DNA from: Dehalococcoidia bacterium
GTDB lineage: Bacteria; Chloroflexota; Dehalococcoidia; Plut-88900
Direction of reading: 5' to 3'
Length of the DNA stretch: 64,000 nucleotides
Assembly: GCA_965249275.1 (NCBI GenBank)
Contig: CBDFLQ010000005.1
Span: 323,030 to 387,029 of the forward strand
Part shown: positions 1 through 64,000 of the stretch, piece after piece
How positions within the stretch are numbered: the stretch's first letter is position 1
Layout: every line of letters starts with the position of its first letter
Position numbers and translations under genes: made by a program
Notes under the pieces: generated by a model
The model's database searches: none
Told to the model about the DNA's origin: nothing
What the model saw: only the letters and a program-made list of their open reading frames with translations

Positions 1-277
1 CGGGTAGGGGATAGGCGAACGTGACGGAATGGCATTACGGGACCGCCCCCGCTCGACCCTTCGACTAAGCTCAGGATGAGCGCCCCTCACCGGGGAAGGG
101 CAATTGGGTGGACGGCTAGAAAGTCCATGGTGTATGGGTCGGTGCTTGAGATTCCTCGCGGGGCCCCGGAATGGTGGGGGGTGAGGTAGGGTAGAGCGGA
201 GGCTGTGCCCACCCGCGCCACGACATAGCCCTATGCCGTTGACACTTAGTTCACACAGTTCCGGACACTATGGACGC

Positions 278-1273
278 CTAGCACCACGGAAACTCACCAT
301 CCCTATTATTTGCCCTACTTCTCAAACTGTTCGGTATGCAGCCACTCAAGTCATTGTCGCTGAGGTCCAGCCATTTCAGGTTGGCGAGGTTGCCCAACTC
401 CGCCGGTATCTCTCCACTCAATTCATTGTTGCTGAGGCCCACATACTCCAGGTTGGCGAGGTCACCCAACTCCGCCGGTATCTCTCCACTCAATTCGTTG
501 TTTCCGAGTAATAGCCTTTCCAGGTTGGCAAGGTTGCCCAACTCCGGGGGTATTTCGCCATTCAAGTCATTGCCACCTAGGTTTAGCGATTCCAGGTTGC
601 TCAGGTTGCCCAACTCCGCCGGTATCTCTCGATTTATATAGTTGCCACTGAGGTACAGCCATTCCAGGTTGCTCAGGTTGCCCAACTCCGGGGGTATTTC
701 GCCATTCAAGTCATTGTCTCCGAGGTTCAGCTTTACCAGGTTGGCGAGGTTGCCTAACTCCGGGGGTATCTCTCCACTCAATCCAGTCTTACTGAGGTTC
801 AGACTTTCCAGGTTGGCGAGGTTGCCCAACTCTGCCGGAATCTCTCCACTCAATTTATTCAAGCTGAGGTCCAGCAATTTCAGGTTGGCGAGGTTGCCCA
901 ACTCCGGGGGTATCTCTCCACTCAATCTATTCTCATCGAAGTCAAATACTCCTCCACCGAGATCCAGTACTTCCAGGCTGGTAAGGTCACCCAACTCCGG
1001 CGGTATCTCCCCGACCAACTCGTTCTCGGCAAGGAGCAGTTCTGTAACACGGCCTTCCTCATTAGTGGATACGTTGGACCATTTGTGCAGCGGCGCATCA
1101 GTCAGCCAGTATTCTTTGTCTGCCCAGTACTCGCCGGTGGTGGCATGGAAGAGCGCAACTAGCGCTTCTCTATCAGGTTCATCGGGGCCACATGCCGATA
1201 GCGCCGCCATGATAATCAGCCCAAGTAGGCAACAAAGGAGGCCGGTCAGCCATCTTTTCGGTTGCAACTTCAT
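278..1273 (-). CDS. Leucine-rich-repeat lipoprotein (plant-type 24-residue LRRs, eukaryote-like)
   Basis: 331-aa ORF. The signal peptide ends in a lipobox-like LSAC. An LRRNT-like cap (EALVALFHATTGEYW...HKW) is followed by ~10 repeats of LxxLxLxxNxLSGEIPxELGNLxNL. The C-terminus is Cys-containing (GCIP...C). The + strand ORFs across this region are repeat artefacts. Confidence 0.85.
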   Translation of the reverse strand: MKLQPKRWLTGLLCCLLGLIIMAALSACGPDEPDREALVALFHATTGEYWADKEYWLTDAPLHKWSNVSTNEEGRVTELLLAENELVGEIPPELGDLTSLEVLDLGGGVFDFDENRLSGEIPPELGNLANLKLLDLSLNKLSGEIPAELGNLANLESLNLSKTGLSGEIPPELGNLANLVKLNLGDNDLNGEIPPELGNLSNLEWLYLSGNYINREIPAELGNLSNLESLNLGGNDLNGEIPPELGNLANLERLLLGNNELSGEIPAELGDLANLEYVGLSNNELSGEIPAELGNLANLKWLDLSDNDLSGCIPNSLRSRANNRDGEFPWC

Positions 1274-1616
1274 GGTTCCGCCTACGCCGTCTTATGCCCA
1301 ATTCCTGTGATCATTGTACATACCGTCGGTGACATACGCCCCTTGCACCCCCACCCCCGAAATTCCCACCCTTGCCACCATCATTATTCCTTTAGCAGGA
1401 ATGCATCCCCTCCCCCGTAGGTTCAATCCCTCGTGGAGATGGGATCACGACTCGGCTAGGGCGATTCGGGTGCTCCAGCCGGCGCCTCGCACTCCTCCGA
1501 GGCCACCCCCACCCCGGCTGGCACGAAGATTGCCGCAGAGACATCCGGAAACTCCTTCAAATGCACCCCTTCGCCCTCGGTATATCAGCCAGGTTGGGTT
1601 CCGCGATTAGCAGATC

Positions 1617-2465
1617 TTAGCACCGCGGTAACTCACCGCCAATCCATGCCTTACCTATCAAACTGCGTGGTATACAGCCACTCAGTTTGTTGCCTGCGAG
1701 GCCCACATCCTCCAGGTTGGCGAGGTCACCCAGCTCCCGCGGTATCTCCCCACTCAATTCATTGTTGCTGAGGCCCAGCGATTTCAGGTTGGCAAGGTCA
1801 CCCAACTCCGCCGGTATCTCGCCACTCAAATTATTGGACCTGAGATCTAACCTGACCATGCTGATCATATTGCCCAACTCTCGCGGTATCTCTCCACTCA
1901 ATTCATTGTGGCTAAGGAACAGCCGGCCCAGGTTGACAAGATCGCCCAATTCCGCCGGTAACTCTCCACTCAATTCATTTTGCTCAAGAACCAAGTCCTG
2001 CAGGTGGAAGAGGTTTCTCAACGCTGCCGGTATCTCCCCGCTCAAGTTATTGTCATGGAGAGTCAGAAATTTCATTTTGATCGGGTTTCCCAACTCCGCC
2101 GGTATCTCTCCACTCAATTCATTCTCACTGAGGTCCAGCCAGAACAGTTTGGTCAGATTGCCCAGCTCCGGCGGTATCTCCCCACTCAATCCATTCCTCC
2201 TGATGTGCAGTTGTGAAACACGGCCTTCCTTAGTAGTTACGCCGTACCATTCGCCTATCGGCGCATCGCTCAGCCAGTTTTCATTGTTACGCCAGCTCGG
2301 GCCATCCGTTGCGTTGTACAGTGCAACTAGCGCTTCTCTATCCGTTTCGGGCGACGTGGTCGCTGTCGGTCGCGTGTCGGAGCCACAGGCGGTCAGAAGA
2401 CCCACTAGCACCAAGCCAACTAGCAAGAAACGCAAATGAACTAGAACCATGTACACATGAGTCAT
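1617..2465 (-). CDS. Leucine-rich-repeat lipoprotein, paralog of 278..1273
   Basis: 282-aa ORF. Signal peptide with LTAC lipobox, DREALVALYNATDGPSW cap, ~8 LSGEIPxELG repeats and the same GCIP...C tail. The real start may be the internal Met 5 codons downstream. Confidence 0.85.
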   Translation of the reverse strand: MTHVYMVLVHLRFLLVGLVLVGLLTACGSDTRPTATTSPETDREALVALYNATDGPSWRNNENWLSDAPIGEWYGVTTKEGRVSQLHIRRNGLSGEIPPELGNLTKLFWLDLSENELSGEIPAELGNPIKMKFLTLHDNNLSGEIPAALRNLFHLQDLVLEQNELSGELPAELGDLVNLGRLFLSHNELSGEIPRELGNMISMVRLDLRSNNLSGEIPAELGDLANLKSLGLSNNELSGEIPRELGDLANLEDVGLAGNKLSGCIPRSLIGKAWIGGELPRC

Positions 2466-2614
2466 TATAAACCCCCTCCCCCCATAGTCGGGCCAACTGC
2501 TCCATGAATCGGCGGGCCGGTTATACGTGGAGTTTGGGCGTTTTGGTACAATACCTTCGTGCTTACTGATTAGCCCATCTTGATTCTCACGCCTTATCTC
2601 CCGGAGACCGACCC

Positions 2615-3205
2615 ATGGACAGGATTCCCAGCGCCCTTGAGAGGGCCCTCGAAAGAGTAGAAAAGCTCGGCAGGGCTTCTGCTGAAGACCTTGAAAGGTC
2701 CCGGCTTGTAGAAGAGGGTCAGAAGCTGGCTGCTCTGTACCTGAACGGCGAGGCCAACCTGCGGACCGAGTTGAACAAGTACGAGGATAGCCCCGAGCGG
2801 GCAGGCCTGGCAGAAGGGATTGAGGAAGTCCTGATTCGAAATCTCGCCCTGCCCACCACAGACGCCGCTAAGGACCGCAACAAGCTAGCCATGGACGGAC
2901 TCAAGATGACCAAAAAGGACCCGGGCGCGGTGGAGAACATATTCAGCAAGATGCGGCAGATATTCAACCACTACACGGGGCAAGGGGAGATGCAGCGCAA
3001 AGAGGCCCAGGAAAACCTGAAGCGGGATATGCAAATGCGGCTGTCCCAGATGGCCCGACAGCAGGGCATGCCCCCAATCGACCTGCAGCACATCGAGAGA
3101 CACCCGCAATTTCAGATGGAGTGGCGCAAGGCCCGGGCTCAAATGGAGGCCCAGTACGACCTATACATGAAGGAGTACAAGGAGCAACTCTCGGCGCTGG
3201 CCTAG
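2615..3205 (+). CDS. Hypothetical protein (charged, probably helical/coiled)
   Basis: 196-aa ORF with coding-like composition. I recognise no motif. Tightly followed by 3221..3922. Confidence 0.6.
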   Translation: MDRIPSALERALERVEKLGRASAEDLERSRLVEEGQKLAALYLNGEANLRTELNKYEDSPERAGLAEGIEEVLIRNLALPTTDAAKDRNKLAMDGLKMTKKDPGAVENIFSKMRQIFNHYTGQGEMQRKEAQENLKRDMQMRLSQMARQQGMPPIDLQHIERHPQFQMEWRKARAQMEAQYDLYMKEYKEQLSALA

Positions 3206-3220
3206 CTCCGATACCCGGCC

Positions 3221-3922
3221 ATGGACGCAGACTTCGACCCCAAGGACGACCGCATCGGATACGCCATCGAGAACACGCACTTCCTGCGCGTCCCGCGGCA
3301 GCACCTCTCCACATTCGGGACCACCAACGTGCGCTACTTCCTGCTGACCACGCCCGCCTACTCGGGGGTCGTGCAGTCTTCCGAGGACACCGTGATCCGG
3401 GAAGGGCGCGTAATCTCGGAGCAGCCGAGGGTGGTAACTCCGGGGTACATGCTAAACCTGCAGGGATTCGGGGACGGGGCTCGGGACTATTTCGAGCGCC
3501 TGATCAACGAGCAGGGGCCCAACGTGCCCGGCATCCTCTACCACTACCGCAACGAGCAGGAGAACCTGAACATCGTCAGCGGCACCGTGTTGTCGGTAAT
3601 GGACAGGATCGAGAAGGACGTGGGGGACGACCCGCTGGTCGGGATCATTCGTGGCATAGACGAGATGTGGGACGTATCGCTGTTGAAGTTCATCCACGAC
3701 CTCACATCCCGCTCGCTGGAGGGCAACGTACGTGAGCTGCAGGGGTCTGGGCTGCTGGGTGTTGACTCCTCGGGGGCGACCGGGGACGCTCGACGGCGCA
3801 TCGAGGATATGTTCATGCGGGTTGCCAAAAAGTCGGCCGACCCCGACGATCTGCGCCGGGAGCTAGAACGCTGGGGCCTCTTCTCCGAGTACGAAGACCG
3901 CTTCCTCAGGATGTTCAGGTAA
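3221..3922 (+). CDS. Hypothetical protein
   Basis: 233-aa ORF starting 16 nt after the previous stop, so probably an operon. No recognisable motif. Confidence 0.6.
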   Translation: MDADFDPKDDRIGYAIENTHFLRVPRQHLSTFGTTNVRYFLLTTPAYSGVVQSSEDTVIREGRVISEQPRVVTPGYMLNLQGFGDGARDYFERLINEQGPNVPGILYHYRNEQENLNIVSGTVLSVMDRIEKDVGDDPLVGIIRGIDEMWDVSLLKFIHDLTSRSLEGNVRELQGSGLLGVDSSGATGDARRRIEDMFMRVAKKSADPDDLRRELERWGLFSEYEDRFLRMFR

Positions 3923-3927
3923 GCCGG

Positions 3928-4242
3928 TCAGCCAGCCTTCTTACACAGCTCGCAGCCGCACAGCGATCTTAGCAACGCGAAAGAGTAGATTCCCGTTTCG
4001 TGGGCATCACTCCAGAGGAGTTGGACGGCGTAGCGCCCGATCTCGATGAAGTCCAGGATTTCGATGTCAGAGGACACCGAGTCGGGGTCAAGGATTCGGC
4101 GACCCGACCACTCGTCGATGCAGTTGGCGCACTTGCACTCTTCCCGGAGCCCTTTGAAAGGGTACACGCTCCTGTGCTCCTCGTCCCACTGCACCGCCAA
4201 ACCCTCTCCCGTGAGTTCAATTAATCTTGGCTCTTCTATCAT
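3928..4242 (-). CDS. DUF971 (gamma-butyrobetaine hydroxylase-like N-terminal) domain protein
   Basis: 104 aa. The pattern L.V.W.D.H.S.Y....LR..C.CA.C and the C-terminal CxxC are typical of DUF971. Overlaps the upstream SDR stop by 4 nt. Confidence 0.7.
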   Translation of the reverse strand: MIEEPRLIELTGEGLAVQWDEEHRSVYPFKGLREECKCANCIDEWSGRRILDPDSVSSDIEILDFIEIGRYAVQLLWSDAHETGIYSFALLRSLCGCELCKKAG

Positions 4243-5000
4243 TGAGAATTGTACCCTCCGTCTATTAGAAAGCTGGCTCCGGCCACGTATTCAGCATCGT
4301 CGGAGGCTAGGTAAAGGGCGAGCTTGGCGACGTCCTCGGGCACACCCATCCGGCCCACGGGTATGCCATCTGCGTATTTGGCAGCGATGGCTGGGGAACG
4401 AGAGACGCGTCGGGAGCCGGGGGTGTCGATCACACCGGGGACGATGCAGTTAACACGTATCCCACGCTCGCAATACTGGCTACTAGCGGTTTTGGTCAGC
4501 TGGACTATGCCAGCCTTGGTGACTGAGTAGGGCAAAGAGAAGGTGCTCCCCCGGAGCACGACTGCCGATGAGATGTTGATGATGGCCCCACCGCCGCCTT
4601 TCAGCATGGCGGGTATGGCGTACTTGCAACTTAGGAAAGGCCCCTTCAGAAACAACCCCAGTCCCGAGTCCCACTCCTCTTCAGTTACCTCGGCGACGGG
4701 GCCGGTCTCAGTTTGGCATGCAGCGCCGTTCACCAGGATATCGAGGCTGCCGTGCCGGGCCAGGGTGTCATCCATGAGGGTCTTCACCTGTGCTGAGTCG
4801 GTGACATCAACGCGGCGGAACTCGGAGCCTGCCCCCATCTCCTTAGCCTCGGTCACCGCTTGCTCCCCACCTGCTTCGTCTACGTCGGCGATTATGGTAA
4901 ATGCGCCTTCCTCGGCAAAGAGGAGAGCCGTGGCTCGGCTGATGCCCGATGCCGCACCCGTGACTATGGCCACCTTCCCAGCAAGCTTGCCGTTCATCAT
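4239..5000 (-). CDS. Short-chain dehydrogenase/reductase (FabG-like SDR)
   Basis: 253 aa. TGAASGIS Rossmann motif, a NISS-type motif, and YSVTKAG (the YxxxK catalytic motif). Confidence 0.9.
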   Translation of the reverse strand: MMNGKLAGKVAIVTGAASGISRATALLFAEEGAFTIIADVDEAGGEQAVTEAKEMGAGSEFRRVDVTDSAQVKTLMDDTLARHGSLDILVNGAACQTETGPVAEVTEEEWDSGLGLFLKGPFLSCKYAIPAMLKGGGGAIINISSAVVLRGSTFSLPYSVTKAGIVQLTKTASSQYCERGIRVNCIVPGVIDTPGSRRVSRSPAIAAKYADGIPVGRMGVPEDVAKLALYLASDDAEYVAGASFLIDGGYNSQ

Positions 5001-6239
5001 CTATCGCAGGTAGCCGAGGGCTGCGAGGGCGTAGATCTTCGCCGAGCTGATAAGGTCGTCCACCGGGACCCGCTCGTTGGGACCGTGGGCCATGCTGAGG
5101 AGGCCCGGGCCGAAGGCAGAGATGGTCGGGGTTCGGGCGATGGTCTGGAAGTAGGGTGCATCCGTGCCGCCTGTGAAGCCACCTATTTGCGGCTTGAACC
5201 CGAGCACCCGGTCTGTGGCATCGAGTATCGAGTCCACCAGAGGGTGATTAGCCGGTATCTCTGCCCCGTCAATCCAGCCCTGGCCATCGGCGAGGACCAT
5301 CTCGACGTCGAGGTCGGGATCTTCCTTGCGGAGCTTGTCCAGGAAGCCGTTGAGGTCTTCCATCACCGTGTCACGGGTCATGCCGGGGAGGAGCCGGATG
5401 TCGTTCTTCGCCTCCATGTAGCCGGGGATGATGCAGTAGTTGACGCCGCCGTTCATAGTCTCGGCGAGGTTAATGGTGATTCCCTGGGGGTAGAGGGGGT
5501 GGGGTTCGTGTCGGATGACCAACTCCTCCGACATCCGGTAGAGCACCTTTGCCAGTTTAACCCCTGCATTCACGCCGTTCCTGATGTCAGACTGGCTGCT
5601 GTGCATCTGGGTGCCCTTCACCATCAACGTGAAGCAAATCGCACCCCGGCAGGCGGTGGCCAGGAAATCGAGGCCCGACTCCATTCCAGACGGCTCACCG
5701 ATGAGGCAGGCGTCGGCCTCCGCCAAGCCCTCGCGGGCCATGTACTCGGCGCCGTAGTGACCGCCGTTCTCCTCGTCGGAGGTGAAGGCCAGGACCAGCT
5801 CCCCATTGAAGGGAGCTCCCGTCTCCTTGATGGCGATGGCCCCGTACAGCATGGCGGCTATGGGGCCCTTCATGTCGGCCGCTCCTCGGCCGTAGAGTTC
5901 ACCGTCGATGATCTCTGCGCCGTAGGGGTCGGCGCGCCAATGGGAGCGCTCATCCTCTCCGACCGGTACGACGTCGGTGTGGCCGTTGTAGATGAGTCTC
6001 TTGCCGGACCCCTGGCCCTTCAGGGTGGTAATGACACTGGGCCGCTCCGGGTCGGAGGCAATGGTTATCGTGTCTCCCAGCGAATAGCGGTCTATGACCT
6101 GTTTCAGTGCCTCCGCGACTTCCCTCTCGCCGCCCGGGGGGTTCTCCGAGGGTCGCTGCAGGAGGGCCTGGGCCAGCCCAACGAGCTCGTCACGCCTGGC
6201 GTCGATGGCATCCAGAATCCGGGACTCGTTCATCGTCAT
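5001..6239 (-). CDS. M20 family metallopeptidase (ArgE/DapE-like deacylase)
   Basis: 412 aa. HTDVVPVG and GRGAADMKG motifs. The long + strand ORF 4860..6299 is its antisense shadow. Confidence 0.85.
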   Translation of the reverse strand: MTMNESRILDAIDARRDELVGLAQALLQRPSENPPGGEREVAEALKQVIDRYSLGDTITIASDPERPSVITTLKGQGSGKRLIYNGHTDVVPVGEDERSHWRADPYGAEIIDGELYGRGAADMKGPIAAMLYGAIAIKETGAPFNGELVLAFTSDEENGGHYGAEYMAREGLAEADACLIGEPSGMESGLDFLATACRGAICFTLMVKGTQMHSSQSDIRNGVNAGVKLAKVLYRMSEELVIRHEPHPLYPQGITINLAETMNGGVNYCIIPGYMEAKNDIRLLPGMTRDTVMEDLNGFLDKLRKEDPDLDVEMVLADGQGWIDGAEIPANHPLVDSILDATDRVLGFKPQIGGFTGGTDAPYFQTIARTPTISAFGPGLLSMAHGPNERVPVDDLISSAKIYALAALGYLR

Positions 6240-6718
6240 CCCTCCTTGAAAGGTTGTTTGGGGTTCGGGGCTTGGGGGAGAGTATATATCAGGCGGTAAA
6301 TCTTATGATTATCTCTGAATGTTTCTGATTGCTTCCGTGGCTGTTTGATTGATCCGGGGAGAATGTTCCCGCGGGCCTCGGGGGGATGAGCGTCGGGAAA
6401 AGGCGGGAATGCGTTGAAAGGCATAGGGCATTATAGGGAGGTGGGGTGGGGGTGGGGCAAGGGGTTCATGTCACTCGCCGAGGCGAGTCTTCGACTCTCC
6501 TCAGCGAGCCTACGGCCCCATCCCCTTTCACGCGGGAGGGGACACCCCCCGCTTGACCCTTCGAGTGCGTCAGGGTGAGCGGCCCCTCCCTGGGATTCAC
6601 ACCATGTCATACCTGCGGTTCTAAAGTCACAAACGAAGTGCACCACCTGATGAGGGTGCGTCGTGGGAAGAGGTGTTGGGGGTGGATAGGCCGTACTTCG
6701 TGAGCGCGCAAGTCCTAG

Positions 6719-7914
6719 GAAACCTCTGAACAAGTCTAAGGGCATAGGTAATAGGTAAGATAGGGAGAGTAAGGCCAAAGCTGAGGTGAGATTTGATGGA
6801 GCAGCCGACATTTGCAGACTTGGAATACGAGGGCAAGAAGCGAAAGACCCGCCGGGAGATATTTCTGGAGCGGATGGAGGACCTGGTTCCATGGGGAAAG
6901 TTAGAGGAGCGAATCCGGCCCTACTATTCCAGGGCGGGCCGTGGACGGAGGCCCTACGAGTTGTCGGTGATGCTGCGGATACACTGCGTGCAGCTGTTCT
7001 ACAACCTGAGCGATCCGGGCATGGAGGACATGCTCTACGAGGTGGAGTCGGTGAGGCGGTTCGCAGGTCTGAGGCTGTCCGGCCCCTTGCCTGACGAGAC
7101 TACGATACTGAACTTCCGCCATCTGCTGGAAGAGCAGGAGTTGGGTCGGGGGCTGTTCGAGGAGATCAACCGTCATCTGGAGTCTCGGGGACTGAGGCTC
7201 AGGGAGGGTACGATTGTGGATGCGAGCATCATCGAGGCGCCGGCGTCTACGAAGAACCGTGCTGGAGAGCGAGACCCCGATATGCACCAAGTGAAGAAGG
7301 GGAAGGAGTGGCACTTCGGTATGAAAGTGCACATTGGTGCAGACGCTGACACGGGGGTGGTGCACAGTATGAGTACGACAGCTGCGAACGTGCATGACGT
7401 GACGGAGGCGCACCGGCTGCTGCATGGAGGGGAGAGGCGAGTGTGGGGAGATGCGGGATATCAGGGAGTGGAGAAGCGGGCGGAGAATCGGGATATGGAT
7501 GTGGAGTGGCGGGTGGCGATGAGACCTGGACGGCGTCGGAAACTGAGGGCGGGGAGCTGCGAGGCCTTAGCGGAGAAGAGCAAATCATCCATCAGGGCTA
7601 AGGTGGAGCATCCGTTCCTGTACGTGAAACGGCACTTCGGCTACGCCAAGGTCCGCTACAGGGGCTTGTACAAGAACACGCAACGGGTGGCGATGCTGCT
7701 GGGGCTGGCCAACTTGGTAAGGGCCGAGCGCCACTTAGCGGTGTGACGGAGGAGCAGTGTGGTCAAATCCGGGTCGATGGTGACTGGATGCCCTGACAGG
7801 CCAGAACATAGGATGCAAATAAGCCACCGAGACGCAACATTACGACCCAACCTCTCCCCAAAACTCCATGCAAGACAACCTAAGCTGGTTTACAGTGAGT
7901 TGTTCAGAGCTTCC
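6719..7914 (+). mobile_element. IS5-family insertion sequence, copy 1 (1196 bp)
   Basis: Imperfect terminal IRs GGAAACCTCTGAACAAGTC / GGAAGCTCTGAACAACTC. Flanked by CTAG at 6715-6718 and 7915-7918. As far as compared, identical to the copy at 16952..18147. Confidence 0.9.
6793..7746 (+). CDS. IS5-family DDE transposase
   Basis: 317 aa. N-terminus QPTFADLEYEGKKRKTRREIFL...RPYELSVMLRIHCVQLFYNLSD closely parallels the E. coli IS5 transposase. Confidence 0.95.
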   Translation: MMEQPTFADLEYEGKKRKTRREIFLERMEDLVPWGKLEERIRPYYSRAGRGRRPYELSVMLRIHCVQLFYNLSDPGMEDMLYEVESVRRFAGLRLSGPLPDETTILNFRHLLEEQELGRGLFEEINRHLESRGLRLREGTIVDASIIEAPASTKNRAGERDPDMHQVKKGKEWHFGMKVHIGADADTGVVHSMSTTAANVHDVTEAHRLLHGGERRVWGDAGYQGVEKRAENRDMDVEWRVAMRPGRRRKLRAGSCEALAEKSKSSIRAKVEHPFLYVKRHFGYAKVRYRGLYKNTQRVAMLLGLANLVRAERHLAV

Positions 7915-7999
7915 CTAGATTCCTCGCGGAGCCGCGGAATGACACGGGGGGGGCAGGGGAGATGGGTGGGGACGGGGGCGGATGTGAGAAAATGCATAT

Positions 8000-8617
8000 G
8001 TGAACGAGATGGATATAGACGTTCCCCGACCAGCGCCGGAGGACGGAAGGAACTTCTTGCGGGCGCGATGGAAGATTATTGTGCCGCTGCTTCTCTTATT
8101 TGCCGGGTTGGTGGCGGTGTTGGTGTGGGGGGCGCTGGACAAGGACTCGGCCACGGGGGGGAGCGGGGCGACCAGGCCGGGCAAGGAGGCTCCCGCATTC
8201 TCGTTGGAATCATTCTCTGATGGGATGGTGTCGCTGGCCGATTTCGAAGGGCAGCCGGTGATCATCAACTTCTGGGCGTCGTGGTGTGCACCGTGTCGAC
8301 AGGAAATGCCGGCACTGGAGGCGACCTGGCAGCTGTTCCGAGAGCGGGACTTGGTCATTGTGGGTATCAATTTGCCTAAAAGTGACCCCGAGGAAAGCGC
8401 CCGAGCATTTCTGGACGAGTTCGGCATAAGTTATCCAAACGTCTTCGACACGAGAGGGTTTACGGCTATCGACTACGGGGTGTCGGGGATACCGGTTACA
8501 TTCTTCGTGGACAGGGAGGGTGTCGTGACCCGGAGGTTTGTGGGGACGCTTACTGAGGGTTCGTTGATGGTGTGGGCGGAAGAGTTGGTGGGGGGTGGGG
8601 AACCCTCACCCCCTTAG
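8000..8617 (+). CDS. TlpA/ResA-like membrane-anchored thiol:disulfide oxidoreductase
   Basis: 205 aa. One N-terminal TM helix and a thioredoxin-fold WASWCAPC active site. GTG start at 8000, or ATG at 8009. Confidence 0.85.
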   Translation: MNEMDIDVPRPAPEDGRNFLRARWKIIVPLLLLFAGLVAVLVWGALDKDSATGGSGATRPGKEAPAFSLESFSDGMVSLADFEGQPVIINFWASWCAPCRQEMPALEATWQLFRERDLVIVGINLPKSDPEESARAFLDEFGISYPNVFDTRGFTAIDYGVSGIPVTFFVDREGVVTRRFVGTLTEGSLMVWAEELVGGGEPSPP

Positions 8618-8713
8618 TCCCCCTCTCCCTTAGGGCCTTCAAGGGAGAGGGGGAGAAAAGAATAGGGGCACCCATCTGCGCAAAGCGCAGATGGGTGCCC
8701 CTAATTCGATACC
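8598..8713. repeat. Two-hairpin interspersed element (family D), possible intrinsic terminator
   Basis: Hairpin 1 is CCCCCTCTCCCTT...AAGGGAGAGGGGG. Hairpin 2 is a perfect 18-bp stem (8664-8681 / 8685-8702). The conserved tail is CTAATTCGATACC. Overlaps the last ~20 nt of the TlpA-like gene and extends past its stop. Confidence 0.7.
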
Positions 8714-8894
8714 TGGAAACCACATCCAGAATCCACTTGACCCTTCGACTGTGCTCAGGGTGTGTGGCCCCGCCTCCCCAGGGGTGGGATAGGACCCGAC
8801 ACCACTCCGTCCCTGGATTCCTGATTTCTACAGGAATGACGAATAAGGGCGAGTTTGAACAGGGGGTCGGGGGAGATATAGAATAGGGCTAGTC

Positions 8895-9860
8895 TTGGAG
8901 GAGGCCTTTGCTTTGACGGAACCCTTAGATATAGCGCGTAAAATCCAAGAAAACGTTGAGAAGGTCATTATCGGGAAGACGGCGGCGGTCCGCCTGGCGC
9001 TGATCGCGCTGATGTGCAACGGGCATATATTGATCGAGGACGTGCCGGGGGTGGGGAAGACGATGCTGGCGAAAAGCCTGGCAAAGAGCGTCGGGTGCAG
9101 CTTCAAGAGGATCCAGTTCACCCCCGACCTGCTCCCCTCCGACATCACGGGCGTCTCGATATACAACCAGAAGACAGAGACGTTCCAGTTCATGCCCGGT
9201 CCCCTGATTGCCCAGGTAGTGCTGGCCGACGAGATAAATCGGGCCACGCCGAAGGCTCAGTCGGCGCTGCTGGAGAGCATGGAGGAGATGCAGATCACCG
9301 TGGATGGCGTTTCCCACATCTTGCCCAGGCCGTTCCTGGTGATGGCCACGGAGAACCCGCTGGAATACGAAGGCACCTTCCCGCTTCCGCAGGGGCAGAT
9401 GGACAGGTTCCTGATGCGGATCAGCCCAGGGTACCCGACCGCGGCACAGGAGCTTTCGATCATCGACAATCAGAGGTTTATACACCCTATAGAGACCATC
9501 TCGGCGGTAAGCACCCCGGAAGAGATAATCACGCTGCAGGACGAGGTGCGAAAAGTCCATGTGGACCTCAGTTTGAAGAGGTACATAGTTTCGATAGTGG
9601 ACGCGACCCGGCACGATCGGGACGTGTACCTGGGGGTGTCGCCGCGGGGGTCTTTGGGGCTGTTCCGGTCGTCGCAGGCGAAGGCATTCCTGGAGGGCCG
9701 GGACTACGTTCTGCCGGATGACATCAAAGAGCTGAGCAAACCCGTGCTGGCACACCGTCTTATCACGAACCCCGGGGCCCGGTCCAGGGACATCACCGGG
9801 GCATCGTCCGTGGCGAAGATACTGGAGTCGGTGCCTATACCGGGCGTAAAGGTCGGGTGA
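8895..9860 (+). CDS. MoxR-family AAA+ ATPase
   Basis: 321 aa. Walker A EDVPGVGKT and Walker B-like ADEINR. TTG start. First gene of a MoxR-DUF58-transglutaminase operon. Confidence 0.9.
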   Translation: MEEAFALTEPLDIARKIQENVEKVIIGKTAAVRLALIALMCNGHILIEDVPGVGKTMLAKSLAKSVGCSFKRIQFTPDLLPSDITGVSIYNQKTETFQFMPGPLIAQVVLADEINRATPKAQSALLESMEEMQITVDGVSHILPRPFLVMATENPLEYEGTFPLPQGQMDRFLMRISPGYPTAAQELSIIDNQRFIHPIETISAVSTPEEIITLQDEVRKVHVDLSLKRYIVSIVDATRHDRDVYLGVSPRGSLGLFRSSQAKAFLEGRDYVLPDDIKELSKPVLAHRLITNPGARSRDITGASSVAKILESVPIPGVKVG

Positions 9861-9906
9861 GGGGCGCCTTTCGGACGCCCATCCAGGTCGTTCTCAAAGG
9901 ACTTCC

Positions 9907-11151
9907 GTGAAGTTCAACCGCAAACTGCCCGCCATGACCCGGCTGCGGGTCGTCATTATCCTGATCACCATCATCACTCTGATGGCGGTGTCCACCAACT
10001 ACGGCCTCTACTACAAGATGTCCTACATCCTGGCCCTGCTCCTGGTCCTAAGCTACGGTTGGACTTGGCTGAACGGGAAGTGGGTGACCGTTACCGTAAA
10101 GAGGAACGTGGTTGCCGCGCGGGCGGGGGAGTGGCTGGAGGAACAACTGACGATAACCAACCGCTCGCGAGTTGTCCCGGTGGTCTGGATGGAGGTGGAC
10201 GAGAAGAGCGACATGCCGGAGCACGGTGGAGAGATGGTAATCAGTCTTCCCAGCGCGAGATTCGGGCAGTGGAGCCTCTGGACACACTGCACGCAGAGGG
10301 GCAAGTACCAGCTCGGGCCCCTAGCCGTAATCAGCAGCGACCCCTTGGGCCTGTTCCAGAAGAGCCGATGGTTCGGGAAACCGCAACCCTTTACCGTTTA
10401 CCCGTCCCTGGTCAGCCTGCCCAGTTTTGCGCTGCCGTCCAGCGACCTGCCGGGCGACTCCACATCCCGGCAGCATACGCAGGTGGTCACGCCAGCCGCG
10501 TCGGGCATTCGGGAGTACATGCCCGGCGACAGCTACAGCCGGGTGCACTGGAGAAGCACGGCACGAACCGGAAAGCTGATGGTCAAAGAGTTCGAGCAGG
10601 AGGAGTCGGCGAAGGTGTGGATCGTGTTGGACATGGAGGAAAGAGTGCACCGGGGCTCGGGGCCGGAGAGCAGCGAGGAGTACGCGGTCACGGCGGCAGC
10701 CTCAATAGCCGACAAGTACCTTCAGAGGGGACTGCCCGTGGGAATAACCGCGGTTGGCAACATCAAGCTGAACCTTGCTCCCAAGCCGGGAGTCAACCAG
10801 TTCGACCTGATAATGGACGGCCTGGCGGAGATCAAGGCCGAGGGGAAAGTGCCCCTTGCCGACGTGCTTAGAGACAGCGAAACCGTCTTCAATCGATACT
10901 GTACGCTGGTCATAGTGGCGCCGGGGCCGGAGGAGGAGTGGATGGGAACGGTGCAGCGGTTGTCACAGAAGAGGATACAGTCGGCGGTGGTGGTGCTGGA
11001 CATCGAGAGCTTCGGGAGTGGGGTGAACGGGACAGCCAAATTGGCGGGCGGTGGACCTCTGGCCGGGGGGCAGATCCCAACATGCGTGTTGGCGATGGGA
11101 GAAGACTTGAGCGAAGCGCTGGCGATGGACTACGTGGGAAAGGCGGTGTGA
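9907..11151 (+). CDS. DUF58 (vWA-like) domain protein
   Basis: 414 aa. N-terminal TM helices. REYMPGDSYSRVHWRSTARTGKLMVKEFE is the DUF58 signature. Confidence 0.85.
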   Translation: MKFNRKLPAMTRLRVVIILITIITLMAVSTNYGLYYKMSYILALLLVLSYGWTWLNGKWVTVTVKRNVVAARAGEWLEEQLTITNRSRVVPVVWMEVDEKSDMPEHGGEMVISLPSARFGQWSLWTHCTQRGKYQLGPLAVISSDPLGLFQKSRWFGKPQPFTVYPSLVSLPSFALPSSDLPGDSTSRQHTQVVTPAASGIREYMPGDSYSRVHWRSTARTGKLMVKEFEQEESAKVWIVLDMEERVHRGSGPESSEEYAVTAAASIADKYLQRGLPVGITAVGNIKLNLAPKPGVNQFDLIMDGLAEIKAEGKVPLADVLRDSETVFNRYCTLVIVAPGPEEEWMGTVQRLSQKRIQSAVVVLDIESFGSGVNGTAKLAGGGPLAGGQIPTCVLAMGEDLSEALAMDYVGKAV

Positions 11152-11401
11152 GGGATTTGGTGAAGCGCATATGTTGTTTTCCCTCAAGGATCACCCTCAC
11201 CTCTTCGACAGGCTCAGGGCAGGCTCTAGCCCTCTCACGCCTTGGCGCATCTACGACCCGTCGAGGGAGAGGGGACAGGACGCCCCCCGCTCGACCCTTC
11301 GACCCTGCTTCGGCCTCTGCGGATCCTCCTCAGGCGGATGTTCCATCTTCGACAGCACGAGCGGCCCCACGCACCGCGGAATGGATTGAGAAGGGTAGCG
11401 A

Positions 11402-13885
11402 ATGGCAGTAGCGGCGCCTAATCTGAAGAAGCACACCCCGGACTTCGAGCCTCTGGGTGGCCTGCCGCGCTCGCAGTACGGGCCCAAGGAGGGGTGGCTT
11501 ACCTTCGTCATAGTGCTGCTGCTGGTGCTGTCGGTGGTTTGGTCGGTGGAGACGGCCCACTGGCTGGATGGGATGCCTTCTTACAGCATGACGTCGATTA
11601 TTGCGGTGCTCACAGGGATGCTGCTTGCCAAGATAAAAACACGGGCAATATTCCTGCACGGGGGCAGCATCCTGTTCGCATACGTTTTGATGGTCTGGCA
11701 GACACGGTATCTGACTCCGGACGGGTGGTTCATAGCCAAGACCAGCGACATGGTGAGCAGGTTCCAGGTATGGGTGACGGCGGCGGAGTCGGGGGGGATA
11801 AGCGCGGACCCATTGCCCTTCGTGATCATCGTATTCATATTCACATGGATTGTCACTTACGTGGCGTCGTGGTTCGTGTTCCGGTCGCTGAGGTTCTGGC
11901 CGGCGGTAATCCCTGCAGGTCTCGCGCTGTTTCTGAACCTGCTCTACCTCCCCGAGAAGTTCTGGGTGTTCTTCTACATGTTCATCCTGATGGTGATCCT
12001 GCTTTCCATGAGGATGTACTTTCTGCGAAAGAGGGCGGCGTGGGACCGGAAGGAGGTGCCCTACGTCAGGGGCATTTCGCCGGCGTTCGGGTTCACGACG
12101 CTGCTGCTGGCAGGGGTGATGATGCTGTCCGTGGTGCTGGTGCCTCGCACGGACTTCGGGCCCGACGTTATGAAGAAGGGCTGGACGGTCATGAGCATCC
12201 CGTGGAAGGCCATGGAGACCGAGCTAGGCAGGGTCTTGTCCTTCTTACCGGCACAGATACCATATACGATCCACAAGTTCGGGGATGCGTTCCCGTTCAG
12301 GGGGGCGAGCAATCTCGGTGACCACGTGGTGATGCAGATATCGTCGGACCAGCCGGCTTACTGGAGAGCAGCGACCTTCGACGTCTACACGCCAAAGGGG
12401 TGGCTGACGGGAGAGAGGGTCGACCTAAACAAGGCATTCCTGCCGGGAGAGGACGAGGAGATAGCCGTCTACAGCGGAACGGAGCTTTTCGAGCAGTCGG
12501 TGGAGATGGGTGTTAGCTCGGATGCGATCTTTGCGGGCGCGAACCCGCTGCACGCTAATCGGAGGTTCGAGATAGAGATCTCGCCGCCTATGACGTTCGA
12601 GATAAACCTGTCCGAGCCGACGGACTTCGAGGCATTTCCTGAAGAGCTGAGGCTCGTGGCCCGGGCCATAAGGGCGGATGCCGAAAGTGGCACGCTCACC
12701 TTCACCAGGGCTCTGGAGGCAATGCCGGAGGATACGATAATCCAGGAGATCGTGCGGGACGGAAGCAGGGCCAGCAAGGTCATCCTGTCCCGGAAGCCGC
12801 CCAACCCACCCGACATCACGGCACTCCGTCCCCACAAAGACCTGAACCCCACCGACACTTATGACGCCATCTCCTACACCTCCACGGCGTCGGAGGAGGC
12901 GTTGATAGAAGCGGGAACGGACTACCCGTCCTGGGTGACGGACAGGTACCTGCAGCTGCCGGACGATTTGCCGCAGAGGGTGCGGGGACTGGCGGAGGGG
13001 CTGACGGACAACAGGGACAATCCCTACGACAAGGCGATAGCGATCAGGAACTGGCTGAGGATCATACCGTTCTACACGACGGACATAGAAGCGCCACCGG
13101 AAGAAGCGGACGGAGTGGACTACTTCCTGTTCGAGACCAAGAGGGGGTACAGCAGCTATTTCTCGTCGTCGATGGTGGTGATGTTGAGGGCGGTTGGGAT
13201 ACCTTCACGGTTGGCGGTGGGGTACTCGACGGGCGGGTGGGACGATGAGACGAGCCGATACGTAGTAATCAGCGCCAACGCCCACTCGTGGCCCGAGGCT
13301 TACTTCCCGGACTATGGGTGGATCGCCTTCGAACCCGTCCCTCAGAACGACGTGATAATACGCGGTGGGTTCATCAAGGGAGATGAAGAGGAAGGCATCG
13401 AAGACGTGGCCCGTTTGATGCAGGGCGGCGACCCGCCGGGCGTGGGACAGGACAACCTCAGCCCCGTTGGAAGGCTATCTCTGGGGCCGATTCCGGGCTG
13501 GGGAATTGTGGCAGTCGTCTCTGTAATAGCCGGGGTGGCGCTAGTTTTCCTAACCCTAATCGTGTGGTTGGCGTACGGACTTAGAAAACTGGGGGTTTCG
13601 GCGCAGGTCTACGGGAAGATGGCAAGGATGGCGAGACTTGCGGGTCACGGGCCACGGGCCACGGACACACCAAGGGAGTTCGCGTTGAACCTGGCGGTGG
13701 CAATGGACTCAGTGGACGGCCACATCGAACGGATTGGTGAGGCGTATGGGGCTCGGAATTACAGGTCGACACCACTGTCGGAGAGCGAACGGGAGTCGTT
13801 GGCCGGGGACTGGGACGCACTGCGACGGCAGCTATTCATCTGGTCCATCAAACGCAGGCTGACCGGTTGGAGAAACAGAGAATGA
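11402..13885 (+). CDS. Transglutaminase-like membrane protein (TgpA-type)
   Basis: 827 aa. Multiple N-terminal TM helices. Transglutaminase core region (GYSSYFSSSMVVMLRAVGIPSRLAVGY...NAHSWPEAYF...GWIAFEP). C-terminal TM helix plus a DUF4129-like tail. Confidence 0.85.
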   Translation: MAVAAPNLKKHTPDFEPLGGLPRSQYGPKEGWLTFVIVLLLVLSVVWSVETAHWLDGMPSYSMTSIIAVLTGMLLAKIKTRAIFLHGGSILFAYVLMVWQTRYLTPDGWFIAKTSDMVSRFQVWVTAAESGGISADPLPFVIIVFIFTWIVTYVASWFVFRSLRFWPAVIPAGLALFLNLLYLPEKFWVFFYMFILMVILLSMRMYFLRKRAAWDRKEVPYVRGISPAFGFTTLLLAGVMMLSVVLVPRTDFGPDVMKKGWTVMSIPWKAMETELGRVLSFLPAQIPYTIHKFGDAFPFRGASNLGDHVVMQISSDQPAYWRAATFDVYTPKGWLTGERVDLNKAFLPGEDEEIAVYSGTELFEQSVEMGVSSDAIFAGANPLHANRRFEIEISPPMTFEINLSEPTDFEAFPEELRLVARAIRADAESGTLTFTRALEAMPEDTIIQEIVRDGSRASKVILSRKPPNPPDITALRPHKDLNPTDTYDAISYTSTASEEALIEAGTDYPSWVTDRYLQLPDDLPQRVRGLAEGLTDNRDNPYDKAIAIRNWLRIIPFYTTDIEAPPEEADGVDYFLFETKRGYSSYFSSSMVVMLRAVGIPSRLAVGYSTGGWDDETSRYVVISANAHSWPEAYFPDYGWIAFEPVPQNDVIIRGGFIKGDEEEGIEDVARLMQGGDPPGVGQDNLSPVGRLSLGPIPGWGIVAVVSVIAGVALVFLTLIVWLAYGLRKLGVSAQVYGKMARMARLAGHGPRATDTPREFALNLAVAMDSVDGHIERIGEAYGARNYRSTPLSESERESLAGDWDALRRQLFIWSIKRRLTGWRNRE

Positions 13886-14394
13886 AGTACGCAGTCTTAG
13901 AGACGCCGATGGGGTGGATGGGGGTGGTGGCCTCGGAGGCGGGGGTGCGGAGACTAACGATTCCGCTGCCGACACCCGACGAGGCCATGAGCGATATCCA
14001 GCACGATCTTGGCGGTGCGGAGCTCGACAACGACTATTTCATCGAATTGGAAGAGAAGCTGCAACGGCTCTTCTCCGGGGAAGACGTACTCGTGGAAGAT
14101 GCAGACCTGGACCTGCCCCAGGCCCCTGAGTTCACCCGGGCCGTTTGGAAGGCCACTAGGGAAATCCCTCACGGGGAGACGCGCAGCTATGGCGACCTGG
14201 CAGCGGCGGTGGGACGGCCGCGAGGGGCTAGGGCGGTGGGGCAGGTGATGGCGTCCAACCCCGTGGCGGTATTGATCCCGTGCCACCGAGTCATCGCCAG
14301 CGACCGGGGGCTGGGTGGATACGGCGGCCACATCGAGATGAAGAAGCGGCTCCTGAGACTGGAGGGGGCTGAAGGGGTGCGGGGCCTTTCCTGA
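13882..14394 (+). CDS. ogt: Methylated-DNA--protein-cysteine methyltransferase
   Basis: PCHRVI active-site motif. ATG at 13882 overlaps the upstream stop (ATGA). The ORF track offers a TTG at 13867. Confidence 0.9.
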   Translation: MKYAVLETPMGWMGVVASEAGVRRLTIPLPTPDEAMSDIQHDLGGAELDNDYFIELEEKLQRLFSGEDVLVEDADLDLPQAPEFTRAVWKATREIPHGETRSYGDLAAAVGRPRGARAVGQVMASNPVAVLIPCHRVIASDRGLGGYGGHIEMKKRLLRLEGAEGVRGLS

Positions 14395-14410
14395 GCATCC
14401 TCTACAACTC

Positions 14411-16411
14411 GTGACTACTACACCAGGTCCCAATCCCGCGGACATCCAACCGCACTTTCCACTGCTGTTCAGCCCCATAAAGGTGGGAGGTCTCACACTC
14501 CGCGGCAGGATAGTGAACACGGCCCATGGGACGGGGTTCACAAAAGACCACCTCTTCACCGACCAGCACGTGCATTACTACGCGGAGCGGGCTCGGGGCG
14601 GGGCGGCGATGATTATCACTGAGAGCGCCTCGATACACCCAACGAGCAACATCGGGACTCAGGACACGCTCTGGGGATTCGAACGGGCCATCATCCCGTC
14701 CTATCGGAAGATTGCGGAAGCGGTGCACCAGCATGGGGCAAAGGTGGTAGTGCAGCTTAGCCACCAGGGCCGGCAGGGAGGCTCTGTAGAAGGGTTGCCG
14801 AGGTGGGCGCCGTCCCCGGTCGCGTCTCGAGAGTCGAGCTACGGCAACAACGAAGTCCCCCACGAAATGGACTCTTCGGAGATAGAGGAGTTGGTGAGGG
14901 CCTTCGCCCTATGTGCGGCATTCGCGGAGGAGGGCGGGTTTGACGGTGTGGAGCTTCACGGGGCGCACGGTAACCTGATCCACCAGTTCCTTTCGCCACT
15001 GACGAATCATCGGACGGACGAGTATGGGGGCGGGCTGGACAACAGACTCCGGTTTGCGCTGGAAGTCTTCAGGGCGGTGCGGGGAAGGGTGGGGCGGGGG
15101 TTCGTAGTCGGGATGCGGATAAGCGGTGACGAGTTCGTGGACGGGGGACTGGACCTGAGGCAGATGAAGGAGGCGGCAAGGCGGCTGACGGCGGAAGGGC
15201 AGGTGGACTACCTGAACGTGAGCAACAGCACCTATTCCGACCTGGGAAGCATGGCGAACCACATGCCGTCCATGTACTACCGACCAGCGCCGTTTGCCCA
15301 CCTCTGGGAAGGAATAAAGAACTCGGTGAGCGTTCCAGTGCTGGGTATGGGTCGGATAAACACCCCCGGGCTGGCGGAAAAGCTGCTTTCGGAGGGTAAG
15401 ACCGACCTGATCGGAATGGTCAGGGAGCTCATCGCCGATCCCCGGCTGCCGGAGAAGGCTATGGCTGGAGCGGTGGAGAAGATCAGACCGTGCATCGGGT
15501 GTATGCAGAGCTGCATTGGGCGGAGGACTAAGGGGAACTACATCACCTGCATCCACAACCCGGTCACGGGCAGGGAGTGGAAGTGGGGCGAGATATCGCC
15601 TGCGGCGGTGATCAAGTCGGTGCTGGTGGTGGGTGGGGGGCCGGGAGGACTGGAAGCGGCGACGGTGTCGGCGCGGCGTGGGCATCGGGTGACGTTGGTC
15701 GAGAAGAGTTCTCGGCTGGGGGGTCAGGCGCTAACCGCCTCCCGTGGCCCGATGCGAACCCAATTCGGAGAAATAGCCACGTTCGGAGAGGCCGAGGCCC
15801 GAAGGGCGGGGGTGGATATACGGCTGGATACGGAGGCAACGGTGGAGTCGGTGCTCGAATTCGGGGCCGACGTTGTGGTGGTGGCGACCGGGGCAGAGAC
15901 GTACTTGGGAATGGAAGATTCGGCATCGGGGCCTGTTCTGATGACGTCTAACGAAGTGCTCGATGGAGACGTACCGCACAACCGCAACGTGCTGGTGGTC
16001 GATACCCAGGGCATGCATCCCGGGAGCGATGTTTCGGAGTTGCTGCTGGACCACGGGAACAAGGTCGAGATGGCGACCACGGCTCCCTACGCGGGCTCTA
16101 ACCTCCAGCCGATGGTGTGGCGGGTAATTTATGAACGGCTGCTGTACAAGAGCCTTGAGGTGTCGGCGTTTACGGAGGTGGTGGGGCTTGGGGAGGGGTC
16201 GGTGACATTGAGGAATACTGTCACGGGGCAGGAGGAGAGTCGGGATGGGGTGGATGTGGTGGTGTTCGCCGACAACCGGCGGGCGGTCGATGGGCTGTAC
16301 AAGGGGCTGAAGGGTCGGGTGGCGGAGCTATATGCAGTCGGGGACTGCCTGGCTCCGCGTACTGTTGAGCAGGCAATGTACGAAGGGCACGAGGTGGGTC
16401 GGGGGATTTGA
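14411..16411 (+). CDS. NADH:flavin oxidoreductase / 2,4-dienoyl-CoA reductase-like (OYE + 4Fe-4S + FAD/NAD domains)
   Basis: 666 aa. N-terminal OYE TIM-barrel motifs, the Cys cluster RPCIGCMQSCIGR, then the VVGGGPGGLEAA dinucleotide fold. Confidence 0.85.
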   Translation: MTTTPGPNPADIQPHFPLLFSPIKVGGLTLRGRIVNTAHGTGFTKDHLFTDQHVHYYAERARGGAAMIITESASIHPTSNIGTQDTLWGFERAIIPSYRKIAEAVHQHGAKVVVQLSHQGRQGGSVEGLPRWAPSPVASRESSYGNNEVPHEMDSSEIEELVRAFALCAAFAEEGGFDGVELHGAHGNLIHQFLSPLTNHRTDEYGGGLDNRLRFALEVFRAVRGRVGRGFVVGMRISGDEFVDGGLDLRQMKEAARRLTAEGQVDYLNVSNSTYSDLGSMANHMPSMYYRPAPFAHLWEGIKNSVSVPVLGMGRINTPGLAEKLLSEGKTDLIGMVRELIADPRLPEKAMAGAVEKIRPCIGCMQSCIGRRTKGNYITCIHNPVTGREWKWGEISPAAVIKSVLVVGGGPGGLEAATVSARRGHRVTLVEKSSRLGGQALTASRGPMRTQFGEIATFGEAEARRAGVDIRLDTEATVESVLEFGADVVVVATGAETYLGMEDSASGPVLMTSNEVLDGDVPHNRNVLVVDTQGMHPGSDVSELLLDHGNKVEMATTAPYAGSNLQPMVWRVIYERLLYKSLEVSAFTEVVGLGEGSVTLRNTVTGQEESRDGVDVVVFADNRRAVDGLYKGLKGRVAELYAVGDCLAPRTVEQAMYEGHEVGRGI

Positions 16412-16447
16412 GGTGGGTGGGGATGGGTTGCGCCCCACCACCCCACT

Positions 16448-16572
16448 GGGGGAACCCTCACCCCCTTGGTCCCCCTCTCCCTTAGGGCCTTCAAGGGAGA
16501 GGGGGAAAGAAGAATAGGGGCATGCATATGCGCTTTAGCGCATATGCATGCCCCTAATTCAGTACCGGGGGA
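16448..16572. repeat. Two-hairpin interspersed element (family D), copy 2
   Basis: Same flanks and first hairpin as 8598..8713. The second stem (16516-16555) has a different sequence but is again perfect. Begins ~37 nt after the stop of the FadH-like gene. Confidence 0.7.
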
Positions 16573-16825
16573 GGGGAAAAGGAGGAGAGATTGGGGATTG
16601 GGCGATGTTGTGGGGCCTAGTTCGGTGCAGGTGGGGAGGGGAAAGGAAGAGAGGTTGGGGTTGGCGAATGTTATGTGGCTAGTTCGGTGCGGGGAAGGGG
16701 GAAAGGAAGAGGGGTTGGGGGTTGGGCGTCGCTATGTGGTCAATTCAGTACGGGGGAGGAGGGAAAAGGGGCGAGGTTGGGGATTTGGTGATGTTGTGTG
16801 GACTAGTACGAGAGGGAGGGGATGG
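16555..16825. repeat. Degenerate tandem repeat, ~62-63 bp unit, ~4.3 copies
   Basis: Unit starts at 16555, 16618, 16680, ~16742 and 16804. Consensus TARTTCRGTRC..GGGGRAGGGGAAARGRAGAG.TTGGGG.T.GG.G.TGTT.TGTGG. G-rich on the + strand. Confidence 0.8.
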
Positions 16826-16951
16826 ATTCACGACTCGGCGCACGCTAAAGGCGCATCCTCCCAAGGCGGACGTTCCGCTTGCAGCATCTTTGTCCGGCTC
16901 GGGGGGCGGGATGACGAGGGGAAGGCAGATAGGTGATGGGGCAAGTCCTAG

Positions 16952-18147
16952 GGAAGCTCTGAACAACTCACTGTAAACCAGCTTAGGTTGTCTTGCATGG
17001 AGTTTTGGGGAGAGGTTGGGTCGTAATGTTGCGTCTCGGTGGCTTATTTGCATCCTATGTTCTGGCCTGTCAGGGCATCCAGTCACCATCGACCCGGATT
17101 TGACCACACTGCTCCTCCGTCACACCGCTAAGTGGCGCTCGGCCCTTACCAAGTTGGCCAGCCCCAGCAGCATCGCCACCCGTTGCGTGTTCTTGTACAA
17201 GCCCCTGTAGCGGACCTTGGCGTAGCCGAAGTGCCGTTTCACGTACAGGAACGGATGCTCCACCTTAGCCCTGATGGATGATTTGCTCTTCTCCGCTAAG
17301 GCCTCGCAGCTCCCCGCCCTCAGTTTCCGACGCCGTCCAGGTCTCATCGCCACCCGCCACTCCACATCCATATCCCGATTCTCCGCCCGCTTCTCCACTC
17401 CCTGATATCCCGCATCTCCCCACACTCGCCTCTCCCCTCCATGCAGCAGCCGGTGCGCCTCCGTCACGTCATGCACGTTCGCAGCTGTCGTACTCATACT
17501 GTGCACCACCCCCGTGTCAGCGTCTGCACCAATGTGCACTTTCATACCGAAGTGCCACTCCTTCCCCTTCTTCACTTGGTGCATATCGGGGTCTCGCTCT
17601 CCAGCACGGTTCTTCGTAGACGCCGGCGCCTCGATGATGCTCGCATCCACAATCGTACCCTCCCTGAGCCTCAGTCCCCGAGACTCCAGATGACGGTTGA
17701 TCTCCTCGAACAGCCCCCGACCCAACTCCTGCTCTTCCAGCAGATGGCGGAAGTTCAGTATCGTAGTCTCGTCAGGCAAGGGGCCGGACAGCCTCAGACC
17801 TGCGAACCGCCTCACCGACTCCACCTCGTAGAGCATGTCCTCCATGCCCGGATCGCTCAGGTTGTAGAACAGCTGCACGCAGTGTATCCGCAGCATCACC
17901 GACAACTCGTAGGGCCTCCGTCCACGGCCCGCCCTGGAATAGTAGGGCCGGATTCGCTCCTCTAACTTTCCCCATGGAACCAGGTCCTCCATCCGCTCCA
18001 GAAATATCTCCCGGCGGGTCTTTCGCTTCTTGCCCTCGTATTCCAAGTCTGCAAATGTCGGCTGCTCCATCAAATCTCACCTCAGCTTTGGCCTTACTCT
18101 CCCTATCTTACCTATTACCTATGCCCTTAGACTTGTTCAGAGGTTTC
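16952..18147 (-). mobile_element. IS5-family insertion sequence, copy 2 (inverted relative to copy 1)
   Basis: Same 1196-bp element, with CTAG at 16948-16951 and 18148-18151. The transposase protein is identical to copy 1. Confidence 0.9.
17120..18073 (-). CDS. IS5-family DDE transposase
   Basis: 317 aa, identical to 6793..7746. Confidence 0.95.
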   Translation of the reverse strand: MMEQPTFADLEYEGKKRKTRREIFLERMEDLVPWGKLEERIRPYYSRAGRGRRPYELSVMLRIHCVQLFYNLSDPGMEDMLYEVESVRRFAGLRLSGPLPDETTILNFRHLLEEQELGRGLFEEINRHLESRGLRLREGTIVDASIIEAPASTKNRAGERDPDMHQVKKGKEWHFGMKVHIGADADTGVVHSMSTTAANVHDVTEAHRLLHGGERRVWGDAGYQGVEKRAENRDMDVEWRVAMRPGRRRKLRAGSCEALAEKSKSSIRAKVEHPFLYVKRHFGYAKVRYRGLYKNTQRVAMLLGLANLVRAERHLAV

Positions 18148-18320
18148 CTAGATTCCTCGCGGAGCCTCGGAATGACAGTGTCGTTGGTGTGTCGACTGGA
18201 ATGGACGAGGTCGGGGGTAGAGCGTGGTACAGAGTATAGTCGGCGCCTTTGGGGAATCCGCTTGTGTACTGGTGATGGGCACTGTCGCATGAGGGGCGCT
18301 TGGTCGGATAGACTTCGCTT

Positions 18321-19196
18321 ATGAACGCTCTGCCCCTGGGGTTGATGTTGCTGTCCGCCTCTTTCCATGCGACGTGGAACCTGCTGCTAAAACGCTCCGA
18401 TAACCAGGAAGCGTTTGTGTGGGGGATAGTCGTTAGTGGAAGCGTGATGTTCGTGCCCTTGGGCATCGTTCTGTTCTGGCTCTACCCGATAGATCCTCCG
18501 GGATACTTGTTCGCGCTGGTTTCCACGGGGTTTCAGAGTTTCTATTTCGTAATGCTGGGGCGGGCCTACTCCCGAGGTGATCTCTCACTGATCTATCCCG
18601 TAGCCCGAGGCATTGGTCCCATGCTGGTCCCCGTTCTGGCAGTGCCATTGCTAGGGGAAAGAGTGGCGTGGCCTGCCGTAATGGGCATCGCCCTTATCGT
18701 CGGTGGCATATATGTCGTTTCCTGGTGGGGCCGATTCCGGCAGATCCTTGCCAGGCCGTCCAGGTTGTTGCGGGAACGGAGCGTCGGCTTTGCCGTGCTC
18801 GCGGGGATGGCGATCGCCGGTTACTCGCTGGTGGACAAGCGCGGCGTGGAGCACGTTCAACCTTTCCTCTATATGTACATGCAGACTATTGGGGGCGCTA
18901 TAGCCCTTGCTCCGTACGTAATCCGCAGGCATGGTCTGGCCTCGGTAAAACGGGAGTGGAGAACGAACACCAGGGCAGTTTTGGCAGCGGGTCTGCTGGT
19001 TTTTGTCGCCTACGGGCTAGCGTTGACGGCATTCTCCCTGGCGCAGGTCAGCTACATGGCTCCGGCTCGGGAGTCCGGAATAGTGATAGGGGTTCTATTG
19101 GGAGTCTTCGTGCTGAAGGAATCGTTTGGCAAAGGTCGACTACTGGGCTCGGGTTTCATTGTGGGGGGGTTGGCCTTGATTGCGCTGTCTCCTTAG
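18321..19196 (+). CDS. EamA/DMT-family transporter
   Basis: 291 aa, ~10 predicted TM helices with a duplicated 5-TM pattern typical of DMT permeases. Confidence 0.8.
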   Translation: MNALPLGLMLLSASFHATWNLLLKRSDNQEAFVWGIVVSGSVMFVPLGIVLFWLYPIDPPGYLFALVSTGFQSFYFVMLGRAYSRGDLSLIYPVARGIGPMLVPVLAVPLLGERVAWPAVMGIALIVGGIYVVSWWGRFRQILARPSRLLRERSVGFAVLAGMAIAGYSLVDKRGVEHVQPFLYMYMQTIGGAIALAPYVIRRHGLASVKREWRTNTRAVLAAGLLVFVAYGLALTAFSLAQVSYMAPARESGIVIGVLLGVFVLKESFGKGRLLGSGFIVGGLALIALSP

Positions 19197-19231
19197 GCTC
19201 GCGTCGGTGCGCCCTTGGGGAGGCCTTACGG

Positions 19232-19456
19232 TTAACAGGGCACAGGCTCGTCTACCTCTTCGCCTTCAATGGCGGTGAGGGCCTCTTCGAGCATGTGCTC
19301 CTGGACGAGGATGCCGCAGGGTCGGATGGAGACGCCAAGAAAGGCGCTGGTGTCGCCGGGATTGAGGCGAAATGGAATACCGTTGTAGGAGAGGAGGCCA
19401 CCCCACATTTCGGCGATGATCTGGTCGGGGGCGGTGGCTACTAGGACCCACTTCAT
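19232..19456 (-). CDS. DUF2007-like small protein
   Basis: 74 aa. The W..V....D...A....G.L...GIP pattern resembles the DUF2007 family. Lies immediately downstream of dnaE. Confidence 0.5.
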   Translation of the reverse strand: MKWVLVATAPDQIIAEMWGGLLSYNGIPFRLNPGDTSAFLGVSIRPCGILVQEHMLEEALTAIEGEEVDEPVPC

Positions 19457-19477
19457 TTTCGGGCGACCTTTCCGGGT

Positions 19478-22400
19478 CTAGGCCCCGGCTAGTGTGATGG
19501 CGTCATCGCCGAGGCGGGGGGAGAGGAGCTTGACGAGGCGGGGGGAATACTCCACCTGGACGCCGGGGACCTCCAAGTGAGTGATTCGGGAGCGTTCTTC
19601 GATTTGGAGGAATAGGGCACTGGGGCCGGGACACTGCCTGGCTATGGTTAGGGCGTCTTTGAGCATCTCGGCGTCCTGGGTGTCGTCTCCCGTGGCGCGG
19701 ATTTTGAGCCAGACTTCGCCGGGGGTGGTTGGAGGGGGATGGATTCCGGCCTCCGCAGGAATGACGGTGGGGGTGGGGTGAGCGGCACCATTTTCCGATT
19801 CCCGATTGGTTGAAACTGGTGCAGGTTCAGGATAAGCGGGCGGGGCTTCCCCATTCCGCTCGGTTGATCCTTCGATCCGCCTCGGCGGACCTGCGGCAGG
19901 GCGAGGGGAATCCTCACCGCTCCGATTGGCAGGCTCAGGGAGAACGGCTCCATTTGCTGTTGGTTCAATAGATGGTTCGACGCCGGAGGGAATGGATTCA
20001 CGCCCCGGCGCACGCCGAGGCGCATCTTCGACATCTTCAACGGGCTCGGGGGCCGGAATGACGGGAGGAGTTTCGGACTCGTCGTCTTCGGTGGGGAGAT
20101 CGAACTTTTGGACGGAGTTGCAGTGGACGGAAACACGGTCACCGTTTCGGAGGCGGACCCTACCTTCCACTTTGAGAATCGATCCATCAACCCAGAGGGC
20201 CTGGGTCCTTTGGTAGACCTCTTTCCAACCGACGACCTCAATGGAGCCGGAAATGTCCTCCATGACCGCAGCGCCGAAGGGGTCGCCTCTTCTTGTGGTG
20301 CCAGTTCTAAAGGAGGACAGCTGCCCGACCAGTATCACCTTTTGCCCATCCTGCTCGGGGCTGATATCTCCGCACATGTTGGGCTCGATGTCGCCGAGAT
20401 TGCGGTTAATGCGCGAAATGGGACTTTCGGCGAGGCTTGCGCCGAGCAGCTCTTTCTCCCAGGTCTCGGATTCGCCGGGCTGAATTCTTATCCGTTCAAG
20501 CTCAAGCTCGGGGAGGGGGGTTGCGACGGACGCACCCCATAGGTCGAACATAGTCGTTTGGCCTGAGTTTTTCAAGTCCGATTCCCTCTGGGACATGGAG
20601 AGGATACGGTCGATTCCCCCAAGCAGGGAGCCTCGGTCTTCCAGGGAGTCCAGGGCCCCGACTTTTATTAGGCTCTCCAAGGCCCGCTTGTTGAGGTTGT
20701 GCAGGTTGGCCCTGCGGCACATGTCCTCGACGGACTTGAACGGGCCATCTTCCTGCCGGGCCTCGACGAGGGGGCGTACTGCTCCATCGCCAACGTTCTT
20801 GACCGCAGATAGGCCGAACCTGATGGAGCTGGACCCGTTGTCGCGCTCCATGGTGAAGTCGATGTCGGACATGTTGATGTCGGGGCGGAGGACCTGGATG
20901 CCGAGCTTGCGGCACTCTTCCACTGCCGAGGAGGTGTGATCGGACTGGCTGGGGTGGCAGGTGAGGAGGGCGGTCATGAACTCCACGGGATAGTTGGCCT
21001 TCAGATAGGCAGTCCAGTAGGAGATCATGGCGTAGCTGACGCTGTGGGCCTTGTTGAATGCGTAGCCGGCGAAGGGCAGTATCAGTTCGAACATGTACTC
21101 GGATAAATCCTGGGGGAACCCCTTGGCCTTGGCCCCTTCCAGGAACCGTTGCCGCTCCTCTGCCATGAGGGAGGCTATCTTCTTTCCCATCGCCTTCCGC
21201 ACCACGTCGGCCTGACCGAGACTGTAGCCGGCAAACATTCGGAGGATAAGGAGCACCTGGTCCTGGTAGACGATGACGCCGTAGGTCTCCTCGAGGATGT
21301 CGGAGAGGGCGGGGTGGGGGTAGGTGACCTCGGCGCGCTGGTGCTTGGCTTCGATGAAGCGGGTTATGTGCTCCATAGGGCCGGGTCGGTAGAGGGCGAT
21401 CATGGCAGCCACGTCATTGACGGAGGTCGGCTTAAGCTGCTTGATGTATCTACGCATCCCCGAGCTTTCCAGCTGGAAGATGCCGGTGGTCTCTCCGCTG
21501 GAGAGGTGGTCGAAGGTCCTTTTATCGTCGAGGGGGATGTCGTTAAGGGACATCCTGGCGCCCCCGCTCTTGGCGATGATGTCCAGGGCCTTGCCAAGGA
21601 TGGTGAGGTTAATGAGGCCGAGGAAGTCCATCTTCAGGAGGCCCAGCTTGGCGATGGGGTCCATCGAGAACTGGGTTACGGCTATCTCCTCACCGTCGCT
21701 GCGGGATGCGCGCTGGAGAGGAACGTAGTTGGTGAGGGGTTCCTGTGAGATGACGATGCCCGCGGCATGGGTGCTGGCGTGTCGGGCCACGCCTTCCAGC
21801 TTCTGGGCGGAGTCGACGAGCTTGCGGACAGCGTGGTCCTGGTTGTAGGTGCTGCTAAGGTCGGGGCTGGCCTTCATGGCTTCGTCGATGGACTTGACCC
21901 CGAATGGCACCTGCTTGGCCACGTTGTCGACGATAGAGTAGGGCATTCCAAGGGCGCGCCCGACGTCCCTTAGGGCGGCGCGTGCGCCAAGGGTGCCGAA
22001 GGTAACGATCTGGGCGACGTGCTCGGCCCCGTACTTGCGGGTGACGTAGGCAATGACTTCGTCCCGACGGTCGTCCTGGAAGTCCAGGTCGATGTCGGGC
22101 ATTTCGTTGCGCTCGATGTTGAGGAAACGCTCAAATACGAGCCCGTACTCGAGGGGGTCGATGTCGGTGATGCCGAGGCAGTAGAGGACTACGCTGCCGG
22201 CGGCGCTTCCCCGGACGCCGAACAGGATGCCGTTCTCCCTGGAATAGGAAGTAATGTCCATGACGACCAAGAAATAGTTAGCGAACTGGGTCTTCTTGAT
22301 GACGTCCAGCTCGTCGAGCAGGCGGCGGCGGGCGTTCTCTCCCGCTCCGGGGTAGAGGCGCCGGAAGCCCTCTTCGCAAAGGGTTGCAAGATAGTCGTCG

Positions 22401-23266
22401 GCGTCTTCGCCGTGGGGGGTGGGGTAGTGGGGGAGGCGCAGGCGGTCGAACTCGATGGAGAGGTCGCACATATCGGCGATGCACATTGTGTTCTCAAGGG
22501 CATCGGGCAGGTCGGAGAAGAGCTGGCGCATCTCCTCGGGTGTCTTGAGATAGAGGGAGTCGTCGGACATCTTCAGACGCTTCTCGTCCTGGACGTTGGT
22601 GTTGGTCTGGATGCAGAGAAGGATGTCCTGGACACTGGCCTCGTCGCGGTGGATGTAGTGAACGTCGTTGGTGGCGACCAGGGGGATTTCGAGATCATGA
22701 CTGAGGCGGAGGAGGCCCTCGTTGATAGGGGTAAGCATGTCGAGGTCGTGGCGCTGGATCTCCAGGTAGTAGTCCTGGAAAACTTCACGGTACCAGCGGG
22801 CGGCGGCATAGGCGTCGTCCATACGGCCTTCCAGGATGGCGCGCGGGACCTCGGCGGTGGGGCAGCCGGAGAGGACTATGAGGCCCTCATGGTGCTGTTC
22901 GAAGAGGGCCCTGTCCATGCGGGGCTTGTAGTAGAAGCCCTCCATGTTGGCCTTGGTGACCAGCTGTATGAGGTTGCGGTAGCCGGTCTCGTTCTTGGAG
23001 AGGACGGTCAGGTGGTAGGGTGACTTCTCGGAGGGGGTCTTGGTACGGCGGTTGCTGTGGGCGACGTAGACCTCACAACCGATGATGGGTTTGACGCCGG
23101 TCTTGCGGGCAGCGGAATAGAAATCGATGGCGCCATAGAGGTTGCCGTGGTCGGTTAGGGCCATGCTCTCCATCCCCAGGTCCCGGGCCCGCTGCATAAG
23201 GTTTGGGATGCGGCAAAGGCCATCCAACAGGCTGAATTCGGAATGGAGATGAAGGTGTGTATACAA
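19478..23266 (-). CDS. dnaE: DNA polymerase III alpha subunit, with a repeat-derived C-terminal insertion
   Basis: 1262 aa. PHP domain start MYTHLHLHSEFSLLDG, polymerase core and OB fold. A 124-aa low-complexity insert precedes the last 80 aa. Confidence 0.95.
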   Translation of the reverse strand: MYTHLHLHSEFSLLDGLCRIPNLMQRARDLGMESMALTDHGNLYGAIDFYSAARKTGVKPIIGCEVYVAHSNRRTKTPSEKSPYHLTVLSKNETGYRNLIQLVTKANMEGFYYKPRMDRALFEQHHEGLIVLSGCPTAEVPRAILEGRMDDAYAAARWYREVFQDYYLEIQRHDLDMLTPINEGLLRLSHDLEIPLVATNDVHYIHRDEASVQDILLCIQTNTNVQDEKRLKMSDDSLYLKTPEEMRQLFSDLPDALENTMCIADMCDLSIEFDRLRLPHYPTPHGEDADDYLATLCEEGFRRLYPGAGENARRRLLDELDVIKKTQFANYFLVVMDITSYSRENGILFGVRGSAAGSVVLYCLGITDIDPLEYGLVFERFLNIERNEMPDIDLDFQDDRRDEVIAYVTRKYGAEHVAQIVTFGTLGARAALRDVGRALGMPYSIVDNVAKQVPFGVKSIDEAMKASPDLSSTYNQDHAVRKLVDSAQKLEGVARHASTHAAGIVISQEPLTNYVPLQRASRSDGEEIAVTQFSMDPIAKLGLLKMDFLGLINLTILGKALDIIAKSGGARMSLNDIPLDDKRTFDHLSSGETTGIFQLESSGMRRYIKQLKPTSVNDVAAMIALYRPGPMEHITRFIEAKHQRAEVTYPHPALSDILEETYGVIVYQDQVLLILRMFAGYSLGQADVVRKAMGKKIASLMAEERQRFLEGAKAKGFPQDLSEYMFELILPFAGYAFNKAHSVSYAMISYWTAYLKANYPVEFMTALLTCHPSQSDHTSSAVEECRKLGIQVLRPDINMSDIDFTMERDNGSSSIRFGLSAVKNVGDGAVRPLVEARQEDGPFKSVEDMCRRANLHNLNKRALESLIKVGALDSLEDRGSLLGGIDRILSMSQRESDLKNSGQTTMFDLWGASVATPLPELELERIRIQPGESETWEKELLGASLAESPISRINRNLGDIEPNMCGDISPEQDGQKVILVGQLSSFRTGTTRRGDPFGAAVMEDISGSIEVVGWKEVYQRTQALWVDGSILKVEGRVRLRNGDRVSVHCNSVQKFDLPTEDDESETPPVIPAPEPVEDVEDAPRRAPGRESIPSGVEPSIEPTANGAVLPEPANRSGEDSPRPAAGPPRRIEGSTERNGEAPPAYPEPAPVSTNRESENGAAHPTPTVIPAEAGIHPPPTTPGEVWLKIRATGDDTQDAEMLKDALTIARQCPGPSALFLQIEERSRITHLEVPGVQVEYSPRLVKLLSPRLGDDAITLAGA

Positions 23267-23432
23267 AGATAAATGCCCCGCCCGGCACCTCCGATTATAT
23301 CATCGGCACCCCCTGAAACGGCGCTGAAGAGGGGTTGTTTTCGGTGATTTCGGAGCAGTAGGAGAGCCTCGTTGACACCCCAAAACCGCTTTGCTAATCT
23401 CGACGCACTTTTGCTGTGCGAGGTTATGAAAA

Positions 23433-24371
23433 GTGATACTGGTTACGGGAGCGACGGGCTTTATCGGGAGGCGGATAGTGACGCGGCTGGTGGAGCGAGG
23501 AGAAGAGGTGAGACGGCTGGTGAGGCCGGTGCCCAACCCTCGAGCCTCGGGGCTACCGGCGGTCCACTTCGTCACGGGGGACGTGACCGATCCCGACTCT
23601 CTGCGGGCTGCCTGCGACGGTGTAGATATGGTAGTCCACACCGTTGCGGTAATCAGGGAGAAGGGCCGGACCACGTTCGAGGCAATAAACGTGCAGGGGA
23701 CGCAAAACGTGGTGGAGGCGGCAGTGCAGGCCGGCGTGCGCAAGATAGTCCACCTGAGTGCGATTGGTGCGGGGCCCGACCCTCAATATCCTTATCTGAG
23801 GTCGAAATGGGAGGGCGAGGAAGCAGTAGTCAACTCTAAATTGAGACACGTTGTATTGCGGCCCTCGCTGGTGTTCGGGCCTGGGGACGAGTTTATAAAC
23901 GCCCTGGCTGCAACGATCAGGGTCGGGCCGGTGGTCCCGTTTATCGGGTCGGGAAATACGAAGTTTCAGCCGATACACGTTGAGGACGTGGCACGGTGCG
24001 TGGACAGGGTGCTGATTGACGGCACCTACACCGGAGAGACCATCGAGATCGGTGGGCCGGACATCCTCAGCTACCGGCAGATAACGGACACGATCATCCG
24101 GAGGTTTGGCCGCATGCGGATTAAGGTGAGAGTACCAACTTCCATGATGCGTGCGGCGCTTCCGTTCCTGAAGATAGCCTCGCCTCACCCGCCGATCACT
24201 CGGGTTCAGTTGGACATGCTGAACATCGACAATGTGTCGGCGCACAGGTCCGTGGAAGCCAACTTCGACTTTCAGGCCCGCCCGCTAGATGGGAACATCG
24301 ACTACATCCTGGACATGGGATGGAAGGAAGCCCTGTCCATAACGCTGGGACTCCGGCCCGCGAGAAGGTGA
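23433..24371 (+). CDS. NAD(P)H-binding atypical SDR (NmrA/NDUFA9-like)
   Basis: 312 aa. ILVTGATGFIGRRIV Rossmann motif. GTG start. Confidence 0.8.
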   Translation: MILVTGATGFIGRRIVTRLVERGEEVRRLVRPVPNPRASGLPAVHFVTGDVTDPDSLRAACDGVDMVVHTVAVIREKGRTTFEAINVQGTQNVVEAAVQAGVRKIVHLSAIGAGPDPQYPYLRSKWEGEEAVVNSKLRHVVLRPSLVFGPGDEFINALAATIRVGPVVPFIGSGNTKFQPIHVEDVARCVDRVLIDGTYTGETIEIGGPDILSYRQITDTIIRRFGRMRIKVRVPTSMMRAALPFLKIASPHPPITRVQLDMLNIDNVSAHRSVEANFDFQARPLDGNIDYILDMGWKEALSITLGLRPARR

Positions 24372-24450
24372 CGGGGGGAACGCAAGTTTGACGTCCCCGG
24401 ACACCCAGGGCTGTGTATGTTAGGCCCGACCTACATTTGGAAGGCTCACT

Positions 24451-25155
24451 ATGACCTTACGTTTGCGTTCCATAGCCATACCGTTGGCGCTAATCATTTC
24501 ACTGCTCGCGGTCTGGTTACTTCTCCAGCCGGAGCGGAGCTACGCGTGTTCGTGCATATGGCCGGACTCACCATCAGAAGAATTAGCGAACTCTGCGGCA
24601 GTATTCATGGGCAGAGTCGTCTCGGTACGCGAATTCGAACGAGGAGACAACAGTGCAAACAGTCTTGATCCGACGACTGTGGAGTTCGATGTTCAAACTG
24701 TCTGGAAAGGGTCGAATTACAGCACTATGTTCCTCACGACCTTTCGAGACGAGTCCGCCTGCGGTTTCCAGTTCAGAGAGGGGGAGACTTACGTTGTCTA
24801 TTCGCACGACGGTTCGACCGTTAACATCTGTAACCGGACGCGTAGACTGTCGGATGCGGCGCCAGATCTGGCCGAGCTGGGGGAGAGACGCATGCCTGCT
24901 GAAGGTACAATAGCACCTACTCCTGTTTTGTCGGAGTACTGGCGCAGACTTTCAGAGGCAGCGGATGATACGACCGAGCAAGGAGAAGGAGATGCGCTGG
25001 CTCAGAGTACAGTCACTCCAACTCCCGTTTCGTCGCAGAACGAGAGCGGTGGTGGATGTGGTCGTTCAGCTGACAGGCCTGATATATCCGCCATAGGGCT
25101 GATGGTTGGCTTCGCTTTGCTCGGACTGAGAAAGAAACCGTCCGGCACGAGTTGA
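24451..25155 (+). CDS. Secreted TIMP/NTR-like (OB-fold) protein with C-terminal Gly/Cys motif + TM anchor
   Basis: 234 aa. Signal peptide, then a mature N-terminus CSCIWPDSP...AAVFMGRVVSV. Later motifs are VWKG, ESACGF and VNICN, in the same order as the TIMP N-domain. The tail is GGGCGRSADRPDISAIGLMVGFALLGLRKKP. Confidence 0.55.
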   Translation: MTLRLRSIAIPLALIISLLAVWLLLQPERSYACSCIWPDSPSEELANSAAVFMGRVVSVREFERGDNSANSLDPTTVEFDVQTVWKGSNYSTMFLTTFRDESACGFQFREGETYVVYSHDGSTVNICNRTRRLSDAAPDLAELGERRMPAEGTIAPTPVLSEYWRRLSEAADDTTEQGEGDALAQSTVTPTPVSSQNESGGGCGRSADRPDISAIGLMVGFALLGLRKKPSGTS

Positions 25156-25391
25156 CCCGCGCCGACCTTGAACCGAATGCCCCCCCAATTACCGGGACCC
25201 TGAGTCTGGAGACTCGGGGTCTTTCATTAAACGCTATCGGTAACAAATGCAACGGAGGCCTGTTGTAGCTGAAGTTGCACGACCTGTTCGAAAGGAGTCG
25301 AAGAGAAAGTGATCCAACAGGACAACTCGCCGATGGCCGACCTGACGGGTAAAATAGAATGAACGCTGTCGGCTGCGGTTAAGGAGACCTC

Positions 25392-26726
25392 TTGGACTAT
25401 CGCTCCGCCCTGAAATACATACTGGGGCTCACCAACTACGAAAAGTCGTTGAAGGAGCTTTACTCGCCGGGGAATGTGGACCTGGAGAGGGTGAGGGAGC
25501 TGCTGAGGCGGCTCGGTTCGCCGGAGTCGGGGTTGGGGATTGTGCACATCGCCGGGACGAAGGGTAAGGGAAGCACGGCAGCGATGATTTCTTCCGTCCT
25601 GCAGAAGGCCGGGTACCGAGTCGGGCTATTCACCTCCCCCCACCTCCACACATTCCGGGAGCGGGTGCAGATAAACAGGGAGCCTATCTCGGCGGAGGAC
25701 TTTGCGGGGGCGATGGAGAAGGTGAAACCCCACGTCGAGGAGATCAACGCTGTCGGGGAGCATGGTTACATCACAACCTTCGAGGCGCTGACCGCTATGG
25801 CGTTGCTCTACTTCGCTGAGAAACAGGTGGAAGCCCTGGTATTCGAGGTCGGGGTGGGGGGGAGGTTGGATGCCACGAACGTGGTCACTCCTGAGGTGAG
25901 CGTCATCACGTCGATAAGCCGGGACCACACCGAGCTGCTGGGCGAGACTCTGCCGGAGATAGCCGGAGAGAAGGCGGGGATAATCAAGGAGGGGGTCCCG
26001 GTGGTGGTCGCGCCTCAAGTGCCAGAGGTGGAAGAGGTGATTGGGTCGATAGCGCTGGAGCGGGGCTCGGAGATGGTGAACGTGGGCCGGGAGTCGGTGT
26101 GGAGGGCGTTGGGGCACGACGACCGGGGGCAAAGCCTGCTGGTACGAGGTTTCGAGAATGAATACAGGATCTCGATGCCTCTTCTCGGGGACCATCAGCA
26201 GGAGAACGCTGCGGCGGCTATAGCGGCACTGAGCGTGCTTCGACAGAAGGGGTGGCACATCTCAGAGGCTGACGTGCTGGACGGATTCGCCGACCTGCGT
26301 TGGCCGGGTCGGATGGAAGAGCTCGGGCGACGGCCTTTGGTTATAGCCGACGGGGCGCACAACGGGGACTCGGCGAGGAGGCTGCGGGAGGCGCTGCTGA
26401 AGTACTTCGAATTTGGGAAAGTGGTGCTGGTGGTGGGGGTGTCGGCGGACAAGAACGTGGATGACATAGCCTCGGAACTTCTGCCCCTGGCGTCGACGGT
26501 GATATTGACGAAGTCTCGGCACATGAGGGCGGCAGACCCAGCCGACATAGCGGGGGCCTTCACCCGACCTGATATAATCGTCGAGGCTACGGGGAGCGTG
26601 AAAGAGGCGCTGGAAAGGGCGCGGGAGATAGCCTCCGAGGAGGACCTGATCTGTGCCACTGGCTCGCTGTTCGTGGTGGGAGAGGCGATAGAGGCGGTGA
26701 AACGGGTGCCTGTGGAGACTTATTGA
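25392..26726 (+). CDS. folC: Folylpolyglutamate synthase / dihydrofolate synthase
   Basis: 444 aa. HIAGTKGKGST P-loop and Mur-ligase architecture. TTG start preceded by AAGGAG. Confidence 0.9.
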   Translation: MDYRSALKYILGLTNYEKSLKELYSPGNVDLERVRELLRRLGSPESGLGIVHIAGTKGKGSTAAMISSVLQKAGYRVGLFTSPHLHTFRERVQINREPISAEDFAGAMEKVKPHVEEINAVGEHGYITTFEALTAMALLYFAEKQVEALVFEVGVGGRLDATNVVTPEVSVITSISRDHTELLGETLPEIAGEKAGIIKEGVPVVVAPQVPEVEEVIGSIALERGSEMVNVGRESVWRALGHDDRGQSLLVRGFENEYRISMPLLGDHQQENAAAAIAALSVLRQKGWHISEADVLDGFADLRWPGRMEELGRRPLVIADGAHNGDSARRLREALLKYFEFGKVVLVVGVSADKNVDDIASELLPLASTVILTKSRHMRAADPADIAGAFTRPDIIVEATGSVKEALERAREIASEEDLICATGSLFVVGEAIEAVKRVPVETY

Positions 26727-26926
26727 ATGGGGCTCTCTAGGAACACTTTCACCCTCACCCTCACCCTCACCCTAGCCCTCTCCCATCGAGGGAGAGGGGA
26801 CTGGACCTCCCCGCCGCCCCTCGGAATGAGGATTATGCAAAGGTCTCATCGACGGAGAGGGGATGGGACCTTCCCCGAGTATCCGGGGAGGCAGGTTGTG
26901 CAGGCTTGTAAGGAAGGCACACTCAG

Positions 26927-28216
26927 TTGACGACTAGTCCATCGGAAATTCGACCTCAGTTGACCGACTATAGGGGCCGACCGCGGGTGGTGGTGACGGG
27001 TCTGGGGGCGGTGACGCCGTTGGGGCGGACGGCCCAGGACTTCTGGAAGAACCTGGTGGATGGAGTGTCGGGGATAGGGCCGATGACGCTGTGCGACACG
27101 ACGAACTATCCGACCAAGATTGCCGGGGAGATACCGGACTTCAACCCGAGGGACCGGCTCGACGCCCGGGACGCGCGGCGGATGTCGAGGTTCAGCCAGA
27201 TAGCGGTGACGGCGGGGCTTATGGCCGTCGAGGACTCTGGGCTGAATATGGAGTCGGAGGACCCGTCGAGGCTGGGAATCGTGCTTGGCAACGGGTGCGG
27301 GGGCTTTCCGGATATCGAGGACGGGGGTCGAACAGTCGAGACCAGAGGCGGGATGCGGCTCAGCCCATTCTTCTTCCCGATGATCCTTCCCAACATGGCC
27401 ACATCGCAGGTGAGCCGGATACTGGGGTTGAAGGGGTTCACGAACACGGTCACAACATCGTGCGCGGCGGGGACACAGGGGGTGGGAGACGCCCTGGAGG
27501 TGCTCAGGCGGGGCTCGGCGGACGTGATGGTGGCCGGAGGCACGGAGGCGGGGATCAGCCAGCTGGGGCTCGGGGGGTTCAGTGTGATGAGGGCGCTCTC
27601 CACCAGCAACGAGGTACCGTCGAAGGCCAGCAGACCCTTCGACGCGAAGAGAGACGGGTTTGTGCCGGCGGAGGGCGCGGGCATCCTGATAATGGAAACG
27701 CTGGAGCACGCTCTAGGCAGGGGTGCAAACATCCTCTGCGAGGTCACGGGCTACGGGGTCTCCTCCGACGCTTTCCACATGGTGCAGCCGGACGACGAAG
27801 GTTCCGGCGCGGCTCGGGCAATGAGCTGGGCCATCGAGGATGCCAACGTCCGGCCCGACGAGATCGACTACATAAACGCTCACGGGACGTCGACGCCGCT
27901 TAACGACTCGGTGGAGACGCGGGCGATCAAGAAGGTGTTTGGGGAAGCGGCGTACAAGGTGGCGATAAGCTCGACGAAGTCGATGATCGGGCATGCGCTG
28001 GGCGGGGCGGGGGGCATGGAGTCGGTGGCGTGCGTGATGACGATAGTTGACGGGGTGATGCACCCGACGATCAACTACGAATACCCGGACCCCGAGTGCG
28101 ACCTGGACTATGTGCCTAACGAGGCGCGCCGGCAGACGGTGGGGAAGGTGCTGTCGAACAGCTTCGGGTTTGGGGGGCAGAATGCGTGTCTCGTGTTTGA
28201 GGGGTACGAGGGGTAG
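26927..28216 (+). CDS. fabF: 3-oxoacyl-ACP synthase II
   Basis: 429 aa. Active-site TSCAAG. HGTSTPLND and STKSMIGHALGGAG motifs. Confidence 0.9.
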   Translation: MTTSPSEIRPQLTDYRGRPRVVVTGLGAVTPLGRTAQDFWKNLVDGVSGIGPMTLCDTTNYPTKIAGEIPDFNPRDRLDARDARRMSRFSQIAVTAGLMAVEDSGLNMESEDPSRLGIVLGNGCGGFPDIEDGGRTVETRGGMRLSPFFFPMILPNMATSQVSRILGLKGFTNTVTTSCAAGTQGVGDALEVLRRGSADVMVAGGTEAGISQLGLGGFSVMRALSTSNEVPSKASRPFDAKRDGFVPAEGAGILIMETLEHALGRGANILCEVTGYGVSSDAFHMVQPDDEGSGAARAMSWAIEDANVRPDEIDYINAHGTSTPLNDSVETRAIKKVFGEAAYKVAISSTKSMIGHALGGAGGMESVACVMTIVDGVMHPTINYEYPDPECDLDYVPNEARRQTVGKVLSNSFGFGGQNACLVFEGYEG

Positions 28217-28412
28217 GATAGCCTCGATATCACTCTCACCCTAGCCCTCTCCCATCAAGGGAGAGGGGATTGGACCCCGCCCATTCCGTTCTTGAGACCC
28301 TTCGACTCGGCTCAGGGCGAGCGGAATACCCCACACCTCTGTAAAAGTAGATGACAATGGACCAGGCGCGTCACGCCTGGTCCATTTGCATTTCTCAGGA
28401 AATGGCGAGCGG

Positions 28413-28661
28413 TTAGCTCTTTACGTATTCGACGCGGGGGAGCATGGGGTCGAACATGCGCTCGAGGGCCATGGTGTGGCTGCACATGTTCCAGGAGGTG
28501 AAGAAGCCGCAGTCGCATCTGAGGATGCCGTCGTCATAGGTGACGTTGTGGCGCTGGTGGGCACCTCGGAAGCTAAGGCTGAAGTTGTTGAACTGCACCC
28601 TGTCGGGCTCTTCAGCGTAGGCCTTGGCCTTCTGTATCTTACCTATGAGACTTGACTGCAT
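28413..28661 (-). CDS. SWIM zinc-finger small protein
   Basis: 82 aa. CDCGFFTSWNMCSH fits the CxCx(n)CxH SWIM signature. Confidence 0.65.
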   Translation of the reverse strand: MQSSLIGKIQKAKAYAEEPDRVQFNNFSLSFRGAHQRHNVTYDDGILRCDCGFFTSWNMCSHTMALERMFDPMLPRVEYVKS

Positions 28662-28914
28662 GTGCTCTCCTCACGGGTTCACTCTGCTGCGGACTCCCAA
28701 GGAATCTTGCGCCGGGCCCCGGGGCCTATTCGATTTTACCTCCCACCCTAACCTCGGTCAACGCGCGCAGGGCGTATGGGGCGGTTGCCATATGACTATC
28801 GAAAGAGTCACGGACAATCAAATGGGAACGGCTTTGTGTTTGATTGTTTGCGGGCAACAGGCACGATTTTTGATTGTTCCTTCTGCGCCGGGACTCTCGT
28901 TCTACATCGGGGGG

Positions 28915-29517
28915 GATATTCAGTTGGGCTTGGGTTTTGGCTGGTTTGTTGGGGAGGGAGTAGGCGATGGAAGGTCGGTGACTCTTGGGCAGGGGCGGGA
29001 GGCCAACCTGCGATGACCCCACGTGTCTTTTAGCTAGGCGGACGAGGTGAGTGGGGTGTTCTCGTCCACAAGACGCTTGGCTCGACCATTCGGAGGAATG
29101 GGAGCACGAACCCGCTGCCGTCGTCTACCGAACGGAACTCTCGGATGGTGACGACGGTGGAGTCCCATAAGGGCTCGATGGCCCTTAGCAAGCCCTGCAT
29201 AGGCGGGCTGTTATATTTCGCTGAGCTATGCGCATAGCTTAGACTCGAACGCGCCGGGTGAAGGGTGCGTCGAGTAGGCCGGTCTCGCAAGCCTACATGC
29301 TGCTTAGAGTCGATGGACCTCCCATCGCCTGATGGGTGGGGGAAGGTTGAGCCGGGGCCTTAGGTATGAGGAGATGGCGGCTTTCGCTTGAGCCGTGGGG
29401 CGGTGTGGGCCGCCCTTTGGGATGGGCTGGGACGTTGAGTCCTCGTGTGGGCCGGGGATGGTGTTCCCCCTGGGTTGTGGTTCCTCCTTGGGTTTTGGGT
29501 GAGTGACGGGCCAGTCG
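28915..29517 (-). ncRNA. Candidate large structured ncRNA, copy E1 (unclassified family)
   Basis: Has its own TTGACC-N18-TATATT promoter. The ~180-nt 5' domain and the C/A-rich 3' tail are conserved with 48306..48939. A 15-bp long-range helix (28962-28976 / 29316-29330) closes a 339-nt hairpin-rich insert. No reading frame is conserved between the copies. Confidence 0.45.
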
Positions 29518-29523
29518 AGGATG

Positions 29524-29553
29524 AATATAGTACATGTGTACAAGTCTGGTCAA
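29524..29553 (-). promoter_or_regulatory. Sigma70-type promoter of E1
   Basis: On the minus strand, TTGACC (29553-29548), 18-nt spacer, TATATT (29529-29524). The hexamers and the 18-nt spacing are identical at 48946..48975. Most of the spacer and ~20 nt upstream are also conserved. Confidence 0.6.
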
Positions 29554-29662
29554 GGGGTTGGTGTCACTTTCGGGCCTCACTCAGCTATGACGTCTATTGG
29601 CCTGGACGCACTGAGGCTCCTACAATGAAGGCCGAGCGGCAGTATCCTGACTGCATCAGATC

Positions 29663-30460
29663 ATGATTGCTTCCAATCTTCAAAGGGTTGTCCACAACGC
29701 GCTTGGCCCGGAACCCGACTCACGGGTCGGCAAAGTCCTATCGGTGTCCCTGACTGCCCTAATTGTCTTGAACATCACCGCTCTGGTTTTCGAAACAGTC
29801 GATGAGATTCACGACCTATCGCCGCGGGCCTTTGGGGTCTTCGAGGCCGTGTCAGTGGGCGTGTTCACAATCGAGTATCTGCTGCGGGTTTGGAGCTGTG
29901 TCGCCGACCCAAGATATTCCCACCCGATATCAGGACGATTGAGATTCATCGCATCTCCCCTAGCCCTCGTAGACTTGATAGCCATACTCCCTTTCTACGC
30001 AGCCCTACTCAACCTTTTTGGGCTGGACTTCAGAGTATTGCGGGCAGCCCGACTCATGGGACGCGCAGCTAGGTTGGGGCAATATTCCTCCGGTCTACGA
30101 ACCCTTGGACGAGTCGTGCAAGCCAAGAGAACCGAACTGGTAACGGTAATAATGGTGCTATCGCTTCTCCTGCTGCTGTCATCCTCCTTGATGTTCTACG
30201 CCGAAAATGACGCTCAACCTGACGTCTTCTCCAGCATACCGGAGACCATGTGGTCGGGAATCATTACTCTGACTACAGTCGGCTATGGCGACGCATACCC
30301 GATAACGGCGGTGGGACGTACGCTAGCGGGGTTGATGGCGGTCTTGGGAATAGGTCTTTTCGCCCTACCCGCCGGTATCCTGGGGTCGGGCTTCATTGAA
30401 GAGGTGCAGCATCGGGTGGGGCGGGGTAAGACGTGCCCTCATTGTGGGGAGCAACTATAA
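29663..30460 (+). CDS. Ion-transport (voltage-gated-like) potassium channel
   Basis: 265 aa. TM helices including an Arg-rich S4-like segment (RVLRAARLMGRAARL). TTVGYGD selectivity filter. Confidence 0.85.
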   Translation: MIASNLQRVVHNALGPEPDSRVGKVLSVSLTALIVLNITALVFETVDEIHDLSPRAFGVFEAVSVGVFTIEYLLRVWSCVADPRYSHPISGRLRFIASPLALVDLIAILPFYAALLNLFGLDFRVLRAARLMGRAARLGQYSSGLRTLGRVVQAKRTELVTVIMVLSLLLLLSSSLMFYAENDAQPDVFSSIPETMWSGIITLTTVGYGDAYPITAVGRTLAGLMAVLGIGLFALPAGILGSGFIEEVQHRVGRGKTCPHCGEQL

Positions 30461-30552
30461 CGAATAATCCCACGAAATCTAAGCAATGAGGGACGGGGAC
30501 CAAAATCAAGTAGAGGCGACCGTTCAACCTCTGTGCGGAAGGATACAGAGTA

Positions 30553-31041
30553 ATGGTATTTAAGTGGATCAAAGATATATTTGTAGGCGACTCTGGTGAC
30601 GAGCCCACAAAAAGGGGTAGCTCTCAACGCATGAACATCGACATAGCATCCTTTAGCCGGGGCGATTATGTGGTTGACATTGTTGGGGAGTCTCACTACG
30701 TTGATGCACTTAAACGCGCCAAACAAGGAGCAGAAAAGGACGGGAGCAAGAACGTTGTCACCACTGTCCTTGTGCGAGAGCCCGACAACAAGTTCGATAA
30801 GAACGCGATACAAGTATGTGCAGTTGTGAACGAAGAAATGGAACCTGTAGGATATCTGAGTCGCAACACAGCTCGGGACTACCGCAAGGCCGTAGACCTG
30901 TGGCAAAGAAAGGGATACTTCGTCAGCTGCAAGGCTGCATTATTCAGCAGTGAGGGAAGGAAGGCCAATATAGGCGTTTGGCTGGACTTACCCACCCCCG
31001 ATGAGATCGAAAAGGACTATGCTCAGCAATTCCCTGGCTAA
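30553..31041 (+). CDS. HIRAN-domain protein
   Basis: 162 aa. IVGESHY...VLVREPDNKFDKNAIQV......VGYLSR matches the HIRAN pattern. The gene is AT-richer than its neighbours. Confidence 0.6.
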   Translation: MVFKWIKDIFVGDSGDEPTKRGSSQRMNIDIASFSRGDYVVDIVGESHYVDALKRAKQGAEKDGSKNVVTTVLVREPDNKFDKNAIQVCAVVNEEMEPVGYLSRNTARDYRKAVDLWQRKGYFVSCKAALFSSEGRKANIGVWLDLPTPDEIEKDYAQQFPG

Positions 31042-31549
31042 ACTAAGGCATCCAGCGACAGCTCTCTGCCTATTGATAGAAGAATTCCTTTGGGACTTTG
31101 GCCGCGTCTAGCGAAGGAAGGCGACCAGCCGGTCACCCCTACGTGGAAGGAAGCCATTCCAATTGGACAATGCTTCGACGGAATCAGGATGCGTGGCCCC
31201 TTGGCTTGGACTCACGCCAGCACAGCGTCTTCGGCAGGGTCGGGGATGATGGGGAGGGTGTAATGAGAGACGTGTGTGGGCAAGTCCTAGATTCCTCGCG
31301 GGACCTCGGAATGACAGGGGAGAATAGGGTGGGGTGGCGTCGGGCGGACGCGACTGATTGGCAGCGCGGGGCCTCCCCCCGCTCGACCCTTCGATCCGCC
31401 TCGGCGGACTTTCAGCTAGCTCAGGGTGAGCGGCCCCACCCAGGGCAACAACGAGGGTTTGCCCCTACGGGGGAGGGGATGGATTCCGGCTCGGGGGCCG
31501 GAATGATCCACCTAAGGCGGACAGGCTCCCCTAGGATGGAATGGGGGGG

Positions 31550-33025
31550 TTAGGGGTAGAAGAGTTTTTCGGCGGCTTTGGTTAGGTCTGGGCGGAAGTT
31601 GGGGTGGGCGATGTTGATTAGCTCTCGGGCGCGTTCTCTGTTGGACTTGCCTAAAAGCTGAGCAACGCCGTACTCGGTGATGATGGTGTCGGCGAAGGTG
31701 CGGGGTACGCTGACTATGGTGCCTTCCTCGTGCTGGGGGACGATTCTCGAGGATATGCCACCCAGGGCCGTAGACCTGAGCAGGGTGATGCCTCGGCCAC
31801 CCCTGGACATAACCGCTCCCATCTGGAAGTCGAACTGACCGCCGGTGCCGCTCATCAGTCGACCCCCGAAAACGGTCTCGGCGTTAATCTGGCCGGTCAG
31901 GTCGACGGAGAGGGCGTTGTTTATGGAGACCATGTTGTCGTTGAGGGCGGCGGTGGTGGCTTTAGCGACGTAGTCGACATCAAGCTGCTCGATGAGGGGG
32001 TTCTCGTGAGCGTAGTCCAGCTCTTTGTAGGTGGACCCGAGCAGTGCCCCGAATATGGCCTTGTCCTTGTGGAGCGTCTTGCGGGCCCCGGTGATCACGC
32101 CCCGCCTTATCAGGTCGATCACACCCGGAATGCCCATTTCAGAGTGCCAGCCCAGGTCTTTCCTGTCGTCGAAGGCGCCGACAGTGGCGAGGAAGCGGCT
32201 CGGGGTTCCGGTACCGATCTGCAGGGTGGTTCCGTCTTTCACGAGCTCCGAAACGTAACCAGCGATTGTCTTGGCGTCCTCTGAGGGCTCGATCCAGCAC
32301 TGGTACGCAGCGAAACGCTGGATCTGCTTCACGTCTCTCGACACCAGGTGAGGGAGGTGTTCGGAACGGTCTCGGGGGTCCATGTTGGGGACGAACTCGT
32401 CCAGGAGCGCACGCACATCTTCGTCTTCCACCGAGGCCAGCAAGTCCGAAGCCTGGGCATCGGACAGCTGAACGGGCGTGTTCTCGACGAACTTGTCTAT
32501 CTCCGAGACGTGGACGTAGTTGTGCCCGTAGGTCCGAATCTGCGAGCTATCTACCTGGGCGATGACCTTCTTCGAACGCCTGACAAAGCCACGCTTGTTC
32601 CAGAGGTGCCCGCCGAAGCTGCAGTAGCCGTTGGCGTCGGGGGGAGAGGTGACGACCATGAAGACGTCCATGGGGGGCACGTCGCCGAAGTCGGTCGAAT
32701 AGCGCTGGAACTGGGTGGAGAAGATCATGGGGATGTAGTCGACGATGCGGCGGTCGAGGGCGGAGCGGCCCATCTCTCCGAGGATCTGCTCGATGGTCAC
32801 GGTGAAAGAGTCGCTCCAGCTGGGGTCGAACCAGCCGGGGTCTTCGATGGGAGCGTCGCAGGTTATCAGGATGTCCTTAAGCTCGTCGCGGCGCGCGGCA
32901 AGGGCGTGGATTAGGGAGTCGGGGTGTGGGTAGATGGGGATGTAGACCCGGTCGCCGGAGTTGACGAGTTGGACGGCCTCCTCGGGGGAGACTAGGTTGC
33001 GGTTATAGTGGTCTTGCCAGGTCAC
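31550..33025 (-). CDS. Acetyl-CoA hydrolase/transferase family protein (4-hydroxybutyrate CoA-transferase-like)
   Basis: 491 aa. Family-typical N-terminus and the C-terminal GGQxDF-type motif (SGTGGQFDFQMGA). Confidence 0.8.
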   Translation of the reverse strand: MTWQDHYNRNLVSPEEAVQLVNSGDRVYIPIYPHPDSLIHALAARRDELKDILITCDAPIEDPGWFDPSWSDSFTVTIEQILGEMGRSALDRRIVDYIPMIFSTQFQRYSTDFGDVPPMDVFMVVTSPPDANGYCSFGGHLWNKRGFVRRSKKVIAQVDSSQIRTYGHNYVHVSEIDKFVENTPVQLSDAQASDLLASVEDEDVRALLDEFVPNMDPRDRSEHLPHLVSRDVKQIQRFAAYQCWIEPSEDAKTIAGYVSELVKDGTTLQIGTGTPSRFLATVGAFDDRKDLGWHSEMGIPGVIDLIRRGVITGARKTLHKDKAIFGALLGSTYKELDYAHENPLIEQLDVDYVAKATTAALNDNMVSINNALSVDLTGQINAETVFGGRLMSGTGGQFDFQMGAVMSRGGRGITLLRSTALGGISSRIVPQHEEGTIVSVPRTFADTIITEYGVAQLLGKSNRERARELINIAHPNFRPDLTKAAEKLFYP

Positions 33026-33137
33026 GGGAGTCTAACTTTCTTGGTGGGCCGTTTAGCTAACTTCGTAGGCTGCTCATTTGAAGCCCAGTTTCACCCTCAC
33101 CCTAGCCCTCTCCCGTCGAGGGAGAGGGGACAGGACC

Positions 33138-34439
33138 GGTACAGACCGGGCAGAAAGGTAACACATAAACCGGGGACATGGGTAACACATCGTGGGATTG
33201 TATTAGGCAATCCCAGAGGAGGAAGATGTGTTGCCTTGGAAAGACACGAGCATAGAATCGGAGCGGTTGCAGTTCATCGAGCGTCACACTGCGGGAGAGG
33301 AGACTATTGCTGAGCTGTGCCGCCGGTCCGGGATCAGCCGCAAGACGGGCTACAAGATAATCGGCCGATACGAGGCGTATGGTGAGGACGGTCTACTTGA
33401 CCTAAGCCGGGCTCCTCACAGCCATCCCAACGCCACTTCCATAGAGGTGGCTAAGCGTATCATCGAGGCGAAGCGCACCCATCCCACATGGGGCCCGAAG
33501 AAGATCGTCGCCTGGTTGCATTCCATCGAGCCCTACGTGCCCTGGCCTTCCTCCAGTACTGCGGGCGCCATACTGGACCGTGTGGGTCTGGTGAGGCGGC
33601 GCAAGCGGCGGCGCAGGGCTACACGCTGGGGCGAGCCCTTCGCCCACGCCCGGCACCCCAATGACGTGTGGGCCATCGACCTGAAGGGCTGGTTCCGCAC
33701 GGATGACGGAATGCGGATAGACCCCCTTACAGCCCAGGACGCCATGTCCCGCTACTTACTGGTATGCGACCCTCTCGACCGCCCTGCCGGCCCGGAAGTC
33801 AAGCGCTCTCTGGAGAGAACCTTCCGAGAGTACGGCATCCCTCGGGCCATACGCACCGACAATGGTCCGCCCTTCGCCAGTGTGGGTCTGGGCAGCCTCT
33901 CACCACTCTCAGCATGGTGGGTCAAGCTCGGGATCGTACCCGAACGCATAGAGCCCGGTCACCCCGAACAGAATGGACGCATCGAGCGCCTTCACCGGAC
34001 CCTCAAGGCCGAGACCGCAACACCTCCAAAGGCCAACTGGAGACGACAACGCAGAGCCCTCGAACGCTTCAGACACACCTACAACTTCGAGAGGCCACAT
34101 GAGGCCCTGGGGCAGCAACCACCAAGCCGGCTGTACACGCCCTCGATCAGACCCTATCCCACACGTATCAGCTCGCCCGAGTACAACGCCGGTGTCACCG
34201 TACGTAGTGTCCGCAGCAACGGACAGATCAAGTGGAAGGGAGATATGCTCTACGTGAGCGAGTCCCTCAAGGGCGAACCCATCGGCCTGGTCCAGATAGA
34301 CGAACGAACCTGGTCCATACAGTTCGGGCCACTCATCATCGGACTCCTTGATGACCCCACCAGAAGGGTCGACAAAACCCCAGTCAAAGTGTTACCTATG
34401 TCCTCGGTCTAACTGTTACCCATGTCCCCGGTCGTACAG
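33138..34439 (+). mobile_element. IS481-family insertion sequence, copy A (~1.3 kb)
   Basis: Sequence shared with 44943..46244 starts at GGTACAGACCGGG and ends at CCGGTCGTACAG. The ends are imperfect IRs. Boundaries are good to +/-3 bp. Confidence 0.85.
33228..34412 (+). CDS. IS481-family transposase (HTH + rve integrase core)
   Basis: 394 aa. N-terminal HTH, then a DDE core (WAIDLK...IRTDNGPPF...HPEQNGRIERLHRTLK). Confidence 0.9.
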   Translation: MLPWKDTSIESERLQFIERHTAGEETIAELCRRSGISRKTGYKIIGRYEAYGEDGLLDLSRAPHSHPNATSIEVAKRIIEAKRTHPTWGPKKIVAWLHSIEPYVPWPSSSTAGAILDRVGLVRRRKRRRRATRWGEPFAHARHPNDVWAIDLKGWFRTDDGMRIDPLTAQDAMSRYLLVCDPLDRPAGPEVKRSLERTFREYGIPRAIRTDNGPPFASVGLGSLSPLSAWWVKLGIVPERIEPGHPEQNGRIERLHRTLKAETATPPKANWRRQRRALERFRHTYNFERPHEALGQQPPSRLYTPSIRPYPTRISSPEYNAGVTVRSVRSNGQIKWKGDMLYVSESLKGEPIGLVQIDERTWSIQFGPLIIGLLDDPTRRVDKTPVKVLPMSSV

Positions 34440-34553
34440 ACCCCCCGCTCATACTTCGAGTGCCTCAGCACGAGCGGCCCAGGCCCCACCATGAGAAGTT
34501 AGGCAAAGGTTACGCCTCGGCGCATCTGCGACTCATTGAGCAAGGAGGGGATG

Positions 34554-35192
34554 CTAGTAGCGGACTCGGCCGGGGAAGGTTAGGTTCCAGAAGGTGGCGG
34601 TGGGCTTGACCTCGAAGAGGTGCCAGAAGTTCTTGATGTTGTTGGGGTAGACTTCGCGCTCGAAGCGCTCCCAGTCTTCCTTGGAGTCCCAGCCCGTGAC
34701 CTGAGAGCCGACCCTATCCTCCTCGGTCGAAAGGAGGACGCATACGAACCGGTTCCCGGGGGCTGCCACCAGTGGAGCCATGACCTCTCCCCTGTAGTGG
34801 CCGGCCACCGTTTCCACCTGCCCCTCGTGGAGCTTGAAGCGGCTGGTCCTGACGTACATAGGCGAGGGGTTGGCGAGGGAGTTTTCGTTGATCTGGAGGG
34901 TGCCGGGCCACCTGGTCTCCCAGTAATTCACCTCGAAAGGCCCGTCGAAACCGTCCTTCCATCGGGCGTAGAGGGTGGGACGCACCTCGCTTTCGAAGTG
35001 GTCGCAGTCTTCCTTGGATTCCCACGCGCTGACGAACAACCCGTTCTGCTCATCATCGGGCGAGGTCATGACGGCGAAGAGTCGGTTGCCGGGGGCTGCG
35101 GTAATGGGGCCCATCATCTGTTCACGGATGCCGGATTTTAGGTCGGCGAGGCCCTCGGGGGTCAGGCGGTACCTGCTGGTGCGTACGTACAT
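34554..35192 (-). CDS. Hypothetical protein with two ~105-aa alpha+beta-barrel (ABM/Dabb-like?) modules
   Basis: 212 aa. Internal duplication (MYVRTSR[YF].L...APGNR....W.SKED...FE.EV.P appears twice). Paralogous to 35215..35850. Confidence 0.7.
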   Translation of the reverse strand: MYVRTSRYRLTPEGLADLKSGIREQMMGPITAAPGNRLFAVMTSPDDEQNGLFVSAWESKEDCDHFESEVRPTLYARWKDGFDGPFEVNYWETRWPGTLQINENSLANPSPMYVRTSRFKLHEGQVETVAGHYRGEVMAPLVAAPGNRFVCVLLSTEEDRVGSQVTGWDSKEDWERFEREVYPNNIKNFWHLFEVKPTATFWNLTFPGRVRY

Positions 35193-35214
35193 GGCTCTCC
35201 GTCCAGTCTTTCGA

Positions 35215-35850
35215 TTAGAAATTGGCGATCACGGGAAACTTGATGGTCCAGAAGGTGGCTACAGGAGGCTCTTCGAAGACGTGCTCCACCTTTCCGAAGA
35301 TCTCCGGGAACACGTTGTTGAGATAGTTGTCGCAGGCCTCCTTGGAGTCCCATCCCGAAACCTGGGACCCGACCCTTTCCTCCTCCGCCGAATGGAGCAC
35401 GAAGAGGAATCGGCTGCCCGGCTGGGTCACCACGGGCTGAACAACTTCCTCATCGAAGTTGTTATATACGTGAGAGACGCCCTCGGGCTTGAACTTGAAG
35501 CGGCTGGTGCGGAGGTAGCAGTTCGGGCCGGCGGCCTGCAGCGGGTTGAACTCGAGCCTGCCGGGCCAGTTAATCTCCCAGAATTTCGGGGTGGGGGGCT
35601 CGTCGAAGACCCACTTCCACTCCTCCCACACGGCGGGGTAAACCTCGTTCAGGTAGCGGTCGCAGGCTTCCCTCGAGTCCCAGCCGCTCATTTGCCGGAC
35701 TTCGAGAGGGTTGTCGGCGTTCATGAGGACGGCGCAGAAGCGGCCGCCGGGGCTGTCGAGTATCGGGCCGGCCACGTTGGTCTGATAGCCCTTTTCTACG
35801 GAGGGAATGGACTCCGCCTTAAGTAAGGCCCGTCTATCCATAACGAACAT
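35215..35850 (-). CDS. Hypothetical protein with two ~105-aa alpha+beta-barrel (ABM/Dabb-like?) modules
   Basis: 211 aa, with the same duplicated module (GWDS[KR]EACD.YLN.V[FY]P) as the neighbouring gene. Confidence 0.7.
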   Translation of the reverse strand: MFVMDRRALLKAESIPSVEKGYQTNVAGPILDSPGGRFCAVLMNADNPLEVRQMSGWDSREACDRYLNEVYPAVWEEWKWVFDEPPTPKFWEINWPGRLEFNPLQAAGPNCYLRTSRFKFKPEGVSHVYNNFDEEVVQPVVTQPGSRFLFVLHSAEEERVGSQVSGWDSKEACDNYLNNVFPEIFGKVEHVFEEPPVATFWTIKFPVIANF

Positions 35851-35915
35851 ATTAAGCTCCCTGGCGCCTGAGTCTCGGGATTAGAATGGCGGGGTCATTG
35901 TAGCACGGGGGTTGG

Positions 35916-37580
35916 TTAGCCGGGCCCCGGCTCCGGGGCCGCTTCCTTAGCGAAATGGTGCCTCTTACGCAGCGGTATCTCCTTCAACCCAACCAGGACT
36001 ACGGCACCGAGCACCGCAAACACCGCCGCCACGATGAAAACCTCCTGAATCGACGATGCCAGGCTCTCTCTCATGGCCTCCACCACCGACTCCAGAACTG
36101 CGCTCTCGCCGAGCCCTTCCAGCCGCTCCTCCAGCATGGTGCGGGCCTCAGGGCTGATGAGGGCGTTGGGGTCACCGAGGTCTTCGGTCAGCGCTGTGCC
36201 CATCAGCTCACGGGTCTCGGGGGAGAGGTTGGCGGCGAGGTGGGTCGAGAGCCGTGAGGCCAGCAGCGAGCCCATCACCGCCACGCCCAGTGAACCGCCG
36301 ATACTCCTGAAGAACTGGACGAAGGCGGTGACCAGCCCCATGAGTCCGTAGGGAAACGCATTTTGCACCACTATGGTGAACAGGGGGAAGGTTATTCCCA
36401 GTCCCGCGCCCACTATCACCATGTTCCTGGCCATCACGCCGCTGGACGTGGTGCTGTCCATCGTCGCCAGCAGAATCACCCCTGTCGTCATCACGCCCAT
36501 GCCGAGCAGGGCGAGGTATCTATAGCGGCTCCAACGGGACAGGGCCAGCCCTGCCAAGGTGCTGCTGACAACCGCGCCGAGCATCATCGGCGTGAGCACC
36601 AGCCCCGAGTTGGTGGCGGAGTCACCGAGTACACCCTGCCCGAAGAGGGGGACGAATATGATGATCCCGAACATAGTCATTCCGCTGAAGAACGTTGACA
36701 CTGCGACCACGGTGAATATCCGGTTCTTAAAGAGCGAGAGGGGGAGGAGCGGTTCCGGGGCGCGGGTCTCGATTAATAGGAACATCAGGAGCATCGCGGC
36801 TCCAAAAGCCAGCGACACAATGACCTGAGGCGAGCCCCACGGGTATTGCTGCCCGGCCAGGGAGACGCCCAGCATCAACGGGAGCAGCCCACCGATCAGT
36901 GCTGCAGCGCCCCAGTAGTCGACCTTCTGGTTTATACCTGTCCGGGACATCGCTGGCATGGCGGCGATGAGGGCAATCAGCGCTGCGCCGCCCACGGGCA
37001 GGTTTATGTAGAAAATCCAACGCCAGCTGAGGGTGTCGGTGAGGTAACCGCCGACGAGGGGGCCGACGATGCTGGCTATCCCAAAGACGGCGCCGATTAA
37101 CCCCTGCCACTTTCCTCGCTCGGCGGGAGGGAAGATGTCACCGATGACGGTGAAGGTGTTGGACATCAAGACAGCCGCCCCGGCCCCCTGAACTCCCCGG
37201 AAGATGATGAGCTGCAGCATGTTCTGGGATACGCCAGCCAAGGCCGAGCCCAACAGGAACACCGCTATCCCGATAATGAACAGCAGCCTTCGGCCGTAGA
37301 TGTCCGACATCCGGCCCACAACCGGCACCAGGGAAGTCGACATTACGAGGTACGCGGCAACAACCCACGATATCTGACTGATGCCACCGAGGTCGGTGAC
37401 GATTCGCGGCAAGGCCGTCGCCACGATGGTCATGTCGAGGGCGGCGAGGAACAGGCACATCATCGTGCCGAGGAGGATGAAGACGATGCGGGTTCTACTG
37501 AGTCTTCCGACAGAGGACAAGGCCGACGTCGCGTCTGACTGCTCGGTGGGTCCAGTCTTTTGCGCGTCCGACTTGTTCAT
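35916..37580 (-). CDS. MFS transporter, DHA2 (EmrB/QacA, 14-TMS) type
   Basis: ~14 TM helices with an MFS signature region ([12 protein letters not shown]). The ORF extends to 37688, but the Met at 37580 (MNKSDAQK...) is the more plausible start. Confidence 0.85.
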
Positions 37581-37830
37581 ATCTCTCCGGCTGCTGAAGC
37601 GGGTAAGGGCCACAGCGATGCTACGACGCCGGGGTCGGCAAGTCAAAATCCGAATTGCCGGTGCTATCATGCGGCCAAAGTCAGCCACATTGAGACCTTT
37701 GCATAATTACGTATTGCTTCTGTTGTACTATCCAGATCACACGACTTCCACCCCCCGCTCATACTTCGAGAGCCTCAGCACGAGCGGCCCCGGCCCCTCC
37801 AACACTAGTTATGAAAAGGTGTCCGACGGG

Positions 37831-39396
37831 ATGCAGAGTCTCTTCAAAGAAATTCCGAGGCTGGTACTGCATAACGCTAACGTGATAACCCTGAACCCGA
37901 GCGCGCCGCGGGCCACGGGGGTTGTGTGCGAGGGCGGGGTGATCACATCAACATCGGACGTGGACGTACGACTGGCACTCCGATCCGGGGAGTACGATGA
38001 GATTGACTGTGAGGGGCGTACAGCGCTTCCCGGTTTCATCGATGCTCACGTGCATTTTTTGGCCTATGCCTCGTCTCTGACCAGTGTCGACTGTTCGCCC
38101 CAGGCTGTAGCCTCCATCCTCGACATCACAGCCGCCCTCAGCGAGCGTGCCAAGAGAACCCCGGAGGGCGAATGGGTGCGGGGGGCGGGTTATGACGAGT
38201 TCCGGCTCCGAGAGAAGCGGCATCCGACCCGTTGGGACCTCGATCCTTGCCTTCCCGACCATCCCGTCAAGCTCGGGCATAGGTCGGGGCACGGGACGGT
38301 GTTGAACAGCCGGGCTTTGGACTTGGCCGGGATCAGTATTGAGACACCCGAACCAATCGCCGGTTTTATAGACCGGGACATCAACACGGGAGAGCCCACG
38401 GGCCTGTTCATAGATTTAGACGACTGGCTGGACGAGCGGCTCGGGCCCCAGCCTCGGGGCGAGGAGATGGAACCTGCCGCCCGTCAAGCCGCCGAGGTCT
38501 TCCTATCCAAGGGAATCACTTCCTTTCACGACGCATCTCCGTGCAACTCCCTCAAACGGTGGAGCTTCTTTCAGTCGTTGGTCTCGGGCCCCGGGCCTTT
38601 CCCCCGTGCAACCATCATGCCCGGCTTCCAGCACTTGAGGGAGTTCGTCGGGGCGGGGCTAGGGTTTGGGGAGGGGGATGACAGGCTGCGGGTCGGGCAT
38701 TGCAAGATCGTGCTATCACAGGCGGGTGGGACACTGCAACCTTCGCCTCTGGAGCTCAGGGAGGCCGTGCGGGAGGCGGCGGCGGTCGGGTTCCCGGTGG
38801 CAATTCACGCCGTGGAGGAGGCGGAGGTAGAGGCCGCCATCAAGGCCATTGAGTCCATCGATGCTCCCGGCCTGGCTCACCGGATTGAGCATGCGTCCAT
38901 CTGTCCCCCGTCCCTCATAGCGAGGATGAAGGCGAGGAACGTAACCGTCGTGACCCAACCCGCCTTCGTCTACCACAGTGGGGACAGGTACCTTGCCGAG
39001 CTGCCCGAAAGAGACATCGCCAACCTCTATCCGCTAAGGGCATGGTTGGACTCGGGGCTCAGTGTTGCAGCCTCGTCGGATGCTCCGGTGACGCCACCCG
39101 ACCCGCTTCTCGGGATCCAGGCCGCAGTATTGCGCAGGGCTCGCACGGGCCAACCGGTCTCCCGAGAGCAAGGGGTATCCATAGCTGAGGCGATGGCCCT
39201 TCACGGTGGCACGGCATCTCATTACGGGGGTCTCGGGGGCCGGGTTGGTGTGGTCAGGAGGGGCGATTTGGCAGATTTTGTCGTGCTGGACCGGGACCCG
39301 ATGAGTGTTCCGGCTGAGGAGATCGGTGGGATAGGGGTGTGGGTGACGGTTGTCGGGGGGTGGGGTGGCCTTCGGGGCCCGGTAGGGGAGGGGTGA
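37831..39396 (+). CDS. Amidohydrolase-3 family metal-dependent hydrolase
   Basis: PGFIDAHVHF metal-binding motif and a C-terminal DAP..P region. The ORF-track start at 37381 overlaps the MFS gene and repeat sequence, so I use the ATG at 37831 (MQSLFKEIPRLVLHNANV). Confidence 0.8.
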   Translation: MQSLFKEIPRLVLHNANVITLNPSAPRATGVVCEGGVITSTSDVDVRLALRSGEYDEIDCEGRTALPGFIDAHVHFLAYASSLTSVDCSPQAVASILDITAALSERAKRTPEGEWVRGAGYDEFRLREKRHPTRWDLDPCLPDHPVKLGHRSGHGTVLNSRALDLAGISIETPEPIAGFIDRDINTGEPTGLFIDLDDWLDERLGPQPRGEEMEPAARQAAEVFLSKGITSFHDASPCNSLKRWSFFQSLVSGPGPFPRATIMPGFQHLREFVGAGLGFGEGDDRLRVGHCKIVLSQAGGTLQPSPLELREAVREAAAVGFPVAIHAVEEAEVEAAIKAIESIDAPGLAHRIEHASICPPSLIARMKARNVTVVTQPAFVYHSGDRYLAELPERDIANLYPLRAWLDSGLSVAASSDAPVTPPDPLLGIQAAVLRRARTGQPVSREQGVSIAEAMALHGGTASHYGGLGGRVGVVRRGDLADFVVLDRDPMSVPAEEIGGIGVWVTVVGGWGGLRGPVGEG

Positions 39397-39878
39397 GGCA
39401 GGGCCAAGGGTACAAATTGAAGGTGGTACTTTCAAATTGTACTGCGGTCGTCCGATGGCTATCAGAGAATCTGCGCCCATGTCTCCAAAATCTACCTGAT
39501 TAGTCCCAAAACCAAGGTCGATTGGGGGGCAAGCGCCCTAGATTCCTCGCGGGGCCTCGGAATGACAGGTAAATGGGTAGGCTCTACCCTTTAGAGGGAC
39601 TTTTGGCTTGTGTGGTAAGAAAAAACGCCGATGTTTCGGAACACCCTCACCCTAGCCCTCTCCCATCGAGAGCCCTTTGCGTAACTGGGGTTTGCAGCTT
39701 CTCTACCAGCCAGATCGCCTAATCTCCACCCCCGCTCATACTTCGAGAGCCTCAGCACGAGCGGCCCCGGCCCCTCCAGCACAGGTTATGCAGAGGTCTC
39801 ATCAATGGAGAGGGGATGGGACGCCTCTCAATGTGCCTTTTGGAGGACTACGAAAAGGTGGAGCAAGGCCGGATATCT

Positions 39879-40853
39879 CTAGTTCTTCCTGATGAGAACG
39901 TAGGGCGGGAGCTCCATGAGGGCTTTGCGGTATTGGGTGTCGGGGAGGGGGGAGAGGGCATCCTCGGCTTTGCGGCAGAAGTCGGTGGCGATGGCGTAGG
40001 AATCCTCGATAACCGAGGAGTTGTTGATCATCTCCAAGGCTCGTTGCAGGGGCTTGTCGTCCCCCGGGGCCTGGAAGATTGCCTTCACCGGGTCCTCGTC
40101 GGGGTACCTTTCCTGGAGCAGCAGAGCCGGCAGGGTGAGTACACCATGGGCCAGGTCTGCCCCAACGGGTTTGCCGACTTCCTTTTCCGTCCCCTGGAAG
40201 TCGAGAATGTCGTCGATTATCTGGAAGGCCATGCCCAGGCAGTAGCCGAAGGTGTGGAACCTTTCGACCGTGTCTTCGGGAGCGCCGCTCAGTATGGCCC
40301 CGGACTCCGCCGCAGTGGTGAAGAGCGACGCTGTCTTCTGACGGATCCTCTCATAGTAGTCGTCCCTCCCGGTCGTCCAGTCGAAGGCGCCTAGTCGTTC
40401 CTGAAGCTCGCCGCGGGAGAGGTACATTATCGTCTCGGAAAAGAGGCGTATGACCCTGACGTTCTCGGTGGCGCAGACGAACGTCGCAGACTTGGCGAAG
40501 AGGTAGTCACCGACCAGAACCGCAGCGTTGTCTCCCCAGAGGTTGCTGATGGTCGGCTTTCCGCGTCGGATGGCCGCCTTGTCTATGGTGTCGTCGTGGA
40601 CAAGGGTGGCGATGTGGAGAAGCTCGACGGCGCAGGCCATGAGCCGGGGTGAGGCGGGATCGTGGTCATGGAACTTGGAGGAGAGGATGGTGATGGCGGG
40701 CCTCGTGCCCTTGCCTATGCTCTTCAGAGCGTGAGCGAGCATAGCCGCCAGGCCGGGAAAGTCCTCTTCGGCGATGGCAACCAAGTCTGACCTGACCAGG
40801 TTAAGCTCTTCCCTGATCGGTTTGTAGATAGACAGCGACTTGGCAGAGGGCAT
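39879..40853 (-). CDS. Polyprenyl diphosphate synthase (hepta/octaprenyl type)
   Basis: 324 aa. Two Asp-rich motifs, LVHDDTID and QIIDDILD. Confidence 0.9.
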   Translation of the reverse strand: MPSAKSLSIYKPIREELNLVRSDLVAIAEEDFPGLAAMLAHALKSIGKGTRPAITILSSKFHDHDPASPRLMACAVELLHIATLVHDDTIDKAAIRRGKPTISNLWGDNAAVLVGDYLFAKSATFVCATENVRVIRLFSETIMYLSRGELQERLGAFDWTTGRDDYYERIRQKTASLFTTAAESGAILSGAPEDTVERFHTFGYCLGMAFQIIDDILDFQGTEKEVGKPVGADLAHGVLTLPALLLQERYPDEDPVKAIFQAPGDDKPLQRALEMINNSSVIEDSYAIATDFCRKAEDALSPLPDTQYRKALMELPPYVLIRKN

Positions 40854-40868
40854 GGGCAGACGTTGTCC

Positions 40869-42539
40869 TTAGCCCGAGACCTGTTCCAGCCTGGCGGTCT
40901 CCACCTCGGCCACTTCGTCTTCCAGCTTGGTGAACAGGGGTGAAGGCTTCTGAAGCTCGCGTCCAGGGACGGGGGCCTCGATCTTCCACTCAGAGCGCTC
41001 GTCCAACTCACCCAGGCCCAGGTAGCCGTGCAGCATCCGGGAACTGAAGGGCAAGAACGGATAGAGCATGGTCTTCAGGGCCGTGACAACGGAGATAGCA
41101 CACCAGAGAGTCGTGGCGGCGGCGTCCTTGTCTTCCTTGACCTGCCGCCACGGAGCCTTACGGTCGAGGTAGCGGTTCGCCTCCTGGGCCAGGCCTACTG
41201 CCTGCCTGATGGCCTCCTTGAAACGGCACCGGTATAGAAGATCGTCAACTTCGGCGAAAGTCTGGTTGATCTTGTCGAGCATATCCGTTTCGTCGGAAGA
41301 GAGGGGTCCGGGCGACGGGACCTTGCCATCGAAGTTCCGGTAGGTAATTGTCAGCACCCGGTGCACGAGATTGCCGTAGGTGCCGACAAGCTCGCCGTTG
41401 TTCCTACGCACGAACTCACCCCATGTAAAGTCGGAGTCCGAGGTGTCGGGCATGTTGGCCGAGAGGTAGTACCTCATTAGGTCGGGGGGGAAGTTGTCCA
41501 GGTAGTCGTTGAGCCAAACGGCCCAGTTACGGCTGGTGGAAAGCTGCCTGCCGTCGATGTTCAGGAACTCGTTGGCGGGGACGTCATAGGGGATAGCCCG
41601 GCCGCCGTAGCCGAGCAGGATCGCCGGCCAGATGATCGTGTGGAAGGGGATGTTGTCCTTGCCGATGAAATAGTATGTCTTCGCGTCATCTCCCCAGAAG
41701 TCCCGCCACTTCTCGGGCGTGCCGCGGTTTTTGGCCCACTCTATGCTCGCCGAAAGGTAGCCGATTACCGCTTCGAACCAGACGTATATTCTTTTGTCGT
41801 CGAGACCCGGCAAGGGAATTGGGATTCCCCAGTCAATGTCCCGGGTGATGGCCCTGTCTTTCAACCCGTCCTTGAGCATCTGGAGGGTGAAGTTCTGCAC
41901 GTTGGTGCGCCAGTGGTCCTGGGTCTCGACCCATTCGATAAGCCGGTCCTGAAAGGCGCTCAGCTTAAGGAAGTGGTGCTCCGACCTGCGAATCTCCGGC
42001 GTAGCGCCACAGACCCGGCACTTCAGGTCCAGGAGGTCGGTGGGATTGAGAGGTTTGCCGCAGGCATCACACTGGTCGCCGCGGGCCCCGGTGTTGGCGC
42101 AATAGGGACACGTGCCTTCCACGTAGCGGTCGGGGAGGTAGCGGTTGCAGCTGGGGCAGTGGGGGAGCATCATCCCATCTTTGTAGATGTACTCCTTGGA
42201 AAGAAGGTCCAGGAAGATATCCTGCACGACCTCCTGGTGGTTCTTAGTCCGGGTAGTGGTGAATAGGTCGAAGGAGATGCCCATCCGGTCCCAGGACTCG
42301 AGGAACAGGGCTTGGAACTTGTCCACGATCTCCTGGGGGGATACGCCTTCTTTCTCAGCGCGGAGGGTAATTGGGGTGCCGTGCTGGTCGCTGCCCGAGA
42401 CCATCAGGACCTCGTTGCCCTTGGCGCGATGGTATCGGGCGAAGATGTCTGCGGGGAGGTAGGCCCCGGCCAAGTGGCCCAAGTGTAAAGGGCCGTTGGC
42501 GTAGGGCCAAGCGACTGCTACTAAGATGCGTTCGGACAA
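40869..42539 (-). CDS. metG: Methionine--tRNA ligase
   Basis: 556 aa. HLGH (HIGH-class) motif, zinc-knuckle cysteines and a KMSKS-region equivalent. Confidence 0.95.
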   Translation of the reverse strand: MSERILVAVAWPYANGPLHLGHLAGAYLPADIFARYHRAKGNEVLMVSGSDQHGTPITLRAEKEGVSPQEIVDKFQALFLESWDRMGISFDLFTTTRTKNHQEVVQDIFLDLLSKEYIYKDGMMLPHCPSCNRYLPDRYVEGTCPYCANTGARGDQCDACGKPLNPTDLLDLKCRVCGATPEIRRSEHHFLKLSAFQDRLIEWVETQDHWRTNVQNFTLQMLKDGLKDRAITRDIDWGIPIPLPGLDDKRIYVWFEAVIGYLSASIEWAKNRGTPEKWRDFWGDDAKTYYFIGKDNIPFHTIIWPAILLGYGGRAIPYDVPANEFLNIDGRQLSTSRNWAVWLNDYLDNFPPDLMRYYLSANMPDTSDSDFTWGEFVRRNNGELVGTYGNLVHRVLTITYRNFDGKVPSPGPLSSDETDMLDKINQTFAEVDDLLYRCRFKEAIRQAVGLAQEANRYLDRKAPWRQVKEDKDAAATTLWCAISVVTALKTMLYPFLPFSSRMLHGYLGLGELDERSEWKIEAPVPGRELQKPSPLFTKLEDEVAEVETARLEQVSG

Positions 42540-42762
42540 TGCATAAGCCCTCGGGGGAACAGGATGATTCTAGCACGGGGTGGGGGGAGGGGCAATTCTC
42601 AGACCACCGTTGCTGCTCTCAGCAATCAGCAGCGTACGTCACTATCCCCGCTCATACTTCGAGAGCCTCAGCACGAGCGGCCCCACCCCAGGGATGGATT
42701 CACGCCTCGGCGCATCTTCGACCGGCTCCGGGGCCGGAATGACGGACCTCTGACCGTGTGGG

Positions 42763-42807
42763 GGTGATGCATGACGATTGACGTCATGCATCACCGTATT
42801 GTATATT
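42763..42807 (+). promoter_or_regulatory. higBA-1 promoter with overlapping 14-bp inverted-repeat operator
   Basis: GGTGATGCATGACG-attga-CGTCATGCATCACC spans 42763-42795. TTGACG at 42778-42783, 18-nt spacer, TATATT at 42802-42807. The ATG lies only 9 nt downstream, so the mRNA is leaderless or nearly so. Confidence 0.6.
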
Positions 42808-42815
42808 GAGTCGGC

Positions 42816-43100
42816 ATGATTCTTGGATACAGTGACAGCAGGACCCGGCGGTTTGCAGAGGGATTGTTCGTTCCTGCGTTCCAAGGTTTTGAGAAGCAAG
42901 CGGCAAAGCGGTTATCCATTTTGAACGCGGCACCGTTCCTGGACACCTTGAGAAAATTGCCAAGCAATCGTATAGAGGCCCTAAGGGGAGCGAGAGACGG
43001 GCAATATTCGATCAGGATTAACCAGCAATGGCGCATCTGTTTCACATGGGCGGGAGGTGATGAAGGGCCTTATGACGTTGAAATCGTGGACTATCACTAG
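42816..43100 (+). CDS. higB: HigB-type (RelE/ParE superfamily) toxin
   Basis: 94 aa. Typical ...G.YSIRIN.QWRICF.W......DVEIVDYH ending. Confidence 0.85.
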   Translation: MILGYSDSRTRRFAEGLFVPAFQGFEKQAAKRLSILNAAPFLDTLRKLPSNRIEALRGARDGQYSIRINQQWRICFTWAGGDEGPYDVEIVDYH

Positions 43101-43117
43101 AAGGGGAGAATAGGGAC

Positions 43118-43405
43118 ATGTTTAGTCGGTCGGTTCATCCGGGAGAAATACTCAAGGACGAATTGGAGGAGTTCGGCGTGAGCCAGGCGGCTTTCGCCCG
43201 CCAGATCGACGTGCCGCCGAATCGGGTCAGTCAGATAATCACCGGGAAGAGGTCGGTAACTGGGGATACGGCGTTGCGGTTCGGGCACTGGTTCGGGATC
43301 GAGCCTCAGTTCTGGCTAAATCTCCAAAGCCAGTTTGACTTGGCTACGGCAGAACGTAGAGCTGGGGCAGAAATCAAGGCTCTACCCAAGGCGACTCGGG
43401 AATAA
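43118..43405 (+). CDS. higA: HigA-type HTH antitoxin
   Basis: 95 aa. HPGEILKDELEE.G.SQ...A..I.VP.NR.SQI..GKR..T.DTALRF...FG..P.FWLNLQ is the HigA signature. Confidence 0.9.
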   Translation: MFSRSVHPGEILKDELEEFGVSQAAFARQIDVPPNRVSQIITGKRSVTGDTALRFGHWFGIEPQFWLNLQSQFDLATAERRAGAEIKALPKATRE

Positions 43406-43619
43406 CGGAGGGGCGGGAGGGGATGGGAGGTCTCCTCAGCATCAGCGGCGAATGTTACCCCCTCCCCGCTCATACTTCGACGGGCTCAGCACGAGCGGCC
43501 CCACCCCAGGGATGGATTCACGCCTCGGCGCATCTTCGACCGGCTCGGGGGGCGGAATGACGGAACGTGGATGTGAGATATAAAGAGGACGTTGCGCAAC
43601 CCCATTTGCCCACCTTCCC

Positions 43620-44966
43620 TTGCGGCGTTATCCTTGCCTCCGACCCAGGGAGGCCCCTTTGCCAAGCAATACACGCTACCGTTCAGTTAGAGGCACGGAA
43701 GACATCCTGCCCGACGCCCAGCCAAGATGGCGCAGTGTCCGGGACACTATGGTTTCCGTCTGCGAGCGGTATTCGTACGGCCAGATAGATACGCCGATCT
43801 TCGAGGACTACAACCTTTTTGTGCGGGGAGTCGGGGAGGTGACGGATATCGTGGAGAAGGAGATGTACCTGATCCCCGACAGATCGGGCAGCGACACCCT
43901 GGCCCTCCGCCCTGAGGCCACCGCCGCCGTCTGCCGCGCCTACCTCCAGCACGGTCTCCACACCCGGCCTCAGCCCATACGCCTATACACGGTCATGGCC
44001 CCGATGTTCCGCTACTCCAGGCCGCAGTCGGGGCGGCTCAGGCAGTTCCACCAGCTGAACGTCGAGGCGATAGGAGACCCTGACGCGACTGTCGACGCGG
44101 AGATTCTTGGGCTCTGCTGGCAGGTGTTCGCAGAGCTGGGCCTGACGGGCCTCACCCTCCAGCTGAACAGCATCGGCGATGCCGCGTGCCGTCCCGCATA
44201 CGTGCAGGCGCTCAAGTCTTACTACGGAGAACGGGTCGAGCAGCTGTGCCGGGACTGCACGGCGCGGCTGGACAGGGCGCCACTACGGCTGCTCGACTGC
44301 AAGGAAGAGAGATGTCAGCCATTTATCGAAGGGGCGCCCCGCAGCCGCGACCTTCTCTGCGCCGAGTGCGAGGCCCATTTCGCCGACCTGGTCGGCTTTC
44401 TGGAAGCGATGGACGTGCCCTTTGTGCTCGACCACCGGCTGGTCCGGGGGCTGGACTACTACACCCGCACGGTATTCGAGGTACAGACTGAGGCAGAAGG
44501 GGGTCAAAACGCACTCGGGGGTGGGGGGAGGTACGACGGGTTGATAGAGGAGATTGGCGGTAAGCCTACGCCGGGTGTCGGGTTTGCGATGGGCATCGAG
44601 CGGATAATTCTCAACCTGGAGAAGCAGGCCGTGGCGGCTCCCGAGCCACAATTGCCCTCGGTCTTCGTGGCCTACGTCGGGCAGAAGGCAAGGGAGCGGG
44701 CGGTCGTGCTGTCCGCGGAGCTGGTTAGGGCGGGTGTTGCGAACGTGCTCGGTCCTGCATCGAAGAGTCTGAAGGCGCAACTGCGGCAGGCGGGGGGGAT
44801 GGGGGTGCCTTACGTGGCGATCATCGGAGAGGATGAGGCGGAGCGGGGGGTGGTGACGCTGCGGAATATGTCGGAGAGGACGCAGGAGGAGGTTGGGGTG
44901 GGGGGGCTTGTCTCCGCGCTGCATCACTCGGGATCACCCTCACTGTACGACCGGGGACATGGGTAA
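43620..44966 (+). CDS. hisS: Histidine--tRNA ligase (C-terminal codons supplied by the IS481 end)
   Basis: Class II aaRS motifs, a HisRS-typical N-terminus (VRGTEDILP) and an anticodon-binding domain. The start is uncertain. The last ~8 codons and the stop lie inside IS481 copy B. Confidence 0.9.
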   Translation: MRRYPCLRPREAPLPSNTRYRSVRGTEDILPDAQPRWRSVRDTMVSVCERYSYGQIDTPIFEDYNLFVRGVGEVTDIVEKEMYLIPDRSGSDTLALRPEATAAVCRAYLQHGLHTRPQPIRLYTVMAPMFRYSRPQSGRLRQFHQLNVEAIGDPDATVDAEILGLCWQVFAELGLTGLTLQLNSIGDAACRPAYVQALKSYYGERVEQLCRDCTARLDRAPLRLLDCKEERCQPFIEGAPRSRDLLCAECEAHFADLVGFLEAMDVPFVLDHRLVRGLDYYTRTVFEVQTEAEGGQNALGGGGRYDGLIEEIGGKPTPGVGFAMGIERIILNLEKQAVAAPEPQLPSVFVAYVGQKARERAVVLSAELVRAGVANVLGPASKSLKAQLRQAGGMGVPYVAIIGEDEAERGVVTLRNMSERTQEEVGVGGLVSALHHSGSPSLYDRGHG

Positions 44967-46244
44967 CAGTTAGACCGAGGACATAGGTAACACTTTGACT
45001 GGGGTTTTGTCGACCCTTCTGGTGGGGTCATCAAGGAGTCCGATGATGAGTGGCCCGAACTGTATGGACCAGGTTCGTTCGTCTATCTGGACCAGGCCGA
45101 TGGGTTCGCCCTTGAGGGACTCGCTCACGTAGAGCATATCTCCCTTCCACTTGATCTGTCCGTTGCTGCGGACACTACGTACGGTGACACCGGCGTTGTA
45201 CTCGGGCGAGCTGATACGTGTGGGATAGGGTCTGATCGAGGGCGTGTACAGCCGGCTTGGTGGTTGCTGCCCCAGGGCCTCATGTGGCCTCTCGAAGTTG
45301 TAGGTGTGTCTGAAGCGTTCGAGGGCTCTGCGTTGTCGTCTCCAGTTGGCCTTTGGAGGTGTTGCGGTCTCGGCCTTGAGGGTCCGGTGAAGGCGCTCGA
45401 TGCGTCCATTCTGTTCGGGGTGACCGGGCTCTATGCGTTCGGGTACGATCCCGAGCTTGACCCACCATGCTGAGAGTGGTGAGAGGCTGCCCAGACCCAC
45501 ACTGGCGAAGGGCGGACCATTGTCGGTGCGTATGGCCCGAGGGATGCCGTACTCTCGGAAGGTTCTCTCCAGAGAGCGCTTGACTTCCGGGCCGGCAGGG
45601 CGGTCGAGAGGGTCGCATACCAGTAAGTAGCGGGACATGGCGTCCTGGGCTGTAAGGGGGTCTATCCGCATTCCGTCATCCGTGCGGAACCAGCCCTTCA
45701 GGTCGATGGCCCACACGTCATTGGGGTGCCGGGCGTGGGCGAAGGGCTCGCCCCAGCGTGTAGCCCTGCGCCGCCGCTTGCGCCGCCTCACCAGACCCAC
45801 ACGGTCCAGTATGGCGCCCGCAGTACTGGAGGAAGGCCAGGGCACGTAGGGCTCGATGGAATGCAACCAGGCGACGATCTTCTTCGGGCCCCATGTGGGA
45901 TGGGTGCGCTTCGCCTCGATGATACGCTTAGCCACCTCTATGGAAGTGGCGTTGGGATGGCTGTGAGGAGCCCGGCTTAGGTCAAGTAGACCGTCCTCAC
46001 CATACGCCTCGTATCGGCCGATTATCTTGTAGCCCGTCTTGCGGCTGATCCCGGACCGGCGGCACAGCTCAGCAATAGTCTCCTCTCCCGCAGTGTGACG
46101 CTCGATGAACTGCAACCGCTCCGATTCTATGCTCGTGTCTTTCCAAGGCAACACATCTTCCTCCTCTGGGATTGCCTAATACAATCCCACGATGTGTTAC
46201 CCATGTCCCCGGTTTATGTGTTACCTTTCTGCCCGGTCTGTACC
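44943..46244 (-). mobile_element. IS481-family insertion sequence, copy B (inverted relative to copy A)
   Basis: Shares the sequence of 33138..34439. Inserted inside a family-C repeat (ATCACCCTCAC | IS | CCACCCTAGCCCTCTCCC). Confidence 0.85.
44970..46154 (-). CDS. IS481-family transposase
   Basis: 394 aa, identical to 33228..34412. Confidence 0.9.
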   Translation of the reverse strand: MLPWKDTSIESERLQFIERHTAGEETIAELCRRSGISRKTGYKIIGRYEAYGEDGLLDLSRAPHSHPNATSIEVAKRIIEAKRTHPTWGPKKIVAWLHSIEPYVPWPSSSTAGAILDRVGLVRRRKRRRRATRWGEPFAHARHPNDVWAIDLKGWFRTDDGMRIDPLTAQDAMSRYLLVCDPLDRPAGPEVKRSLERTFREYGIPRAIRTDNGPPFASVGLGSLSPLSAWWVKLGIVPERIEPGHPEQNGRIERLHRTLKAETATPPKANWRRQRRALERFRHTYNFERPHEALGQQPPSRLYTPSIRPYPTRISSPEYNAGVTVRSVRSNGQIKWKGDMLYVSESLKGEPIGLVQIDERTWSIQFGPLIIGLLDDPTRRVDKTPVKVLPMSSV

Positions 46245-46592
46245 CACCCTAGCCCTCTCCCATCGAGGGAGAGGGGATAAGACCCGCCCCAATTCCGCTC
46301 TTGAGACCCTTCGACTCTGCTCAGGGCGAGCGGAATACCCCTACCCTAGGAATGGAAACGCCGTACTTCGTGTGCCGGTCCAAAGGCCGGGATGACGGGT
46401 AGGGACCACGAGGGACGGTTCTGAAGAGAGGTTAGTGGATGGGCAAGTCCTAGATCCCTCGCGGGGCCGCGGGATGAGAAGGGGTTGGGGGTGGTTTCTT
46501 CGGGACGCACTCCGTACCGGTTAGCGTGGAGGACTTGGGGGCGTGCTATACTCTAGCCTCGCCGGAGGAGCCGGCCCTCGCCTCGTTGAGCC

Positions 46593-48218
46593 ATGACTAA
46601 ACTCCGAGCAGCTCTCGCCCAGATCAACACCACCGTCGGCGACCTGCGAGGCAACACGGCCAAGATTCTCGAGTATATCGACCGGGCCCGGGCCGAGGGC
46701 GCCGATCTCGTAACCTTCCCCGAGTTGACTATCACGGGCTACCCCCCCGAAGACCTGCTCTATAAGCACAACCTTATTCGCGATAACCGCGAGCGTCTCG
46801 ACGAGGTTATCGAGCATTCGGTGGGGATTGCCGTGGTAGTCGGGTTCGTCGATAGGGATGGGGAGCTTTTCAACGCCGCAGCGGTGATACAGGACCGGCG
46901 GCTTCTCGGCATCTATCACAAGATCCACCTGCCCAACTACAGCGTCTTCGACGAAAAGCGGTATTTCCAGTCGGGCAGTGAATGTCCGGTCTTCGACATC
47001 AACGGGACGTGCGTCGGGGTGAACGTGTGTGAGGACATCTGGTTCGAGTCGGGGCCGACCAACGTCCAGAGCAAGGCCGGGGCGCGGATCATCATGAACA
47101 TCAACGGCTCGCCCTATCACCGGGGCAAGGGCCGGTTCAGGGAGCAGATGCTGGCCGACCGGGCACGGGACAACGGGGTCTACGTCTTCTACACCAACCT
47201 GGTCGGGGGGCAGGACGAGCTGGTATTCGACGGAGGAAGCTGCGTCTTCTCTCCGTCGGGGGATGTGCTGGCGCGAGGCAAGCAGTTCGAAGAGCACCTG
47301 CTTATGGTGGATATCGATCCCGACGCCACTCACCCCGCCGTCGACCCTGCACCCGAGCCCGCTCTCGCCGACCTGGAAGAGGTCTACGAGGCACTGACAA
47401 TCGGGACGCGGGACTACGTTCGAAAGAACGGCTTCGAGAAGGTCGTAATCGGGCTGTCGGGGGGGATCGATTCCACATTGACGGCAACCATCGCAGCGGA
47501 CGCCCTTGGGCCTGAGAACGTGGTCGTCGTGACAATGCCGTCCCGGTACTCGTCGGAAGGGTCGATCGCAGATTCTGACATCCTGGCGAAGAATCTCGGA
47601 GTGAAGCTGTGGAACATCTCGATTGAGGACATGTTTCAGTCGAGCCTCGACTCGCTGGACCCGCTGTTTGCGGGCACGGGGTCGGGCGTCGCGGAGGAGA
47701 ACCTGCAGGCCCGGATGCGGGGCAACCTGCTGATGGCGATCTCCAACAAGTTCGGGTGGCTGGTGCTGACCACGGGCAACAAGAGCGAGATGGCGATGGG
47801 CTACGGCACGCTGTACGGCGATATGGCCGGGGGGTTTGCGGTGATCAAGGACGTGCCCAAGGTGCTGGTCTACGAGCTGGCCGAGACCCGCAACGCCCGG
47901 GGCCCGAGCCCGGTTATCCCTCAGAGCGTTATCGACAAGGAGCCCAGCGCAGAGCTGCGCCCCGACCAGAAGGACACCGACAGCCTGCCTCCCTACAGCG
48001 TTCTTGACCCGGTGCTGGAGGCCTACGTGGAGCAGGACAAGTCTCCGGCGGACATCATAGGCATGGGGTTCGACGAGGAGATGGTGAAGCGGGTGATCAA
48101 GGCGGTGGACCGGAACGAGTACAAGCGTCGGCAGGCGGCGCCTGGGGTGAAGATCACGCCGAGGAACTTCGGGCGGGACCGCCGGATGCCGATTGTGAAT
48201 TGGTATCGGGGGTTTTGA
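46593..48218 (+). CDS. nadE: Glutamine-dependent NAD+ synthetase
   Basis: 541 aa. N-terminal nitrilase/CN-hydrolase domain plus a C-terminal NAD synthetase domain with SGGIDS. The 814-aa minus-strand ORF here is spurious. Confidence 0.95.
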   Translation: MTKLRAALAQINTTVGDLRGNTAKILEYIDRARAEGADLVTFPELTITGYPPEDLLYKHNLIRDNRERLDEVIEHSVGIAVVVGFVDRDGELFNAAAVIQDRRLLGIYHKIHLPNYSVFDEKRYFQSGSECPVFDINGTCVGVNVCEDIWFESGPTNVQSKAGARIIMNINGSPYHRGKGRFREQMLADRARDNGVYVFYTNLVGGQDELVFDGGSCVFSPSGDVLARGKQFEEHLLMVDIDPDATHPAVDPAPEPALADLEEVYEALTIGTRDYVRKNGFEKVVIGLSGGIDSTLTATIAADALGPENVVVVTMPSRYSSEGSIADSDILAKNLGVKLWNISIEDMFQSSLDSLDPLFAGTGSGVAEENLQARMRGNLLMAISNKFGWLVLTTGNKSEMAMGYGTLYGDMAGGFAVIKDVPKVLVYELAETRNARGPSPVIPQSVIDKEPSAELRPDQKDTDSLPPYSVLDPVLEAYVEQDKSPADIIGMGFDEEMVKRVIKAVDRNEYKRRQAAPGVKITPRNFGRDRRMPIVNWYRGF

Positions 48219-48305
48219 GGGGAGGGGGTGATTCGCGATTGAGCGGAATTCCCCGCCCCAGATCCCTCGTGGAGCCTCGGGATGACATGGGGGCAAGCCC
48301 GCTGA

Positions 48306-48939
48306 GATATTGAGTTGTGGTGGGAGCTTGGTTTTGGTTGTTGGGAGGGGGCAGGCGATGGAAGGTCCGTGACTAGAAACCAGGCCGGGGGTTGCTGCCG
48401 AGCCGTCGGCACCGGGCTGGATTATCCCCACACGTTGCCGGCTGTGGTCAGGGTTGTGTGGGGCAGATCCCAAATCGTGAGCGGCACATGACCGGACCGC
48501 TGACGTGGAAGATGCCGCCTGAGGCGGTCTTTCAGAACCGGCGTCCCGGTGCATCCGCCGGGTAGACGGGTGGCAGGGACGGCGGGACAAACAAGGACAC
48601 GAGGGCCTTGCTAAACCGGTGGTCGGTTGACCTACCGGGAAAACCGGCACGCAATGGGCCGGGGTAAACGCACCCGATGATGGGGGGCGTTGAATCGGCA
48701 GGGGCGTCGTTGGACGGGGCCTGCCGAGCATAGTCTGTGGATCTTCCATCGCCTGGGTTGCGGGGGAAGGTGAGCCTGGGCCTTTGGTATGAGGAGATGG
48801 CGGCGTTTGCTTGAGCCGGGCACTGCTGATGCAGAGCCACGGGATGGGCTTAGACGTTGAGTCCTCCGGTGGGCCGGGGCTGTGGTTCCCCCTGGGCTGT
48901 GGTTCCTCCTTGGGTTTAGGGTGAGTGATTGGCCAATCG
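48306..48939 (-). ncRNA. Candidate large structured ncRNA, copy E2 (same family as 28915..29517)
   Basis: Same promoter, 5' domain and 3' tail as E1. The closing helix 48353-48367 / 48740-48754 encloses an unrelated 372-nt insert. A hairpin at the equivalent position has a different sequence but remains paired. Confidence 0.45.
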
Positions 48940-48945
48940 GGGGTG

Positions 48946-48975
48946 AATATAGTACAGATGTACAATTCGGGTCAA
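48946..48975 (-). promoter_or_regulatory. Sigma70-type promoter of E2
   Basis: On the minus strand, TTGACC (48975-48970), 18-nt spacer, TATATT (48951-48946). Confidence 0.6.
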
Positions 48976-49045
48976 GGGGTTCGTGTCACTTTTGGGGGGG
49001 AGGGGTTATCCTAATCCATCAAGGGATAGGGGAGAGGACAGATAA

Positions 49046-52000
49046 TTGAAGGACAGCACACACGAACAAACGCTAAACGTCGCACTGGGCGAAGTTCTCA
49101 ATGAACTACGGCGAAGCTGGAATGCCCGTAGCGAACGGACGGGGAACGTGCTAGTAGAAGGTGGCCGCCCCGACATCCTAGTGGAAGAGGCGAGCGGATG
49201 GCCTATCGTCATTGAGGCTGAACGCAGCAATCATACAGAAGCAGAGGCTGACGCCAAGGCGCGGTTAGGGCTTACGGTCGCCAATACCGGAAGGCAGATA
49301 GAAACAGCGATCGCCCTTGTCTACCCCTCCGAACTTCACACGCTTGACGGTTCCGCACTGCGCAAAGAGATAGGCCAAACCCAAGAGTTGGAATATGCAC
49401 TGTACACCCGCCGAGCTGAAGAAGAACCGGAGCGTTTACCCACGCAAGGATGGATAAAGGGTGGGGTGCGGGACCTGGCGATGCTGGTACAGCGGGCGGC
49501 GGTGCCTCCACCCAGGATCGAGGCTCTGGCTACTGAACTAGAGAATGGAGTGCGGATTGCAGGGGACGAATTTACGCGGAGGCACAAATACGGAGGTGAA
49601 TTGGGAGCGCGAGCAGCTAAGGTTCTGGGTCAGGATGATGATGCCGAAGGCCAGACACGCAGAATGGTTATGACCGTTATAGCTAATGCACTAGTTTTCC
49701 ATGAGTCCCTGGCAGAGGCCGAATTCCTAATTGAAGAGAGCGAGGGAGGCCCTGAACGCGCAGTGCGACCCGTCGCCCACTTCCGTCCCGGAGGTTTGTT
49801 TGCCCACGCTGACCTTTGCTTGGAATGGGAACGCATCCTGCGCATCAACTACTGGCCCATTTTCTGGTCCGCCAAAGAGATGCTGGGCCTAATGCCCACC
49901 CACACGGCCCACGCAGTGCTAGACCGGCTCTGGCATACCGGACAGAAGCTGGTTGCGGGCGGTGTAACACGGTCTCACGATCTGACGGGGATAATCTTCC
50001 AAAGGCTCATTGCCGACCGCAAGTTTCTTGCGACCTACTATACCCGGCCTGAAGCAGCGGCGCTCCTGGCGGCTCTGGCTTTGCCCGCGGACAACCCACT
50101 GGGCGGGGCAAACTGGGGAGACGAGGAGACACTAGCCAGTGCACAAATTGGAGACTTTACCTGTGGGACGGGAACCCTGCTCTCGATGGCGTACCAGAGG
50201 ATGACTTTGCTCCACGAATTGCACGGCGGTGACCCTCGCAAGCTTCACAGGCCGATGATGCGGCACGGGCTGGTAGGCCTAGACGTCCTTAACATCGGCG
50301 TTCACTTGACGGCGGCTATGCTGGCGGGAAGCCATCCCGATACTCCGTTCGATGGGGAATGCCTATTGACAATGCCCTATGGCAAGCAAGGCGACAAAAG
50401 TGTTGCTATAGGGTCCCTGGAATTGCTGGCACCATTTGTACAATCGTCGTTTATTGACACTGCAACGGCGGTGTCGGCAGGGGGCAGGTCTCCTGAAGCT
50501 GTTCAAGACATAGTGGATCGGACAGGGAATGGGAAGTTCGATCTGGTAATTATGAACCCACCCTTTGTGCGGTCCACTGGAATGGAAGGTGAGAAGCTAG
50601 CCAAAGGCAATTCGGCATTCGCAGGCCTAAAGAATGACAAGCCCACACAAAAGAAGATGCAAAAGCGCCTAGTCTCCCTTAGGGGGAGTGCGCCACTTGG
50701 TACTGGGAACGCGGGGCTTGCAGCAGATTTCTTGGATGTTGCATTGCGCAAAGCCAGGCAAGACGGGATCATTGCTCTGGTGCTACCGCTCAGCGCAATT
50801 AGTGGTGTGGTATGGGAGATGGCTCGCAAGACAATCTTCAAGGAATGCACGGATATCGTCACAGTAACCATAGCAGGTGCTCGTTCTGATGAGTCCTCTT
50901 TCTCTGCCGATACAGGCATGGCCGATTGCTTATTGATTGCTCGCAAGGGTGGGGAAGACGATGAGAAAAGGGGTATTTTCGTAGTGCTGCACAAAAGCCC
51001 GAGGTCAGCAGTTGAAGCCGAATTACTTGCAGCTGAGATCGCGAGAGTTCGACAACCCGGCCGCATGGCGACGGTGGAGCACATGGATGGTGAAAGCACA
51101 ATTATCATAGGAGGGCAAGAATACGGAGTGGTTCTTGATGCTCCACTTCCTGAGTCCGGGCCGTGGCCTTTGGTGGGGATTCGGGATGCGGAGGTCGCCC
51201 ATGTAGCTTGGACTCTCGAGCGAGGGGCTTTGGTGCAACTTGGGCGGCCTGGACACGAGTCTTTGAAGTTGCCAATCGTTGCCGTCGGAAAGATTGGTGG
51301 ACGAGGGCCCTATCATGCAGACATCTACTGGAGTCAATCAGATGGAACTCCACGCGGCCCTTTTGAGTTGATTAGACCGGCGGTCAACCCTGTTCCAACA
51401 TATCCAATGCTATGGGCTCACGACGCCAAGAAGGAGCGAAGACTGGTTTTGAAACCTGACTCCGAGGGGCGAATAAAGCCAGCATCGGGAAAGATGACTG
51501 AGGATCGAATCACGGATAAGGCTGCACAAATTTGGGTGACAGCGACACGGGCTCATTACAATCGAGACTTGCAGTTCAATTCGCAATCTTTGATTGTGGC
51601 GATGACTAACCGGCCTTGCATCGGAGGACGGGCTTGGCCATCGGTCATCTTTCAGGACCCGGAGTATGAATATGCATTTGCATTGTGGTGCAACTCTACG
51701 TTGGGCTTACTGATGCACTGGTGGGCAACCAACAAGACGCAATCGGGGCGTGGGACTACTACAGTCACGGGCATCCCTAACATTCCTACGGTAGATGTGC
51801 GAACGCTGACAAAGAAGCAGTTGGGCGAGGCAAAAGACGCTTTCAATGTGATGAAAGGGTTGCGCTTCCTTCCCTTCGACCAGATAGACGGGGATCCGGC
51901 TCGTGCAGAGTTGGACCGACGCCTGCTGGTGGACGTGTTAGGTCTGCCGGAATCGCTAGTGGTTGCTGGAGGACCAATAGACTTGTTGAGGCGCAAGCTA

Positions 52001-52090
52001 GCCCGCGAGCCACAGATTCATGGGGGTAAGAAGTCGCGGGTTGTGTTTCAAGATGATGGGGAACGGTCAGAGCAACGTACGGACCGTTGA
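49046..52090 (+). CDS. Single-polypeptide nuclease-like + gamma-class N6-adenine DNA methyltransferase (type IIG/IIL-like RM candidate)
   Basis: 1014 aa. N-terminal PD-(D/E)xK-like block GRPDILVEE...WPIVIEAER. AdoMet motif I GDFTCGTGTLL, then motif IV FDLVIMNPPF. A ~400-aa C-terminal region is a putative specificity domain. Lower GC than the flanks. Confidence 0.65.
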   Translation: MKDSTHEQTLNVALGEVLNELRRSWNARSERTGNVLVEGGRPDILVEEASGWPIVIEAERSNHTEAEADAKARLGLTVANTGRQIETAIALVYPSELHTLDGSALRKEIGQTQELEYALYTRRAEEEPERLPTQGWIKGGVRDLAMLVQRAAVPPPRIEALATELENGVRIAGDEFTRRHKYGGELGARAAKVLGQDDDAEGQTRRMVMTVIANALVFHESLAEAEFLIEESEGGPERAVRPVAHFRPGGLFAHADLCLEWERILRINYWPIFWSAKEMLGLMPTHTAHAVLDRLWHTGQKLVAGGVTRSHDLTGIIFQRLIADRKFLATYYTRPEAAALLAALALPADNPLGGANWGDEETLASAQIGDFTCGTGTLLSMAYQRMTLLHELHGGDPRKLHRPMMRHGLVGLDVLNIGVHLTAAMLAGSHPDTPFDGECLLTMPYGKQGDKSVAIGSLELLAPFVQSSFIDTATAVSAGGRSPEAVQDIVDRTGNGKFDLVIMNPPFVRSTGMEGEKLAKGNSAFAGLKNDKPTQKKMQKRLVSLRGSAPLGTGNAGLAADFLDVALRKARQDGIIALVLPLSAISGVVWEMARKTIFKECTDIVTVTIAGARSDESSFSADTGMADCLLIARKGGEDDEKRGIFVVLHKSPRSAVEAELLAAEIARVRQPGRMATVEHMDGESTIIIGGQEYGVVLDAPLPESGPWPLVGIRDAEVAHVAWTLERGALVQLGRPGHESLKLPIVAVGKIGGRGPYHADIYWSQSDGTPRGPFELIRPAVNPVPTYPMLWAHDAKKERRLVLKPDSEGRIKPASGKMTEDRITDKAAQIWVTATRAHYNRDLQFNSQSLIVAMTNRPCIGGRAWPSVIFQDPEYEYAFALWCNSTLGLLMHWWATNKTQSGRGTTTVTGIPNIPTVDVRTLTKKQLGEAKDAFNVMKGLRFLPFDQIDGDPARAELDRRLLVDVLGLPESLVVAGGPIDLLRRKLAREPQIHGGKKSRVVFQDDGERSEQRTDR

Positions 52091-52274
52091 GCAAGAAGGG
52101 AGAGCGGCCCCCCGCCCTCTGGATTCCTGATCGGGGTCGGGAATGACGGAGTGGAGCGGAATGCTCCATACCCTTGGCAAGGCTAGCGGTTGACACGATG
52201 GTGTAGAACACATATCCTAACGGCAGGTCGCAAGTAATTGTCCATGGGAAAGGGCGCGTGCTATTATCGCTACC

Positions 52275-53315
52275 ATGACGACGGAAAAGACAAAGGCCCT
52301 GGATTTGGCCCTTGGGCAGATTGAAAAGCAGTTTGGACAGGGGTCTATCATGCGGCTGGGGGACGCCCGCAGCGGCATGGAGGTCGAGGCGATACCAACG
52401 GGATCCCTGGGTCTCGACATTGCCCTCGGGATCGGGGGGGTGCCCAAGGGGCGGATCTGCGAGGTATTCGGCGCGGAGTCGGCAGGGAAGTCTACTCTCG
52501 GTCAGCACCTGATGGCCCAGTCACAGGCCTCGGGCGGCATGGCGGCCTATATCGACGCCGAGCATGCTATGGACCCGTCCTACGCCGCCAAGTGCGGCAT
52601 CATTGTCGACGAGCTCCTCATCTCACAGCCCGACACCGGTGAACAGGCCCTGGAAATCGCCGAGGCCCTGATTCGCTCTAACGCGGTGGACATTGTCGTG
52701 GTGGACTCGGTGGCGGCGCTGGTGCCGAGGGCGGAGATAGAGGGGGAGATGGGCGACACGCACGTCGGGCTGCAGGCTCGGCTGATGTCGCAGGCGCTAC
52801 GAAAGCTTACCGCCGCCACGAGCCGCTCGAATTGCGCCGTGGTCTTCATCAACCAGCTTCGGGAGAAGGTCGGGGTCATGTTCGGGAGCCCGGAGGTGAC
52901 GCCGGGGGGTCGGGCGCTGAAGTTCTATAGCTCGGTGCGGATAGACCTGCGGCGGATTGAGTCGATAAAGCATCAATCGGCGATAGTCGGGAACCGGGTG
53001 CGGGCCAAGGTGGTGAAGAACAAGGTGGCGGCGCCCTTCCGGGTGGCGGAGTTCGACATCATGTTCAATGAGGGGATCAGCCGGGTAGCCGACCTGGTGG
53101 ACCTGGGCGTGCTGTACGGGATACTCAAAAAAAGCGGGGCATTTTACTCGTGGGACGGGACTCGGCTGGGGCAGGGTCGGGAGAACTCGAAGGACTTTCT
53201 CAGGGAAAACAAGTCTATGGCTTTATCCCTCGAGAACCTCATCCGGGAGGCTGCGGAGTTGCCCTTGCTACCAGTGCCGGCGTCGGTGAATGGGGCGGAG
53301 GGGGAGATGTTTTAG
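52275..53315 (+). CDS. recA: Recombinase A
   Basis: 346 aa. [23 protein letters not shown], Walker [10 protein letters not shown]. Canonical RecA throughout. Confidence 0.98.
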
Positions 53316-53541
53316 GGGTGTCCGCGATAGGACCTTCGCGTACCTATACTGTAGGCTTTCCGGAATCACCCTCACCCTAGCCCTCTCCCATCGAGGGAGA
53401 GGGGATAAGACCCTCCGCTCATACTTCGAGAGCCTCCCGCCTCGGCGGATCTATGACAGCACGAGCGGCCCCGCGCCCCCCAACACAGGCAATGCAGAGG
53501 TTACGCCTTAGTGCATCTGCGACTCGTCACGAGAGGGGGAA

Positions 53542-55113
53542 TTACCCCACTACACCCTCACGGAGGTCTCTTATGGCCTCGTGGGCGGCGTTGTGGCCGG
53601 GGGCGCCTCGGACGGTGCCTCCAGGGTGTGTGCCTGCTCCGCAGAGGTAGTAGCCGGAGACCGGGGTACGGTAGTCGCTCATGCCACGTATCGGGCGGGC
53701 ATTGAAGAGCTGGGCGAGGGCGTTCTCGGTGTGGAACATGTGCCCGTGGGTCAGGTAGAGCTTCTCCTCCAGGTCCTTGGGCGACAGGAACTGATAGTCG
53801 ATGATGGCATCCGGGATGTTGGGGGCGTACTGGGCCAGGGTGTCGATACAGCGTTTGCCGAAGATGTCGCGCTCCGTTTCCCAGTCGGTGTCTCGGAGGT
53901 GGTAAGGAGCGTACTGCACGAAAACCCCCATGCTGTGCTTGCCCTCCGGCACGATGGTCGAGTCAGTCGCTGAGTGGATGACGCAGTACATGTAGGGCTC
54001 TCGGGACGTCTTCCCGAACTTGGCGTCGTCCCAGGCGCGTTCGAGATAGTCTACAGAGGGGCAGATCTTGAAAGGACCGATGTGCTGGGGCCCGAGCTCC
54101 TTGCCGGGGATGGCGGTGAAGTCGGGAAGCTCGCTGAGGGCGAGGTTGATCTTGAATACGATGCCCTCGCTTCTCACCGAGGACAACCTACGGCGGAAAC
54201 TCTCGTCCAGGTGGTCGGGTTCCAGGAGGCCGAGGAGGCTGCGCTTGGGGTCGGCGTTGGATAGCACTACGCGGGCATTTAAGACCTCGCCGTTCAGCAG
54301 CTCCACCCCTGATGCCTTCTCATCACGAATGATTACTCGGGCTACCTCGGCTTCCGTGCGCACCTCGGCGCCGTGGCTGCGGGCACAACGGGCCAGGGAC
54401 GCGGTTATCCCGCCCATGCCTCCGGGGACGGCGCCTATGGGGATGCCAAGCTCGGGCCAGTAGTGGAGCATCATGTAGACGCTGCCCGGGGAGTAGGGCC
54501 CGGCCGCCAGACCTACCACCCCATTCGAGCAGATGCTGGCCTTGGCTTCCTCGGTCTCGAAGCGGGCGTCCAGGAAGTCTTTCATCGGACTCACCAATAT
54601 TTCCTGGAAGAAGTAGGCGTCCTCGGGGTCCGAGAACTGCCGGGCGATCTCCTCGACGCTGAGCGGGGGTCTCAGTTCGAGGGGCTTGAGCACAGCGGCG
54701 AGCCTGTCCATGCGCTTACGCAGGTCCAGGAATGCCTGACCGTCCTTTCGGGAGAACTTTGCGAACTCATCGAGAGTCTTGACGGGGTCGCTCCACCAGA
54801 GCATGTAGCGGTTATCGGGGTAGAGCTGCAGGGCCACGGGGTCGTAGGGAACCAAGGGGCCGTAGCCGAACTTGTGGAGCTCGAGGTCGGCGGCGATCTT
54901 GGGTTTAAGTAACCCCCCGACCATAGCAGCGGTCGAGATTCGGAAGCCGGGGAAGGTCTCCTCCGTCACCGAGGCCCCACCCACGACCTCCCTTCGCTCA
55001 AGGACCGCTACTTTCAGGCCAGCCTTCGCCATGTAGTAGGCAGCGACCAGCCCGTTGTGTCCACCGCCGATTATTACTGCATCCCAATCGGTAGCCATAG
55101 CTCGTCCCTCCAA
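53542..55113 (-). CDS. Phytoene-desaturase-family FAD-dependent oxidoreductase (CrtI-like, COG1233-type)
   Basis: 523 aa. N-terminal DAVIIGGGHNGLVAAYYMAKAG dinucleotide fold and a C-terminal GAGTHPGGG-like motif. Confidence 0.8.
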   Translation of the reverse strand: MEGRAMATDWDAVIIGGGHNGLVAAYYMAKAGLKVAVLERREVVGGASVTEETFPGFRISTAAMVGGLLKPKIAADLELHKFGYGPLVPYDPVALQLYPDNRYMLWWSDPVKTLDEFAKFSRKDGQAFLDLRKRMDRLAAVLKPLELRPPLSVEEIARQFSDPEDAYFFQEILVSPMKDFLDARFETEEAKASICSNGVVGLAAGPYSPGSVYMMLHYWPELGIPIGAVPGGMGGITASLARCARSHGAEVRTEAEVARVIIRDEKASGVELLNGEVLNARVVLSNADPKRSLLGLLEPDHLDESFRRRLSSVRSEGIVFKINLALSELPDFTAIPGKELGPQHIGPFKICPSVDYLERAWDDAKFGKTSREPYMYCVIHSATDSTIVPEGKHSMGVFVQYAPYHLRDTDWETERDIFGKRCIDTLAQYAPNIPDAIIDYQFLSPKDLEEKLYLTHGHMFHTENALAQLFNARPIRGMSDYRTPVSGYYLCGAGTHPGGTVRGAPGHNAAHEAIRDLREGVVG

Positions 55114-55266
55114 AGCCCGTGCCGGGCGGATGTGGTCGGGGGTAGGTTAGGAATGGGGGGAGTCGGGTGTCAAGCGGGGTTCCTTACTTCACCTTACATT
55201 TTGCAATTGCAAAGCTGAAGCTCTAGAATGAGGTTCAAATATTTACCTATTACGTAATGCGTTACA

Positions 55267-55545
55267 ATGATTCAAAACTTCACTGATCGAGAATCGAGAA
55301 AATTCTTCGAGGGCTTTCGATTCAGGGCCTTCCAAGACTCTGAGTATCATGCATATCACAGGTTGACGATCTTGGACAATGCAGCTTTCCTGCGAGACTT
55401 GGCAGCTTTACGCAGCAATAAACTGGAGTCACTCTCCGGCATTCGGGAGGGACAATTCAGCATATGGGTCAATCGAAAGTGGCGAATCTGTTTCCGTTGG
55501 GGAGATGAAGGGCCCTATGCAGTGGAAATAGTGGACTACCATTGA
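55267..55545 (+). CDS. higB: HigB-type toxin (second copy)
   Basis: 92 aa. The same family ending, GQFSIWVNRKWRICFRWGDEGPYAVEIVDYH. Confidence 0.85.
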   Translation: MIQNFTDRESRKFFEGFRFRAFQDSEYHAYHRLTILDNAAFLRDLAALRSNKLESLSGIREGQFSIWVNRKWRICFRWGDEGPYAVEIVDYH

Positions 55546-55558
55546 AGAGGTTTCTGGA

Positions 55559-55891
55559 ATGAGCATGACCATATCGAACCGTATGCGGCCCGTGCATCCG
55601 GGCGAGATTCTCAAGGAGGAGCTACAGGAGATAGGCATGTCCGCCAACGCCTTGGCCAAGGCTCTTTGGGTTCCCGCCAACCGCATCACCTCAATACTCA
55701 ATGGCAGCCGAGCTGTGACCGCCGACACCTCTCTCCGACTCTCCCGTTACCTGGGCACGAGCCCCGAATTCTGGCTGAATCTCCAGAAAACGTTCGAACT
55801 GCGCACCGCTCAAATTGCGTCGGAAATGCGCATCAACACGATGATCCAGCCACGCCAAGAAAGTCCGTTACCTACAGCTTCCTCAGATTAG
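55559..55891 (+). CDS. higA: HigA-type HTH antitoxin (second copy)
   Basis: 110 aa. HPGEILKEELQEIGMSANALAKALWVPANRITSILNGSRAVTADTSLRLSRYLGTSPEFWLNLQ. Confidence 0.9.
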   Translation: MSMTISNRMRPVHPGEILKEELQEIGMSANALAKALWVPANRITSILNGSRAVTADTSLRLSRYLGTSPEFWLNLQKTFELRTAQIASEMRINTMIQPRQESPLPTASSD

Positions 55892-55898
55892 CTCTCCA

Positions 55899-56537
55899 AT
55901 GCCCCAGATCACCGATATCCGAGCCCAGAAAAACCGGCGGGACCGAGTCAACGTGTTTATTGATGGGCGCTATGCCTTCGCGCTGGACCAGATATCCATG
56001 TTCGACGCCCGACTCGAGATCGGACAGGATGTTTCGGAGGAACGTCTTGAAGAGCTAGTCGACAAGGCGGGGCTTGACTCTGCAATGTCGGTGGCGCTCC
56101 GATATCTCACCACTCGGCCCCGGAGTGAACGCGAGCTGCGTGACCGGCTCCGGCGTCGGCAGATTGGAGAGGTGGTTATAGACCGCACAGTGGAGCAGCT
56201 TAGGGCTAAGGGGCTGCTCGACGACTTCACATTCGCACAGTATTGGGTCGACCAGCGGGTAACTTTCAGGCCTCGCAGCCGGAGGATGCTGGAGATGGAA
56301 CTGAGGCAGAAGGGTGTCGACGGCGAGGCCATAGAGGGCGTGACCCTGGACATGGACGATGAGGCTGAGGCCTACCGGGCCGCTCAGCGAAGGGCCCGCT
56401 CGCTGCCCGCCGATGACTTCGACGCCTTCTTCAAGAAGCTTGTCGCTCATTTGAAGCGTCGTGGGTTTGGGTATGGCACGGCTGCGAAGACTGCGAGGGG
56501 GTTGTGGGCAGAGGTGACCTCCTCGGGGGAGTGCTGA
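55899..56537 (+). CDS. recX: RecA regulator RecX
   Basis: 212 aa. N-terminal ...RV.VF.DG.YAF.L followed by repeated three-helix modules with the SE.ELR..L motif. Confidence 0.85.
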   Translation: MPQITDIRAQKNRRDRVNVFIDGRYAFALDQISMFDARLEIGQDVSEERLEELVDKAGLDSAMSVALRYLTTRPRSERELRDRLRRRQIGEVVIDRTVEQLRAKGLLDDFTFAQYWVDQRVTFRPRSRRMLEMELRQKGVDGEAIEGVTLDMDDEAEAYRAAQRRARSLPADDFDAFFKKLVAHLKRRGFGYGTAAKTARGLWAEVTSSGEC

Positions 56538-56640
56538 AACGGCCTGGCCCCTTGAGGCATTCATGGTAACAGCCACTGCGCCCGGAGATAGGGATCCCGG
56601 CGCGGGGTCTCCGGATGACGATTCAATCGGCATGTCTGCG

Positions 56641-56757
56641 GGGGAACCCTCTCCCCCTTGGTCCCCCTCTCCCTTAGGGCCATAAAGGGAGAGGGGGAGG
56701 GATGAACAGAGGCAGACGCCTGTGCGTTAGCACAGGCGTCTGCCTCTAGTTCGGTAC
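56641..56757. repeat. Two-hairpin interspersed element (family D), copy 3
   Basis: Conserved first hairpin (CCCCCTCTCCCTTAGGGCC...AAGGGAGAGGGGG). The second stem is a perfect 18 bp (56708-56725 / 56730-56747) with a third, different sequence. The tail is TAGTTCGGTAC. Confidence 0.7.
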
Positions 56758-56781
56758 TTGGGCGGGGGGACAGGAGAAGTA

Positions 56782-57915
56782 CTAGTTGAAGTGGGGAATG
56801 ACTTCTGAGGCGAAGAGGTCTAGGCTGCGCATTACCTGCTTGAAGGTCAGGGCCGGGAAATTCAGGAACAGGGCGAGATGCCGGCAGCCCGTCTCTGATA
56901 TCAGCTCCTCGATCTGCTCCCTTACCGTCTCAGGAGACCCAACGAGGATCAGGTCGTGCTTTAGGTTGAAGTCGAAGTAGCTGAGGTTGTAGTCGTCGTC
57001 GGTTAGCTCGTGCTCGAAGGCCATACGGGTGCGGACCTTGCGGGGGTCGTGCTTGGCCCACTCGCCGAACATGTTGAACCCGTCACGCACGTCATTCACC
57101 GCCTCTTCGTAGGTCTCGGCGATGTAGGTGGGACGCATTACGGCCACCTTCTCGCCTGGCTGGAGGTCCTGGCCCTCGGTCTCCAAGGAGACTTCGTTGT
57201 AAATGCCCCACGCTTCCCTGATCTTCTCATACGACAGTGCCAGGCATATGTTCCCCATTCCCCTGCTTGCGGCGAACCGGTGGGAGGGTATGGAGTCGCC
57301 CATCTGCCACATGGGGGGATGGGGCTTCTGGTAGGGTTTCGGGTGTACTCCGAGGGCAATCAACTCTCCGTCGGGGGAGTGGAATCGGGTGTCGCGGGTG
57401 GAAGTCGAGGGCTCTATCCATCCCGGCTCAGGGAAGCGGTAGAACTCGCCCGAGTAGGTGAATGCATCCTCAGTCCAGGCCTTCTTGACGATGTCGAGGG
57501 ACTCTGCGAAGAGGGCGTAGCTGCGGTCGTGGTCTCGGCGGTCGGCGTCGGGGTGGAACTGGATTGAAGCCCGGCTGTTCAATCCCCGGGCCACGCCGAA
57601 GTCGACGCGGCCCTTGGAAAAATGGTCCAGCAGAGCGACGTCCTCTGCGACACGGAGGGGGTGCCAGTCGGGCAGGATGACACCGCATTGGCCTATGCGA
57701 AGGGTGTCGGTGTGGGCGGCGAGGTCTTGCCCGAGCATCAGCGGGTTCGGCGAAGTCCCGAGCCAGCCATCCCATGCGAAATGGTGCTCGGCGATCCAGA
57801 CCCCCGTGAAGCCGCCCTGTTCCAGCAGCCGGGCCTCGTCCCGCATCTCGTCGACCATTTTGTCCCACGGGTAGACGCTGCCGAGGTGGTAGTAAGGCGT
57901 GCTATCGAATCTCAT
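56782..57915 (-). CDS. LLM-class (luciferase-like) flavin-dependent oxidoreductase
   Basis: WIAEHHF motif and TIM-barrel LLM pattern. The ATG at 57915 (MRFDSTPYY), preceded by GAAGGAAGG, is preferred over the ORF-track start at 57993. Confidence 0.85.
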   Translation of the reverse strand: MRFDSTPYYHLGSVYPWDKMVDEMRDEARLLEQGGFTGVWIAEHHFAWDGWLGTSPNPLMLGQDLAAHTDTLRIGQCGVILPDWHPLRVAEDVALLDHFSKGRVDFGVARGLNSRASIQFHPDADRRDHDRSYALFAESLDIVKKAWTEDAFTYSGEFYRFPEPGWIEPSTSTRDTRFHSPDGELIALGVHPKPYQKPHPPMWQMGDSIPSHRFAASRGMGNICLALSYEKIREAWGIYNEVSLETEGQDLQPGEKVAVMRPTYIAETYEEAVNDVRDGFNMFGEWAKHDPRKVRTRMAFEHELTDDDYNLSYFDFNLKHDLILVGSPETVREQIEELISETGCRHLALFLNFPALTFKQVMRSLDLFASEVIPHFN

Positions 57916-58014
57916 GGGGCCTTCCTTCGCTGCTCTCTTAGGCTCGGGACCTAGGGGTCGAATGTTACCACCAAGGGGGGAGGGGTGGGGCAATCAGCGG
58001 GAGGGTTAAGTAGC

Positions 58015-58371
58015 CTAGTAGAAGATGGAACGGGTGGGGACTAGTCGCCATTGCACCGGGTCGGCTGCAAGGCGCAGGCCTTCAAGGGTGTAGGCCCCCA
58101 GGAGGGGTGGGGTGCCGTCTTCGCCGAATATCACCAATGAGACCTCACTGGCCCCGTCTATGGTGACCCAGACCCGTCCCATCTCCAGCTCAACGATTCG
58201 ACCGTCCGCCAGTTCGAATTCGGCTTTGCCGATTGATGCGACGCCCAACCGGCGCAACATACCGTATGGCAACATGGTATAGGTTGCCCCGGTGTCCACC
58301 GTTGCCTCGATGTCCAGCACCTCTCCGCCGTCCATGCTGGTAATTTGTAACGGCGAGCTAAAAACTCCCAT
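58015..58371 (-). CDS. Retropepsin-like (clan AA) aspartic protease domain protein
   Basis: 118 aa. VDTGAT active-site motif and a single-domain size consistent with homodimeric retropepsin-like proteins. Confidence 0.6.
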   Translation of the reverse strand: MGVFSSPLQITSMDGGEVLDIEATVDTGATYTMLPYGMLRRLGVASIGKAEFELADGRIVELEMGRVWVTIDGASEVSLVIFGEDGTPPLLGAYTLEGLRLAADPVQWRLVPTRSIFY

Positions 58372-58517
58372 ATTGGGAACCTCTTTCTAAGCTATGTCGC
58401 CTGGCTATGTCACCTGATGGCTGGAACTCAATCCAAACCTTACCAAAAGCTGCAGCAAGTTTGCCACACATCTCAATCCCTGTGGTATTTTGAGCATGCC
58501 CAACGGCTCAACTGGAG

Positions 58518-59075
58518 ATGCTTGCCTTGAACATGACAAATGCCGACCAATCCTTTATCCGAAGGATGTACACCGCCGACAACCTACCTGTCTTGCAACG
58601 ACTCCCCGACGCATCAGTCGACCTCATCTACCTGGACCCGCCCTTCAATTCCAACCGGGACTACGCTGCGCCTATAACGGTTAAGAACCCCAAGACCGGC
58701 AAGCGGGAAAAGCACCTGGCCGAGTTCAAGGACACTTGGACTTTCACTGATGACGACGCCGAGTGGTTATATGTTATTAGGTCTGACTATCCCACCGTCT
58801 ATGCAGTGATCGAGTCAGTCAAAACAGCCCACAGCTTCCGCATGGCGGGCTACTTGTGCATGATGGCTGTCCGGTTACTCGAAATGCAACGCATTCTCAA
58901 GCATAGCGGGGCGATATATCTACACTGCGATCCTACCGCATCTCACTATCTGAAACTGCTCATGGACACAGTATTCGGCCCGTCAAACTTCAAGGCTGAC
59001 ATTACTTGGAGGCGAACTAGCAGCCATAACGACGTAAGGCGGAATTACGGTGCATTGGGAGACAACTTATTCTTT
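58518..59075 (+). pseudogene. DNA methyltransferase-HNH gene, 5' fragment (interrupted by transposon)
   Basis: Beta-class order, with motif IV first (DLIYLDPPFNS). The frame runs into the transposon IR and stops after 6 foreign codons (ORF-track end 59093). Confidence 0.85.
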
Positions 59076-59123
59076 GGGAATTATATACAATAAGGCATCA
59101 GGAATTGGCCTGATAAACCATAC

Positions 59124-59525
59124 CTATCGTGGACGACGGCCCAACGTCGAGGTTGTGTGACCTGTTGCCGTGTTATTTTCCGCCGACCACTCCCAATTTC
59201 GGGTCAACTCTTTCAGCCATTGGGCACCTTCGGCAGCATCAAAATCACTCGCACCGCAATCGGGCCAATTGGGGCGACCAGAATAGTTCATCTTCACTCC
59301 CTGCGCCGATGCAATGAACCAGACCGAATCAGCGTCTGTTCGCTCCTTAGAATTATCACGACCCCATTCAACGTACATTGAAAAGGGAGACACATTTACA
59401 TTCGTCGGCCAAACAAAATCGTTCGGAAGATGCTCCAACAGCGCCTCCAGCGCCTGCGTCATCTGATGCATGCTGTCTACCACCCCGTACATGGACCCGC
59501 ATCCCGAAGAACCTTCAATCGTCAT
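59124..59525 (-). CDS. Hypothetical protein (transposon passenger)
   Basis: 133-aa ORF with no recognisable motif. Confidence 0.45.
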   Translation of the reverse strand: MTIEGSSGCGSMYGVVDSMHQMTQALEALLEHLPNDFVWPTNVNVSPFSMYVEWGRDNSKERTDADSVWFIASAQGVKMNYSGRPNWPDCGASDFDAAEGAQWLKELTRNWEWSAENNTATGHTTSTLGRRPR

Positions 59526-59629
59526 AATACTCCTTGCTTACGAACATCTTAGCTATCCAACTGTCTCTTTTTCCCGCGTCTCGCCGTAGGTCTTTACTAC
59601 TCTCTCGGGGTTTGAGAACGTGGGTTGGT

Positions 59630-59718
59630 GGGTAAGTGCCGGAACCGGCAGACGGGCTATCCTGCCAAGATAGTGGCCCTTCGTGGTCGTAGGGGTTCGA
59701 TCCCCCTCTTACCCACCA
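59630..59718 (+). tRNA. Class II (long variable arm) tRNA, Leu-type scaffold, anticodon GCC (isotype/anticodon mismatch)
   Basis: Hand fold. Acceptor GGGTAAG/CTTACCC, U8, D arm CCG-GAACCGGCAGA-CGG, anticodon stem CTATC/GATAG with loop CTGCCAA (GCC at 59664-59666). 17-nt variable arm, T arm AGGGG-TTCGATC-CCCCT, A73, encoded CCA. Confidence 0.7.
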
Positions 59719-59728
59719 ACCCCTCTAA

Positions 59729-59956
59729 TTATCCTCGAGGCGGGAAGGGATCGTTGCCGTAGCTGTCCTTCTCCCTGATCTTCCCGTCCTTGCCATGTAA
59801 GTAATACTCGGCGTCATGGTTTCGAGCAACCTGCCGGCCGTAAGAATCTGCCTCGGCCTGGGTATCGAAGGACTTCGTAATCCTCGATGCTCCGCCCTTC
59901 CGCACAGCCCACTTATCCCCATAGGGAACGGTGTGTTGAGTTTCTTTGCGTGCCAT
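59729..59956 (-). CDS. DUF2188-like small protein (transposon passenger)
   Basis: 75 aa. ...W.V.K.G..R..K.F.TQ.EA...GR..A.N....Y.HG.DG.I pattern. Confidence 0.55.
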   Translation of the reverse strand: MARKETQHTVPYGDKWAVRKGGASRITKSFDTQAEADSYGRQVARNHDAEYYLHGKDGKIREKDSYGNDPFPPRG

Positions 59957-60293
59957 TACATTACCTCTGTTATCTAAGGTGCTACCTCTTTATGGTCCTT
60001 CCCGTCGTCCTGCTCCTCACCCTTCTTGGGATTCGGCCCCTTCACCACCGCCCGTAGCACATCCTCAAACGTGTCGGGTATGTGGAGCCTCTCAAACGGG
60101 CTTCTGTCTTCGCTCTTTTTCATCTTATATAGATTATACCCCCACTTGCCTGAGATTGAAACACCTGTGCGGTATGGCACTATAGAAACTAAGGGGGGGT
60201 AAGTAGACGGTAGACTTTACCCTCCCTACCTGTTGATAATTCCAATATAGAAGAAAGCCTTGGAGGTTAATCACATCTCCAAGACTCTCATCA

Positions 60294-60382
60294 GCCGTAG
60301 TGGTGGAACTGGTAGACACGCCCGGCTTGCACCCGGGTGGACTAATCGTCCGTGCAGGGTTCGAATCCCGCCTACGGCACCA
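60294..60382 (+). tRNA. Class II tRNA, Leu-type scaffold, anticodon UGC (isotype/anticodon mismatch)
   Basis: Hand fold. Acceptor GCCGTAG/CTACGGC, D arm GTG-GAACTGGTAGA-CAC, anticodon stem CCCGG/CCGGG with loop CTTGCAC (TGC at 60328-60330). 16-nt variable arm (GGAC/GTCC stem). T arm GC(A)GGG-TTCGAAT-CCCGC with one bulged A. A73 and encoded CCA. Confidence 0.6.
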
Positions 60383-60598
60383 CTCTTCTTGATCCCTATT
60401 TTCATTATAAACACCTCTTCACCTTCCTGTAAATTCGTTGACGTCTACCCCCTGTGGGTGTACCTTGTCCCCGCTTAGGTAGTCTACCCGTACGCTGAAC
60501 GTTATTTGGGCATGGGGCCGCTCATGCCCCCTTGCCAGTGAAACGGGCCAGGACTGCCTAAGCAACGGTCACCAGCCTAGCTGCAAGGGGGTTCCAAT

Positions 60599-61144
60599 AT
60601 GACAAAAAGCCGAATCGGGTTTTGGCTACTCATCTCTCTAATCCCTATGGGATTACTCACCTTCCTCGGATTCATCATAAGCATTGTTCTATTCATAGGG
60701 TCCAGTAGTGATGAACCAGAGGGAGCCGAAATAGCATGTACCTTTGTCTTCTTTGCTTCGCTCTTCTACTGGTGGGGTGCTCTCTTCACCGGCATCGGAT
60801 TGAAGATATTGTCCAGGCGGGAAAATCAGCAGATGTTTGCTCAAGCTCAGCGATACGCCGAGGTACACGGATGGCAACCCATCTCGCAGTCCGCATGGAG
60901 AGCACTTAAAGCAGACAGAGCTTCCCTTGCTGTAAGTCGAAGCATTCAGGGGACGATGTATACCCTCACTATCGCATCAGGAGTGAACACCACCACTGTC
61001 ACTAACTTCGCTACACCTCTATGGGCACTACAATTTGGTGACTGGTTATGGGAGAGAACGGGGGGCGAAAACATCACCCCAGAGACAGCACAGGCTCAAC
61101 GGCAAGAATGGTCTCAGAACTTGGCAATCATTCCCACCGTCTAG
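60599..61144 (+). CDS. Hypothetical membrane protein (transposon passenger)
   Basis: 181 aa with two N-terminal TM helices. Confidence 0.5.
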   Translation: MTKSRIGFWLLISLIPMGLLTFLGFIISIVLFIGSSSDEPEGAEIACTFVFFASLFYWWGALFTGIGLKILSRRENQQMFAQAQRYAEVHGWQPISQSAWRALKADRASLAVSRSIQGTMYTLTIASGVNTTTVTNFATPLWALQFGDWLWERTGGENITPETAQAQRQEWSQNLAIIPTV

Positions 61145-61159
61145 CCATCCATACGGTAA

Positions 61160-62077
61160 CTACACATTGGTAATTAAGTCGTCGTAGGTTAGTCGCTTGC
61201 CGTGCGTTCCCTTGATCAACCTCTTCATCTGGTCAAGGGTATCCATGGGCCGGTCGTTGTGCCGCCCAGCGAACTCGGTGGCATAGCGGCTCAAGTGTTT
61301 GGGAGAGACATGGTGGTAAGTACCCATAATCCCCCGCTTGAGCATGGCCCAGTGGCTCTCGATGCTGTTGGTCGTAACCTCACCCCTAACGTACTCCCCG
61401 GTGGCATGATCAACCGCTTCGTGCTTCAAGGGAATACCCCTGTAGGAGAGGTGTCCATCACTGTGCAAGGTAGCGTCCGGTTCAACGTTGTCGAGAACGA
61501 ATCCTTGGAGAATGGGTTTCTTCGTAGAGGGAAGCACCTCGGCCTTGATCTGATTAGTTGGCTTATCCAAGAGCCCCGCCACGATGGCCTTACCTTTAGG
61601 CCCTCTCCCCATGCCTCTCCACTTCCCGCCAACGTAGGTCTCATCCACCTCGACAGGCCCTCCGAAGAGTCCCTGCTCTGACTCCCACGCCTTCCGTATC
61701 CTGTGCGCCAAGTGCCAAGCTGATTTTTGGGTAATGTTGAGGTCCCGATGCAATTTCATCGAGGAAACGCCCTTGAGGTTCGTGGTCATGAGGTAAATGG
61801 CGATACCCCACTTGGAGAGAGGAAGGTTGGAACCGTGCATGACGGTGCCAGTTTTGACGGAAAATTCCAGCTGGCAGTAGGTGCAGTGTAAGGGCTTTAC
61901 CTTGCGGTTGGGGCGACGGGTGATCTCCATGCCGCCACAGCGGGGGCATGATATACCGCTGGGCCAACGAGACTCGATGAATAACTGCTCAGCCTTTTCC
62001 TCGGTGGAGAATAATTTAGTGACCTCCAGAAGGGACAAACCCTTCCGATAATGCTTACCTGGGGCGTTCCGTGCCAT
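61160..62077 (-). CDS. IS1595-family (ISXO2-like) transposase
   Basis: N-terminal zinc ribbon (CPRCGG...CTYC), then a DDE domain (VEVDETYVGG...LHSDGHLSY...NSIESHWAMLKR). The ORF extends to 62221, but MARNAPGKHY at 62077 is the likely start. Confidence 0.9.
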   Translation of the reverse strand: MARNAPGKHYRKGLSLLEVTKLFSTEEKAEQLFIESRWPSGISCPRCGGMEITRRPNRKVKPLHCTYCQLEFSVKTGTVMHGSNLPLSKWGIAIYLMTTNLKGVSSMKLHRDLNITQKSAWHLAHRIRKAWESEQGLFGGPVEVDETYVGGKWRGMGRGPKGKAIVAGLLDKPTNQIKAEVLPSTKKPILQGFVLDNVEPDATLHSDGHLSYRGIPLKHEAVDHATGEYVRGEVTTNSIESHWAMLKRGIMGTYHHVSPKHLSRYATEFAGRHNDRPMDTLDQMKRLIKGTHGKRLTYDDLITNV

Positions 62078-62390
62078 GCGCTGATCTCCTACTTCGGCTA
62101 TCCTTGTTGACATAACTATTATAACACATCTCCTAATTTGTGTAAACAATGCCCAAGCAATGGAGAAAACATGGAAAATACTGCTAAAACTTGGACACAA
62201 TTTCAGTGGAAATAGTATCATACGGAGGGCAGGGTACGCAAGGAATTTATGGCACCAGGAGGCACCAATGGTCCCCTATCGGGGAATGAAACTCAGCCGG
62301 CTCCACTTTGAATAGACGTTCTGCAAAAACGTCGTGGGGTTGGCTACAAGAAGGACATTTTAGACCCTTGCATACCCTGCCAATACAACG

Positions 62391-62487
62391 TGAGAGGACA
62401 TGCCTGTTGGTGCAGGCCAGAATTTGCCAAACTCTTGAGAACGTTGGCATATCCAACGTTGCGGTTCGATTCCGATCCTCTCCGCCA
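62391..62487 (+). tRNA. Aberrant tRNA-like gene (non-canonical cloverleaf, anticodon loop TTGCCAA = GCC); possibly a pseudogene
   Basis: 7-bp acceptor GAGAGGA/TCCTCTC flanked by mismatches. 5-bp D stem GCCTG/CAGGC. Anticodon stem AGAAT/ACTCT with one A-C mismatch. 8-bp variable-arm stem AACGTTGG/CCAACGTT. 3-bp T stem with a TTCGATT loop. G73 + CCA. Confidence 0.35.
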
Positions 62488-62875
62488 TCAAATAATTTGT
62501 ATTATCATATAGATGAGGGGAGTAGTGGTAATCCGGTAGACTCTCGATGTTCCCAACATCGGCATTGCTTAGGTAGTGTGTGTCAGACGCTGGCACAGAG
62601 TTTTTACAGAGGAACCATCTACTCTCCTTCAAGATTATACATGTCGCAGTCCCTGGCTGTGTGACAGGAACGCCTTGGTACCAGCGTTGGGCTTTCAACC
62701 TGACTGCGCCTCCATATCTCCTCAATTTGAATGGGAAACAAGATGGACGACCAGACATATGTCACTGTTGGAGGTTTGGCAAGACCTCCTTGATGAATTA
62801 GCGCTCGTGTTCAGCGTCGCTTCATATCTGGTCGTCCATCTCCCACTGCTTGATGCCTTATTGTATATAATTCCC

Positions 62876-63771
62876 TATTCTTTTATACGAAGAGCACTAA
62901 TTTCATATTTAATACTCAATACATGCCTTACTCCAAAGAGCACATGGAGAAATTTTACTCCCACATCGATAAAGACGGCAGAAAGTACAGCACTGACAAT
63001 TTGAGAAGCCCTGCACCCAGACCTAATTTGACTTACGAGTACAAGGGATACAAACCTCACCCCAATGGGTGGACAGTGTCACTTGAGAGAATGAAGCGAC
63101 TCGACGCAGAGGGGCGTCTTCATTTTCCGAAAAAGAAGGACGGTCGAATCCGCATAAAGAAATTCCTTGATGAAATGCCCGGCGTGCCTATGGGCAATAT
63201 ATGGGATGACATCAGACCTATCTCATCTCACTCTGAAGAACGCCTAGGCTACCCTACCCAGAAACCCTTGGCCCTGCTAGAACGCGTAATTAGGGCATCC
63301 ACCAACGAGGGCGATCTAGTTTTGGACCCCTTTGCGGGTTGCGCCACGGCCTGTGTCGCAGCGGAGAAACTGAAACGGCAGTGGATCGGCATTGACGTGA
63401 GCGACCTTGCAGTCAAGCACGTCTTGGAGCGCATCCAGGATGGTTACAACCAGGGCGACTTCCCGGATATCCTTGAAACAGGGTTCCATCCCGACAAGGT
63501 GGATCACTTAGTTATCAGTGGGGAGGCACGCGCCCCGCGCTACCAAGACCGCAAGCCGGAGCTATACGTACACCAGAACGGCAGGTGTGCGGGCTGCCAC
63601 CTCGAACTCCCGGAGCGCCTTCTGGCCGTGGACCATATTAAGCCGAGATCCAAGGGGGGCGCCGACGCTATCGAAAACCTTCAACTCCTCTGCACTGACT
63701 GCAACTCCCGCAAAGGCAACCGGGACATGAAATACCTGTTGGAGTCCCTAAAGAGGGACGGAATAATTTAG
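62876..63771 (+). pseudogene. DNA methyltransferase-HNH gene, 3' fragment
   Basis: In frame with the 5' fragment once the transposon and one TSD copy are removed (…LFF|YTKSTNFIFNTQYMPYSKEH…). Contains PTQKP, AdoMet motif I (DPFAGCATA) and a C-terminal HNH nuclease (CAGCH...DHIKPRSKGG...NLQLLCTDCNSRKGN). Confidence 0.85.
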
Positions 63772-63789
63772 AGGCGAGGGCTTTCCAAT

Positions 63790-64000
63790 ATGACCATAGA
63801 CATTCACAACCACATCTGGACCCGGGAGTATCTTTCCGACCACTGGTGGGATATTTACGCAAACTTTTTCTCTAGCTATATCACCGACTCCCCATTCTCG
63901 GGGACGCCGGAGGAGATAGACCGGAACCTGTTTGCCAAATGCTTTGATCCCGACGGCTCGGAGTGCATAGTGGAGATGGATGAGGCGGGGATAGACGTGG
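63790..64000 (+). CDS. Amidohydrolase-family protein (5' partial, runs off window)
   Basis: MTIDIHNHIW... is the typical metal-binding start (HxH) of amidohydrolase-2/ACMSD-like enzymes. No stop occurs before the window end. Confidence 0.6.
   Translation, partial: MTIDIHNHIWTREYLSDHWWDIYANFFSSYITDSPFSGTPEEIDRNLFAKCFDPDGSECIVEMDEAGIDV

Follow-up and report, generated by a model that had tools for sequence, protein, structure and literature searches.

Mismatched tRNA scaffolds and anticodons in the cargo of an IS1595-family transposon from an uncultured member of the Dehalococcoidia

An uncultured Dehalococcoidia bacterium (Chloroflexota) has in its chromosome an intact and recently transposed IS1595-family transposon of 3.8 kb, which carries three tRNA or tRNA-like genes (W1, W2, and W3). 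There is, in our judgment, about an even chance that this cargo includes tRNA genes in which amino acid identity and anticodon are mismatched and which would act as attenuated missense tRNAs. The anatomy of the genes, their mobility as a unit, the conservation of their structure, and the turnover of the anticodon arm were observed directly, in the window (the whole stretch of DNA analyzed, 64 kb long) and in related elements. What is new here is this family context, i.e., related IS1595 elements with the same scaffolds and other anticodons. A previous sequence-only reading had singled out the three genes; overall, its observation is confirmed and its interpretation partly supported. If the proposal is true, mobile DNA may spread tRNAs able to mistranslate the genetic code.

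The transposon has inverted repeats of 33 nt at its ends and lies between the two copies of an 8-bp target duplication. The terminal 13-mer of the left repeat also borders related IS1595 elements. The insertion splits a host gene, and deletion of the element in silico yields a single 481-aa methylase-HNH ORF with no internal stop. The repeats, the duplication, and the restored ORF bear out the earlier claim that all three genes lie inside one mobile element of this size. Its transposase, with a promoter-like site at 62146-62118, has >7900 homologues. The element, its cargo ORFs, and the insertion site comprise the following:

58518..63771 (58518-59075 + 62884-63771), plus strand: target of the insertion, a host gene whose N6/N4 DNA methylase-HNH ORF is now in two pieces (Pfam N6_N4_Mtase in both halves, plus HNH)
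59068..59075, unstranded: left target-site duplication TATTCTTT, identical to 62876-62883
59076..59108, unstranded: left terminal inverted repeat (GGGAATTATATAC...), 33 nt, 91% complementary to 62843-62875
59124..59525, minus strand: cargo ORF, 133 aa (ORF call)
59729..59956, minus strand: DUF2188 cargo gene, 75 aa (Pfam PF09954, E 4.8e-21; PADLOC PDC-S16, E 5e-32)
60599..61144, plus strand: cargo gene for a 181-aa membrane protein, with a conserved structured leader before it (about 60455-60598)
61160..62077, minus strand: IS1595-family DDE transposase, 305 aa from Met at 62077 (Pfam DDE_Tnp_IS1595, E 2.3e-30, and Zn_ribbon_IS1595)
62843..62875, unstranded: right terminal inverted repeat, 91% complementary to 59076-59108
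62876..62883, unstranded: right target-site duplication TATTCTTT, the same 8 bp as the left copy

The 133-aa ORF had no match in Pfam, PHROG, or PADLOC. PDC-S16 is a PADLOC candidate defense family. Pfam and PADLOC revealed no nuclease gene in the element, and there is no synthetase gene in it. Movement of such tRNAs together with their element is well represented by a 4.07-kb relative with three tRNAs, found twice in one genome (L005 and L048) at 99.9% identity and with differing 8-bp duplications. In L029, L031, and L033, as in L005, the tRNAs are located within the inverted repeats.

ARAGORN called exactly two tRNAs in the 64-kb window, W1 (gcc) and W2 (tgc), of 89 nt each. These genes and the sites around W2 are located as follows:

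59630..59718, plus strand: W1, class II Leu-type tRNA gene, anticodon GCC, A73, encoded CCA (ARAGORN)
60176..60432, plus strand: W2 module, a 257-nt block in which the tRNA is preceded by a hairpin (60193-60226) and a promoter-like site and faced by a convergent antisense promoter-like site
60211..60240, plus strand: promoter-like site TAGACT-18-GATAAT, 53 nt upstream of W2, conserved in L001
60294..60382, plus strand: W2, class II Leu-type tRNA gene, anticodon UGC, C3:G70, A73, encoded CCA (ARAGORN; Rfam tRNA)
60404..60433, minus strand: predicted strong sigma-70-like promoter TTTACA-18-TATAAT (11/12 matches), antisense across W2, conserved in L001

By eye, both genes have a 7-bp acceptor and a 3-bp D stem closing an 11-nt loop (GAACCGGCAGA and GAACUGGUAGA). 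Their anticodon stem is 5 bp long, and its 7-nt loop has U33 and A37. The variable arm, of ca. 17 nt, forms a stem of its own, and both genes end in A73 and an encoded CCA. They had been described as two clean class II cloverleaves. Both are indeed called by ARAGORN, and W2 passes Rfam, but “clean” overlooks a blemish in each. W1 has C10:G25 where the near-universal G10:C25 is expected, and its acceptor helix is lengthened to 22 nt (59622-59643 / 59701-59722), burying the CCA end; in W2, an A is bulged or mismatched in the T stem. The covariance models suggested earlier as a check gave a divided answer. W2 scored 47.2 bits on the Rfam tRNA model (threshold of 29), but W1 fell under that threshold, its best match being the tRNA-Sec model (27.4 bits), and W3 also stayed below the Rfam thresholds. 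The homologue of W1 in L002, which has the same variable arm and the anticodon CGC, reached 40.6 bits on the tRNA model. The assignment to a Leu-type scaffold stood up well: among E. coli tRNAs, the 5' 28 nt of W2 match only tRNA-Leu, and the gene is colinear with E. coli leuU, the first 19 nt being common to leuU and the L001 homologue. The anticodons are, as had been claimed, non-Leu (from ARAGORN and the sequence itself), and the identity marks of Gly and Ala are missing, with A73 in W1 and C3:G70, without G3:U70, in W2. The W2 module was found in L001 at 85% identity; in L055, L056, and L057, cargo copies that have no tRNA, exactly this block is absent as a clean indel. We looked for a promoter-like site for W1 and found none. 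All promoter calls given here are consensus matches, and their number in the region equals the shuffled expectation.

The third gene, close to the right end of the stretch between the inverted repeats, is more aberrant:

62192..62221, plus strand: promoter-like site TGGACA-18-TATCAT, lying 169 nt before W3 and directed away from the transposase
62391..62488, plus strand: W3, aberrant allo-tRNA / tRNA-Sec-like gene, anticodon GCC (Rfam tRNA-Sec below threshold; fold; slot)
62515..62630, plus strand: conserved structured RNA 3' of W3, ending in a terminator-like hairpin (MFE -52.4 kcal/mol, z -5.0)

W3 was not called by ARAGORN in the 64-kb window. On the Rfam tRNA-Sec model, it scored 34.6 bits (threshold of 47; E 2.8e-4 in a 4.2-kb search), and the z-score of its fold is -2.2. 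Seven Watson-Crick pairs of the acceptor lie between U1.C72 and C.A mismatches, followed by G73-CCA. The D stem has 6 bp and a UGGU tetraloop, and the anticodon stem, with an A.C mismatch, bears a loop that reads UUGCCAA; the variable stem is 8 bp long and the T stem 3 bp. This agrees with the anatomy reported before, and the tRNA-Sec-like D arm, the 9/3-like branch, and G73 uphold the likeness to allo-tRNAs. The same slot holds bona fide tRNAs in the related elements L001, L002, and L003, and the slot-1 tRNA of L001 has an equivalent promoter-like site upstream. Still, the evidence for W3 as a tRNA gene is weaker than that for W1 and W2. The structured RNA that follows is 80% identical to L002 1149-1361, with compensatory changes recognizable by eye and a terminator-like site at 62579-62597. 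Incidentally, each of the three genes of the window carries a structural fault somewhere.

The related tRNA-bearing IS1595 elements come almost all from Dehalococcoidia MAGs, and about a quarter of the sampled Dehalococcoidia IS1595 relatives carry tRNAs. The majority have no detectable tRNA, and the tRNAs are thus dispensable for transposition. Those found are of Leu, Ser, or Ala (G3:U70) identity, with the anticodons AGG, UAA, CGC, GCG, CUC, GGC, GUC, CCA, CUU, and GAA, the last one (Phe) on a tRNA with G3:U70 and A73. We counted eight Leu-type and about five Ser/allo-type genes, and the nearest E. coli matches of the scaffolds are annotated tRNA-Leu and tRNA-Ser. The scaffolds of this transposon-borne family would thus be those of the three anticodon-blind synthetases (Leu, Ser, and Ala).

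The simplest objection is that these are captured host tRNA genes in neutral decay, functionless and with drifted anticodons. The mismatches of W3 and its lack of an ARAGORN call, the single blemishes of W1 and W2, the very heterogeneous cargo of the IS family, and the plainly decayed copies at L054 4448-4539 and L033 4804-4874 (the latter without a D arm) would all fit. However, 10 relatives score above the Rfam tRNA curated threshold (39.9 to 60.8 bits). In a stem alignment of ten sequences, 95% of the cells are paired and 21 of the 24 pairs have two-sided changes, although the alignment mixes scaffold types, so that a large part of the compensation lies between different tRNAs, and single-lineage compensatory changes come from the W2/L001b pair only. 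None of 500 shuffles did as well, and slid controls gave 39 to 48% pairing. Intact tRNAs belong to elements whose transposase is intact and that still have their inverted repeats and target duplications, and decayed ones to dead elements; cargo copies with a truncated or absent transposase have a decayed tRNA (L054) or lack the module (L055 to L057). Furthermore, no class II gene has its cognate anticodon, whereas a gene captured neutrally and recently should still have it. Nor do the anticodon loops drift freely, as the sequence-only reading expected of pseudogenes, since 7-nt loops, U33, and A37 are kept and the stems are wholly re-paired after replacement. Neutral decay is therefore an improbable explanation, and these comparisons indicate that the tRNA genes are selected and mobile rather than decaying pseudogenes.

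The anticodon itself is another matter. Conservation in homologous copies had been proposed as a test, and in orthologous slots (transposases 73 to 90% identical) AGG, CGC, and UAA replace UGC and GCC. Four related elements each have a different tRNA in the slot that precedes the transposase. Between W2 and its L001 orthologue, the flanks are 91% identical (193/212) and the tRNA body is 81% identical (58/72), but the anticodon arm is only 41% identical (7/17; Fisher p = 2e-6 against the neutral flanks). The whole arm has been replaced in L001, with the anticodon AGG and a stem wholly re-paired, which points to replacement or diversification of the anticodon arm. The anticodon loops look suited to decoding: they are mostly C32-U33-NNN-A37-A38, and the purine at position 37 agrees with the codon-class rule of the extended anticodon. 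At the sequence level, the specific Gly and Ala anticodons are not conserved. Because the anticodon varies between orthologous slots, no specific recoding function is maintained, and the suggestion of a conserved Gly-to-Leu or Ala-to-Leu role is left unsupported.

Such variation is also what one would see if the genes served the transposon or its cargo as RNA structures (RNase P/Z signals, read-through insulators, or antisense partners), the anticodon being irrelevant. We regard this as a minority possibility, though the likeliest of the alternatives. The positions of the tRNAs are fixed (ahead of the transposase, between opposite-strand cargo ORFs, and near the element end); in L005, two of them immediately precede the transposase gene and share its strand, and W1 and W2 are antisense to the cargo operon, W2 opposite the strong convergent promoter predicted there. 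Features that disfavor EF-Tu or decoding point the same way: each of the four slot-1 tRNAs has U1.C72, the AGG tRNA of L001 has C33, and L032 and L036 have 6- or 8-nt anticodon loops, all of which would reduce decoding or EF-Tu use. Yet RNase P/Z needs no proper anticodon arm, and the arms retain, with full compensation, 5 pairs, the 7-nt loop, U33, and A37; divergence of the arm outpaces that of the neutral flanks instead of equaling it; the CCA is encoded; the restriction to Leu, Ser, and Ala scaffolds is left unexplained; and most related elements do without any tRNA.

Each tRNA could instead be the toxin in a module for addiction or abortive infection. It would be a missense tRNA of high stability that a labile antisense RNA, or else the transcript of the cargo operon, keeps silent until a disturbance of transcription (e.g., by element loss or phage attack) sets it free. 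The W2 block looks self-contained (sense promoter-like site, tRNA, convergent 11/12 promoter, and terminator-like hairpin), and its parts are at least as well conserved in L001 as the coding DNA is. The adjacent DUF2188 gene matches a PADLOC candidate defense family, and allo-tRNAs often lie beside toxin-antitoxin systems and kill E. coli when induced (PMC5389517). Against this, the convergent promoter occurs in the W2/L001 lineage and not at the tRNAs of other tRNA-bearing elements, the promoters are as frequent as chance predicts, the defense family is a candidate one, and cargo copies free of the tRNA module exist. A module of this kind seems slightly less probable still than neutral decay. 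Even less credible, and a long shot in our opinion, is a role against anticodon-loop nucleases (VapC/PrrC-like, defense), as decoy or spare substrate, with the arm changing in an arms race. The anticodon arm does change fastest, toxin-antitoxin genes occur near allo-tRNAs in the literature, and a HicB-like gene adjoins the cargo copy in L055. But Pfam and PADLOC show no nuclease in the element, it is not evident why an insertion sequence should have to counter one, and a cognate body would serve best, not a Leu/Ser scaffold that risks mistranslation.

Attenuated missense tRNAs thus remain the reading that we prefer. W1 and W2 would be tRNA-Leu scaffolds (A73, Leu-type D arm, and long variable arm) reading Gly (GCC) and Ala (UGC) codons, and W3 would be an allo-tRNA-like Ser-type molecule (G73 and long variable arm) with GCC. 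The cloverleaf would be kept by compensatory substitutions and the anticodon arm swapped between close elements. The genes may be transcribed, from what are promoter-like sites, and processed. LeuRS, SerRS, and AlaRS recognize their tRNAs without reading the anticodon (PMC11028032; PMC11415595), and with the identity rules of E. coli LeuRS and SerRS carried over to Dehalococcoidia, LeuRS or SerRS would charge W1 to W3 whatever the anticodon. Leu or Ser would then be placed at Gly and Ala codons, presumably at a low, attenuated level. In this host, GGY makes up 4.3% of codons and GCA 1.3% (8.7% for the four Ala codons together), and full tRNA activity should therefore be very harmful. Attenuation might come from the structural blemishes and, for W2, also from the convergent antisense promoter. 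Candidate benefits are a toxic or addictive module, stress-induced diversification of the proteome, and tolerated hitchhiking.

The closest known counterparts are the allo-tRNAs (Mukai et al. 2017, PMC5389517). Both sets have a long variable arm, identity marks of anticodon-blind synthetases (Ser G73/U73 or Ala G3:U70), and diverse non-cognate anticodons (GCG, GUC, and UAA are common to both). Allo-tRNAs are likewise linked to toxin-antitoxin or transposon-related genes, some have stem-destabilizing mutations, and they were found as subthreshold matches to the tRNA-Sec model, as W3 scores. In contrast, W1, W2, and most relatives are canonical 7/5 tRNA-Leu cloverleaves with A73 rather than 8/4 or 9/3 forms with a tRNA-Sec-like D arm; the host belongs to the Chloroflexota (Dehalococcoidia) and not to Clostridia, Proteobacteria, or Acidobacteria; and the genes sit within a defined, recently active IS1595 transposon, whose orthologous slots can be compared, making the replacement of the anticodon arm visible. 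The tRNAProX/ProRSx system of Streptomycetaceae (PMC10404621; reviewed in PMC11415595) also puts several non-cognate anticodons (AGC, AGU, and AUU) on one scaffold, and its non-canonical A33 and A34 are thought to damp decoding, much like C33 and A34 in the L001 AGG tRNA. Expression of tRNAProX is toxic in E. coli (PMC10404621; PMC11415595). However, it is a class I tRNA of Pro identity paired with a dedicated synthetase paralogue, which the IS1595 element does not encode, and a text search of PMC10404621 gave no mention of transposons or mobile elements. As an insertion sequence, the element is an ordinary IS1595, with DDE_Tnp_IS1595, an N-terminal zinc ribbon, inverted repeats, an 8-bp duplication, and variable passenger genes; our literature search turned up no IS1595 element reported to have tRNA genes among its passengers. 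Bacterial tRNA-Leu, represented by E. coli leuU, is colinear with these genes in the acceptor, D arm (3-bp stem, 11-nt loop, and G18G19 register), variable arm, pre-T linker, and A73-CCA, but it is housekeeping rather than transposon carried; a Leu anticodon (NAG or NAA) is found in none of the eight Leu-type genes, and all eight have A37 instead of the G37 of CUN-reading tRNA-Leu. Finally, in eukaryotic variants of tRNA-Ser, -Ala, and -Leu (tRNA-Ser(CAG) of the yeast CUG clade; human), anticodon-blind synthetases similarly let anticodon changes yield mistranslating tRNAs, although there the change is a point mutation of chromosomal genes, and here it is the exchange of a whole arm together with carriage by a transposon.

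Over the 64 kb of the window, ARAGORN called only two tRNA genes, W1 and W2, each of 89 nt and with anticodons gcc and tgc, in agreement with the sequence-only reading, which had taken them for class II tRNAs with GCC and UGC. Both lie, together with a third tRNA-like gene (W3) and several cargo ORFs, inside a 3.8-kb transposon of the IS1595 family, whose features are as follows.

59076-62875, the transposon
59076-59108 and 62843-62875, inverted repeats of 33 nt that bracket all three tRNA genes
59630-59718, plus strand, W1, anticodon GCC
59729-59956, minus strand, DUF2188 cargo protein of 75 aa
60294-60382, plus strand, W2, anticodon UGC
60455-60598, plus strand, structured leader of ~145 nt directly 5' of the gene for a 181-aa membrane protein
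61160-62077, minus strand, transposase
62228-62243 and 62366-62381, 16-nt long-range inverted repeat around the leader of W3, with one compensatory change (C-G to G-C) with respect to L001, a locus with a related transposase
62391-62488, plus strand, W3
62515-62630, plus strand, multi-branched structured RNA 3' of W3 (MFE -52.4 kcal/mol, z -5.0)
62636-62720, conserved block, ~95% identical between the window and the related locus L002, exceeding the conservation of the transposase gene

With the Rfam tRNA model, W2 reached 47.2 bits (threshold 29). W1 fell below the threshold and had tRNA-Sec as its best Rfam match (27.4 bits); its close homologue in L002 scored 40.6 bits with the tRNA model. 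The sequence shows the same layout in W1 and W2: a 7-bp acceptor stem, a D arm with a 3-bp stem and an 11-nt loop (GAACCGGCAGA and GAACUGGUAGA, respectively), a 5-bp anticodon stem with a 7-nt loop (CUGCCAA and CUUGCAC), a variable arm of ~17 nt that forms a stem of its own, a T loop, and A73 followed by CCA encoded in the gene. The C3:G70 pair of W2 and the A73 of W1 were as previously noted. Both have blemishes: in W1, C10:G25 replaces G10:C25 and a 22-nt extended helix pairs up the CCA end, and in W2 an A in the T stem is bulged or mismatched. For W3, the anatomy was as had been described, with no ARAGORN call and 34.6 bits for the tRNA-Sec model (threshold 47, E 2.8e-4) in an Rfam search of 4.2 kb; its fold was modestly above shuffles (z -2.2). 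Its acceptor has seven Watson-Crick pairs between U1.C72 and C.A mismatches, followed by a tRNA-Sec-like D arm (6-bp stem GCCUGU/GCAGGC, UGGU tetraloop), an anticodon arm with the loop UUGCCAA, the anticodon GCC and one A.C mismatch in the stem, an 8-bp variable stem, a 3-bp T stem and G73-CCA. The evidence for W3 as a tRNA is weaker than that for W1 and W2.

That a single mobile element carries the three genes was confirmed by the inverted repeats and by an 8-bp direct repeat, TATTCTTT, outside both of them. The transposase has a DDE_Tnp_IS1595 domain (PF12762, E 2.3e-30) and an N-terminal Zn_ribbon_IS1595 (PF12760, E 4e-8), so the element displays the hallmarks of the IS1595 family, i.e., an ISXO2/IS1595-type DDE transposase with zinc ribbon, inverted repeats and an 8-bp duplication. 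When 58518-59075 is joined to 62884-63771, the target halves restore a single open N6/N4-methylase-HNH ORF of 481 aa with no internal stop, and the insertion is therefore precise and recent. The surroundings are chromosomal (DnaE, MetRS and RecX are encoded), and the MetRS shares 76-77% identity with proteins labelled as coming from Dehalococcoidia or Chloroflexi MAGs; none of the window proteins looked up by exact sequence is on record. GC content is 51.5% in the element vs 59.9% in the remaining window. The disrupted methylase-HNH gene is also GC-poor (about 50-53%, within 58000-64000) and the related IS1595 element L012 (4915-8322) has a methylase-HNH among its cargo, so the tRNA transposon may sit in another mobile element.

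Among the cargo, the DUF2188 protein matched the candidate anti-phage family PDC-S16 of PADLOC over its full length (E 5e-32), as well as PHROG 3220, and the ORFs of 133 and 68 aa had no family match. Family searches including PADLOC and PHROG detected no tRNA-related, nuclease or synthetase domain in the cargo proteins, and no gene of the element supports a role of the tRNAs as decoys for anticodon nucleases. The leader of the membrane-protein gene is ~85-95% identical at the nucleotide level in 8 loci, where the membrane protein is 48-65% identical. It folds into an inner hairpin and a long stem (GCUUAGGUAGUC/GACUGCCUAAGC), matches no Rfam family and is a candidate for a new cis-regulatory RNA or riboswitch. 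The structured RNA 3' of W3 includes GGUAAUCCGGUAGAC, a Leu-like D-loop motif, and its end is a terminator-like hairpin with a T run. It is kept in L002 (1149-1361) with compensatory changes, as judged by eye, and may represent a tRNA-like RNA that is degenerate or has a five-way junction. The block next to it adjoins the right inverted repeat in L002. A small cloverleaf-like fold, called by no tool, can be drawn for this block, which could bind the transposase or have a regulatory role.

Homologues of the transposase number thousands. The closest three (90, 80 and 73% identical) are on three short contigs, L001-L003, each with class II tRNAs beside the transposase. A one-genome-per-species scan provided 50 loci with transposases 41-58% identical, nearly all from Dehalococcoidia/Chloroflexota MAGs, and more long-arm tRNAs adjoining transposases came from searching these 50 loci by ARAGORN, by a covariance model made from ten of the tRNAs and by Rfam at the gathering threshold. 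The tRNAs found with related transposases were the following.

L001, class II, anticodons AGG and UAA
L002, class II, anticodon CGC
L003, class II, anticodon UAA
L005 and L048, Leu-type, anticodon GCG
L029, Leu-type, anticodon CUC
L031, Leu-type, anticodon GGC
L032, Leu-type, anticodon GUC
L034, 3926-4048, Ser-type, anticodon CCA (Trp), variable arm of ~49-50 nt, near an IS1595 transposase
L011, 7356-7462, Ser-type, anticodon CUU (Lys), variable arm of ~34 nt, near an IS1595 transposase
L005, 8108-8182 (and L048), class I, inside the IS, anticodon GAA (Phe), G3:U70 and A73, 60.8 bits with the Rfam tRNA model
L036, 2500-2575, class I, transposase-adjacent, 8-nt anticodon loop CUGACGAA, passes the Rfam tRNA threshold
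L032, 3264-3341, class I, transposase-adjacent, two-base anticodon by ARAGORN with an ambiguous alignment, passes the Rfam tRNA threshold

If anticodons were kept in related elements, GCC and UGC should recur in the nearest ones, and this expectation failed, since L001-L003 carry AGG, UAA and CGC instead. The 8-nt loop in L036 appears shaped like that of a frameshift suppressor, and the two-base call in L032 would be consistent with a shortened (6-nt) loop. The ends of the elements are marked by a terminal motif, GGGAATTATATAC, and in L005, L029, L031 and L033 the tRNAs are inside elements delimited by it. L005 and L048 are two copies, 99.9% identical, of a 4.07-kb three-tRNA element in the same genome; their 8-bp target duplications differ and therefore such tRNA-bearing elements transpose as units. 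About one in four of the distinct sampled elements has tRNAs, the remainder having other cargo, and no intact tRNAs were found in L054-L060 (relatives of the cargo proteins) or in the transposase relative L062. In the latter, a group II intron reverse transcriptase/maturase (612-2401) is located directly 5' of the related IS1595 transposase. Mobility of the tRNA modules by themselves was rejected, as neither the window nor the 62 loci contained further copies of the W1, W2 or W3 modules. Scans of JGI metagenomes by protein and by tRNA-scaffold pattern found nothing. In IMG/VR, neither the two scaffold patterns used nor the end of the IS gave a match. Nothing points to a phage origin.

Scaffold type was judged by alignment to E. 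coli tRNA-Leu and by BLAST annotation. Across 5421 E. coli genomes, matches to the 5' 28 nt of W2 were confined to genes annotated as tRNA-Leu. Aligned to leuU of E. coli, tRNA-Leu(GAG), the scaffold is colinear in acceptor, D, variable and T arms, with G12, A14, A15, G18 and G19 invariant in a D arm of the Leu type and W1 deviating by its C10:G25; the orthologue of W2 in L001 has its first 19 nt in common with leuU. The 3' end is ACCA or ACC, with A73, in W1, in W2 and in each of the eight Leu-type relatives. Their anticodons are GCC, UGC, AGG, CGC, GCG, CUC, GGC and GUC, none of them of Leu (NAG or NAA), so the proposed combination of Leu-type scaffolds with non-Leu anticodons held up. Two other tRNAs, UAA in L001 and CCA in L034, had tRNA-Ser as their best E. 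coli match. G3:U70, the alanine identity mark, was found in none of the three tRNAs with Ala anticodons (UGC, GGC, CGC). From these matches, alignments and G3:U70 findings, and with identity rules extrapolated from E. coli, the scaffolds are Leu, Ser and, once, Ala. The corresponding synthetases, LeuRS, SerRS and AlaRS, are exactly those that ignore the anticodon (PMC11028032; PMC11415595). We regard the restriction to Leu, Ser and Ala scaffolds as the strongest indirect argument that aminoacylation matters.

Pairing was counted in an alignment of ten IS-borne tRNAs of mixed scaffold types, with 500 shuffles and slid-partner controls. Standard pairs occupied 95% of the cells vs 65% in the shuffles and 39-48% with slid partners. 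Changes on both sides were present at 21 of the 24 pairs, and the observed values were reached by 0/500 shuffles; these compensatory counts across related sequences are non-independent events, and much of the signal separates different tRNA types. Compensation inside one lineage was seen only between W2 and its L001 orthologue. The variable-arm helix was 80% paired across the relatives, ten of which passed the Rfam curated threshold. The sequence-only reading had considered that the genes might be decaying pseudogenes, and neutral decay agrees with W3 and with some of the relatives. The D arm is lost in L033 (4804-4874), and among cargo copies whose transposase is truncated or absent, L054 (4448-4539) has a decayed W2-type gene (27 bits) and L055-L057 lack the 257-nt block 60176-60432 as a precise indel. 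Intact tRNAs are thus associated with active elements. Decay is, however, at odds with the compensation statistics, and disrupted stems, abnormal loops and lack of compensation do not characterize W1 and W2. For these two the pseudogene option is unlikely, given the pairing, the two-sided changes and the intact genes in active elements, and simple neutral decay does not describe them; to W3, with three mismatches, it applies in part.

The anticodon arm evolves differently from the remaining tRNA. Over 300 aligned bases, the flanks of W2 and its L001 orthologue are 91% identical (193/212) and the tRNA body without the anticodon arm 81% (58/72), vs only 41% (7/17) for the 17-nt anticodon arm (arm vs flanks, Fisher p = 2e-6). 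The replaced anticodon stem is fully paired, and the changes at pairs 5:68 and 6:67 of the acceptor, like those in the T stem, are compensatory. Similarly, W1 and the tRNA of L002 have a common variable arm and T arm with the anticodon arms CUAUC-CUGCCAA-GAUAG vs CAACA-CUCGCAA-UGUUG. The slot upstream of the transposase (slot 1) has constant boundaries (5' T1, 3' C72) and houses four different tRNAs: W3 in the window, Ser-type UAA tRNAs in L001 and L003, and in L002 a CGC tRNA of the W1 type. The right-end slot contains GAA in L005 and GCC in L033. Most loops keep the frame C32-U33-NNN-A37-A38; in terms of the extended anticodon, A37 is expected when the anticodon ends in C, A or U. A purely structural role of the tRNA shapes, in processing or insulation, fits in part: it accounts for fixed slots and unconserved anticodons but leaves unexplained the canonical, re-paired anticodon arms, the encoded CCA and the limitation to three identity classes. 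Templated variation of the arm, as in DGRs, was rejected: no second copy of the three arms with up to 4 mismatches was found in the window beyond chance-level hits, and a domain search detected no reverse transcriptase in the element.

These are real tRNA genes with a mismatch between scaffold and anticodon, an active IS1595 carrier, kept structure and turnover of the anticodon arm. W1, W2 and W3 would be transcribed and processed, LeuRS would charge W1 and W2 and SerRS would charge W3, and the charged tRNAs would then decode Gly and Ala codons. Promoter-like sites, as consensus matches only, are located 53 nt 5' of W2 and 169 nt 5' of W3, both kept in L001; the consensus scan found none for W1. 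In the host, GGY amounts to 4.3% of codons, GCA to 1.3% and the four Ala codons to 8.7%, so full activity would touch nearly every protein. Several traits look like attenuators, judging from the sequences: the buried CCA and C10:G25 of W1, the T-stem bulge of W2, the mismatches of W3 and, in relatives, U1.C72 in all four slot-1 tRNAs and C33 plus A34 in the AGG tRNA of L001. For W2, a convergent sigma-70-like promoter-like site facing the gene (60433-60404, 11/12 matches) and a terminator-like hairpin (60193-60226), both conserved in L001, also look like part of such restraint. A toxin-plus-antisense module is attractive for W2, but as a general feature the antisense promoter was rejected because only W2 and its L001 orthologue have one. 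Published precedent fits attenuated missense tRNAs; the mistranslating tRNAProX, with A33 and A34, is toxic (PMC10404621; PMC11415595). Self-recoding of the transposase was rejected: when the transposase of the window was aligned to about 120 homologues, no conserved-Leu position proved to be encoded as Gly/Ala in the window or as Pro/Ala in close relatives. A further-reaching reading, which is tentative and which we consider somewhat unlikely, is that Dehalococcoidia IS1595 transposons are vehicles for a pool of functional missense tRNAs with actively exchanged anticodon arms, on the three scaffolds (Leu, Ser and Ala) that anticodon-blind synthetases charge. This would be a natural mobile system that makes and spreads new codon-to-amino-acid assignments. 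It could serve in induced proteome diversification or, under regulation, as a toxic or abortive module, and W2 would be restrained by convergent antisense RNA.

Natural tRNAs in which identity and anticodon disagree are rare, and each case bears on genetic-code change and on the deliberate use of mistranslation by cells. What is new here is that ordinary 7/5 tRNA-Leu scaffolds, beyond the exotic shapes of allo-tRNAs, bear many non-Leu anticodons, that the genes ride a defined, active transposon in a phylum for which we found no earlier report, and that orthologous slots of close relatives show the anticodon arm swapped with the remaining tRNA preserved. Should the tRNAs prove to be charged and used, codon-reassignment intermediates or toxic tRNAs would have in transposons a route of horizontal spread. 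The scaffolds would also be a ready-made chassis for genetic-code engineering. For annotation, pipelines based only on the anticodon label these genes tRNA-Gly or tRNA-Ala and distort the tRNA inventories of MAGs.

We found no report of tRNA genes of any kind as passengers of IS1595 elements, of mismatched tRNAs borne by IS1595 or other transposons, or of such tRNAs in Chloroflexota, within an incomplete coverage of the literature. The tRNAProX system is similar in having one scaffold with several anticodons, but it needs a dedicated ProRS paralogue, whereas the ORFs of the element have no aaRS domain. Among known kinds, allo-tRNAs and the irregular tRNAs associated with them, described from Acidobacteria, Proteobacteria and Clostridia, come closest; they have diverse non-cognate anticodons and Ser or Ala identity and are found near toxin-antitoxin genes and transposon-related ORFs (Mukai 2017, PMC5389517). 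Compared by features, only W3 resembles them, with its tRNA-Sec-like D arm, 8-bp variable stem, G73 (Ser identity) and non-Ser anticodon, and it has their 12-bp branch (8/4 or 9/3) as 9/3 only if its two mismatches are counted. W1 and W2, in contrast, are devoid of the tRNA-Sec-like D arm and are ordinary 7/5 tRNA-Leu scaffolds with A73.
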